Shown here: piece by piece, positions 1 through 64,000 of the stretch
Numbering within the stretch: position 1 is the first letter of the stretch
How the letters are laid out: each line of letters starts with the position of its first letter
From: Eledone cirrhosa
Taxonomy: Eukaryota
Direction of reading: 5' to 3'
DNA length: 64,000 nt
NCBI GenBank assembly: GCA_964016885.1
Contig: OZ024765.1
Span: forward strand, 2,852,001-2,916,000
Made by a program: the position numbers and the translations under genes
Notes under the pieces: generated by a model
Databases searched by the model: none
What the model saw: the letters and a program-made list of their open reading frames with translations, nothing else
Told to the model about the DNA's origin: nothing

Positions 1-109
1 CCAGTTCCCCAGTGAATTAACAACCCAACAAGGAACTGGGCATATCAGAGTATTGACAATATCATACACCTAAACAACATATGTACTTGTCTATACCATA
101 CTAATTCAA

Positions 110-164
110 ACTGCCTGAAGAGGTCACAGCCAAAGATGGCTGTCACCGAAATATATATAGCAGT
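110..164 (+). ncRNA. Type I hammerhead ribozyme motif
   Basis: ACTGC-CTGAAGA-GGTcACAGCCA(aaga)TGGCTGTcACC-GAAA-tatata-TA-GCAGT: 5-bp stem I, long stem II, intact core. Confidence 0.75.
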
Positions 165-224
165 AATAAACGAAGCTAAATTTTAATCATTTGACTTTTA
201 TTTAACTTTATTTTATAGAGATTT

Positions 225-706
225 ATATATAGATAGATAGATATAGATAGATATAGATAGATAGATAGATATAGATAGATATAGATAGATATAGATAGAG
301 ATAGATAGAGATAGATAGAGATAGATAGAGATAGATAGATAGAGATAGATAGATAGAGATAGATAGATAGAGATAGATAGATATAGATAGAGATAGATAG
401 ATATAGATAGATATAGATAGAGATAGATAGAGATAGATAGAGATAGATAGAGATAGATAGAGATAGATAGAGATAGAGATAGAGATAGATAGAGATAGAT
501 AGAGATAGATAGAGATAGATAGATAGAGATAGATAGAGATAGATAGAGATAGATAGATATAGATAGAGATAGATAGAGATAGATAGATGTAGATAGATGT
601 AGATAGATATAGATAGATATAGATATATAGATAGATAGATATAGATAGATATAGATAGATATAGATAGATAGATATATATATATAGATAGATAGAGAGAG
701 AGAGAG
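225..706. repeat. (GATA/GAGATA)n microsatellite
   Basis: Direct reading. Confidence 0.95.
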
Positions 707-868
707 ATTTACATATATATATATAGCAGGGAAAAGCGGACGTAAAATGATGATGATGAAAGAGAAATAGACACGCAAGCAGACATAAACATATAGATGG
801 TGGTGGTGGTGGTGGTAGTAGTGGCAGTAGTAGTGGTGGTTATGTTGACAAAACATAATATTACGAAC

Positions 869-1132
869 CTCAGATTTACTGGCTGTGATTTGGATTAAAT
901 TTTTATCTGTGAAGGATTTCCTCACGGGCCAGGCAACATCTTCTTCTGGGTTGTTCTCCTGACCTCTGGAGGAAGGCCATAGTGGTGGTGGTGGTGATAG
1001 GGTTAGCTGACCTGCCTGCTCAGTATTCTGTGCTGGTCCCATCATACACTTATCACCTTCGTCAGTTGAGGTCAGCGTCTCGACCACAGCAGGGGTCTCA
1101 CTCCGGGGACCATCCATTTCATGTTTGATTGC
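869..1132 (-). CDS. Candidate coding exon of an unidentified gene continuing off the left edge
   Basis: TTTCTCTCCAG acceptor, 88 open codons (AIKHEMDGPRSETP...ITASKSE), GAG/GTTCGT donor; unique sequence between repeats; no recognisable homology. Confidence 0.45.
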
Positions 1133-1164
1133 CTGGAGAGAAATTACAGAATTTAAATTTAAAC

Positions 1165-2866
1165 CACATTAAATATTAAAGTCTTTACTGTAATACTGTA
1201 AATATTCACAACAATCTGTCCACTAGTAAAGATACTATAAACATTTAGTACAAAACACCACTATGACTACATCACATTAAATATTAAAGTCTTTACTGTA
1301 ATACTGTAAATATTCACAACAATCTGTCCACCAGTAAAGATACTATAAACATTTAGTACAAAACAACGCTATGACTACATCACATTAAATATTAAAGTCT
1401 TTACTGTAATACTGTAAATATTCACAACAATCTGTCCACCAGTAAAGATACTATAAACATTTAGTACAAAACACCACTATGACTACATCACATTAAATAT
1501 TAAAGTCTTTACTGTAATACTGTAAATATTCACAACAATCTGTCCCCCAGTAAAGATACTATAAACATTTAGTACAAAACAACACTATGACTACATCACA
1601 TTAAATATTAAAGTCTTTACTGTAATACTGTAAATATTCACAACAATCTGTCCACCAGTAAAGATACTATAAACATTTAGTACAAAACAACACTATGACT
1701 ACATCACATTAAATATTAAAGTCTTTACTGTAATACTGTAAATGTTCACAACAATCTGTCCACCAGTAAAGATACTATAAACATTTAGTACAAAACAACA
1801 CTATGACTACATTACATTAAATATTAAAGTCTTTACTGTAATACTGTAAATGTTCACAACAATCTGTCCACCAGTAAAGATACTATAAACATTTAGTACC
1901 AAACAACACTATGACTACATCACATTAAATATTAAAGTCTTTACTGTAATACTGTAAATTTTCACAACAATCTGTCCACCAGTAAAGATACTATAAACAT
2001 TTAGTACAAAACAACACTATGACTACATCACATTAAATATTAAAGTCTTTACTGTAATACTGTAAATTTTCACAACAATCTGTCCACCAGTAAAGATACT
2101 ATAAACATTTAGTACAAAACAACACTATGACTACATCACATTAAATATTAAAGTCTTTACTGTAATACTGTAAATATTCACAACAATCTGTCCACCAGTA
2201 AAGATACTATAAACATTTAGTATAAAACAACACTTTGACTACATCACATTAAATATTAAAGTCTTTACTGTAATACTGTAAATATTCACAACAATCTGTC
2301 CACCAGTAAAGATACTATAAACATTTAGTACAAAACAACACTATGACTACATCACATTAAATATTAAAGTCTTTACTGTAATACTGTAAATTTTCACAAC
2401 AATCTGTCCACCAGTAAAGATACTATAAACATTTAGTAGAAAACAACACTATGACTACATCACATTAAATATTAAAGTCTTTACTGTAATACTGTAAATA
2501 TTCACAACAATCTGTCCACCAGTAAAGATACTATAAACATTTAGTATAAAACAACACTTTGACTACATCACATTCAATATTACAATCTTTACTGTAATAC
2601 TGTAAATATTCACAACAATCTGTCCACCAGTAAAGATACTATAAACATTTAGTACAAAACAACACTATGACTACATCACATTAAATATTAAAGTCTTTAC
2701 TGTAATACTGTAAATTTTCACAACAATCTGTCCACCAGTAAAGATACTATAAACATTTAGTACAAAACAACACTATGACTACATCACATTAAATATTAAA
2801 GTCTTTACTGTAATACTGTAAATGTTCACAACAATCTGTCCACCAGTAAAGATACTATAAACATTT
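1165..2866. repeat. ~108-109-bp minisatellite, ~16 copies
   Basis: CACATTAAATATTAAAGTCTTTAC recurs at 1165, 1273, 1381... Confidence 0.95.
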
Positions 2867-4245
2867 AATGATAAAATAAAGTACCAGTAATGCACTGGAG
2901 TAATTGCTAGCCTTGTGCCAAAAGTAGAAACAATTATTTCACAAATATGTTTATCTTTTTAAAGAAATTCATCTTCATGGTCTATGGGGTTTAAAATCAT
3001 GAATTTAGTGGACCATGGGGTCGGAAGGGTTGGCGACCGCTGAGTATATTTCATTAGAAAATGAAGGAAAGTTTTATATTTACGGTCAACTGGTCTATTA
3101 AATGACCTAAGGTTGAAATAAAACAATCTGTTGGTGTGGTAGACGGGACAGACTGGAGCCATTGGTCAATAGAAGTGGGCAGTGGTTTCTGGTCTGTCAC
3201 CTGCAAGAAAACGTTAATGCTTCTTAATGGGTTGGTAGCATCATCATCATCATCATCATTATCATTATCAGCATACCATCATCATCATTACCATCATTAA
3301 CACCACAACCACCACTACACTTTCATCATCACCACCATCACCATAACCATCATTATCAACACCACCACCACCACCACTACCACCACCACCATCACAGCCA
3401 TCACCACCACCATCATCACAACAATCACCACCACCACCATCACTACCACCACCACCACCACCACCATCATCACAACAATCACCACCACCACCATCACTAC
3501 CACCACCACCACCACCACCACCACCATCATCACAACAATCACCACCACCACCACCATCACACTACAGAACCACCATCACCATCATCACAACAATCACCAC
3601 CACCATCACCACCACCACCACAACAATCACCACCACCACCATCACAACAATCACTACAACAATCACCACCACCATCACCACCACCACCACCATCACCACC
3701 ACAACAACAACCACCATCACAATCACCACCACCACCACAATCACCACCACCACCACAATCACCACCACCACCACAATCACCACCACCACCACCACAACAA
3801 CAATCACCATTACCACCACCACCACCACCACAACAATCACCACCACAACCACCACCACCACCACCACCACCATTCCATACAGCCGACCTTTCATATTAGT
3901 ATCTATAGTTGTGCTGCTATATATACGGTGAATGCCTTCAGTAATATTTCTTGGTGTCCCACTTTATAACTGTTGTTTACTCTGCACGATAATGTTTAGA
4001 TTCTCGCTCCATTGAATGCTTCGATTGCCTCAAACATCCTGATTAGTACCTGCTGTATGGCAGCTACAGCTTTGATTTATACCCATTGGCCCTTGCCATT
4101 CTGAGTTCAAATCCCACCGAGGTTAACTTTGCCTTTCATCCTTACGGGGTCGATAAAATAAAGTACCAGTAATACACTGGAATAATTGCTGGCCTTGTAC
4201 CAAAAGTAGAAACAATTATTTTATATATATATATATATATATATG

Positions 4246-4586
4246 GAGGCATATGGCTTAGTGGTTAGAGCATTGGCCTTGCAATCGAAAGGTTGTGAGT
4301 TCAATTCTCAGACCGGGTGATGTGTTGTTTCCTTGAGCAAGAGACTTTATTTCACGTTGCTCCAGTTTACTCAGCTGTAGAAATGAGATGATAGGGACTG
4401 GGGTCCCTATCATTCCACTGCAAAGTGGTCGTGGAGGTGCCACGGCAAAAAAGCGCCCAGCACTCACTGTAAATGAGGTTGGTGTTAGGAAGGGCAGCCA
4501 GCTGTAGAAATCTAGCCAGAATCAGTTCCCGTCCCACCCTTGCAAGCAGGGAAAAGCGGACGTAAAATGAAATGATGAAATGATGA

Positions 4587-4590
<4 letters not shown>
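4246..4590 (+). mobile_element. tRNA-derived CORE-like SINE
   Basis: A box TGGCTTAGTGG, B box GAGTTCAATTC, CORE-like CCTTGAGCAAG..ACTT..CAGTTTACTCAGCTGTAGAAATG, (TGA)n tail; copies at 35353-35680 (+), 15120-15390 (-), 47090-47419 (-). Confidence 0.75.
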
Positions 4591-4634
<44 letters not shown>

Positions 4635-6080
4635 CCGAACCCACTCCCCGTCCTCACACTCCCACCAACACCACCCCTTTCTCTGTAAAGTTATGTTGGT
4701 ACCACAACATACCTGTGTGTCTACGTATTTAATATAACATCACAGTTACTTCTAACTCGTGTTATGGCAGTGCCCCAGCATGGCCTAGAACACGTAATAC
4801 ACATATAATACACATAACACACACACACATTAATATTTTATTCAATTAAGGTAGCACTAATAACCCTATTAGAGTTCAATATAGTAATATATATTTAATT
4901 GTTTCTACTTTTTGGGACAAGGCCAGCAATAACTCAGTACATTACTGGTACTTTATTTTATCGACCCCGTAAGGATGAAAGGCAAAGTTAACTAGTAATA
5001 TATATTTAATGTAAATATCTCATCAAAGCAAACTTTGCTTTGCTCGTATTTTATTACATGTTAAATATTCAAAAACTAGACTCAGTCGTCAACCACATAC
5101 GATCCTCTTGTTTTTGTGAGGTTCCTGGCAAATAACGAATAGGCTATGTAGCCGGTAAACCCTAAAGGGACGCAACACACCTCGCTATAGAGTTTCACCA
5201 GCTCCTTCCTTCTGTTGTCCGTATCTGTTTATGTATTTACGTGTCGATGTATGTGTGTGTATGTATGTATGTGTGAGATTGAACTTCTGTTGTCGCTATC
5301 TGTTAATGTATTTATCTACAGATGTGTGTGTATGTTTACACCTCTGTTGTTGTGTATGTGTTTATATATTTACATGTAGACGTGTGTGTGTGGGTTATAT
5401 GTTTATATATTTACATGTAGACGTGTGTGTGTAGGTTATATGTTTATATATTTACATGTAGACGTGTGTGTGTGTGTTGGTTTACACCTCTGTTGTCTAT
5501 GTGTTTATGTAGTTATCTATATATGTGTGTGTGTTTATGTGTTGACACCTCTGTTGTCTATCTGTTTATATATTTACATGTAGACGTGTGTGTGTATGTG
5601 TTGGTACTTGTTGTCTATATATTTATGTATTTATCTATAGATGTGTGTGTTGGCACCTCGTTGTCTATATGTTTATGTATTTACATGTAGACGTGTGTGT
5701 GTATGTGTTGACACTTCTGTTGTCTATATGTTTATGTATTTACATGTAGACGTGTGTGTGTGTGTGTGTTGGTACATCTGTTGTCTATATGTTTATGTAT
5801 TTATCTATAGATGTGTGTGTATGTGTTGGCACTTCTGTTGTCTATATGTTTATGTAGTTATCTATAGATGTGTGTGTGTGTAACTAAAGTTAATGTAAGT
5901 TACCAATGGACGACTAAATGCTTTTAAATTGTTTTTTAACAATTGATAGTGGAAAAGATTTCAAATTGTCTTAACTCAGGCCGCAACTCATGGAGTCTGA
6001 CACTCTTACCGGCTACATAGCCTCTTCCACACAACACACACGATATTAACAAATGGAAACTATATTTATAAAACCATATT

Positions 6081-6145
6081 TATTTCATTATACATATTTC
6101 AAGGACACCAAGTTAAATTATGGTGTGCTTTCATCAGATAAAATA
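6081..6145 (-). ncRNA. Type I hammerhead ribozyme motif (AT-rich family)
   Basis: Minus strand: TATTTTAT-CTGATGA-AAGcACACCA..TGGTGTcCTT-GAAA-tatgta-TA-ATGAAATA. Confidence 0.7.
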
Positions 6146-6224
6146 TAATATAGATCAGTTTTATAAATAAATATTGACATACCCTTAAAGAATGCAACCA
6201 TTACTGTTGGAAGCTCCCGGATAG

Positions 6225-6278
<54 letters not shown>

Positions 6279-6629
6279 AGAAGGGATATTTAATTTGTTG
6301 GAAATTCAACAAATATAAATGTTTATAACTGATTAAGAGCACTCGACAGATTTCTGGAGTAAACATAAATAACAAAACAAACGACACAGTACATTGAAAA
6401 AATATATTAGTTTAACGGGATATATCAGGTGGTGTCCACCGTTAAAAAACGTACTCAATACGTTAGTATTTTCTTAGAATGAAACGGTTCTAGTCCTGTA
6501 GAAGCCATTTCTATATCAAATTTGTTTATAAATAATAAATGTGTGCGCGTGCACACACACATATATATACATATATATACATATATATATACGATATTAA
6601 CAAATGGAAACTATATTTATAAAACCATA

Positions 6630-6693
6630 TTTATATTATACATATTTCAAGGATACCATGTTAAATTATGGTATGCCTTCATCAGACAAAATA
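6630..6693 (-). ncRNA. Type I hammerhead ribozyme motif (AT-rich family, second tandem copy)
   Basis: Minus strand: CTGATGA-AGGcATACCAT..ATGGTATcCTT-GAAA-tatgta-TA; compensatory change relative to the 6081 copy; weaker stem I. Confidence 0.6.
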
Positions 6694-7125
6694 CAATATA
6701 TACCAGTTTTATAAATAAACATTGACGTACCCTTTTAAAATGCAACCGTTACTTTTGGAAGACATCAGGATATATATCTATCTATCTAAGGCGGGTAAAA
6801 TTCCCGAGATCCATGGACGAGTTCTCTCCAGCGGTCTCTGTCCCTCATTATCGCTGCCATATCCTGCATCTCCAACAGACCAGTGTCTGTCCTTAGGGCA
6901 TCAACATATGTTAACCTTGGTCTTCCTCTTCTAGTGTGTCCATGTAGGGGTTCCCAAAGGATATATATATATATATAAAGCTAGATACGAACAGTTCGGA
7001 TCTAGCTGTCGAAACGGCCGGAGCTCTGCCGTCGGGGTCATACCTTTTCCTATTACCCACTCTACTACCCCTAAGTATCGAGTACTCTGGTGAGTTACGG
7101 TCCATCTGGTTTCTTACCGCACTTT

Positions 7126-7180
<55 letters not shown>

Positions 7181-7240
7181 ATGATATATACAACGATATT
7201 AAATAAATGGAAACTATATTTATAAAACCATATTTATTCT

Positions 7241-7293
<53 letters not shown>

Positions 7294-8125
7294 GCACACC
7301 CACACATTTATCGATATAGCTTTGCAATGTATCTCACACAACCTATCACCTCCTATAAATCATGATTGAACTTGTCTAACTTACCGAAGAAATAAATATA
7401 CGAATTTTATCAAAAACACGTGTCTGGAGTTGTTCAGCCATAATTGTGATATTGTTCAAGGGAGGTAAGTCAGTTACGACTTATAACAACATCAGCAGGT
7501 TCTCGTTTTAGTTATTTTTTGTCTAAAAGAAAATGCCTCCCCCTCTCTCTCTCTCTCTCTCTCGCGCCTCCCCCTCTCTCTCTCTCTCGCCTCCCCCTCT
7601 CTCTCTCTCGCCTCCCCCCTCTCTCTCGCCTCCCCCCCTCTCTCTCGCCTCCCCCTCTCTCTCGCCTCCCCCCCTCTCTCTCGCCTCCCCCTCTCTCTCG
7701 CCTCCCCCCCTCTCTCTCGCCTCCCCCTCTCTCTCTCGCCTCCCCCTCCTCTCTCGCCTCCCTCTCTCTCGCCTCCCTATCTCCTGTCTCTCATCTGAGA
7801 CATACATCTAGTATGTGTCACCTTCCCTCCTATACACCTCACACGTGCTAACACCCCACCCCTAGATCTACCTCCACAATCTCCAAGCATCACAACAGTA
7901 ATAATAATAACAACAATAATAAAAAAAGTGAACTAATATTGTATGTATTAAGTAGAGATATTTATTTCTTCATTAAAACAATTAAGGGAATATATTTGGA
8001 ATGTGGTGAGCAAAGTTTGAAATTGAAACAGAAATAGAAATTTCAATGTAATATTTTTTTAATAAATAATTGCTTCTGCTTTAGGCAAAAGGCCAGCAAT
8101 TTTGGGCGAGGGGAAAATCGATTAA

Positions 8126-8714
8126 TCCTTTAGCATTGAAACCAGACATATCCAGCCAGGATTCTCTCACCTCCTTCTGATCAAACCAGCCATATCCAGC
8201 CAGAATTCTCTCACCTCTTTCTGTTCAAACTAGCCATATCCAGCCAGAATTCTCTCTGTTCAAACCGGCCATATCCGGCCAAAATTCTCACTGTTCAAAC
8301 CGGTCATATCCGGCCAGAATTCTCTCTGTTCAAACCGGTCATATCCGGCCAGAATTCTCTCTGTTCAAACCGGTCATATCCGGCCAAAATTCTCTCTGTT
8401 CAAACTAGCTGTAAATATATACAAACTTAAAGGTATTGTCCTTAAAATAAAAATCTCATAGATTCAATATCATGTGAGATAATTCTGTAAGGTAAAGCCT
8501 TTACCTTGAAAATATAATAGTAAATATTGAGTAATGTAAATACTTTTACCTTTCTGTTCAAACCGGCCACTCATATTTATGTTAAGGTATTGTTGTTCCC
8601 AAAATAATAATATCAAAATCTTGAAGATTCAATGTTATGTGAGATATTATGTGAGGTAAAACCTTTACAATGAAAATACAATAGTATATATAGAGTAATG
8701 TAAATTCTAAAGGG
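8126..8714. mobile_element. piggyBac-type MITE with internal tandem repeats, nested in a SINE
   Basis: TTAA|tCCTTTAGCATT...AATtCTAAAGGG|TTAA; flanks rejoin as SINE sequence. Confidence 0.72.
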
Positions 8715-9398
8715 TTAAATCGACCCAGTACATTACTGGTACTTTATTTTATCGACCCCGTAAGGATGAAATGCAAAGTTAACTTAGGCAGGATTTGAAC
8801 TCAGAACATAGATGGCAGTAACTGTCACAAAGCATGGTGTCTGACGCTCTACCGATTCTGCCAATAACATTGGTTTCTAATTTAGGCACAAGGCCAGCAA
8901 TTTGAAGGGGACGGAAAAGTCTATTAAATAAACCGCAGTGTGTTACTGGTACTTTATTTTATCGACCCTGTAAGGATGAAAGCCAAAGCTAACCTCGACG
9001 ACATTTAAACTCAGAACGTAAAGGGCCGTAACTCTATGCCGCAAAGTAATGGTTTCTACATTTGACACAAGGCCAGCAATTTAAAGGGGGGGGGGGAGAA
9101 AGTTAATCAAATCAACTCCAGTACGTGACTGGTACTTTATTTTATCGACCCTGTAAGGATGAAAGGCAAAGCTAAACTCAGAACGTAAAGGTAAAGGGCC
9201 GTAACTCTGTGTTGCAAACCATGTAGTCTGTCGCTCCACCGCCCTCTTGCAATAAAGAATAATGAAAACAACAACAGATATATATATACATTTTCTTCAA
9301 AATGGCTGACTGAACACACTTTTTCTCAAAATGTTTTTTCTGTTCCTTCCGCTTCTTGCACTTTTACCTTTTTGTTTCATCTTTTATTTCTCATTCTC

Positions 9399-9434
9399 TC
9401 TTCTGATGAAGGACTAGCGTCCGAAACGTCAAGA
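9399..9434 (+). ncRNA. Minimal hammerhead ribozyme motif (Penelope-like type)
   Basis: TCTT-CTGATGA-a-GGAC(tagc)GTCC-GAAA-cg-TC-AAGA; palindromic ACGT stem III. Confidence 0.7.
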
Positions 9435-9862
9435 CTCTTTTCCTACTCTATCAAGTATATTTCTTCATTGTATCGTGTTTTTCTCTATTTTTTGCATATA
9501 TACATATGTATGTGTGTGTGTATATATATATATATACGTGCACACATATATATATACACGCACACATATATATACACCCACACACACGTGTGTGTATTCA
9601 TATATATATATATACATATATATGTATGTATTCATATATATATACACATTCGCTCATATATATATACACATATGTGCTCATATATATATACACATACACA
9701 CATATATATATACACATATATGCTCATATATATATACACATATATGCTCATATATATATATACACATATATATATGTATGTATATGCTCATATATATATA
9801 CATACACACACATACCTACACACACACATATATATGCACAAACATACATACATACACACATA

Positions 9863-10048
9863 TTACAAGGGGCAGCTAACTCCGAAGCCGTGCATAACTA
9901 ACTCTTCACTGTTCAGTACACTCCCCTTGTGGAGATTTCTGTTGTATGGTGGTGGACGGTCTACCCATTTGTTGAGGAGGTCATTCTGGATTACGAGACT
10001 TTCAATCTTCGGTTTCGAATCCTCTGTCAAAACCAGGTGATAAAATGG
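9863..10048 (-). CDS. ZSWIM2: ZSWIM2 exon 12 (probable last coding exon)
   Basis: Strong TTTCAG acceptor, phase 0, [14 protein letters not shown]...GFGVSCPL*. Confidence 0.6.
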   Translation of the reverse strand, partial: PFYHLVLTEDSKPKIESLVIQNDLLNKWVDRPPPYNRNLHKGSVLNSEELVMHGFGVSCPL

Positions 10049-13000
10049 CTGAAACGAGAACAAAAATGGAAAAAACGTGAATGAAATCTTTTTGAGAGGA
10101 AATTTCATTAAAAAAAATACAAGTGAATTTATTGGCAGTATCAGTAGAGATGCTAGGATGGTGGATTGGCAGTATCGGTAGAGGGTCTGACGCCATGCTA
10201 GGATGGTGGATTGGCAGTATCGGTAGAGGGTCTGACGCCATGCTAGGATGGTGGATTGGCAGTATCGGTAGAGGGTCTGACGCCATGCTAGGATGGTGGA
10301 TTGGCAGTATCGGTAGAGGGTCTGACGCCATGCTAGGATGGTGGATTGGCAGTATCGGTAGAGGGTCTGACGCCATGCTAGGATGGTGGATTGGCAGTAT
10401 CGGTAGAGGGTCTGACGCCATGCTAGGATGGTGGATTGGCAGTATCGGTAGAGGGTCTGACGCCATGCTAGGATGGTGGATTGGCAGTATCGGTAGAGGG
10501 TCTGACGCCATGCTAGGATGGTGGATTGGCAGTATCGGTAGAGGGTCTGACGCCATGCTAGGATGGTGGATTGGCAGTATCGGTAGAGGGTCGGACGCCA
10601 TGCTAGGATGGTGGATTGGCAGTATCGGTAGAGGGTCGGACGCCATGCTAGGATGGTGGATTGGCAGTATCGGTAGAGGGTCTGACGCCATGCTAGGATG
10701 GTGGATTGGCAGTATCGGTAGAGGGTCGGACGCCATGCTAGGATGGTGGATTGGCAGTATCGGTAGAGGGTCGGACGCCATGCTAGGATGGTGGATTGGC
10801 AGTATCGGTAGAGGGTCGGACGCCATGCTAGGGTGGTGGATTGGCAGTATCGGTAGAGGGTCGGACGCCATGCTAGGGCGGTGGATTGGCAGTATCAGTA
10901 GAGGGTCGGACGCCATGCTAGGATGGTGGATTGGTAGTATCGGTAGAGGGTCGGACGCCATGCTAGGATGGTGGATTGGCAGTATCGGTAGAGAGTCGGA
11001 CGCCATGTTAGGATGGTGGATTGGCAGTATCGGTAGAGGGTCGGACGCCATGTTAGGGTGGTGAATTGGCAGTATCGGTAGAGGGTCGGACGCCATGCTA
11101 GGGCGGTGGATTGGCAGTATCGGTAGAGGGTCTGACGCCATGCTAGGGTGGTGGATTGGCAGTATCGGTAGAGGGTCGGACGCCATGCTAGGGTGGTGGA
11201 TTGGCAGTATCTGTAGAGTGTCGGACGCCATGCTAGGGTGGTGGATTGGCAGTATCGGTAGAGTGTCGGACGCCATGCTAGGGTGGTGGATTGGCAGTAT
11301 CGGTAGAGGGTCTGACGCCATGCTAGGGTGGTGGATTGGCAGTATCGGTAGAGGGTCTGACGCCATGCTAGGGTGGTGGATTGGCAGTATCGGTAGAGGG
11401 TCGGACGCCATGCTAGGGTGGTGGATTGGCAGTATCTGTAGAGTGTCGGACGCCATGCTAGGGTGGTGGATTGGCAGTATCGGTAGAGTGTCGGACGCCA
11501 TGCTAGGGTGGTGGATTGGCAGTATCGGTAGAGGGTCTGACGCCATGCTAGGGTGGTGGATTGGCAGTATCGGTAGAGGGTCGGACGCCATGCTAGGGTG
11601 GTGGATTGGCAGTATCGGTAGAGGGTCGGACGCCATGCTAGGATGGTGGATTGGTAGTATCGGTAGAGGGTCAGACGCCATGCTAGGGTGGTGGATTGGC
11701 AGTATCGGTAGAGGGTCGGACGCCACGCTTTGTAGCATAGAGTTACGCCCCTTTACAGTGTGAGTTCAAATCCCGCCGAGGTTAACTTTGCCTTTCATCC
11801 TTACGGGGTCGATAAAATAAAGTACCAGTTACGCACTGGGGTCGATTTAATCAACTTTCCCCTCCCCCAAAATTGCTGGCCTTGTGCCTATATAAGAAAC
11901 CATTATTCGGTAGAGGGTTGGACGCCATGCTTTCTAGCATAGAGTTACGTCCCTTTACAGTCTGAGTTCAAATCCCGCCGAGGTTAACTTTGCCTTTCAT
12001 CCTTACGGGGGTCGATAAAATAAAGTACCAGTAATACACTGGGGTAATTGCTGGCCTTGTGCCAAATGTAGAAACAATTATTATTATTATTGGCAGCATT
12101 AGGGCAGTGGATTGGTAGTATCGGTAGAGTAGCATGGAGTTACAACCCTTTACGGTCTGAATTCGAAACTCACCGAGGTTCTTTGCCTTTCATTCTTACG
12201 GGGTCGATAAAATAGAGTAGCAGTAATGTACTGATCAATTTAATTGACTTTCCTTTCTCCCCTTCAAATTTGCTGGCCTTGTGCCAACAAGTGATGATGG
12301 TGATGGTGTTGACAGTGGTGGTGTTGATGATGATGGTAATGTTGACTGGTGATGGTGTTGATGATGGTGGTGATGTTGACAGTGGTGATGTTCCAGTAGA
12401 TAATTAACTCACCTGTAGACTATTGTCAATGCCGTCATCTTCATCGTTAGAGGTGTTCCCAGGTTGACAAATGGAACTTATTGAGTGCTGTTTCAACATC
12501 TTCTTCTCCGTCGCACAATCTTACAGGTCCACAAAATAATAATAATAATAATAATTGTTTCTACTTTTGGCACAGGCCAGCAATTACCCCAGTGTATTAC
12601 TGGTACTTTATTTTATCGACCCCGTAAGGATGAAAGGCAAAGTTAACCTCGGCGGCATTTGAATTCAGATCGTAAAGGGCCGTAACTCTATGCTACAAAG
12701 CATGGCGTCCGACCCTCTACCGATTCTGCCAATCCAACCCTCCACAAAATAATAATAATAATAATAATGATTTCTACTTTAGGCACAAGGCCAACAATCG
12801 ACCCCAGTGCATTACTGGTACTTTGTTTTATCGACCCCGTAAGGAAGAAAGACAAAGTTGACCTCAGCAAAGATTTAAATGTAAAGGGCCATAACTCTAT
12901 GCTGCAAAGCATGGCGTCCGACGCTCTACCGAGATTCCAATAATAATTGTTTCTACTTTTGGCACAAGGCCAGCAATTACCCAGTGTATTACTGGTACTA

Positions 13001-16000
13001 TATTCTATGGACCCCGTAAGGATGAAAGGCAAAGTTAACCTCGGTGGGATATGAACTTAGAACGTACGGGGCCGTAACTCTATGCTGCCAATCATGGCGT
13101 CCGACCCTCTACCGAATCTGCCAATAATGATTTCTACTTTAGGCACAAGTGTTATCTACTGCTAAGGTATTAGGAAGGGCATCCAGCTGTAGAAACCAGG
13201 CCCAAATCAGTTCTGTATGAACAAGACAAGGTCACCCGACCTGGAATTGCCCACAACAGGACAACCCGTCTAACCCATGCTAGCGTGGAACAATGGACGT
13301 AAAACGGTGATGATGATGATGATGATAAAGCTGTTGATAGAGATGTAAAGGTCCTTACTTTTGAGGTATGGTAAAACTGGTGTTGAAGACTGGTTGGCAG
13401 TGACTGCTCTGTAAGCCCGTTGCTTTGGGGGTTTTATTTTTTTACTGATGCCTATCACATTCATAAAAGGATATGTGTGGCTGTGACTTAGTTGAGGTCT
13501 TGAAAGAGAAGAAGAAGAAAAGTGGTGGTGTAATGGTGGTGGTGGTGTAGTGTAGTGTGGTAGCGGTGGTGGTAGTTGCATTGGTGGTAGTAGTGGTGGT
13601 GGTGGTGGTGTAGTGTAGTGTGGTAGCAGTGGTGGTGATGGTGCTAGTTGCATTGGTGGTAGTAGTGGTGGTGGTGGTGGTGGAGCTGTAGTGAGGTAGC
13701 GGTGGTAATAGTGGTGGATATGGTGGTGGTGGTAATAATGATGATGATGGTAGTGGTTTTAAAGTGTTTATATTTATCTAAAAATCTTCAATTATTGCAT
13801 TTTATAAGAACCTCTGTTAAGTTATGTTCCAAACACCAATTTAATAAGACAGTGTCTTTCATTAGAAATATGGTAATGAAATGGTTAAAGTGTTTATATT
13901 TATCTAAAAACCTTCCATCATAATTTTATATAAGAACCTTTGTTAAGTTATGTTCCAAACACCAGGTTAATAAGACAATGTCTTTCATTAGAAATATGGT
14001 AATGAAAGGGTTAAAGTGTTTATATTTATCTAAAAACCTTCCATTATAATTTTATATAAGAACCTTTGTTAAGTTATGTTCCAAACACCTATGGTTCTAT
14101 GATACAAAACTGTTTATATTTATCTAAAACCCTTCAATTATTGTTTTGTGTAAGAACCTTTGTTAAGTTATGTTCCCAACAATTGGAACACTTGTCATTA
14201 TTACCAACAACACCATTCCATCCATGCAAACACATTCGCTCCGGATGCTCTACCGATTTCCAGCTAATTCAGAGGAGCGCTCCTGGGGACTCCCGGCGAC
14301 CCCCAGGTTTCTAGGCTAGGAATGAAAGCCACTAAATCTCACATGTTTACAGCAATTTCCAGTTAATTCACAGGAGCGCTCCTGGGGACTCCCGGCGACC
14401 CCCAGGTTTCTAGGCTAGGAATGAAAGCCACTGAATCTCACATGTTTACAGCAATTTCCAGCTAATTCACAGGAGCGCTCCTGGGGACTCCCGGTGACCC
14501 CCAGGTTTCTAGGCTAGGAATGAAAGCCACTGAATCTCACATGTTTACAGCAATTTCCAGCTAATTCACAGGAGCGCTCCTGGGGACTCCCGGTGACCCC
14601 CAGGTTTCTAGGCTAGGAATGAAAGCCACTAAATCTTACATGTTTACAGTTTCGATGTTGTTTGCCGCCAAGCACAGGCCGCCATCTTCGTTGCTGGCAT
14701 CGTGGAACAACGACTGCATCCTCTTGGTTTTCGCTGTCAACTCCTCCTTGCTTTCCCCCAGGGAAGCCATCTTCTGCAAGTTCCCGGGGTGTAGGGAAAG
14801 TCCGAAGACATTCAAGGAAAGGAGTCCTGCGTTGTGTCCATGTTGTTGTTGTTGTTGTAGTTGTTGTTGTTGTTGGTGGTGGTGGTGGTGATGGTGTTGT
14901 TGTTGTTGTTGTTTCTTCTTGCTCTTACTGGAAAGAAAAATCATCACCATCATTATCATCACTAACACCATCATCACTATCATCATCATCATCACTATCA
15001 TCTCCATCATCACCATCATTATCACTGTCATCATCATCATCATCATCATTATTTTAAACATACCGTATTTCTTTAGAAATACGAAATTCCAATATATATA
15101 CATATATATCTATATAGCATCATCATCATCATCATTTTACATCCGCTTTTCCCTGTTTGCAAGGGTGGGACGGGAACTGATTCTGGCTTGATTTCTACAG
15201 CTGGATGCCCTTCCTAACACCAACCTCATTTACAGTGAGTGCTGGGTGCTTTTTTGCCGTGGCACCTCCACGACCACTTTGCAGTGGAATGATAGGGACC
15301 CCAGTCCCTATCATCTCATTTCTACAGCTGAGTAAACTGGAGCAATGTGAAATAAAGTGTCTTGCTGAAGGAAACAACACATCACCCAATATATATATCT
15401 ATATATATATATACATATAAATATATATATATATAAGTGCATATATATGGTCTTCAAAATGTTTTAAATTAAACATACGGTATAGTGCCAAATATACTAT
15501 ACATCCATTCATGTATACATCGCTATTTCAGAGCACCAATCCTAATACCTAATTTTTGCTGGACCGGCAATCACTCTGTATAATCAGCTCCTGATTATTA
15601 CTGGAATTCTATAAGAATCCAGCCTCTATAATTTTCAGCGGAAGCAGGGGGGCATGGCTCTGATGATAGCCAACCAACGAGAAACAGACTGTCAGCTTCT
15701 CTCCCATCTTTCGCCGAAAAGAAGTAAGTGACATAGTCACCACTTTAAAACTGATAGCGTATAGTCTTCTAAATGTTTTTAATTAAACATACGGTATATT
15801 GCCAAATATACTATACATACATTCATATATATATATTTAGGTTTGTTGGTTCACCACTGGATAGAACTGGTCATTCCGTATGGTCAATCTCGATGTAATA
15901 TTATGGAGAGCACTCAACGTAATGCAACTCACCTGTCCTTGTTTGTGTAGTTGGTGGTGCGAGTAAAGAGTTAATTATTATAAAATAACAGGAGGCTGGA

Positions 16001-18261
16001 CTGGTGTAAATCCTTGAAAGGTTTATTATACTATGATCATTTCAATGACCGGGTTCAGTATGAATCCGGTGACATCATCAGGTATTCAAAATATAACAAA
16101 AGAATATGACAGATAAAATCCATGGGGTTGAAAATCAGAGACAAGAGGACGACCGACTATTTAGCAGCTTCTACCTCAGTCGGTCACCCTTGAGGTATAT
16201 TTTGAATACCTGATGATGTCACCGGATTCATACTGAACCCGGTCATTGAAATGATCATAGTATAATAAACCTTTCAAGGATTTACACCAGTCCAGCCTCC
16301 TGTTATTTTATAATATATATATAATATAAACACTATGATGATGATGATGATTATAAAACAGGTCTTACCTCTTCAGCTTGTTATATTTCTTCAAGACTAT
16401 GCGAGGATTCCAAGCGTTGGTGCCATCAATGGGACATACAGAGTGAGAATGAAGGAGCCAGTTATCGATACATTCTCGATGGAACTGGAATATATAGAAA
16501 CAGAAACATCCCAATGTGATCACGGTGTTCGGACTTTGGTCAGTTCTGACAAAGAGTGTTCGGACTTTGGTCAGTTCTGACAAAGAGTGTTTGGATTTTG
16601 GTCAGTTCTGACAAAGAGTGTTTGGACTTTGGTCAGTTCTGACAAAGAGTGTTCGGACTTTGGTCAGTTCTGACAAAGAGTGTTCAGACTTTGGTCAGTT
16701 CTGACAAAGAGTGTTTGAACTTTGGTCAGTTCTGACAAAGAGTGTTTGAACTTTGGTCAGTTCTGACAAAGAGTGTTTGAACTTTGGTCAGTTCTGACAA
16801 AGAGTGTTTGAACTTTGGTCAGTTCTGACAAAGAGTGTTCGGACTTTGGTCAGTTCTGACAAAGAGTGTTTGGACTTTGGTCAGTTCTGACAAAGCGTGC
16901 TCCAAACACCAGGTTAATAAGACAGTGTCTTTCATTAGAAATATAGTAATGAAAGGGTTAAAGTGTTTATATTTATTTAAAAACCTTCCTCCACCATAAT
17001 TGTATGCCAGAACCTTTGTTAAGTTATGTTCCAAAAACGTACCTTGTGTCTACATGGTAGCCTCCGTACCAGTGTCCCCAATTGGAAGGATCTGAGACAG
17101 ATGTGACACTGTGCCCCTGTGGCTAGGAGGACACTGCCCTCTGTCACCTTCTCCATTGGAATTGATTCAATGATCTTCTCCGGTAGAGAACTGAACTCTT
17201 TCAGTTCTTCACTGCAAATACATACAAAAGATTTGGCAATTATCATCATCACCATCATTGTGATCATAATCACCACCACCACGACTATCACCACCACCAC
17301 CACTATCACCACCACCACCAATATCATCATCACCACCACCACCACTACCACCACCACCACCACTATCACCACCACCACCACCACTATCATCACCACCATC
17401 ATCACCAATATCATCAGATAGACAGATGGAATAGAAAGATAGACAGACAGACAGACAGATAAACATAGAGATAGGTAGGTAGATAGATAGATATGTTTCT
17501 TTATTAGCCACAGGGGCACAAAAGAAGGGGACAAATACAAAGGGGGAAGTTTACATACAATAAAAACGTGTAAAATGTTATCACAATTGTAAATTAAAAG
17601 TTAATCGATTTTCCCCAATAGGGGGAGACATTACATATGGGTAACACATACCCCCGAAAAAAATGTGCAACCCTCATCTCCAGGAGTACAAAGAGTTTGT
17701 ACTCCTTTCCTCTCCTCCTCCTTTTCCTCAACCTACAGGCTGATATAGAGAGAAGGCCCATTCACTGGGGCCATTCTCGCCACTTTCACCCACCAGATAG
17801 ATAGATATATAGATAGATAGGTAGATAGATATATAGATAGATAGGTAGGTAGATAGATAGATAGATAGATAGGTAGGTAGGTAGATAGATAGTAAAATAG
17901 CCATAGAGATTTATAGATAGACATAGAGATAGTTAGATAGATCTATAGATGGACAAACAGACAGACAGAGAGACATGCTAATTACCTATCCAACTGAAGC
18001 AGTGTATCATAGTCCTCCTCTTTGAGGTCACGGCCCATTAAGTTCTTAACGAAGGCTTCGGGTAACGAGTAATTAAAATCACGTTGGGCTAGTTTCCACC
18101 TCTGGACTTTGTTCTGTGAAAAACATTGGAGATTGTGGGTCACAAGAGGTCACTGTGGGTCACAGCTATATGTAGAGGTCAGTAGCATCAGAGGTCAACT
18201 GTCAAAGGTCAGTCATATATATATATACATATATATAAACACACACATACATACATTTATA

Positions 18262-18302
<41 letters not shown>

Positions 18303-19825
18303 ATAAAATTATTGTGTACAGTGCTCAGGTGCACTACAACTCATCAAAGGTGCATGTATAGTACATAGAATAATGTACAAATGTCAGGGAAGTGAACAGT
18401 GTATGAGTCATGATATACACACAGACATGTGTGTGTGTTTGAATAGAAAGGGAATATCAGGTGTAGTGTTGGTGAATCTCAGGAAGCATGGAGGTTTTAA
18501 AGAATGCAGTGTCTCGACAGCTAACAACTGATGCAGGTAGTTTGTTCCATGGAGGTTTTGAAGGATGCAGTGTCTCAACAGCTAACAACTGATGCAGGTA
18601 GTTTGTTCCATGGAGGTTTTAAAGGATGCAATGTCTCGACAGCTAACAACTGATGCTGGTAGTTTGTTCCATGGAGGTTTTTAAGGATGCAATGTCTCGA
18701 CAGCCAACAACTGATGCAGGGAGTTTGTTCCATGGAGGTTTTAAAGGATGCAATGTCTCAACAGCCAACAACTGATGCAGGGAGTTTGTTCCATAGAGGT
18801 TTTAAAGGATGCAGTGTCTCGACAGCTAACAACTGATGCAGGTAGTTTGTTCCATGGAGGTTTTAAAGGATGCAATGTCTCAACAGCTAACAACTGATGC
18901 TGGTAGTTTGTTCCATGGAGGTTTTAAAGGATGCAGTGTCTCGACAGCTAACAACTGATGCAGGTAGTTTGTTCCATGGAGGTTTTAAAGGATGCAATGT
19001 CTCAACAGCTAACAACTGATGCTGGTAGTTTGTTCCATGGAGGTTTTAAAGGATGCAGTGTCTCGACAGCTAACAACTGATGCCGGTAGTTTGTTCCATG
19101 GAGGTTTTAAAGGATGCAGTGTCTCGACAGCTAACAACTGATGCAGGTAGTTTGTTCCATGGAGGTTTTAAAGGATGCAATGTCTCAACAGCTAACAACT
19201 GATGCTGGTAGTTTGTTCCATGGAGGTTTTAAAGGATGCAATGTCTCAACAGCTAACAACTGATGCTGGTAGTTTGTTCCATGGAGGTTTTAAAGGATGC
19301 AGTGTCTCGACAGCTAACAACTGATGCAGGTAGTTTGTTCCATGGAGGTTTTAAAGGATGCAATGTCTCAACAGCTAACAACTGATGCTGGTAGTTTGTT
19401 CCATGGAGGTTTTAAAGGATGCAGTGTCTCGACAGCTAACAACTGATGCCGGTAGTTTGTTCCATGGAGGTTTTAAAGGATGCAGTGTCTCGACAGCTAA
19501 CAACTGATGCAGGTAGTTTGTTCCATGCTTCAGCAACTCTGAGCATGAAAATATGTTTGCAAAGATCATGGGAGCTGTGCTGTTTTCTGACTTTGTGGGC
19601 ATGCCCACGTGTGTTAGACACATGGAAGTCAAAAAGGTGCTCAGGGTTGTTGTTGGAAAGATGGTTAATAATTTTGTACACACACACACACACACATGCA
19701 TACATTTATACTTATATATATATATAATACCTGTACTCACCTGTCTAAATTTAAACTGGTGTTCATCATGGACAGGTGTATTGAAGCAATGTTGGCACAG
19801 GTGATAGCAGCTGCATGTAATACAC

Positions 19826-19869
<44 letters not shown>

Positions 19870-19903
19870 GTGTGTGTGTGTGTGTGGAATGAGAGAAAGA
19901 CAA

Positions 19904-19934
<31 letters not shown>

Positions 19935-21488
19935 TGACATTAAAAACTCTAATATCCTTGGCTCCATCCATGACTCTATCTAAACATATATTTAGACATA
20001 TTCTCACACATACACTGGCACATACACACACACACACATACACTGGCACATACACGCACACACTCACACACACACATCCTTACAGTAGCCTTCCTCAATC
20101 ATCAGTTTGTCCACACTAACATTGTATGTATACTCAAACACACACACACAAAACCCTTCCAAATGCACACAGACCTTAACATACACACACACAAACCCTT
20201 CCAAATGCACACAAACCCTAACACACACACACACAAACCCTAACACACACAAACCCACAAACCCTAACACACACACACAAACCCTAACACACACAAACCC
20301 ACAAACCCTAACACACACAAACCCTAACACACACAAACCCACAAACCCTAACACACACACATACACAAACCCTAACACACACACACACAAACCCTAACAC
20401 ACACAAACCCACAAACCCTAACACACACAAACCCACAAACCCTAACACACACACACACACAAACCCTAACACACACACACAAACCCTAACACACACAAAC
20501 CCACAAACCCTGACACACACAAACCCACAAACCCTAACACACACACACACAAACCCTAACACACACACACAAACCCTAACACACACAAACCCACAAACCC
20601 TAACACACACAAACCCTAACACACACACACACAAACCCACAAACCCTAACACACACACACACAAACCCTAACACACACACACAAACCCTAACACACACAC
20701 ACACACAAACCCTAACACACACAAACCCTAACACACACACACCAACCCTAACACACACACACAAACCCTAACACACACACACAAACCCTAACACACACAC
20801 ACACACCAACCCTAACACACACACACAAACCCTAACACACACACACAAACCCTAACACACACACACAAACCCTAACACACACACACACACCAACCCTAAC
20901 ACACACACACAAACCCTAACACACACACACAAACCCTAACACACACACACAAACCCTAACACACACACACACACCAACCCTAACACACACACACAAACCC
21001 TAACACACACACACAAACCCTAACACACACACACAAACCCTAACACACACACACACACCAACCCTAACACACACACACAAACCCTAACACACACACACAA
21101 ACCCTAACACACACAAACCCTAACACCAACCCTAACACACACACACACACACACGCAGGTGACACCAATAAAGACAGTATTTTCTAAATTACTTGTAACA
21201 GTTGCCGACAATGGGTTTCAGGTGACAGGCGGAGCACTCTGTGTTGTAGTGGTAGTGTTTGACAGGGAAGGCCACACCTATCAGGGAGTTGCGCTCCTCA
21301 ATCTTTAGTTTCTCCAAACCGACAAAGACACTGCGACACATCGGACACAACACTGTCTTATTTCCGTCCCCTGCCTCCGGGGGTCCAACAGCCATCACCG
21401 TTGTCTGGTGTTGGGCGTGGATTTTCATACATTTGATATGGATATTGTTGCCGCAGCCGTATCTGGGGAGGAGAGACAATGACAACAG

Positions 21489-21550
<62 letters not shown>

Positions 21551-22275
21551 ATATATACAACACCACCAACAACAACAACACCACCAACAACAACACCACC
21601 ACCAACAACAACAACAACAACAACACCACCACCAACAACAACAACAACACCACCACCAACAACACCACCAACAACAACAACAACAACAACACCACCACCA
21701 ACAACAACAACACCACCACCAACAACACCACCAACAACAACAACAACAACAACAACAACACCACCACCAACAACACCACCAACAACAACAACACCACCAA
21801 CAACACCACCAACAACAACAACAACAACAACAACAACACCAACAACAACAACAACAACAACAACACCACCACCACCAACAACAACAACAACAACACCACC
21901 AACAACAACAACAACACCACCAACAACACCACCAACAACACCAACACCACCAACAACACCACCACCAACAACACCACCAACAACAACAACACCACCAACA
22001 ACACCACCAACAACAACAACAACACCACCAACAACAACAACACCAACAACAACAACAACACCACCAACAACAACACCACCACCAACAACAACAACACCAA
22101 CAACAACACCACCAACAACACCACCACCAACAACAACAACAACAACAACAACAACACCAACAACAACAACACCACCAACAACAACACCAACAACACCACC
22201 AACAACAACAACAACACCACCAACAACAACAACACCACCAACAACACCAACAACAACACCACCAACAACACCACC

Positions 22276-22306
<31 letters not shown>

Positions 22307-25300
22307 CCACCAACAACAACAACAACAACAACACCACCACCAACAACACCACCACCAACAACACCACCAACAACAACAACAACACCACCAACAACACCAC
22401 CAACAACAACAACAACACCACCAACAACAACAACACCAACAACAACAACAACACCACCAACAACAACACCACCACCAACAACAACAACACCAACAACAAC
22501 ACCACCAACAACAACACCACCAACAACAACAACAACAACAACAACAACACCAACAACAACAACACCACCAACAACAACACCAACACCAACAACAACAACA
22601 ACACCACCAACAACAACACCACCACCAACAACAACAACACCAACAACAACACCACCAACAACAACACCACCAACAACAACAACAACAACAACAACAACAC
22701 CAACAACAACAACACCACCAACAACACCACCAACAACACCACCAACAACAACAACAACACCACCAACAACAACAACACCAACAACAACAACACCACCACC
22801 AACAACAACAACACCAACAACAACACCACCAACAACAACACCACCAACAACAACAACAACAACAACACCAACAACAACAACACCACCAACAACACCACCA
22901 ACAACAACACCACCAACAACAACACCACCAACAACACCACCAACAACAACACCACCAACAACAACACCACCAACAACAACACCAACAACACCAACACCAC
23001 CAACAACAACAACACCAACACCACCAACAACAACAACACCACCAACAACACCAACAACAACAACACCAACAACACCAACACCACCAACAACAACAACACC
23101 AACACCAACACCACCAACAACAACACCACCACCAACAACACCACCAACAACAACACCAACAACACCACCAACAACAACACCAACAACACCACCAACAACA
23201 ACAACACCACCAACAACACCACCAACAACACCAACACCACCAACAACAACAACACCAACACCAACACCACCAACAACAACAACACCACCAACAACAACAC
23301 CAACAACACCAACACCACCAACAACAACAACACCAACACCACCACCAACAACAACAACACCAACAACACCACCAACAACAACACCACCAACAACAACACC
23401 ACCAACAACAACACCAACAACACCACCAACAACAACAACACCACCAACAACACCACCAACAACAACACCACCAACAACAACAACACCACCAACAACACCA
23501 ACAACAACAACACCAACAACACCAACACCACCAACAACAACAACACCAACAACAACAACACCAACAACACCAACACCACCAACAACAACAACACCACCAA
23601 CAAAACCACCAACAACAACACCACCAACAACAACACCACCAACAACAACACCAACAACAACACCACCAACAACACCAACACCACCAACAACAACAACACC
23701 AACAACAACACCACCAACAACACCAACACCACCAACAACAACACCACCAACAACAACAACACCACCAACAACAACACCACCAACAACACCACCAACAACA
23801 ACAACACCAACACCACCAACAACAACAACAACACCAACAACAACAACAACACCACCAACAACACCACCAACAACAACACCACCAGCAACAACACCGCCAA
23901 CAACAACAACACCAACACCACCAACAACAACAACACCAACAACACCACCAACAACAACACCACCAACAACAACACCAACACCACCAACAACAACAACAAC
24001 ACCACCAACAACAACACCACCAACAACAACACCACCAACAACAACAACACCAACAACACCAACACCACCAACAACAACAACACCACCAACAACAACACCA
24101 CCAACAACAACAACAACACCAACAACAACAACACCAACAACACCAACACCACCAACAACAACAACACCACCAACAACAACAACACCAACAACACCAACAC
24201 CACCAACAACAACAACACCACCAACAACAACACCACCAACAACAACAACAACACCAACAACAACAACACCAACAACACCAACACCACCAACAACAACAAC
24301 ACCACCAACAACAACAACACCAACAACACCAACACCACCAACAACAACAACACCACCAACAACAACACCACCAACACCAACACCAACAACAACAACAACA
24401 ACACCACCAACAACACCACCAACAGCAACAACACCGCCAACAACAACAACACCAACACCACCAACAACAACAACACCAACAACACCACCAACAACAACAC
24501 CACCAACAACAACACCAACACCACCAACAACAACAACAACACCACCAACAACAACACCACCAACAACAACACCACCAACAACAACAACACCAACAACACC
24601 AACACCACCAACAACAACAACACCAACACCAACACCAACAACAACAACAACAACACCACCAACAACACCACCAACAACAACACCACCAGCAACAACACCC
24701 CCAACAACAACACCGCCAACAACAACAACACCAACACCAACTTACCTGCAATATGTGACAGGCAGGTGAGATTTCAACAGATTATCCAAACATATTGGAC
24801 AGACTGTGTCCTCGTCAAGATCCCTCTGGTTGACGGTGTTGGTCTCAGCTGACTCTTCATCATCTTTGGAAGACTCTGACGGTTCCTCGTCCTCATTTGA
24901 CGGTTTTTTATTGACGGCATTCACAGTAGTTTGTTTCGACAGCCTGTCCAATAGGTCCTCAATTTCTCTCTCAGACAAACCCTTCTGCCAGCTCACTAGA
25001 ACAGGTGAATTGTTTACAGGTGTGTTATTAATATTGAGTTAATTAATTAATTGGAACAATTAATCAACATATATATATATGCAGAGGTTATATTTAATTT
25101 GTTGGGATACAACAAGCTAAAATATTTTTATAACTGATATAAAGCACTCAACAAATTATTGGAGTAAATATACAATATATTAACAAATGGAAACTATATT
25201 TATAAAACCATATTTATTTCATTATACATATTTCAAGGGCCACCAAAGCAGATTATCGTGCGCTTTCATCAGATAAAATACAATACAGATTAGTTTTATG

Positions 25301-27350
25301 AATAAATATTGACATACCCTGAAAAAATGCAACCTTAACGGTTGGAGCTTCCTGGATAGTCATCTATCTTCCTGGATAGTCATCTATCTTCCTGGATAGT
25401 CATCTATCTTCCTGGATAGTCATCTATCTTCCTGGATAGTCATCTATAGTTGGAGCTTCCTGGATAGTCATCTATCTTCCTGGATAGTCATCTATCTTCC
25501 TGGATAGTCATCTATCTTCCTGGATAGTCATCTATCTTCCTGGATAGTCATCTATCTTCCTGGATAGTCATCTATCTTCCTGGATAGTCATCTATAGTTG
25601 GAGCTTCCTGGATAGTCATCTATCTTCCTGGATAGTCATCTATCTTCCTGGATAGTCATCTATAGTTGGAGCTTCCTGGATAGTCATCTATCTTCCTGGA
25701 TAGTCATTACTATCCAGGAAGCTCCAACCATTAAGGTTGCATTTTTTCAGGGTATGTCAATATTTATTTATAAAACTAATCCGTATTGTATTTTATCTGA
25801 TGAAAGCGCACCATAATCTGCCTTGGTGGCCCTTGAATTATGTATAATAAAATAAATATGGTTTTATAAATATAGTTTCCATTTGTTAATATATTGTATA
25901 TATATATATATATATATTTATCTCGTTAAGGGTGAAAGCAGCGATTCTTTGCTTAATCTTTAATCTGTTATTTTATACTTTAATCTGTTGAAGCCCACCT
26001 CAGCTGTAGAAATGAGATGATAGGACTGAGGTCCATATCATTCCACTACAAAGGGGTCGTGGAGGTGCCACGGCAAAAAAGCACCCAGCCCACACTGTAA
26101 AGTGGGGGTGTAGGCACCGCGGCAAAAAAGCACCCAGCCCACACTGTAAAGTGGGCGTGTAGGCACCACGGCAAAAAAGCACCCAGCCCACACTGTAAAG
26201 TGGGGGTGTAGGCACCACGGAAAAAAAGCACCTAGCCCACACTGTAAAGTGGGGGCGTAGGCACCACGGCAAAAAAGCACCCAGCCCACACTGTAAAGTG
26301 GGGGCGTAGGCACCACGGCAAAAAAGCACCCAGCCCACACTGTAAAGTGGGGGTGTAGGCACCACGGCAAAAAAGCACCCAGCCCACACTGTAAAGTGGG
26401 GGTGTAGGCACCACGGAAAAAAAGCACCCAGCCCACACTGTAAATGAGGTTGGTGTTTGGAAGGGCATCCAGCTGTAGAAATCAAGCCAGAATCAGTTCC
26501 CGTATGAGCAAGACAAGGTCAGCTGACCGGACACTGCCCACAACAGGACAACGCATCTAACCCATGCTAGCATGGAAGAACGGACATAAAACGGTGACGA
26601 TGATGATGATATAATCTTCATTTTATGTGCACTTTGTATACGTACAGGTATGTATAAAATATGTACAGGTATGTATAAAATATGTACAGGTATGTATAAA
26701 ATATGTACAGGTATGTATAAAATATGTACAGGTAATGTATAAAATATGTACAGGTAATGTATAAAATATGTACAGGTAATGTATAAAATATGTACAGGTA
26801 ATGTATAAAATATGTACAGGTAATGTATAAAATATGTACAGGTAATGTATAAAATATGTACAGGTAATGTATAAAATATGTACAGGTAATGTATAAAATA
26901 TGTACAGGTATGTATAAAATATGTACAGGTAATGTATAAATTAACAGACACACAGTATATTTACATGGATCTTTCATCGGAATACGGAACTTCTTCAATA
27001 ACAGCCAACAGATATGTATACACAGTTCTTTGGTCTTGGAGAACACCTGACAGGTGCAGCTGTGTTTCTGTCCCAGGTATGTCTAGAAAAATGACACATG
27101 ACAGCACTAACTACATTAGAATAGTGATAGTACTACTGTGTTGTGGTCTTCATCCATTCCTCAATGACTGTCTACTGAATGACACCATGCATACATGATC
27201 CCGTAACTCCCAAGTGTATTTTTTTTTTAACCCTAGGGCAGCCCCTCCTCTCCAGGTCTGAATATAGCAGATTTATTTCTGAAGGATAGAGAGAGTGAAA
27301 GTGAGAAAGAGATATAGAGAATCAACCCCAGTACTTGACTGGTATTTTAA

Positions 27351-27387
<37 letters not shown>

Positions 27388-28433
27388 AATGCCAGTAGAA
27401 GGAAGACGCAGTAGAAGACCATGAAAAGCATGGGCGGAGGTGGTGAGAGCAGACCTCAGATCACTGAAACTCACGGAGGAGATGACGAAGGACCTTGACA
27501 AGTGGAGAGATGGTGTGCTGAATAGGACCCGTCCCACCCTTGCAAGAAGGGAAAAGCGGACGTAAAATGATGATGATGATTATTATAGATATAGATATAG
27601 ATATATGGAGAGATAGAGAGAGAGGAAGTGAGAAAGAGATATAGAGGAAGAATCGACCCCCAGTATTAGACTGGTACTTTATTTTATCGACCATGAAAGG
27701 ATGAAAGACAAAGTTGACCTCGGTAAAAATAAACATCAGCAAGATGGTTAGTTCCGACAAAAGGGGTGTTTGAGGACTCTACCCCCACGACCCTCTCAGG
27801 AATAAGTAGGTGAAGAAGAAGAAACCAACCAGCAGGAGACCCTGGGGTAGACACCAAGCAAGGTAATTGGTTCTGACAAAAGCCGCTGGAAGGGGTCTTT
27901 GAGGACTCTGCCCCCAGTTTTCTCAGGAATAAGTGGGTGAAGAAGAGACCCTGGGGTAGACCCCGAGCTAGATGTTTAATTCCGACAAAAACCTCTGGAA
28001 GGGGAGTTTCAGGACTCTGCCCCCACGACCCTCTCAGGAATAAGTGGGTGAAGAAGAGACCCTGCGGTAGACCCCGAGCTAGATGTTTAATTCCGACAAA
28101 AACCTCTGGAAGGGGAGTTTGAGGACTCTGCCTCCACAACCCTCACAGGAATAAATGAGGGGGGGAAAAAAGGAGACCCTGATTGAGATGGGTTTCACAA
28201 CATCCCTGACCCTCACAGAAATAAATCAACAAATAAATAGAAGAGGAACAACAAGAAGAATGAGATGACCATTTAGTTACCTTGAAATTCTTGTTTTGAC
28301 CATCTTCCTTCAGTAGAAATGCCAGGGGACCAAATGCACGGAGTAAGTAGATGTTGGCAGATTGGGACAGGATTTGGTTACTATTGACAACATCACTGCA
28401 TTTTTTTTGGTAACACTCCACACTGTTCTTCAT
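9863..28433 (-). CDS. ZSWIM2: ZSWIM2/MEX-like E3 ubiquitin ligase (SWIM, RING, ZZ, RING); 12 coding exons, ~669 aa
   Basis: Exons 28433-28281, 27082-26965, 24995-24746, 21462-21193, 19825-19741, 18113-17986, 17211-17043, 16484-16369, 14927-14640, 13498-13359, 12519-12413, 10048-9863 join in frame at GT-AG sites (2010 nt). [22 protein letters not shown]; [28 protein letters not shown]; [23 protein letters not shown]; RING-H2 [25 protein letters not shown]. Last three exons rest on splice sites and phase only. Confidence 0.9.
10150..11725. repeat. 45-bp minisatellite (~35 copies) derived from a SINE 5' head
   Basis: GGTGGATTGGCAGTATCGGTAGAGGGTCGGACGCCATGCTAGGAT unit; the last copy runs into a full SINE body. 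Confidence 0.95.
11685..13145. mobile_element. Cluster of second-family SINE copies: plus-strand at 11685-12285, minus-strand at 12555-13145, flanking ZSWIM2 exon 11
   Basis: Same conserved domain in both orientations; more copies at 4100-4220, 8720-9240, 33615-33745, 55755-55935. Confidence 0.72.
12413..12519 (-). CDS. ZSWIM2: ZSWIM2 exon 11 (predicted)
   Basis: [12 protein letters not shown]...IDNSLQ, donor CAG/GTGAGT; phases 1 and 0 fit. Confidence 0.6.
13359..13498 (-). CDS. ZSWIM2: ZSWIM2 exon 10 (predicted)
   Basis: Pyrimidine tract plus AAG, open frame [11 protein letters not shown]...LPYLK, donor GTAAGG; phases 2 and 1 fit neighbours. Confidence 0.62.
14255..14650. repeat. ~100-bp tandem repeat x4 overlapping the ZSWIM2 exon 9 donor
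   Basis: Direct reading. Confidence 0.9.
14640..14927 (-). CDS. ZSWIM2: ZSWIM2 exon 9 (poly-Q/H low-complexity)
   Basis: TTTCCAG acceptor, phase matches exon 8, donor GTAAGA; alternatively a terminal exon with stop at 14636. Confidence 0.7.
15120..15390 (-). mobile_element. 5'-truncated CORE-like SINE
   Basis: Reverse complement of the 4246-4590 family, lacking the tRNA head. Confidence 0.7.
16028..16085 (-). ncRNA. Hammerhead motif in left arm of perfect inverted repeat (sense to ZSWIM2 pre-mRNA)
   Basis: Exact reverse complement of 16206-16263. Confidence 0.55.
16206..16263 (+). ncRNA. Hammerhead motif in right arm of perfect inverted repeat
   Basis: ATAC-CTGATGA-tgtcACCGGaTTCA(tac)TGAAcCCGGTcatt-GAAA-tgatca-TA-GTAT. 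Confidence 0.55.
16369..16484 (-). CDS. ZSWIM2: ZSWIM2 exon 8 (RING2 end)
   Basis: [21 protein letters not shown]...; CAG/GTAAG. Confidence 0.92.
16525..16897. repeat. 31-bp minisatellite x12
   Basis: GAGTGTTYGGACTTTGGTCAGTTCTGACAAA. Confidence 0.95.
17043..17211 (-). CDS. ZSWIM2: ZSWIM2 exon 7 (RING2 start)
   Basis: [16 protein letters not shown]...[22 protein letters not shown]; CAG/GTAC. Confidence 0.9.
17492..17795 (-). mobile_element. Tx1/L1-like LINE 3' fragment in a (GATA)n tract
   Basis: Near-identical reverse complement of ~45190-45492. Confidence 0.55.
17986..18113 (-). CDS. ZSWIM2: ZSWIM2 exon 6
   Basis: [12 protein letters not shown]...[18 protein letters not shown]; CAG/GTAA, phases 0 and 2. 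Confidence 0.88.
18305..19675 (-). mobile_element. CR1/L2-like LINE 3' end with an internal ~61-bp unit amplified ~17x
   Basis: Encodes [25 protein letters not shown], typical of the CR1-group ORF2 C-terminus; sister copy at 36685-37550. Confidence 0.7.
19741..19825 (-). CDS. ZSWIM2: ZSWIM2 exon 5 (ZZ finger)
   Basis: [28 protein letters not shown]; CAG/GTGAGT. Confidence 0.9.
20140..21155. repeat. AAACCCTAA-(CA)n composite repeat
   Basis: Direct reading. Confidence 0.92.
21193..21462 (-). CDS. ZSWIM2: ZSWIM2 exon 4 (RING1 end, ZZ start)
   Basis: [14 protein letters not shown]...CPMCR...[15 protein letters not shown]; CAG/GTAA. Confidence 0.92.
21557..24740. repeat. 3.2-kb mixed (AAC/ACC)n trinucleotide array filling ZSWIM2 intron 3
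   Basis: Direct reading. Confidence 0.97.
24746..24995 (-). CDS. ZSWIM2: ZSWIM2 exon 3 (start of RING1)
   Basis: [15 protein letters not shown]...[19 protein letters not shown]; TAG/GTAAG. Confidence 0.92.
25215..25280 (-). ncRNA. Hammerhead motif (AT-rich family), sense to ZSWIM2 pre-mRNA
   Basis: Minus strand: TATTTTAT-CTGATGA-AAGCGCAC..GTGGCCCTT-GAAA-tatgta-TA-ATGAAATA. Confidence 0.6.
25789..25854 (+). ncRNA. Hammerhead motif (AT-rich family) with core mutation GAAA>GAAT
   Basis: TATTTTAT-CTGATGA-AAGCGCACCA..TGGTGGCCCTT-GAAT-tatgta-TA-ATAAAATA. Confidence 0.45.
26062..26445. repeat. ~51-bp tandem repeat amplified inside a CORE-like SINE
   Basis: CACGGCAAAAAAGCACCCAGCCCACACTGTAAAGTGGGGGTGTAGGCAC-like units between SINE halves. 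Confidence 0.85.
26643..26940. repeat. 22-23-bp minisatellite
   Basis: TACAGGT(A)ATGTATAAAATATG. Confidence 0.92.
26965..27082 (-). CDS. ZSWIM2: ZSWIM2 exon 2 (SWIM finger)
   Basis: [39 protein letters not shown]; TAG/GTAA boundaries. Confidence 0.92.
28281..28433 (-). CDS. ZSWIM2: ZSWIM2 coding exon 1 (MKNSVEC...[22 protein letters not shown])
   Basis: AG acceptor 28442-28441, ATG at 28433, donor GTAACT. Confidence 0.85.
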
Positions 28434-28459
28434 ATCAACACTGTAACACAGCAGTGTGT

Positions 28460-28800
28460 AATGGAAGGTTTTAATGTGTAATATTACACACTTGGAAGGT
28501 TTAATGTGTAATATTATACATTTACACATGGAATGTTTAATGTGTAATATTACACACATGGAATTTTTAATGTGTAATATTACACACATAGAATATTTGT
28601 GTAATATTACACACATGGAAGGTTTAATGTGTAATATTACACACATGGAATTTTTAATGTGTAATATTACACACATAGAATGTTTGTGTAATATTACACA
28701 CATGAAAGGTTTAATGTGTAATATTACACATATGAAAGGATTAATGTGTAATATTACACATATGGAAGGTTTAATGTGTAATATTACATATGGAATGTTT
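28460..28800. repeat. ~30-bp minisatellite
   Basis: ATGGAAGGTTTAATGTGTAATATTACACAC. Confidence 0.9.
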
Positions 28801-29053
28801 ACTTGACTGTGTGTGTATACGTATGTACAAGTGTGTGTGTAGTTGTGTCTATATGTATGTGTGTGTACATTTTTCCACGTGCATTCATACACAGATGCAC
28901 ATACACACACACATGTCCCTGCTATACCGTTACACACACATGCTGTACCCATACACACATACATATACAAACACGCACACACATACACACTCTCTCTCAC
29001 ACACACACACTGACACAGACACGCTATCAAAACAAACTTCAATCATGCCTTAC

Positions 29054-30980
29054 CTCTCATGTTTTTCAACGTTTGTCTCCGTCAGTTACAGCTGGTTGTC
29101 AAGCAAATAGACTGCCGCCGCTACGCTATAGTTACGGCTGGTTGTCAAGCAAATAGCCTGCCGCCGCTACGCCATAGTTACGGCCGGTTGTCAAGCAAAT
29201 AGCCTGTCGTGGCGTCGCTCCACGGTTGATGTTGTTAAGGGAATTTGACATAAGCCAGCACTTTTTGGTGTGTGTGTGTGTATATATATATAAATGTATG
29301 TGTGTATATATATATGTGTGTGTGTGTATATATATATGTGTGTGTGTGTATATATATGTGTCTGTGTATATATGTGTGTGTATATATATATAAATGTATG
29401 TGTGTATATATATATGTGTGTGTGTGTATATATATATGGTTTTACTGGTCTAAACTGATAACTGCCTAATCACACACACACATTTAGATATATATTTGTG
29501 TGTGTATATCATCATCATCATCATCATTGTTTAACGTCCATCTTCCAAGCTAGCATGGGTTAGACGTGTTTGCCCCATTTAGAGGCGAGTTGGGTCGGGA
29601 GACCGTGTCTCGCTCATATAGGACTGTTTCTACGGCTGGATGCCCGCCCTTCCTAGCGCTAACCACATTTACAGTGTGGCTGGGTGTTTCCTACCATGAC
29701 ACCTACACGACCACTTTACAGTATGGCTGAGTGTATGTGTGTGTGCTTCAACTTTAATCTGTTCTTATAATAAATATGTATGTGTGTGTGGATTGGCAGT
29801 ATCGGTAGAGGGTCAGACACCATGCTTTCCAGCATAGTTACGTCCCTTTACGATCTGAGTTCAAATCCCGCCGAGGTTGACTTTGCCTTTCATCCTTACG
29901 GGGTCGATAAAATAAAGTACCAGTAATGCACTGGGTAATTGCTGGCCTTGTGACTAAAGTAGATACAGTTATTGTTATTATTATCATTATGGTCGGACGC
30001 CATGCTATGCAGCATAGAGTTATGTTCCTTTACGAACTGAGTTCAAATCCCACCAAGGTTGACTTTGCCTTTCATCCTTACGGGGTCGATAAAATAAAGT
30101 ACCAGTAATGCACTGGGTAATTGCTGGCCTTGTGCCTAAAGTAGAAACAATTATTATCATTATGGTTTCATAGTTCAAATCCTACCAAGCTTAACTTTGC
30201 TTTTCATCCTTTCAGCGTCGATAAAATAAACTACCAGTAACGCATTGGAGTCGAATTAATCGACTTTCCCCCTCTCCCCCAAAATTGCTAACCTTGTGCC
30301 TAAATCAGAGAGTATAGGAGGCTATGCTTTGCAACAGTCTGAGTTAAAATCGCGCCGAGGTTAACTTTGCCTTTCATCCTTACGGGTTCGATAAAATAAA
30401 GTACCAGTAATGCACTGGAATAATTGCTGGTCTTGTGCCTAAATCAGAGAGTATCGGTAGAGGGTAGGAGGCTATGCTTTGCAACATAAAGTTATGGCTT
30501 GAGTTCAAATCCCGCCGAGGTTAACTTTGCCTTTCATCCTTACGGGTTCGATAAAATAAAGTACCAGTAATGCACTAAGGTTGATTTAATCGACTTTCCC
30601 TTCCTCCAAAATTGCCGGCCTTGTGCCTAAAGTAGAAACAATTATTATTTTAGTTAATATATTTGTCTAACATTGACTAAGTTGATCTGTGTCACCCAGA
30701 AACAAATACGACCTGCCAAGCCGGTTTTTTTTCTTTCGTATATTGTATTTATTGTTCTTTAAAAACCTGTCAAACGTTTGTGTTGGTTGGTTGGTTGGCT
30801 TGCTGGTCAAGTTTAAAGTCTCTTCTTTCACAAGGCGACAAAAGTTTCACCTTGTGGACATTGTCGGTCGTAAAGCGAGATAATTGGTCGACGGATTATT
30901 CGGTTAACGACGGTCAGCTTTTGTCACTGGAAATGTTTTACTTGCAGTGTTGAATAAGTTTCCCACGGAATTTAATCGAC

Positions 30981-31013
<33 letters not shown>

Positions 31014-31055
31014 CCAATTACATATATATATTTATATATATAAATTTACTTTATA

Positions 31056-31089
<34 letters not shown>

Positions 31090-31299
31090 AATTTACTTTA
31101 TAAATATACTATATATATATATATATATAAATTTACTTTATAAATATACTATATATATATATATTTATATATATACTCATACAAATTTAGATATATATAC
31201 ACACACACACATATATATATATAGATATACATACATATTCAAATATATTATATATAAGCACACACACTCATATATTTATATATTACACATACACGTACT

Positions 31300-31332
<33 letters not shown>

Positions 31333-31450
31333 TCGACACACACACAAACATATATATTATACACACATATACATATACACATTCAAGTACGAAGACAAAA
31401 ATACGAAACTACGTGGTGTCGAATAATTTTTCGAGCCAGCTTTGTAGGTA
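29054..31450. promoter_or_regulatory. Divergent promoter/5' UTR region between ZSWIM2 and TMTC3
   Basis: Minus-strand donor GAG/GTAAGG at 29053 and plus-strand donor TAG/GTAAGT at 31448 suggest non-coding first exons; CpG-containing unique patches at ~29080-29230 and ~30830-30970. Confidence 0.45.
29788..30648 (+). mobile_element. Tandem cluster of a second tRNA-derived SINE family (~5 units)
   Basis: B box GAGTTCAAATCC plus conserved GCCTTTCATCCTTACGGGGTCGATAAAATAAAGTACCAGT domain. Confidence 0.75.
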
Positions 31451-32120
31451 AGTTAGCCAAAATGGAAGTTTGGAAATGTGAGTTTGTTTTTCAAGTGTCT
31501 CTCTCGTCTGCTTTTCTTGTTCTTTGTCATTTCTCCTTCCACAGACACCCACCATCTTAAACACCCTCTCTCTGTGTTTAGCCATAGCTTTACAATAACA
31601 CGTTTGTCTAGGTACAGGTAGCTTTTTAGCCGGTGACTGTCACGGCCGGAGTACCCGGTTGTCAGGCTTAGCCACGCCCTCACTCACTGATTCTCTTCTC
31701 CTCTACAGCCATAGATGTATACGGGTACCTGACTGTTAGTCCTGGCCCCGCCAAGTTATATATGTATGTACGTACGTATATATATATATGTGTGTATGCG
31801 TGTACATATATATATGTATGAATGTATATATGTATTTACGTGTGTATGTATATATTTAAGTATATATATGTACTTAAATACATATATTTACGTATATATA
31901 TATATATATTTCCGTGCGTATGTATATATATTTACGTATGTATGTATATATATTTACGTATGTATATATATATATATTTACGTATGTATATGTATATATA
32001 TATATATTTACGTATGTATATGTATATATATATATTTACGTATGTATATATATATATATATATATTTACGTATATATATATATATATATTTACGTATATA
32101 TATATATATATTTACGTACG

Positions 32121-32152
<32 letters not shown>

Positions 32153-32676
32153 CGTACGTATATATATATATATATATATACGTACGTATGTATATATGTA
32201 TACACGCGCGCGTTGACTGAGGAGATGGAACTGTCCATCTTTCTGGGAGGGGTTTTCCATTGTCTTTGTCCTATGTACCCTCTATTTTGAATATATATAT
32301 ATATAAAGACCAAATGCAGTTAATTATCATATTAATTAAAATATGATTTAATTAACAGTATTTTGTCTTATTTTCAATGTAATATTTGCTCTGAGTCTAC
32401 CTAAACATTTGAAACGAGGAGTTTCTAGACTCATATACTGTTCATTTCCCTGACATTTGTACATTATTCTATGTACTATACATGCACCTTTGACGAGGTG
32501 TAGTGCACCTGAGCACTGTACACAATAATTTCATTATTTTTTAAATCTTGAAATCTTGTATGTAGCCTTCTGGGTAGTTTACTGTAATAAATCTAATATT
32601 TTGAGCTATAATGACGTCTTTACCTACCCTTAACTGTTTTAGTATTTGAAAACAACTTATTCTAAAATTATATATA

Positions 32677-33314
32677 TAGTGCCCCAGCATGGCCGCTGTC
32701 TAATGACTGACTATAAAAGATAATAAAAGAATGTTTGATATTTTCTCTCTCCCACTGGTATCAGCTGTCACCATTGTGACCCTTAGTGCCCCAGCATGGC
32801 CTCTGTCTAATGACTGACTATAAAAGATAAAAGAATTTGTTTGATATTTTCTCTCCCACAGGTGTCAGCTGTCACCATTGTGACCCTTAGTGCCCCAGCA
32901 TGACCACTGTCTAATGACTGACTATAAAAAATAATAAAAGAATGTTTGATATTTTCTCTCTCCCATTGGTATCAGCTGTCACCATTGTGACCCTTAGTGC
33001 CCCAGCATGACCACTGTCTAATGACTGACTATAAAAAATAATAAAAGAATGTTTGATATTTTCTCTCTCCCACTGGTATCAGCTGTCACCATTGTGACCC
33101 TTAGTGCCCCAGCATGACCACTGTCTAATGACTGACTATAAAAAATAATAAAAGAATGTTTGATATTTTCTCTCTCCCATTGGTATCAGCTGTCACCATT
33201 GTGACCCTTAGTGCCCCAGCATGGCCGCTGTCTAATGACTGACTATAAAAAATAATAAAAGAATGTTTGATATTTTCTCTTCCACAGGTGTCAGCTGTCA
33301 CCATTGTGACCCTT
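32677..33314. repeat. ~107-bp tandem repeat x6 containing the TMTC3 acceptor
   Basis: TAGTGCCCCAGCATG recurs every 104-107 bp. Confidence 0.93.
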
Positions 33315-33369
33315 GCTGTTCCCTATTACTATATCACTCCTGAAATAAACCACTGACAACCAACACAGG

Positions 33370-33573
33370 ATGGCCTCTACCTTCATCAGCTCCGACTACA
33401 GGAGGTACTCTATGTACATCACCCTAGCTATCTGTATTTGTTACCTCAACTCTCTCCATTGTGGTTTTGTTTTTGATGACCTTTCAGCTATAGTCGACAA
33501 TCATGACCTCCGACCCCACGTGCCTCTCTCTAACCTGTTTTGGAATGATTTCTGGGGCACACCTATGCGTAAA
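33370..33573 (+). CDS. TMTC3: TMTC3 coding exon 1
   Basis: MASTF...[13 protein letters not shown]...[16 protein letters not shown]; acceptor at 33287. Confidence 0.92.
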
Positions 33574-35741
33574 GTAAGTTCTTTTTTTATTACCATTATC
33601 ATTATTATATTTTAAATCGACCTCACTGTATTACTGGTACTTTATTTTATCGACCCTGTAAGGATGAAAGGCAAAGCTAACCTCAGCAGGATTTGAACTC
33701 AGATCGTAAAGGGCTGTAACTATATACTGCAAAGCATGTTGTCTGTGATATTGTTTCAACTGATGATGTCACAGATGTGTGACAAAAGAACTCTGAGAAA
33801 CTATAACTATATCTATATTTTTAACTGTTGGTCAATCAATGATAAACATTGATTACCAGCAAAATTATATATCTATATATATAAAGTTGTAGTTCCCGTC
33901 TGTTTGTTTGTTCACAAACTTCTATGGTTTTGGAGCTAGACCCCCATAACTATATATATTCTGAAACTATATTGCCCAGGGTACTTGGATAAGTATATAT
34001 TTCATTTTAATCAAAGGGTTCTCCTGGGGCACAGACTTTTTTCCCTTCGATTTCTATGAAATTTAAACCAGCAAATTACAATTATATTAAGACACCCTAA
34101 TGGGAAAATTTTGGAAGCGCAAATAAAATAATGCTTTACACAAAAATGAAATGATAAAGTTTTGAATTGATATTTTAAAAAAATTATTTACAAGAAACAA
34201 AATATAAGATTTAATAATGTAATTTTGATTTGATATATTACAAAAAATAATGTTTTCCAATTTTTCATGCATTACATTTTTACATTGAGTAATATTGAAA
34301 TGCAGAGTTTTTTCTCCATAAATTATATCACTGATTTAAAATCAATCATCATTTTCTTACCGAAAAAAATGTGTGAAACGCAACAAGGCGCGGGTAATTT
34401 GGCTAGTAGAAATATAAAAATATACTGAAGCAAAAACCAAACCAAACCAAACAAATCTGTTTTTATTGCAGGAAGATAGCCACAAATCTTATCGTCCTCT
34501 GTGTGTTCTCACCTTCCGTCTGAACTACCTGTTCACCTCACTACACCCGATGTCCTACCACCTGGTTAATATTGTACTACATATTGTTGTCTCACTATTA
34601 CTGATGAGGTAAGTCATCATCATCATCACAGTCATTGTCATCATCACAATCATCATCATTATCACCATCATCACTATCATCATTATCACCATCACAATCA
34701 TTATCATCATCATCATCACAACCATTACCACCATCATGTCTATCTTGTATTTTAATGTAAGTGGCTGAGCATTCTACAGACGTGTACCTGTGGTTCTCAG
34801 GGAGATTCAGCATGACGCTATATGTAACAAGGCTAGTCCTTTGTATTACGACGTATGTGGCTGAGTATTCCACAATAATCTGTACCCTTGACATAGTTCT
34901 CAGGGAGATTCAGCATAACAATACATGTAACAAGGCTTGTTCTTTAAATAATCAAGCAATTCCGTTAGTCGAACAACTTAAACAGTCATCATTACAACAG
35001 ACTGAGGACCCTAAGGGACCATTCCATATTACCAGAACTGTAACTTAAATTTCTGTCTTTTATTTTTCAGGGTTTGTTTCTTGTTCTTGGATCATTTTAC
35101 TTCCTTCTTGGCTGCCATCCTGTTTGCCTTGCACCCTATACACACAGAAGCAGTAAGTAGACTAGATCACCCATGACCCATTGGGTCACGTTTCCTTCGA
35201 AATATTTTTTTTAAAATCATGTTCACTTGAAAATAATTTTTGAAACTGGAAGGCCCGTGTATGTATATATATAAATGTGTGTGTGTTTATACATATATAT
35301 ATATATATATACACACATACTAATACAACTGCTTGATTATTTAAAGAACAATGGAGGCACACGGCTTAGTGGTTAGAGCATTGGCCTTGCAATCGAAAGG
35401 TTGTGACTTCAATTCTCAGACCGGGTGATGTGTTGTTTCCTTGAGCAAGACACTTTATTTCACATTGCTCCAGTTTACTCAGCTGTAGAAATGAGATGAT
35501 AGGGACTGGGGTCCCTATCATTCCACTGCAAAGTGGTCGTGGAGGTGCCACAGAAAAATAAGCACCCACCACTCACTGTAAATGAGGTTGGTGTTAGGAA
35601 GGGCATCCAGCTGTAGAAATCAAGCCAGAATCGGTTCTCGTCCCACCCTTGCAAGCAGGGAAAAGTGGACGTAAAATGATATATATATATATTTATATAT
35701 ATATATCATCATCATCATCTTCGTTTAACGTCCATCTTCCA

Positions 35742-35773
<32 letters not shown>

Positions 35774-38700
35774 AGGGATTGTAATGTCTAGTTACTGTAG
35801 GATTCACATCTCTGAACAGATTCCAGGAGGTCAATATTCTGAGCAAGATAGGGGTTCCTTCCTCTCCACCTTGATTTTCCTTTTCAAGTGAAACCTGAAA
35901 AAGTTAATGAGAGCGTCTAATAGTTGCCATATTCCTTGCCCCATGTTCTAAAATCTCTGTTTCAATCCCTCCTCTAGGTCACTGGAGTTGTGGGTCGTGC
36001 CGAAAATCTCTCCGCTTGTTTCTTCCTTGCAGCATTGCTGCTTTATTCTAAAGCTGCCAAACATTCTTCTAGAACCAGTAAGTTTTATTTCTTTTTCTTT
36101 TGTATTATTTTGTTTTTATTCTTATTTTATAATACTGGGGTCAATTCTTCCTCTATATCTCTTTCTCACTTTCATTCTCTCACTGTAGTTTGCTGAGGTC
36201 AGCTTTGCCTTTTCATCTATTCAGGGTCGATATAAAAAGTACCAGTGAAATACTGGGGTTGATTCTTCCTCTCTCTCACTTTCTATATTACTCTGGAAGA
36301 AATCTGCTGTACTCAGGCCTGGAGAGGGGTGGGCTCTACCAGGTTTAAAAATGCCCAAGAAACCCTGTATGTCACTATGGCACGCCTACACGGTTTGTGT
36401 TAAGAAGGACACCCAGTACACTCTGTAAAATGGTTGTGAACTCTTGAAATCAGTTTGTAATGATGTAATGTTTTGTTTCTCCCTTAGATTGGTGGTATCT
36501 GTTGTTGACCTTACTGTGTGTGGTGGCTGCCATGTTGTCGAAAGAGCAGGGTATTACTGTGGTGGGGGTTTGCTGTGTCTATGAAATCATCGTCACACAA
36601 AAGGTAACTCATACACTTACATCTACATACACACATACATAAACACATACATACATACATAAACACATACACATACATATAAACATTGAAGCTCTAAGAT
36701 CTGGCAACTAACTTGGTAAACACCCACAAAATTATTAACCATCTTGCCGACAACAACCCTGAGTACCTTTTTAACTTCCATGTGTCTAACACACGTGGGC
36801 ATGCCCACAAAGTCAGAAAACAGCACAGCTCCCATGACCTTTGCAAACATTTTTTTCACGCTCAGAGTTTCTGAAGCATGGAACAAACTACCTGCATCAG
36901 TTGTTAGCTGTCGAGACACTGCATCCTTTAAAACCTCCATGGAACAAACTACCTGCATCAGTTGTTAGCTGTTGAGACACTGCATCCTTTAAAACATCCA
37001 TGGAACAAACTACCTGCATCAGTTGTTAGCTGTCGAGACACTGCATCCTTTAAAACCTCCATGGAACAAACTACCTGCATCAGTTGTTAGCTGTCGAGAC
37101 ATTGCATCCTTTAAAACCTCCATGGAACAAACTACCTGCATCAGTTGTTAGCTGTCGAGACACTACATCCTTTAAAACCTCCATGGAACAAACTACCTGC
37201 ATCAGTTGTTAGCTGTCGAGTCACTGCATCCTTTAAAACCTCCATGGAGCAAACTACCTGGATCAGTTGTTAGCTGTCGAGACACTGCATCCTTTAAAAC
37301 CTCCATGGAACAAACTACCTGCATCAGTTGTTAGCTGTCGAGACACTGCATCCTTTAAGGCCTCCATGCTTCCTGAGATTCGCCAACACTACACCTAATG
37401 TTCCCCCTCCATACATACACACACACACACATGTATATCATGACTCATACACTGTTCACTTTCCTGACATTTGTACATTATTCTATGTACTATACATGCA
37501 CCTTTGATGAGTTGTAGTGCACCTGAGCACTGTACACAATTTCATTATTATTATTATTGTTATTGTTATATATTCATATTGTTATTATTACATATACATA
37601 TAAGGGATGCATGCATACAGGCTTACATACCACACACATGCATCACTCCTTCATAGTCAGCTGATGAACTTTTCAAATGACCGTTGAATATCAGGATCTT
37701 ACTCTCTCTCATTGTCTCGTAACATTGCAGGTAACACCTCTAGACATCCTCAAAGACCTCATCAATATCTGCCAAGGTAAAATCTTGTTCCCCACCTGGT
37801 TAAGGACTTCAATTTTACGAATAACTTTCCTGGTGGGTTCGACATTGTTCCTGCTCCTGGCCAGGATCAGGATAATGGGGGCTGAACTGCCAGTGTTTAC
37901 AAAGTAAGTTTGCTTCTGTCTTTCATTCCATTCACGCAAACGCATACACAAGCATACACACACACAAGCACACACACACACACACACACACACACAAGCA
38001 TACACACACACACATATACAAGCATACATACATATACACACACACTCACAGACATTTACACACACACCCAAGCATACATAGACACGCACACACACACACA
38101 CACACATACACACACAAGCATACATACATACACACACACACTCACAGACATTTACACACACACACAAGCATACATAGACACGCACACACATACACACACA
38201 AGCATACATACATACACACACTCACAGACATTTACACACACACACAAGCATACATAGACACGCACACACATACACAAGCATACACACACATACAAGCATA
38301 CATACATACACACTCACAGACATTTACACACACACACAAGCATACATAGACACGCACACACATACATACACACATACACAAGCATACACACACACAAGCA
38401 CACACACACACAAGCACACACATACAAGCATACATACATACATACACACACAAGCATACATACATACACACACACTCACATACATACACACATACACAAG
38501 CATACATACACACACACACACACACATACACAAGCATACATACACACACACATTCATCATTTTTACATCCTTTTTTCCTTTTTTTTTATTAAATGTTTAC
38601 TTTTATTTTTCTTTTGTTTGCCAGATTTGACAACCCTGCGTCAGTGTCCGTCACTCCAAGCCGTCAATTGACCTATAACTATCTTCTAGCTGTCAACCAG

Positions 38701-38970
38701 TGGCTATTGCTGTGTCCATCTTGGCTGTGCTGTGACTGGACAATGGGTACTGTACCCCTCGTGGATTCCATCCTCGATGTACGCAACCTCTACACCCTGC
38801 TTCTCTACATCGTGCTTTTCAAGTTTGTCATCTTTGCCCTCACCAAACGAGGACCAAGAGCCAGAGCTGTTGTCATGGTGAGTATTTGACACGAAGGGGC
38901 AGATCCCTTTTTTTTTTTTTTTTATTATATCAAATTCTACTCTCTTTCCCTCTCTCTCTCTCTGTGTCTG

Positions 38971-39007
<37 letters not shown>

Positions 39008-39127
39008 CTCTCTATATATATATATATCTCTTTATATATATATATCTCTTTATATATATATATATATCTCTTTATATATATATATCTCTTTATATATATA
39101 TATATATCTCTTTATATATATATATAT

Positions 39128-39181
<54 letters not shown>

Positions 39182-42100
39182 ATATATATATATATCTTTA
39201 TATATATATGTACCTCTTTCCCCCTCTCTCTCCATATATACCTCACTCCCCCCTCTCTCTCCATATATACCTCACTCCCCCCCTCTCTCCATATATACCT
39301 CACTCCCCCTCTCTCTCCATATATACCTCACTCCCCCTCTCTCTCCATATATACCTCACTCCCCCTCTCTCTCCATTTATACCTCACTCCCCCCTCTCTC
39401 TCCATATATACCTCACTCCCCCCTCTCTCTCCCTGCCCCCCCCCTCTCTCTCTCTCTCTCTCATTACTCTATATATACCTCACTCTCTATATATCACACT
39501 CTATATATCACTCTATATATATCACACTCTATATATCACTCTCTATATATCTCTCTATATATATCACACTCTATATATCACACTCTATATATCACTCTCT
39601 ATATATCTCTCTATATATATCACACTCTATATGTCACACTCTATATATCACACTCTATATATCTCTCTCTATATATACCTCACTCTCTATATATCACACT
39701 CTATATATCACTCTCTATATATCTCTCTATATATACCTCACTCTCTATATATCACACTCTATATATCACACTCTATATATCACTCTCTATATATCTCTCT
39801 CTATATATACCTCACTCTCTCTATATATATACCTCTCTCTCCACAGAGCCTCACTTTCCTCATTCTCCCATTTATTCCTGCCTCAAACCTCTTCTTCCCT
39901 GTTGGGTTCGTGGTGGCCGAGAGAGTCCTCTATACCCCTAGTATGGGGTTTTGTATACTGGTAGCCCTGGGATTTGAACTCCTCACACAACAAACCACCA
40001 GGTGAGTCACTTTTACCTCTTCCTTCTTCTTACTGCTCCACTCAGCTGACAAACATGAGTTGTACCTGTGACGCTGAATCTCCCTGAGAACTCTGTTACA
40101 CATGTCTGTTGAATATTCAGCCAGCCTTGTTATATTCTGTGTCACACTGAATCTCCCTGAGAACTCTGTTAAAGGTACACATGTCTGTGGAATGCTCAGC
40201 CTGCCTTGTTATATTCTGTGTCACGCCGAATCTCCCTGAGAACTCTGTTAAAGGTACACGTCTGTAGAATGCTCGGCCACTTGCATGTTAATTTCACAAG
40301 CAGGCTGGCTGTTCCGTTAACCGTATCAACTGAAACATTCATCACCATAACCGGAGGAGCACCAGTGGACAGTTATGGGTCTCTCTATTCTATTTCTAGG
40401 AAGAACCTGAAGATTTTACTGTGGGTTTTTATGGTCATTCTACTGGCAGTCCATGGCTTGAAAACAATTATCCGGAATTTTGATTGGTGAGTAATCAAAC
40501 TATTAACCCTTGTGTCTGTAGGTGATTGGAATCGGTTCAATAAGATATTTACTTTGGTAAACAGTTTGGTTTGGGGTTCAATGTCTTTAACCCTTTCATT
40601 ATCATATTTCTAACGAAAGACACTTATTAACTGGTGTTTGGAACATAACTTAACAAAGGTTCTTACATAAAATTATAATGGAAGGATTTTTAATAAATAT
40701 AAACACTTTAACCCTTTAGCATTTACATTACTCTATATATACTATTGTATTTTCACAGTAAAGGCTTTACCTCACATAATATATCGCATAACATTTACAT
40801 TACTCTATATATACTATTGTATTTTCACAGTAAAGGCTTTACCTCACATAATATCTCACATAATATTGAATCTATGAGATTTTGATATTATTTATTTTGA
40901 GAACAATACCTTAACATAATTATGAGCAGTCAGTTACAGCCAGTTTGAACAGAAAGAGGTGAGAGAATTCTGGCCAGATATGGCTGGTTTAAATACTAAA
41001 GGGTTAAAATAAACAGCTTTATATCATAAAGGGGCAGTTTAATATCAAAAGGGTTAAGAAATATTATTTTTGTGTCCTAAAACCAGAGGCAGTTTCCAGT
41101 GAGCTGGCATGATATAAAAAAAAGGGTGTTTTGTTTAATTTTTGTCTGTTTTTTTTTTGTTTTTTTCAGGGAATCTGAGTACATTCTGTTTAAATCAGCT
41201 GTGAAGGTAAACCAGAGAAATGCCAAACTGTTCAATAATATAGGCCATGCCTTGGAGAAAACCTCAAATTGGTCGGAAGCCCTCGAGTATTTTACTTTTG
41301 CTGCTAAGTAAGTCTGACACTGCTGGGCAGTATTTGAATAGGAAAGGTGTGGGTGAATGGGAGAGGGGTATGGTCAAGACATGCTCGCCCCCCCCCCCTC
41401 TCTCTCTCTCCCAGTCCTTCATTCTTTAGTTATGAATGGTCAAGGGTTTATCTCTAAGGCACAACCCTAGGCAAGTTGGGTTTTGGGGGTGGGGTTTTGT
41501 GGAAAACCAGTTGTCCCCCATGAATGCAAGTCTCTCCTCACACGCACATCCTGTAAAATGGTAGTGCTGGTGACATGACAAAAAGCCTCTAGTCCACCCT
41601 GTCATCTGGTCATGCTGGTGACACAAATAAGCACCCAGTCCACCATGTAAAGTGGTCGTGCTGGTGATGATAGTGATGATGATGATGTTGATGATGGTAA
41701 TGCTGATATGTGATGGTGGTGATAGTGAGAATGAAGATGGTGGTGGTGATAGTGACAATGATGGTGATGATTATAGATATTAATGATGATGATGATATTT
41801 TATATTGTAGGGTCCAACCAGATGACATTGGAGCCCACATAAATGTAGGTAGAACCTACCAACACCTCAATATGACAAAGGAGGCAGAGAAGGCATTCCA
41901 GACAGCCATAAACCTATTCCCACCTGTAATTCAAGGTAACGAGCATATTCATAATTTTATATAAGAACCTTTAAGTTATGTTCCAAACACCAGGTTAATA
42001 AGACAGTGTCTTTCATTAGAAATATAGTAATGAAAGGGTTAAAGTGTTTATATTTATCTAAAAACCTTCCATCATAATTTTATGTCAGAACCTATATTAT

Positions 42101-45100
42101 GTTATGTCCCAAACACCAACTAAATCCTTCCAAATTCTTGATAGTTTTTAGAATTATTTGAAAAACCATAGACATTGACCCTTTTGTTATATTTCTAATG
42201 AAAGACAATCTTAATTTCTATTTCCATAGTAACGTTAGTAAGGAACTTACCTTTTCTGTGTCCATAGAAACATTACTAACGAGGTTACCTTTTCTGCCAC
42301 ACAGGTAAAAGTTACACAGCTAGAGTAGCACCAAGCCATCTCAATGCATTTTTAAACCTTGCTTCACTAATTTCTAAAAATGAATCTCGTTTGAAAGAAG
42401 CCGAAAAGGTGAGTGTTGTCGTACCTGTGACATTTTTACAGTATTAATTTAACCCCTTTTTAATACCAAACTGCCCCTGGTTCTGTGACACAACCCTTTC
42501 CAATCTATCTCCTTAGTTCTATATTTTGACCCCATTCCTAGTCCTCTATTTAAGTCCTATATTTTTACCCCCATCTGTAGTCGTCTATTTAAACCCATCC
42601 TTTAAGTCTATATTTTGACCCCATCCCTAGTGCTCTATTTAAACCTTTTCCCTTAAGTCCTATATTTTGACTCCATCCCTAGTCTATTTAAACCCTATCA
42701 CTTAAGTCCCATATTTTGAGCATCTCCCCAGTCCTATATTTTAACCTTTTTCCTGCTATTACCCTCTAGTCCTATATTTTAACCTTTTCCTTCTATTACC
42801 CTCTAGTCTTATATTTTAACCTTTTCCCTTCTATTACCCTCTAGTCCTATATTTTAACCTTTTCCCTTCTATTACCCTCTAGTCCTATATTTTAACCTTT
42901 TCCTTCTATTACCCTCTAGTTCTATATTTTAACCTTTTCCCTTCTATTACCCTCTAGTCCTATATTTTAACCTTTTCCCTTCTATTACCCTCTAGTCCTA
43001 TATTTTAACCTTTTCCTTCTATTACCCTCTAGTCCTATATTTTAACCTTTTCCTTCTATTACCCTCTAGTCCTATATTTTAACCTTTTCCCTTCTATTAC
43101 CCTCTAGTCCTATATTTTAACCTTTTCCCTTCTATTACCCTCTAGTCCTATAGTTTAACCTTTTCCCTTCTATTACCCTCTAGTCCTATAGTTTAACCTT
43201 TTCCCTTCTATTACCCTCTAGTCCTATAGTTTAACCTTTTCCCTTCTATTACCCTCTAGTCCTATAGTTTAACCTTTTCCCTTCTATTACCCTCTAGTCC
43301 TATAGTTTAACCTTTTCCCTTCTATTACCCTCTAGTCCTATAGTTTAACCTTTTCCCTTCTATTACCCTCTAGTCCTATAGTTTAACCTTTTCCCTTCTA
43401 TTACCCTCTAGTCCTATAGTTTAACCTTTTCCCTTCTATTACCCTCTAGTCCTATAGTTTAACCTTTTCCCTTCTATTACCCTCTAGTCCTATAGTTTAA
43501 CCTTTTCCCTTCTATTACCCTCTAGTCCTATATTTTAACCTTTTCCCTTCTATTACCCTCTAGTCCTATATTTTAACCTTTTCCCTTCTATTACCCTCTA
43601 GTCCTATAGTTTAACCTTTTCCCTTCTATTACCCTCTAGTCCTATAGTTTAACCTTTTCCCTTCTATTACCCTCTAGTCCTATAGTTTAACCTTTTCCCT
43701 TCTATTACCCTCTAGTCCTATAGTTTAACCTTTTCCCTTCTATTACCCTCTAGTCCTATAGTTTAACCTTTTCCCTTCTATTACCCTCTAGTCCTATAGT
43801 TTAACCTTTTCCCTTCTATTACCCTCTAGTCCTATATTTTAACCTTTTCCCTTCTATTACCCTCTAGTCCTATATTTTAACCTCTTCCCTTCTATCTCCC
43901 CAGCTCTATAAGACTGCCATCACCATGAGAGCTGATTACGTGAAAGCCTACATGAGTAGAGGAGAGGTGCTTGTCCGTTTGGGAAGGTAAGTTTCTCTTA
44001 TAGCTATTATAGGAAGTATAGCTCCTATTGTTTCAGGATATAGCTATTATATCATAGGGAGTATAGCTACTATTGTATAGGGTAAATAGATACTATTGTA
44101 TTGGGAGTATAGATACTATTGTATTGGGGGTATAGATACTATTGTATAGGCGTGAATAGCTATTATTGTATGGGGCATTATTGACTTTTTTCCACATCTT
44201 TTTATGAATTCTTTCCTCATCTTTTCTACATCTTTTTATGAATTCTTTCCTCTTCTTTTCTACATCTTTTTATGAATTCTTTCCTCATCTTTTCCATATC
44301 TTTTTATGAGTTCTTTCCTCAGTTTTTTCATCTTTTCTACATCTATATCCTCTAATTAATCATCTGTCATCTCGTTATATCTTTAACCCTTTCCAGACTA
44401 GAAGAGGCCAAGGAACAATACCGTATTGCTCTCCGCTATGAACAGTCAGATGCTGACATCTACTATAATGTAACTATTATATTTTAGTAACTTACAGTTG
44501 TTGTGGCTGTTGTGGTGGTGGTGGTGGTGGTGGTGGTGGTGGTGGTGTTGGTGTTGTTGTGGTGGTGTTGTGGTGGTGATGATGTTAGCTGTGACATGTT
44601 GTCCCTCAGTGTATGTATGTTGTTACACAGCATATGTATGTATATGTTGTGACATCCCAACCAACCAATGTCAATATATCTATATATCTATCTCTCTCTC
44701 TATCTATTTGTCTATCTATCTCCTGGAGATGAGGGTTGCACATTTTATTTTCGGGGGTATGTGTTACCCATATGAACTGTCTCCCCTATTGGGGAAAATC
44801 GATTAATTTTTAAATTGCATTTGTGATAATATTTTACACGTTTTTATTTGTATGTAAACTTCCCCCTTTGTATCTGTCCCTTTCTTTTGTGCCCCTGTGG
44901 CTAATAAAGAAACATATCTATCTGTCTGTTTGTCTATCTACCTGTTTATCTATCTATCTATCTCTTTGTCATGATCAAACCGCCACCCTCCTTCAAAAAC
45001 GAAGGAGAGGCGGTTTTCCTTTGCGTGATAGCTATGGCGAAAGAGGTTGTATGGTGGACAAGGTTGAAAGGGCTGAGGTCAGACACCTTTCTCTCCGGCC

Positions 45101-46918
45101 AACAACTGATTCTTTTTTTCAAATATCACTTTGGAAGAAGAATCAGGATGGAGAGAGAGGTGCTGTACCCCAGCAAGTTTTATGAAAGGTGGGTGAAAGT
45201 GGCGAGAATGGCCCCAGTGAATGGGCCTTCTCTCTATATCAGCCTGTAGGTTGAGGAAAAGGAGGAAGAGAGAAAAGGGGTACAAACTCTTCGTACTCCT
45301 GGAGATGAGGGTTGCACATTTTTTTTCGGGGGTATGTGTTACCCATATGAACTGTCTCCCCCTATTGGGGAAAATCGACTAATTTTTTAAATTGCATTTG
45401 TGATAACATTTTACACGTTTTTATTGTATGTAAACTTCCCCCTTTGTAATTGTCCCCTTCTTTTGTGCCCCTGTGGCTAATAAAGAAACAGATCTATCTC
45501 TGTCTATCTCTCTAACTATCTCTCTCTCTATCTTCTCATCAATTCAGATAGGTGTTGTTAACTTGGAACAAAAGAACTTTATAGAAGCCAACACTTTCTT
45601 TGAACAAGCCCTGAAATTGAACCCAGATCATCAGGTTGGTAAACTCCCTTTTTAAACCTTTCCGCACTATATTTCTAATAAATGTATATAGAATATCTAT
45701 ACACGCACACACTGTGTAGAATATGTATATATACACCCCCGTCCAAACCCATGCAAGCGTGGAACACGGACGTTAAACGGTGATGATGATGATGATGATG
45801 ATGACACACGGACGGTGATGATATATGTATATATACACATACTGTATGTGCAATGTGTATATATAGTTTAATTAAGCAGTTTCCTTATATTATTATTCAA
45901 CATACATAATAAACAAACATGTATAAAATTGTATATCAAAAACCCCTTTTATATATTTACAGCAAACCCTTTTCAATTCGGCCCTTCTTTTACAAGATCT
46001 TGGGAACCCAGTTTATCGACCAGAAGCAATGAGAAGGTAGGTTATAATTCCTATTAATATATTGCAATCTAACTTAACCCTTTAGCATTTAAACCAGCCA
46101 CAACTGGTCACTCATACTGACGTTAAGGTATTGTTCTCAAAATAAATAACATCAAAATCTCATAGATTCAATATTATGTGAGGTAAAGCCTTTACTGCGA
46201 AAATACAATAGTATATATAGAGTAATGTAAATGTTATGTGAGATATTATGTGAGGTAAAGCCTTTACTGTGAAAATACAATAGTATATATAGGGTAATGT
46301 AAATGCTAAAGGGTTAACCCTTTTTGTCACAATATTTCTAATGAAAGACAGCCTATGGTTTAGTATTTATAACTAACTTTATTATTGTAAACAAAATTGT
46401 GATGGAAGGTTTTTAGATAAATATAAACACTTTAACCCTTTCATTTCCATATTTCTAATGAACGACACTGTCTTATTAACCTGGTGTTTGGAACATAACT
46501 TAACAAAGGTTCTTACATAAAATTATGATGGAAGGTTTTTAGGTAAATATATGTTTGACAGATGCAAAACAGATGCGATATAGATGTGTGACACGTGATA
46601 TAGATGTAAAACAGATGTGATATAGATGTATGGCATGTGATAACAGATGTGTAACAGATGTGATATAGAAGTCAAAGCATTGTTTATGTTTGTTGTATTT
46701 TCAGGTTACTTCATCTGTTGGATCTGAAACCAAATGATGCCAAGGCCTACTACTGCCTCGCCATCTTGGCTGCTGACAGTAAAGACTTCATCAAAGCAAA
46801 GAACTGGTTTATTGAAGCCATCAGAGTAAGTGGATCACCCCACCACACACACATTGGGTCCTCAAGTATGAAATTTGTAGAAATTTTTTTTTTCGACAAA
46901 TTTCATACTTGAAGACCC

Positions 46919-46950
<32 letters not shown>

Positions 46951-49925
46951 CATCACCATCATCATTTTACGGTCTACTTCTACTGGGGTTTCTTGGCACT
47001 TCTTTACCCAGTGGTTATCCTCCATGCGCACATGTTGTAAAAATGAATTCGTTGAATAATCAACGAACCATATAATTTTTTGGTTATATCATAATTTTAC
47101 ATCCGCTTTTCCCTGCTTACAAGGGTTGGACGGGAACTGATTCTGGCTTGATCTCTACAGCTGGATGCCCTTCCTAACACCAACCTCATTTACAGTGAGT
47201 GCTGGGTGCTTTTCTGCCGTGGCACCTCCACGACCACTTTGCAGTGGAATGATAGGGACTGGGGTCCCTATCATCTCATTTCTACAGCTGAGTAAACTGG
47301 AGCAATGTGAAATAAAGTCTCTTGCTCAAGAAAACAACATATCACCCGGTCTGAGAATTGAACTCACAACCTTTTGTATTGCAAGCCCAATGTTCTAACC
47401 ACTAAGCCATGTGCCTCCATTATATATATAAATATATTCCAACTCGTGTAATCTTGGAAAAAACGGACATGATATGACGATGATTTTATTTTCAGCTTGA
47501 AGACAATATGCGGAGCGCCCTCTTTAATTTGGCCCTGATGCTGGTGAATGACCTGAAACAACCTCAAGAAGCCATTCCATATTTAAATAAACTGTTAACG
47601 GTGAGTTTATCTGGTAGCTTGTCCTTTTGTTGTCCTGTGGGGGGGTCAGTGGAAGGTGGGTAACCATCGGGGAATATGGTATGATCAGATGAAGGCTATA
47701 GACAGGACTGGATCAACTACTGTCACTTCACCACTGCCACCATCATCTCCACCACCAACATCAGTTGCCAGACATCGGAGCTTTAATGTATCCATGCTCT
47801 GGGCAGCAAGGCGTTCAGAGTATGGTAGATGCTTGATGGAAGGTATTCATGGAGAGTACTTTTCTTATTTCATCCTAGTTTGCTAACCAGAATGACCATT
47901 TCTGTCCATTGGTAAACCATTAAACATAAATCATTGGTATGTGTATATATATATATATATATATAATTGAGCATGTGGTTAGAATGTCTCAGGAAAGAAT
48001 CACTGGACAGATTTGTAGCTCAGAGATGAGAGAGTCACTCCAGGTAGAGCTGCTACTTCTCTGAATTGAGAGACCACAGCTCTGATACTATGGACATGTA
48101 GTTAGAATGTCTCTGGAAAGAATTGCTGGAGATATTTGTAGCTCGGAGATCAGAGAGTCACTCCAGGTAGAGCTGCTACTTCTCTGAATAGAGAGATCGC
48201 AGCTCTGATACTATGGACATGTGGTTAGAATGTTACTGGAAAGAATTGCTGGAGATATTTGTAGCTTGGAGATCAGAGAGTCACTCCTGGTAGAGCCACT
48301 ACTTCTCTGAATTGAGAGATCACAGCTCCAATCTTACAGATATGTGCTTCAAATGTCTCAGGAAAGAATTGCTGGAGATATTTGTAGCTCGGAGATCAGA
48401 GAGTCACTCCAGGTAGAGCTGCTACTTCTCTGAATAGAGAGATCGCAGCTCTGATACTATGGACATGTGGTTAGAATGTCTTAGGAAAGAATTGCTGGAC
48501 AGATTTGTAGCTCAGAGATGAGAGAGTCACTCCAGGTAGAGCTGCTACTTCTCTGAATTGAGAGACCACAGCTCTGATACTATGGACATGTGGTTAGAAT
48601 GTCTTAGGAAAGAATTGTTGGAGATATTTGTAGCTCGGAGATCAGAGAGTCACTCCAGGTAAAGCTGCTACTTCTCTGAATAGAGAGATCGCAGCTCTGA
48701 TACTATGGACATGTGGTTAGAATGTTACTGGAAAGAATTGCTGGAGATATTTGTAGCTCGGAGATCAGAGAGTCACTCCAGTTAGAGCTGCTACTTCTCT
48801 GAATTGAGAGATCACAGCTCTGATACTATGGACATGTGGTTAGAATGTCTCAGGAAAGATTTGCTGAAGATATTTGTAGCTTGGAGATCAGAGAGTCACT
48901 CCAGGTAGAGCTGCTACTTCTCTGAATTGAGAGATCACAGCTCCAATCTTACAGATATGTGCTTCAAATGTCTCAGGAAAGAATTGCTGGAGATATTTTA
49001 AGGACAAAACCAACAGGTAGGAGACCCAGAGGTAGACCCTGAGCAAGATGGTTGGATAACATCCATGAGCTTGGCTGGTCTCGCTTGGGGATCCAGCCGG
49101 ATCTGTTGGAGCCGGTTATTTCTGACATGACCCACTGGAAGGAGTGTTTGAGGATTCTATCCCCATGACCCTCTCAGGAATAAGTGAGAGATTCAGCACT
49201 GAGTAGAGTGTGGAAGTGTATGTTAGCAAGTTTCTTCTTACGACCCCCAGGGAGGTACGGTGTACCTATTCTAAACACTGTGATATAAAATGGTGATAGG
49301 AACTATTTGTATCTTTCTCTGTTTCAGTACTACCCAAATCATACGAAGGGACTTATTTTAATGGGTGACATCAATATCAACATCCTTAAAGATCTTGACA
49401 GTGCAGAAAAAGTGAGTACAATTCTTTCTTTTTGGTGGTGAGGGAAAAGATAACGGTTATTAACCTGGTGTTTGGAACATAACTTAACAATGGTTCTTAC
49501 ATAAAATTATGATGGAAGGTTTTTAGATAAATATAAACACTTTAAACCTTTCATTACCATATTTCTAACGAAAGACACTGTCTTATTAACCTGGTGTTTG
49601 GAATATAACTTAACAAAGGTTCTTACATAAAATTCTGCCAATCCACAGCACTTTTAATAATAATTTTTACATTAAATAATCATTCCTTGTTCTCTCTCTC
49701 TTTTCTCTTCAGAATTTCCAAACAATTTTGGTGAATGAGCCAGGAAACGTGCAGGCAATGCACAATCTTTGTGTAGTTTACGTGGAACGAGGAGATATCC
49801 TGAAAGCCGAGAAATGCCTACAGCACGCCCATAGCCTGGCGCCTTCAGAATCTTACATTCTGCAACATTTAAATATCGTTCGGAATAAAATAAAGACAAT
49901 CAAAGCAGCGAGGAAACTTCCGTGA
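33370..49925 (+). CDS. TMTC3: Protein O-mannosyltransferase TMTC3 (GT-C TM domain/DUF1736 plus TPRs); 20 coding exons, ~837 aa
   Basis: All 20 exons join in frame (2514 nt). Motifs [81 protein letters not shown]; TMTC3-type [13 protein letters not shown] and ARVAPSHLN. Confidence 0.95.
33872..34406 (+). mobile_element. Non-autonomous Helitron-like element
   Basis: A|TCTATATATATAAA 5' end; GC-rich subterminal CGCAACAAGGCGCGGG followed by CTAG|T. Confidence 0.6.
34472..34608 (+). CDS. TMTC3: TMTC3 exon 2
   Basis: [19 protein letters not shown]...; CAG/GTAAGT. Confidence 0.93.
35071..35152 (+). CDS. TMTC3: TMTC3 exon 3
   Basis: ...[11 protein letters not shown]; CAG/GTAAGT. Confidence 0.93.
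35353..35680 (+). mobile_element. tRNA-derived CORE-like SINE
   Basis: Near-identical to 4246-4590. Confidence 0.75.
35978..36077 (+). CDS. TMTC3: TMTC3 exon 4
   Basis: [12 protein letters not shown]...; TAG/GTAAGT. Confidence 0.93.
36488..36603 (+). CDS. TMTC3: TMTC3 exon 5
   Basis: ...[19 protein letters not shown]...; TAG/GTAAC. Confidence 0.93.
36685..37550 (+). mobile_element. CR1/L2-like LINE 3' end with the same ~61-bp unit amplified ~8x
   Basis: [27 protein letters not shown] plus shared 3' UTR (...GTAGTGCACCTGAGCACTGTACACAAT). Confidence 0.7.
37731..37903 (+). CDS. TMTC3: TMTC3 exon 6
   Basis: ...[14 protein letters not shown]; CAG/GTAAGT. Confidence 0.92.
38625..38877 (+). CDS. 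TMTC3: TMTC3 exon 7
   Basis: FDNPASVS...[11 protein letters not shown]...; CAG/GTGAGT. Confidence 0.94.
39847..40001 (+). CDS. TMTC3: TMTC3 exon 8
   Basis: [29 protein letters not shown]; CAG/GTGAGT. Confidence 0.94.
40400..40486 (+). CDS. TMTC3: TMTC3 exon 9
   Basis: KNLKILLW...KTIIRNFDW; TAG/GTGAGT. Confidence 0.92.
40712..41003. mobile_element. Non-autonomous piggyBac-type MITE (same family, opposite orientation)
   Basis: TTAA|CCCTTTAGCATTTA...TAAATACTAAAGGG|TTAA. Confidence 0.78.
41170..41307 (+). CDS. TMTC3: TMTC3 exon 10 (TPR)
   Basis: [29 protein letters not shown]; CAG/GTAAGT. Confidence 0.93.
41811..41935 (+). CDS. TMTC3: TMTC3 exon 11 (TPR)
   Basis: [16 protein letters not shown]...; TAG/GTAAC. 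Confidence 0.93.
42305..42408 (+). CDS. TMTC3: TMTC3 exon 12
   Basis: [35 protein letters not shown]; CAG/GTGAGT. Confidence 0.93.
42730..43895. repeat. 38-bp minisatellite (~30 copies) abutting the TMTC3 exon 13 acceptor
   Basis: TAGTCCTATAGTTTAACCTTTTCCCTTCTATTACCCTC. Confidence 0.95.
43904..43986 (+). CDS. TMTC3: TMTC3 exon 13
   Basis: [23 protein letters not shown]; CAG/GTAAGT. Confidence 0.92.
44397..44469 (+). CDS. TMTC3: TMTC3 exon 14
   Basis: [24 protein letters not shown]; CAG/GTAAC. Confidence 0.92.
44965..45492 (+). mobile_element. 5'-truncated Tx1/L1-like LINE 3' end
   Basis: ORF end ...[12 protein letters not shown]...ERWVKVARM...*, 3' UTR ending AATAAAGAAAC; related copies at 44722-44915 (+) and 17492-17795 (-). 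Clade call is by recall only. Confidence 0.55.
45548..45634 (+). CDS. TMTC3: TMTC3 exon 15
   Basis: IGVVNLEQ...[12 protein letters not shown]; CAG/GTTGGT. Confidence 0.9.
45963..46036 (+). CDS. TMTC3: TMTC3 exon 16
   Basis: [14 protein letters not shown]...RPEAMRR; CAG/GTAGG. Confidence 0.9.
46078..46313. mobile_element. Non-autonomous piggyBac-type MITE
   Basis: TTAA|CCCTTTAGCATTTA...TAAATGCTAAAGGG|TTAA. Confidence 0.8.
46705..46825 (+). CDS. TMTC3: TMTC3 exon 17
   Basis: [22 protein letters not shown]...; CAG/GTAAGT. Confidence 0.92.
47090..47419 (-). mobile_element. tRNA-derived CORE-like SINE
   Basis: Reverse complement of the 4246-4590 family. Confidence 0.75.
47496..47600 (+). CDS. 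TMTC3: TMTC3 exon 18
   Basis: [16 protein letters not shown]...; CAG/GTGAGT. Confidence 0.92.
47968..49185 (+). mobile_element. RTE-like LINE 3' end with a ~122-bp unit amplified ~8x
   Basis: [22 protein letters not shown]...[18 protein letters not shown]; single-unit relative at 59520-59825; tail CCCTCTCAGGAATAAGTGGGTGAAGAAG also at 27740-28160 and 54010-54080. Confidence 0.65.
49328..49411 (+). CDS. TMTC3: TMTC3 exon 19
   Basis: [28 protein letters not shown]; CAG/GTGAGT. Confidence 0.92.
49713..49925 (+). CDS. TMTC3: TMTC3 exon 20 (last TPR; stop TGA 49923-49925 overlaps a possible GTGAGT donor)
   Basis: [36 protein letters not shown]...[10 protein letters not shown]. Confidence 0.88.
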   Translation, partial: NFQTILVNEPGNVQAMHNLCVVYVERGDILKAEKCLQHAHSLAPSESYILQHLNIVRNKIKTIKAARKLP

Positions 49926-50079
49926 GTACAAGAACAACAACAACAGCAGCAATATAATAATAATAAAATGACAAAGAAAGGAAAAGAAAAAGAAAAACTT
50001 TGGTGTAAAATAGAACTGCAGCGAAACATATAACTGGAACAGCTGCAGCAGATTGCAGAAAATGCATGATTGCACCTGC

Positions 50080-50137
<58 letters not shown>

Positions 50138-50493
50138 ATGTATATATACATGTCTATATGTGTGTATATGTATATATACATGTCTATATATATGTATATG
50201 TGTATATATACATGTCTATATATATATATGTATATATACATGTCTATATATGTATATATACATGTCTATATATGTATATATACATGTCTATATATATGTA
50301 TATATACATGTCTATATATATGTATGTATGTATATGTATGATATATGTTTATACCTATGTATATATATATATATATATCTAGCTATGTGTATGTATGTGT
50401 GTGTATATATATATATATATATAGCTATGTATATGTGTGTGTGTGTATATATATATCTGTAACTATGTGTGTGTATTTATATATATATACATT

Positions 50494-50591
50494 CAGGGTG
50501 TCCCAAAAAATGTATACACACTTCAACAGCATTCTAATAAATATTGCCTGTACAGGTAATCAAAGTGTACATACATTTTTTTGGGACACCC

Positions 50592-50593
<2 letters not shown>
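50494..50593. mobile_element. Tc1/mariner-type MITE remnant
   Basis: CAGGGTGTCCCAAAAAATGTA...TACATTTTTTTGGGACACCCT terminal inverted repeats inside a TA tract. Confidence 0.65.
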
Positions 50594-51200
<607 letters not shown>

Positions 51201-53639
51201 AATGATAGCCCACTACAAATACAAAACCAAGAACCCTTCTCATCTGATAGCTTTGGAATAATTACTTCAGGACTACGAGGAACCCTAACAAATGTTAGTG
51301 GCCCTATCATAGACAGGTAGATACCTATATATATTGTATGTAAAATTGGGTGGACAGAGGCTGTGAAGATGCCCACCAGATTGTCTGAACTTATAATCCA
51401 ATGGGCCAGCCTTGTTATATCATATATTGTGCCACACTGACTTTCCCTGAGAGATACATAATTAATACATATTTTTGTGGAATGCGCAGCCACTTACACA
51501 GAAATTCCCAATGGATTGGACCTGTAGTTTAAAGGAACTGCCTTGAAATGTTTGTGCGATGCTGAATCTCCCTGAGAATTGTTATACATCCATGTTTCTT
51601 TGGAATGCGCAGCCACTTACTCTATAATTCGAAATGGACTGGACCTATGGTTTCAAGGGACTGCCTTGTAATGTAATGTGCCACACCGAATCTCCTTGAG
51701 AATTTTTATACAAGTGTTTGAGGAATGCTCAGCCACTTATGTGCTCTACCAGTAATTCAAAGGACCAAATTTGTCTCATGTTTGTATATATACCCCCTCC
51801 CCTACATATGTATATATACACCCCCTACACATATATATATGTGTGTGTATGTATATATATATATATATATATACATACACATATACACACACACATGTAT
51901 ACATACACCCCACATATGTATACATATACCCCATATATGTACACACACCCTACATATGTATACATATACCCCCAACATATGTATACATATACCCCCAACA
52001 TATGTATACATATACCCCCTACATATGTATACATATACCCCCTACATGGGTATACATATACCTCCTACTTGTGTATACATATACCCTCTACATATGTATA
52101 CATATACCCCCTACATGTGTATACATATACCCCCTACATGTGTATACAAATACCCCCTACATATGTATACATATACCCCCTACATGTGTATACATATACC
52201 CCCAACATGTGTATACATATACCCCCTACATGTGTATACATATACCCCCTACCGCCAAAACCCACACAGACTCAATGAACTCAGCCTTATTAATTTAATA
52301 TAAAATCCCCCTCGGAAGACTAACTAACTATCGGTACTGCAATGTTTTATGTCGGTACCCTCGTTAAATTGGAATAAGTTGGCTTTCGGTTGAATTATAA
52401 ATATTTATCAAGACACTGAAGTGTTTGTGTGTGTATATGTTTGTGTGTATGTTTGTGTATGTGCATATACATACATTTATATGGTATGAGTATATAAATA
52501 TAAATGAGCAAACACAGGCACTTACATACACACTCACTCACAGACATACACACTCACTCAGACACACACTCACTCACTCACTCACACATATGCATTCACA
52601 CACACATATATGCATTCACACACACATGCATTCACACACACGCGCATTCACACACACATACGCATTCACACACATACGCATTCACACATGCATTCACACA
52701 CACACACACATGAATTCACGCACACATACATTCACACATACATTTACACAAACACACACATTGTGTGAAGGACGGGTGGATGGAAGTCGCTGAAATTTAC
52801 ATATAGATAATAAATATTTTTTTCTTCAATCTGATGATAAACCTCACTCCCGCTCTCTCTAGCCTCCCTCTTTGAATCACAGTGTTAAAATTAATGACAC
52901 ATCATCCTTTTACCTTCCCGTTTTTAGTGTCAAATATTTGTTAAAATTAATGGTATTCCCCTTCCCTCTTTGAATCACAAATATGTTAAAATTAATGATA
53001 TATCCTCCCTTACCCTCCATGTTTTCATTGTCAAATATTTGTTAAAATTAATGGCATTCCTCCCACTTCCTACTATGAATCACAATTATGTTAAAATTAA
53101 TTATGTCTTCCCGCCCCCTGTTTGTTAAAATTAATGGTATGCCCACCACCTTCCCGTTTTGAATAACAAGCATGTTAAAACGTATGGCTTATTCTCTCTT
53201 TCTCCCCTCCCATTTTGGGTGTCAAATATCTGTTAAAATTAATGACATCCTCCTTCCCACATTTTGTGTCAAATATTTAAAATTAATGGCATACACCACC
53301 TGCCCACTCCCCACTTTCAATCACAGATGCTTGTTAAAATTAATGGTATGCCCCATCTCTCCCCACTTTGAATCAAAATATTTGTTAAAATTAATGGTAT
53401 GGCCATTCCCCTGAATGTCAAATGTTTGTTAAAATTAATGGTATTTTTCTCCTCCTAAATTAAAGGCTACTTTTGTATTATGATCTAACTTTACTCGTTT
53501 TAAATCTTTTGGAAAATAAAATATATTTTCTATATTCAATTCAAACATGTTCCTTCTCTTCTGAAGAAGTCAGAGACTTCTCGTTTCCAACATAGTCTTT
53601 CTCTTAGTGACCAAACTCCAGACGTTGGGGATCTCTAGT

Positions 53640-53897
53640 TTCCAAAATAGTCTGTCTTTTATAAACCAGACTCCAGATGTCGAACAGCTCTCATTTCCAA
53701 AATAGTCTGTCTTTTATAAACCAGACTCCAGATGTCGAACAGCTCTCATTTCCAAAATAGTCTGTCTTTTATAAACCAGACTCCAGATGTCGAACAGCTC
53801 TCATTTCCAAAATAGTCTGTCTTTTATAAACCAGACTCCAGATGTCGAACAGCTCTCATTTCCAAAATAGTCTGTCTTTTATAAACCAGACTCCAGA
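53640..53897. repeat. 55-bp tandem repeat ~5x
   Basis: CTTTTATAAACCAGACTCCAGATGTCGAACAGCTCTCATTTCCAAAATAGTCTGT. Confidence 0.9.
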
Positions 53898-54346
53898 GGT
53901 TGCAGTGTACATCCTTCAAGGCCCTACCAGTGGATATAAATGGTATATTAAACATTCTGTGGCCCCGACAATGGATAAAAGGTTGCATAGTACATCCTCC
54001 TTCTTCTACGACTCCTTCTTCTTCACCCACTTATTCCTGAGAAGGTCGTGGGGTCAGTCCTCAAACACTCCTTCCAGCAGGTCCTGTCTAAAGCAACCGT
54101 CTCGAAATGATCTGGGATAATTGCTGGCCTTGTGCTAAAAAGTAGAAACAATTATTATTTTCTTTTGTACAATGGCCATACTCAATAACAAGGGAGCAGC
54201 CATCATATGTATGTGTATATATGTATGCAGGGCCTATAACTAACCCCCCCCCCCCCCCCCCCCTCTACCACCCAAAAAAAAAAATAACAAAAAATAAAAC
54301 AACCATTTCATGTACTTTATTACAATACTAAATTTCCTGTTGGGTA

Positions 54347-54386
<40 letters not shown>

Positions 54387-54391
54387 CCAAG

Positions 54392-54663
54392 GGCTCAATT
54401 GGTTGACCACTGTTTTCCTACTGTTCATTGCAGTCTTTTCCGGAGTGACCTTCTATGGGAGTGCGTTAGTCTATAGTCTACTGAAAATGAAATACAAGGC
54501 CAAAGTACAGCTGGGTACCAAGGTTTCTCACTCATTAAAAAAGAAACCTACTACCTGTAAATGTGCCGATAAGGGCTACATGTTTTGCGAGAAACATGTG
54601 ATGGACCGGGATGAAACAACTGGCCTGGCCCGTTGGGATGCTACCTCTTCACTATATATATAA
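54392..54663 (+). CDS. Candidate terminal exon encoding a TM helix and basic/Cys tail (unidentified gene)
   Basis: Long poly-T plus CCAAG acceptor, LNWLTTVFLLFIAVFSGVTFYGSALVYSLLKMKYK...*; upstream exons not resolved. Confidence 0.35.
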
Positions 54664-54797
54664 ATGAAAGGTATAGAAAACATTGTAGCAAAAAGCCAAC
54701 AGTATTCCATAATATATAAGTGACTATAGCGTCAAAATGGGAAAAATAGTTAACGTAAGATGTGATGAGATATATATATATCATTACTAAAACATAA

Positions 54798-55752
54798 ACA
54801 GTGTCTTTCATTAGAAATATGGTAATGAAAGGATTCAAGTGTTTATATTTATCTAAAAACCTTTCATCATAATTTTATGTAAGAACCTTTGTTAAGTTAT
54901 GTTCCAGACACCAGTTAATAAGACAGTGTCTTTCATTAGAAATATGGTAATGAAAGGATTCAAGTGTTTAGCACGACACAATAATTTTCATTATTATATT
55001 TATTTTAAAATTTCCCATCCTTCATATATGTTTATGTAAGAACCTTTGTTAAGTTATGTTCCAAATACCAGTTTGACAAAGGTTCTTACATAAAATATAT
55101 GATGGGAGAGTTTAAAGTGTTTATATTTATCGAAAAACCTTTCATCATAATTTTATGTAAGAACTTTTGTTAAGTTATGTTCCAGACACCAGTTAATAAG
55201 ACAGTGTCTTTCATTAGAAATATGGTAATGAAAGGATTCAAGTGTTTAGCACGACACAATAATTTTCATTATTATATTTATTTTAAAATTTCCCATCCTT
55301 CATATATGTTTATGTAAGAACCTTTGTTAAGTTATGTTCCAAATACCAGTTTGACAAAGGTTCTTACATAAAATATATGATGGGAGAGTTTAAAGTGTTT
55401 ATATTTATCGAAAAACCTTTCATCATAATTTTATGTAAGAACTTTTGTTAAGTTATGTTCCAGACACCAGTTAATAAGACAGTGTCTTTCATTAGAAATA
55501 TGGTAATGAAAGGATTCAAGTGTTTAGCACGACACAATAATTTTCATTATTATATTTATTTTAAAATTTCCCATTTTCATATATGTTTATGTAAGAACCT
55601 TTGTTAAGTTATGTTCCAAATACCAGTTTGACAAATGTTCTTACATAAAATATATGATGTGAGGGTTTAAAGAGTTTATATTGATCTAAAAACCTTTCAT
55701 CATAATTTTATATAAGAAACCTTGTTAAGTTATGTTCCAAACACCAGGTTAA
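54798..55752. repeat. Tandem copies of an AT-rich dispersed repeat (also 13760-14180, 41950-42120, 46400-46550, 49460-49630)
   Basis: AAGAACCTTTGTTAAGTTATGTTCCA..CACCAG..TAATAAGACAGTGTCTTTCATTAGAAATATGGTAATGAAAGG. Confidence 0.85.
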
Positions 55753-57294
55753 TAATTGTTTCTACTTTTTGGCACAAGGCCAGCAATTACTCAGTGTATT
55801 ACTGGTACTTTATTTTATCGACCCAGTAAGGATGAAAGGCAAAGTTAACCTCGGCTGGGATTTGAACTCAGAATGGCAAGGGCCGTAACTCTATGTATCA
55901 AAGCATGGCGTCCAACCCTCTACCAATACTGCCAATACAACACCCTGGTTAATAATGAGAAAGTTATGTTATACTTCTAAACTCTAAAACTGTTGTTTTT
56001 CATTAGAAATATATTGCAGAAAGGATTAAACTGGTGCAAAAAGCTTCAAAATTGCTTTTTGAATTAGTTTTTGTGTATTTATTGTTGGTGTTTTGTCAGG
56101 AGGTGAGGAAGGGTTTGTTTTATTTATTTCCTGGATTTGAAGTAGATAATTTGAAGTATATAATTGCTTATTCCAGTTAAAAGTGTTTATTTTAAGTGTT
56201 GACATACTTTGCTTTCCAATGAATCTTGATGACATGATGGTGATGATTATGATGATTGCAATGGCTGTTGCCAGCTTTGTAAGTTATCTATAAGTGGGCC
56301 TTCACCCCACCCCCCTTTCTCTTTTACCTCTTCCTCTCTCTTCTCTCTCTCCCTCTTCCTCTCTCTTCTCTCTCTCCCTCTCTCCCTCTTTTACCTCCTC
56401 CTCTCTCTCTCCCTCTCTCCCTCTTTTACCTCCTCCTCTCTCACATCTCTCTCTCTCTCTCTCTCCCTCTTTTACCTCCTCTCTCTCTCTCTCTTACCTC
56501 TTCTCTCTCACCACCTCTGCATCTCTCTCCTCCCTCCCTCCCCACCTTACATGATGAAGTGTGTCAGTGAGACTATATAGTGTTATGTGGGTGCCCCAGG
56601 AGGGGAGTAAGAGGTTAATGTCCGCGGATTTCCTCGGCTACCCACACCCCTCTTATACAACAAAGTGTGTGATACAGAGAATGACTGTGTCGTGCCCCAG
56701 GAGGGCAGGATGAGGTTAATGTCCGAGGATTTCCTCATCTATTTCTTCATTTCTTATTCCATACATAATTGTTTAATGTCTCATATTGATGTTGTTGTTG
56801 TTGAGGTTTTGTTGTTTGGGGTGAGGTGGAGGAGGGATTCCAGGAATTATTGGAAAACTATCTTTATTGTTATTTTTTTAATTTACTTTTATTTTTATTT
56901 ATTTTTTATTTTATTATTTTTTATTTATTTTAATTTAATTTTATTTTTATTTAATTTTATTTTTTTAATTTCTATTATTTTTAATTTAATTTTATTTTCT
57001 ATTATTTTTATTTTATTTCTATTTTTTTTATTTTATTTTATTTTATTTTATTTTATTTTGTATTTTTTTAAATTTAATATTTTTTTTATTTTTTTTAATT
57101 TTAAATATATATATATATCATCATCATCATCATCATTTTATGTCCACTTTTCCCTGCTTGTTAGGGTGGGACGGGTCCTATTCAGCACAGCATCTCTCCA
57201 CTTGTCACAATCCTTCGTCATCTCGTCCGTGAGCTTCAGCATCTTCCTTCTACTGGGATTACTTGGCACTTTACCCTGCAGTCATTCTCCATGC

Positions 57295-57982
57295 GCATCA
57301 CATGTCCATGCCATCGCAGTCTTCTCTCCCACACACTACAGCCTATCCCTCTTATACACATCTTCTCTCTCAACACATCACATGTCCATGCCATCGCAGT
57401 CTTCTCTCCCACACACTACAGCCTATCCCTCTTATACACATCTTCTCTCTCAACACATCACATGTCCATGCCATCGCAGTCTTCTCTCCCGCACACTACA
57501 GCCTATCCCTCTTATACACATCTTCTCTCTCAACACATCACATGTCCATACCATCGCAGTCTTCTCTCCCACACACTACAGCCTATCCCTCTTATACACA
57601 TCTCTCTCAACACATCACATGTCCATACCATCGCAGTCTTCTCTCCCGCACACTACAGCCTATCCCTCTTATACACATCTTCTCTCTCAACACATCACAT
57701 GTCCATGCCATCGCAGTCTTCTCTCCCACACACTACAGCCTATCCCTCTTATACACATCTTCTCTGTCCATGCCATCGCAGTCTTCTCTCCCGCACACTA
57801 CAGCCTATCCCTCTTATACACATCTTCTCTCTCAACACATCACATGTCCATGCCATCGCAGTCTTCTCTCCCACACACTACAGCCTATCCCTCTTATACA
57901 CATCTTCTCTCTCAACACATCACATGTCCATGCCATCGCAGTCTTCTCTCCTGCACACTACAGCCTATCCCTCTTATACACA
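57295..57982. repeat. ~81-bp minisatellite ~8-9x
   Basis: CACATGTCCATGCCATCGCAGTCTTCTCTCCCACACACTACAGCCTATCCC... units. Confidence 0.9.
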
Positions 57983-58254
57983 GTTTCTCTCTCTACTCGT
58001 CTATGCTTGGTCGTTCACACACATTGACATTGCACATCCAACAGAGCATGCTTATATATATCAACATCGTCTAACGTCCATCTTCCACGCTAACATGGGT
58101 TAGACGGTTTTGTTCCATTTGATGCAGGAATGGTCAGTAAACCATGTCTCGCTCGTACGGAAGTGTTTCTGGCAGGTTTTCTATGGCTGGATGCCCTTCC
58201 TAACACCAATCACATTACAATGTGGACTGGGCGCCTTTTTACCGTGTCTCCAAA

Positions 58255-59205
58255 ACAACCACTTTACAGTGTAGACTGGGTTTTTTTGTTGTGAGACCTA
58301 CATGACCACTTTACAGTGTAGACTGTTTTTTTTTTTTTGTTGTGAGACCTACATGACCACTTTACAGTGTGGACTGGGTTTTTTGTTGTGACACCAACAT
58401 GACCACTTTACAGCATAGACTGGGTTTTTTGTTGTGACACCAACATTACCACTTTACAGTGTGGACTGGGTTTTTTTGTTGTGACACCTACATGACCACT
58501 TTACAGTGTGGACTGGGGTTTTTGTTGTGACACCAACATGATCACTTTACAGCGTAGACTGGATTTTTTTTGTTGTGACACCTACATGACCACTTTACAG
58601 CGTAGACTGGGTGCTTTTTGTTGTGACACCTACATGACCACTTTACAGCGTGGACTGGGTGCTTTTTGTTGTGACACCTACATGACCACTTTACAGTGTG
58701 GACTGGGTGTTTTTTGTTGTGACACCTACATGACCACTTTACAGCGTAGACTGGGTTTTTTTGTTGTGACACCTACATGACCACTTAACAGTGTGGACTG
58801 GGTGCTTTTTGTTGTGACACCTACATGACCACTTTACAGCGTAGACTGGGTGCTTTTTGTTGTGACACCTACATGACCACTTTACAGCGTAGACTGGGTG
58901 CTTTTTGTTGTGACACCTACATGACCACTTTACAGTGTGGACTGGGTGCTTTTTGTTGTGACACCTACATGACCACTTTACAGCGTGGACTGGGTGCTTT
59001 TTGTTGTGACACCTACATGATCACTTTACAGCGTAGACTGGGTTTTTTTGTTGTGACACCTACATGACCACTTTACAGTGTGGACTGGGTGCTTTTTGTT
59101 GTGACACCTACATGACCACTTTACAGTGTGGACTGGGTGGTTCTTGTCATGACACCTACATGATCACTTTACAGTGTGGACTGGGTGCTTTTTGTTGTGA
59201 CACGT
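58255..59205. repeat. ~50-bp minisatellite amplified from a SINE-internal segment
   Basis: GACCACTTTACAGYGTRGACTGGGTGCTTTTTGTTGTGACACCTACAT; single-copy homologue at ~29665-29730. Confidence 0.88.
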
Positions 59206-60149
59206 ACACAGTGGGCGGAAATGGGAGGATGGGATAGGGTGGGGGATGTATATTGGGTTATATATATATAATGTCCAACCCATCCTAGCGTGGAAGATTG
59301 ATGTTAAACGATGATGATGATATACATTTATATATATATATATTTTTTTTTTGCAACCTGTGACATTTGAGTCGTTAGAGGAGGACGACGACGACGACAA
59401 AGTTTTTGTTATTGTTTCCAGGTCACTTTACAGACATATCAGGTGATGCTCCGCTCGTGGTGAGGTACTTGGCTATTATTGTGTGTTAGCCTCGTTATCA
59501 CCCAGCCATACCAAGGTAGCTCAGAGATAAGACAGTCACTCCAGGTAGAGCTGCTACTTCTCTGAGTTGAGAGACCACAGCTCCTCCGATACGGCAGACA
59601 TGGTGTTAGAATGTCTGAGGAACGAATTGCTGGACAGATTTTACAGGCAAAACCAACCGGCAGGAGTCCCAGAGCAAGATGGTTGGGTAACATCCATGAG
59701 CTTGGCTGGTAACACTTCGGGGATCAGATGGAGGTGGTTTCTTCCAACAGGACCCACTGGAAGGAGTGTTTGGGGACTCTGACCCCACGACCCTCTCAGG
59801 AATAAGTGGGTGAAGAAGAAAAAGAAGACTCGTGATTGGATTGGATAGACGTTAGTATATTACTGGTATTTCCACTTTGGATGTACAATGACCTGAATAA
59901 GGAGAGAGAGGTAGGGGGGGGGGGGTTGTTTAGACAAGGTGGTAGTAGGAGGTATGAGAGAGAGAGAGTAGTTTAGACAGGGTGGTAGTAGGAGGTATGA
60001 GAGAGAATAGTTTAGACAGGGTGGTAGTAGGAGGTAAGAGAGAGAGGGGGTGATATAAAGACAAGGTAGAAGGGGAAAGTAAGAGGTATGACAGAACAAA
60101 GGGGAGAGGGGAGAAGGAGTGGTTAGAAGGTATAGAAGAAAAGGGGGGA

Positions 60150-63100
60150 GTAGTAGAAAGTTTAAGAAAACAAGGGAGAGAGAGAGAGGGGGAAAGTAGA
60201 AAGTTTAAGAGAACAAGGGAGAGAGAGGAAAGTAGAAAGTTTAAGAGAACAAGGGAGAGAGAGGAAAGTAGAAAGTTTAAGAAAACAAGGGAGAGAGAGA
60301 GAGAGAGGAAAGTAGAAAGTTTAAGAAAACAAGGGAGAGAGAGGAAAGTAGAAAGTTTAAGAGAACAAGGGAGAGAGAGGAAAGTAGAAAGTTTAAGAGA
60401 ACAAGGGAGAGAGAGGAAAGTAGAAAGTTTAAGAAAACAAGGGAGAGAGAGAGAGAGAGAGGAAAGTAGAAAGTTTAAGAAAACAAGGGAGAGAGAGAGA
60501 GGGGAAAGTAGAAAGTTTAAGAGAACAAGGGAGAGAGAGGAAAGTAGAAAGTTTAAGAAAACAAGGGAGAGAGAGAGAGGAAAGTAGAAAGTTTAAGAGA
60601 ACAAGGGAGAGAGGAAAGTAGAAAGTTTAAGAGAACAAGGGAGAGAGGAAAGTAGAAAGTTTAAGAGAACAAGGGAGAGAGAGGAAAGTAGAAAGTTTAA
60701 GAGAACAAGGGAGAGAGAGGAAAGTAGAAAGTTTAAGAAAACAAGGGAGAGAGAGGAAAGTAGAAAGTTTAAGAGAACAAGGGAGAGAGGAAAGTAGAAA
60801 GTTTAAGAGAACAAGGGAGAGAGAGGAAAGTAGAAAGTTTAAGAGAACAAGGGAGAGAGAGGAAAGTAGAAAGTTTAAGAGAACAAGGGAGGGAGAGGAA
60901 AGTAGAAAGTTTAAGAGAACAAGGGAGAGAGAGGAAAGTAGAAAGTTTAACAGAACAAGAGAGAGAGAGGGGAAAGTAGAAAGTTTAAGAGAAGAAGGGA
61001 GAGAGAGGAAAGTAGAAAGTTTAAGAGAACAAGGGAGAGAGAGGAAAGTAGAAAGTTTAAGAAAACAAGGGAGAGAGAGGAAAGTAGAAAGTTTAAGAAA
61101 ACAAGGGAGAGAGAGAGGGGAAAGTAGAAAGTTTAAGAGAACAAGGGAGAGAGAGGAAAGTAGAAAGTTTAAGAGAACAAGGGAGAGAGAGGAAAGTAGA
61201 AAGTTTAAGAGAACAAGGGAGAGAGAGGAAAGTAGAAAGTTTAAGAGAACAAGGGAGAGAGAGGAAAGTAGAAAGTTTAAGAAAACAAGGGAGAGAGAGA
61301 GGGGGGAAAGTAGAAAGTTTAAGAGAACAAGGGAGAGAGAGGAAAGTAGAAAGTTTAAGAGAACAAGGGAGAGAGAGGAAAGTAGAAAGTTTAAGAGAAC
61401 AAGGGAGAGAGAGGAAAGTAGAAAGTTTAAGAGAACAAGGGAGAGAGAGGAAAGTAGAAAGTTTAAGAAAACAAGGGAGAGAGAGGAAAGTAGAAAGTTT
61501 AACAGAACAAGAGAGAGAGAGGGGAAAGTAGAAAGTTTAAGAGAAGAAGGGAGAGAGAGGAAAGTAGAAAGTTTAAGAGAACAAGGGAGAGAGAGGAAAG
61601 TAGAAAGTTTAAGAGAACAAGGGAGAGAGAGGAAAGTAGAAAGTTTAAGAAAACAAGGGAGAGAGAGGAAAGTAGAAAGTTTAAGAAAACAAGGGAGAGA
61701 GAGAGGGGAAAGTAGAAAGTTTAAGAGAACAAGGGAGAGAGAGGAAAGTAGAAAGTTTAAGAGAACAAGGGAGAGAGAGGAAAGTAGAAAGTTTAAGAGA
61801 ACAAGGGAGAGAGAGGAAAGTAGAAAGTTTAAGAGAACAAGGGAGAGAGAGGAAAGTAGAAAGTTTAAGAAAACAAGGGAGAGAGAGAGGGGAAAGTAGA
61901 AAGTTTAAGAGAACAAGGGAGAGAGAGGAAAGTAGAAAGTTTAAGAGAACAAGGGAGAGAGAGGAAAGTAGAAAGTTTAAGAGAACAAGGGAGAGAGAGG
62001 AAAGTAGAAAGTTTAAGAGAACAAGGGAGAGAGAGGAAAGTAGAAAGTTTAAGAGAACAAGGGAGAGAGAGGAAAGTAGAAAGTTTAAGAAAACAAGGGA
62101 GAGAGAGAGGGGGGAAAGTAGAAAGTTTAAGAGAACAAGGGAGAGAGAGGAAAGTAGAAAGTTTAAGAGAACAAGGGAGAGAGAGGAAAGTAGAAAGTTT
62201 AAGAGAACAAGGGAGAGAGAGGAAAGTAGAAAGTTTAAGAGAACAAGGGAGAGAGAGGAAAGTAGAAAGTTTAAGAGAACAAGGGAGAGAGAGGAAAGTA
62301 GAAAGTTTAAGAAAACAAGGGAGAGAGAGAGGGGAAAGTAGAAAGTTTAAGAGAACAAGGGAGAGAGAGGAAAGTAGAAAGTTTAAGAGAACAAGGGAGA
62401 GAGAGGAAAGTAGAAAGTTTAAGAGAACAAGGGAGAGAGAGGAAAGTAGAAAGTTTAAGAAAACAAGGGAGAGAGAGGAAAGTAGAAAGTTTAAGAGAAC
62501 AAGGGAGAGAGAGGAAAGTAGAAAGTTTAAGAGAACAAGGGAGAGAGAGGAAAGTAGAAAGTTTAAGAGAACAAGGGAGAGAGAGGAAAGTAGAAAGTTT
62601 AAGAAAACAAGGGAGAGAGAGGAAAGTAGAAAGTTTAAGAGAACAAGGGAGAGAGAGGAAAGTAGAAAGTTTAAGAGAACAAGGGAGAGAGAGAGGGGGG
62701 AAAGTAGAAAGTTTAAGAGAACAAGGGAGAGAGAGGAAAGTAGAAAGTTTAAGAGAACAAGGGAGAGAGAGGAAAGTAGAAAGTTTAAGAGAACAAGGGA
62801 GAGAGAGGAAAGTAGAAAGTTTAAGAGAACAAGGGAGAGAGAGGAAAGTAGAAAGTTTAAGAGAACAAGGGAGAGAGAGAGGGGAAAGTAGAAAGTTTAA
62901 GAGAACAAGGGAGAGAGAGGAAAGTAGAAAGTTTAAGAAAACAAGGGAGAGAGAGAGGGGAAAGTAGAAAGTTTAAGAGAACAAGGGAGAGAGAGGAAAG
63001 TAGAAAGTTTAAGAGAACAAGGGAGAGAGAGGAAAGTAGAAAGTTTAAGAGAACAAGGGAGAGAGAGGAAAGTAGAAAGTTTAAGAGAACAAGGGAGAGA

Positions 63101-64000
63101 GAGGAAAGTAGAAAGTTTAAGAAAACAAGGGAGAGAGAGAGAGAGGGGAAAGTAGAAAGTTTAAGAGAACAAGGGAGAGAGAGGAAAGTAGAAAGTTTAA
63201 GAGAACAAGGGAGAGAGAGGAAAGTAGAAAGTTTAAGAGAACAAGGGAGAGAGAGGAAAGTAGAAAGTTTAAGAGAACAAGGGAGAGAGAGAGGGGAAAG
63301 TAGAAAGTTTAAGAGAACAAGGGAGAGAGAGGAAAGTAGAAAGTTTAAGAAAACAAGGGAGAGAGAGAGGGGAAAGTAGAAAGTTTAAGAGAACAAGGGA
63401 GAGAGAGGAAAGTAGAAAGTTTAAGAGAACAAGGGAGAGAGAGGAAAGTAGAAAGTTTAAGAGAACAAGGGAGAGAGAGGAAAGTAGAAAGTTTAAGAGA
63501 ACAAGGGAGAGAGAGGAAAGTAGAAAGTTTAAGAAAACAAGGGAGAGAGAGAGAGAGGGGAAAGTAGAAAGTTTAAGAGAACAAGGGAGAGAGAGGAAAG
63601 TAGAAAGTTTAAGAGAACAAGGGAGAGAGAGGAAAGTAGAAAGTTTAAGAGAACAAGGGAGAGAGAGGAAAGTAGAAAGTTTAAGAGAACAAGGGAGAGA
63701 GAGGAAAGTAGAAAGTTTAAGAAAACAAGGGAGAGAGAGAGAGAGGGGAAAGTAGAAAGTTTAAGAGAACAAGGGAGAGAGAGGAAAGTAGAAAGTTTAA
63801 GAGAACAAGGGAGAGAGAGGAAAGTAGAAAGTTTAAGAGAACAAGGGAGAGAGAGGAAAGTAGAAAGTTTAAGAGAACAAGGGAGAGAGAGGAAAGTAGA
63901 AAGTTTAAGAGAACAAGGGAGAGAGAGGAAAGTAGAAAGTTTAAGAGAACAAGGGAGAGAGAGGAAAGTAGAAAGTTTAAGAGAACAAGGGAGAGAGAGG
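60150..64000. repeat. ~36-bp purine-rich satellite, over 100 copies, running off the window
   Basis: AAGTAGAAAGTTTAAGAGAACAAGGGAGAGAGAGGA. Confidence 0.97.

What the first reader, a model, noticed from the sequence alone, without database searches (positions are those of the whole stretch)
15976..16315. Perfect 120-bp hairpin made of two inverted hammerhead copies, ~54 nt from the RING2 exon donor
The arms have no mismatches, implying a recent event or homogenisation. Each contains a hammerhead, so both strands encode one. In ZSWIM2 pre-mRNA the antisense arm is transcribed first and would trap the sense ribozyme in dsRNA, which may explain how a self-cleaving motif is tolerated in an intron. 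Inverted pLTR arrangements are known for Penelope insertions. The duplex is also an ideal ADAR substrate next to a splice site.
Basis: partly seen in the sequence, partly recalled or inferred. Interest (0 to 1): 0.7.

Follow-up and report, generated by a model that had tools for sequence, protein, structure and literature searches.

The report
Head-to-head Penelope insertion in an intron
The hairpin is real but ordinary: it is the back-to-back end of one of over a thousand copies of a non-coding jumping gene, likely written into both sides of a DNA break by a Penelope-type copying enzyme, and nothing shows that it serves the host gene.

Summary
The hairpin is real: two identical 120-nt arms (15976-16095, 16196-16315), each with a minimal type I hammerhead motif, 53 nt into an intron of a ZSWIM2-like gene. 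It is part of a 480-nt insertion (15836-16315) in (TA)n, the truncated end of a ~2-kb non-coding Penelope-like element with 1354 exact hits of a 30-mer in this genome. Head-to-head arms are routine: 41 of 84 sampled loci have them. In 36 of 40 such pairs one arm ends at a fixed site 1 and the other 140 nt further at site 2. A Hydra-clade element in the same genome follows the same rule (18 of 20). This points to priming from both strands of one break (inferred). The perfect arms do not show youth: the copy has 10 differences from its subfamily majority, all outside the arms. Homogenisation has no consistent support. The antisense arm comes first in every head-to-head pair, so the 'trap' is geometry, not evidence of selection. 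Cleavage and editing were not testable (no RNA run listed). The scan has already noted this anatomy on other DNA of this genome. A new member of a known kind; low interest.

The parts
15836..16315 (.). Whole insertion: two 5'-truncated copies of the terminal region (pLTR) of a non-coding Penelope-like element, joined head to head
15836..15975 (-). 140-nt one-sided tail between site 1 and site 2; its outer end (15836) is site 2
15912..15971 (-). Bulged hairpin just behind site 1 (4 bp, TT bulge, 4 bp); each pair kept in 100-105 of 104-107 copies; changed at two positions in this copy
15927..15935 (-). CAG|GTGAGT, a full-consensus donor-like site made by a private change at 15934; use untested
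   Evidence: sequence; variant counts
15976..16095 (-). Left arm; sense ribozyme copy in the host pre-mRNA
16028..16085 (-). Minimal type I hammerhead motif; C3 at 16081; predicted cut between 16032 and 16031
16096..16194 (-). 5' part of the pLTR, present only on the long copy; forms its own GC-rich hairpin (about 16142-16192); its 5' end lies in a family hot spot of 5' ends
16194..16196 (.). Inversion junction; position varies from copy to copy, and near-identical junctions recur in L003, L025, L030
16196..16315 (+). Right arm; short inverted copy whose outer end (16315) is site 1; antisense in the host pre-mRNA
16206..16263 (+). Minimal type I hammerhead motif; C3 at 16210; predicted cut between 16259 and 16260
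15826..15835 (.). (TA)n target, left flank
   Evidence: sequence
16316..16328 (.). TA-rich target, right flank; a target duplication cannot be told
   Evidence: sequence
16369..16484 (-). Host exon with the second half of a RING finger (ZSWIM2-like), predicted
14928..16368 (-). Predicted host intron (1441 nt) that holds the insertion

Best explanation
The hairpin is the head-to-head end of a truncated copy of a ~2-kb non-coding Penelope-like element, likely made when a borrowed Hydra-type enzyme cut a (TA)n run on both strands and copied the element's RNA from both broken ends, and it is probably a neutral passenger in the intron. Shown: the family, the ~2-kb unit without a long ORF, the two fixed 3' ends, the one-end-each rule, the variable junction and the (TA)n flanks. 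Inferred: one DNA end primed at site 2 (15836) and ran 359 nt, the other primed at site 1 (16315) and ran 120 nt, and the two cDNA ends were joined. The overlap, which holds the hammerhead, therefore appears twice and inverted. The templates were uncut RNA. In the host pre-mRNA the duplex would prevent ribozyme folding, as a by-product. Odds: Penelope-type insertion about 0.95; two-strand priming about 0.65; Hydra as driver about 0.7; no host function about 0.8.
For: Family: 1354 exact hits of a 30-mer, 0 for the reversed control; 37 of 40 scored places, two of them this window's, are 100% identical over 98 nt. Full units show inverted truncated copy + pLTR + body + pLTR + tail with a period of 2024 nt in L063. 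The longest ATG frames are 60-126 aa in 5 units, and a Hydra ORF has no tblastn hit inside the units tested. In a sample taken in genome order, 41 of 84 loci are head-to-head; 36 of 40 classifiable pairs have one site-1 and one site-2 end (p 2e-7). The tail is on the long arm in 15 and the short arm in 15 of 30 loci chosen for this layout, and the junction varies. Arms of one insertion share non-majority variants 4-6 times more than random pairs (example L204). 119 of 134 segments run through the cut site. A 713-aa element with DKT, CxCx5C and GIY-YIG-like motifs has the same layout: 18 of 20 pairs mixed (counted by hand), CTGTTATTTTA at site 1 and bulged hairpins behind both sites. Papers: inverted truncated copy and one-sided tail (PMC8557442, PMC3846280); two internal RT start sites delimit the tail, both strands are cut and extended, uncut RNA is the template (PMC11167929).
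Against: No coding element that shares this pLTR was found, so the driver is assigned by shared motifs only. PMC3846280 proposes self-priming on an antisense template for the same head-to-head structures. The tail is 140 nt, not the 30-40 bp described. The window copy has 0 of 225 arm columns but 10 of 232 other columns off the majority (p 0.002, chosen after the fact), and L051 shows the same pattern. Paired arm columns had fewer rare variants than unpaired ones in some cuts (p 0.025 and 0.068; p 0.004 in the body-selected subset) though not in others (p 0.46; 0.66; pooled 0.42). No read spans this locus.
Confidence: 0.85

Rival explanations
1. The hairpin has been kept or repaired because it matters to the host: it silences the ribozyme, is edited by ADAR, or brings a new perfect donor (15932) close to the real one, so that splicing of the RING2 exon is tuned.
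For: Both arms equal the subfamily majority while spacer and tail carry 10 differences. The duplex starts 53 nt from the donor and holds 79 adenosines. A private change makes CAG|GTGAGT; its use would put a stop codon right after the RING exon (sequence).
Against: At 1.5-2.5% divergence a perfect pair arises with probability 0.003-0.03, among what are probably hundreds of such hairpins (estimate). The donor lies outside the duplex. A second head-to-head hammerhead pair of another family sits in the same gene (25123-25332 and 25737-25904). Slow hammerheads in introns are tolerated (PMC2995048).
Confidence: 0.08
2. The same element, but the inverted arm arises by fold-back self-priming or template switching of a single cDNA rather than by priming at both DNA ends.
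For: Proposed for Penelope head-to-head structures (PMC3846280, passages). Arms share private variants.
Against: The two outer ends fall on two different fixed sites in 36 of 40 pairs. In several pairs (L074, L085, L099, L134, L141) the two copies do not overlap at all, which a fold-back does not give.
Confidence: 0.25
3. A MITE-type DNA transposon with 120-bp terminal inverted repeats and a TA target duplication.
For: Long inverted repeats around a short spacer, flanked by TA.
Against: Junctions and arm lengths vary between copies, the tail lies outside the repeats on one side only, 43 of 84 loci show no inverted partner, and tandem 2-kb units exist.
Confidence: 0.02
4. An assembly or polishing artefact made the second arm or erased differences between the arms.
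For: No record spans the locus. Such repeats trouble assemblies (PMC8557442). Both arms equal the family majority.
Against: The outer ends coincide with the family's two fixed sites, the flanks differ, and the layout recurs with varied junctions and 1-16 mismatches elsewhere. An artefactual origin of the arm is very unlikely; polishing of a few bases cannot be excluded.
Confidence: 0.05

Closest known systems
Endonuclease-bearing Penelope-like elements with an inverted 5'-truncated pLTR and one-sided tail (PMC8557442 Fig. 2; Adineta vaga Pen2a, PMC3846280)
   Same: Head-to-head inverted truncated copy, partial tandems, tail at one end, hammerhead in the pLTR.
   Different: No ORF in the ~2-kb unit; tail 140 nt instead of 30-40 bp; here the whole insertion is only two short terminal pieces.
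Hydra clade PLEs (PMC8557442; Hydra-1_Obim in its supplement)
   Same: (TA)n target, hammerhead near the 3' end; a Hydra-like family in this genome shares the site-1 motif, the bulged hairpins and the one-end-each rule.
   Different: No shared long sequence with the Hydra families seen; the hammerhead listed for Hydra-1_Obim differs; this element codes for nothing.
Poseidon from Anolis carolinensis (PMC11167929)
   Same: Two internal start sites delimit the tail; AT-rich target; uncut RNA used as template.
   Different: Autonomous, ORF begins inside the hammerhead, short tail; the one-site-per-strand rule is not stated in the parts read.
Non-autonomous Chlamys elements such as MRC1 (PMC8557442) and metazoan non-LTR retrozymes (PMC7229834; bioRxiv 10.64898/2026.07.22.740005)
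   Same: Non-coding, carried by PLE machinery (proposed), tandem copies; retrozymes carry type I hammerheads.
   Different: Retrozymes are 150-450-nt tandem units with mostly canonical ribozymes; this unit is ~2 kb with a minimal motif and is mostly dispersed and truncated. Most Chlamys elements lack canonical hammerheads.

Membership tests
Penelope-like element (EN+ type), non-autonomous | pLTRs in partial tandem | tested here: met
   L063, L062, L128 and others; period 2024 nt
Penelope-like element (EN+ type), non-autonomous | Inverted 5'-truncated copy at the 5' end | tested here: met
   41 of 84 loci
Penelope-like element (EN+ type), non-autonomous | Optional tail at one end | tested here: met
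   36 of 40 pairs; length 140 nt rather than 30-40
Penelope-like element (EN+ type), non-autonomous | Hammerhead motif in the pLTR | tested here: met
Autonomous PLE | ORF with RT and GIY-YIG endonuclease | tested here: not met
   longest ATG frames 60-126 aa in 5 units; no Hydra tblastn hit inside units
Hydra clade (as driver) | (TA)n insertion preference | tested here: met
   TA- or TAA-repeat flank behind the tail-less arm in all 30 loci
Hydra clade (as driver) | A coding Hydra element that shares this pLTR | tested here: inconclusive
   none among loci fetched; only short motifs shared; genome search scores only the best candidates
Minimal type I hammerhead ribozyme | Core CUGANGA, GAAA, UH with stems I-III | tested here: met
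   4-bp stem I, interrupted stem II with U-U base, palindromic stem III AUGAUCAU, UA site; core kept in 94-99% of about 205 segments; 3 of 105 columns differ between subfamilies against 32 of 235 outside, p 0.002
Minimal type I hammerhead ribozyme | Match to an Rfam hammerhead model | tested here: not met
   0 matches at gathering score; only that threshold was run
Minimal type I hammerhead ribozyme | Self-cleavage | not testable with these tools
   indirect test inconclusive: 3 of 73 5' ends at the cut site, expected about 1.1, p 0.09; the active fold scores -5.4 against -15.4 kcal/mol for the best fold
Non-LTR retrozyme | 150-450-nt tandem units with consecutive hammerheads | tested here: not met
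   unit about 2 kb
MITE | Fixed terminal inverted repeats enclosing the whole element | tested here: not met

The most novel reading that the evidence does not exclude
These hairpins are fossils of the unsolved Penelope integration step: a dimeric Hydra-type enzyme primes both strands of one (TA)n break, one at each of two hairpin-marked start sites on uncut RNA, and joins the two cDNAs head to head. The one-site-per-end rule (36 of 40 here, 18 of 20 in a coding family) makes this directly testable, and this non-coding family marks out the RNA signals needed.
Probability: 0.6. Interest if true: 0.55.

Novelty: new member of a known kind. Interest (0 to 1): 0.27.

Why it matters
As a locus it matters little: it is one of many such insertions. 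As a family it gives counts that constrain how Penelope-like elements integrate, which is still open: the tail is not an optional extra but marks one of two ends of each event. A non-coding family that keeps its hammerhead and start-site hairpins almost unchanged across two subfamilies also shows which RNA parts are under selection. A search for 'Penelope' + 'twin priming' + 'inverted' + 'both strands' found 0 papers, and 'octopus' + 'Penelope' + 'hammerhead' found no description of this family; these are narrow searches of a partial library. The scan's own earlier notes already describe the same anatomy in this genome.

Tried and rejected
Rfam at gathering score: nothing. Sequencing runs: no RNA holder listed, so expression, splicing and editing were not tested. 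Four runs laid on 15560-16530 showed only the repeat families, no record across the locus and no depth on the exon; support for this locus in reads, and its presence in related animals, stays open. Editing fossils: no excess of sense A>G (0.0078 against T>C 0.0118); copies with many T>C share positions and are a sub-lineage; no same-strand hyper-edited copy in 213 loci, duplicates included. Cleavage footprint in 5' ends: not significant. Coding partner: Hydra-like ORFs beside L084, L100 and L108 are separated from the element by (TA)n runs and are separate insertions. The L175 family has a different 3' end and no Pfam match. Homogenisation: mixed signals, pooled arm-independent sample p 0.42. 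The -25272 hammerhead was tried as an unpaired control in the same gene, but it has an inverted partner. The look-up of earlier findings by sequence gave nothing. PMC3365414 held nothing relevant. MITE and retrozyme readings rejected as above.
Full report
Observation. The arms 15976-16095 and 16196-16315 are exact reverse complements over 120 nt, 127 nt at 98%, and fold far below shuffles (z -33). Each holds CTGATGA, an interrupted stem II with a U-U base, GAAA, a palindromic stem III (AUGAUCAU), a UA cut site and a 4-bp stem I. Rfam does not recognise it at gathering score. The host gene runs on the minus strand. Exon 16369-16484 has a sub-threshold RING match, an upstream ZZ exon has ZSWIM2 as best PDB hit, and the predicted donor lies 53 nt from the hairpin. 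The label 'octopus' comes from earlier notes of the scan and from my recall, not from a call of mine.

What it is. A search of the own genome gave 1934 candidates, 40 scored, most with the same inverted layout. A 30-mer of the arm has 1354 exact hits and its reversed control none. Long copies show a unit of about 2 kb: in L063 an inverted 1166-bp truncated copy is followed by pLTR, tail, body, pLTR and tail. Five full units have no ATG frame above 126 aa and no tblastn match to a Hydra protein. This is the anatomy described for Penelope-like elements: an inverted 5'-truncated copy at the 5' end and a tail at one end (PMC8557442, passages, section 11 and supplement look-ups; PMC3846280, passages).

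How it arises. I sampled the first 100 listed pattern hits on contig C1; 99 were fetched, and 5 second members of pairs and 1 duplicate were dropped, leaving 84 loci. Of these, 41 are head-to-head. Of 40 classifiable pairs, 36 have one arm ending at site 1 (about 52-56 nt behind the cut site) and the other at site 2 (about 194-196 nt); 4 have equal ends and 1 pair could not be classed. Thirty of the fetched loci had only 1.5 kb of flank, so distant partners may be missed. One apparent tail-to-tail case (L075) was seen. The 5' ends are scattered, with a cluster at -175 to -155 (14 of 73, expected 5.6; window chosen after looking) where the long arm of this copy starts. 119 of 134 segments cross the cut site, so the templates were uncut. 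In the anole element, both target strands are cut and extended, two internal start sites delimit the tail, and uncut RNA is the substrate (PMC11167929, parts 1-2 of 4). I infer that each end of one break primed at one of the two sites and that the two cDNAs were joined. Arms of one insertion share non-majority variants 4-6 times more often than random pairs, so both came from the same source RNA or locus. Whether one or two RNA molecules were used is not resolved. A published rival is self-priming on an antisense template; pairs whose copies do not overlap speak against it.

The likely driver. A protein search found a large family with open frames up to about 713 aa. L175 has the RWR, DKT and CxCx5C motifs given for Hydra and resembles the published Hydra alignment by eye. 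It ends in (TA)n, has CTGTTATTTTA at its site 1 as ours does, and obeys the same rule in 18 of 20 pairs (counted by hand; duplicates and pairs without a visible end left out). Following earlier notes of the scan, I checked for bulged hairpins behind both start sites. They are present in our family (each pair of the first hairpin kept in 100-105 of 104-107 copies, one position alternating U-A and U-G) and, by eye, in the Hydra family; the minimum-energy fold of those stretches did not reproduce all of them. A Hydra-like copy in L108 has a hammerhead with the same kind of palindromic stem III and UA site. No coding element with our pLTR was found, so Hydra is likely, not shown.

The ribozyme. 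Two subfamilies differ at 3 of 105 columns in the hammerhead and the 50 nt behind it, against 32 of 235 in spacer and tail (p 0.002). The common variants lie in loop II or keep a pair. The region is therefore under selection in the source elements. Activity is untested. The active fold is not the predicted best fold, stem III is self-complementary as in motifs that need a dimer (PMC7229834, passages), and the anole motif needed protein. Only 3 of 73 5' ends lie at the cut site (p 0.09).

Are perfect arms special? The copy differs from its subfamily majority at 10 places, 5 at CpG, all outside the arms, and no other scored tail is closer than 96%, so it is not very young. Within-insertion arm mismatch in subfamily A is 0.041 against 0.046 for random pairs (0.032 against 0.043 in B). 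4 of 62 near-complete pairs are perfect in a set enriched for intact arms, and 0 of 13 in a set chosen without regard to the arms. Paired against unpaired arm columns gave 0.036 and 0.040 in that set (p 0.42), but p 0.004 in its body-selected part and p 0.46, 0.025 and 0.068 in the C1 sample by variant cut-off. A perfect pair has probability 0.003-0.03 by chance, enough among hundreds of hairpins (my estimate). Conversion would often fix new variants in both arms, whereas both arms here equal the majority. Chance is the best reading; a weak protective effect of pairing, or polishing, is not excluded.

Effect on the host. Once made, the sense arm is predicted to pair fully with the earlier antisense arm. 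That holds for every head-to-head pair on either strand, and a second pair of another family lies in the same gene. Introns cut by a slow hammerhead still splice (PMC2995048, passages citing Dye 2006 and Fong 2009). The donor lies outside the duplex. Long perfect duplexes are ADAR substrates (general knowledge), but no RNA run was listed and no edited fossil was found. One locus-specific point: a private change at 15934 creates CAG|GTGAGT in the tail, 436 nt behind the real donor and much closer once the hairpin folds. Its use would add a stop right after the RING exon. This is untested.

Verdict. Observation confirmed, interpretation partly supported. It is a routine inverted-pLTR insertion of a non-coding, probably Hydra-driven family that I did not find described (bioRxiv 10.64898/2026.07.22.740005, part 1 of 5 read, its supplements closed). 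The scan has noted the same anatomy on other DNA of this genome. New member of a known kind; interest 0.27.

Noticed in passing
window 15927-15935, minus strand: A private change makes a full-consensus donor CAG|GTGAGT inside the tail, in the host's sense; using it would add a stop after the RING exon.
   Followed up: partly
window 15455-15825: Another high-copy repeat with a direct repeat (about 15455-15515 and 15766-15825) and a decayed hammerhead core at +15660; our element sits in its TA end.
   Followed up: partly
window 25123-25332 and 25737-25904: Head-to-head pair (96% alike) of a different hammerhead family inside the same gene; same-family copies at 6043-6197 and 6582-6745 without a partner in the window.
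   Followed up: partly
window +9403 and +115: Two more minimal hammerhead motifs of other families that meet the descriptor.
   Followed up: no
window 14256-14649, 16525-16900, 18365-19640: Tandem repeats of 99, 31 and 61 bp; the 99-bp repeat overlaps the end of the predicted exon that starts at 14927.
   Followed up: no
L175, L156 and L155-L190: A large Hydra-like family with open frames up to about 713 aa and a hammerhead-like motif with CAGAAGA in place of CUGANGA; tail about 90 nt.
   Followed up: partly
L007, L011, L213 and others: A at the cut site reads G in 11 of 213 segments, in both arms of some insertions: copies with a predicted dead ribozyme still spread.
   Followed up: partly
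L001, L051, L151: Perfect pairs whose unpaired parts are diverged; weak, inconsistent hint that paired arms gather fewer changes.
   Followed up: partly
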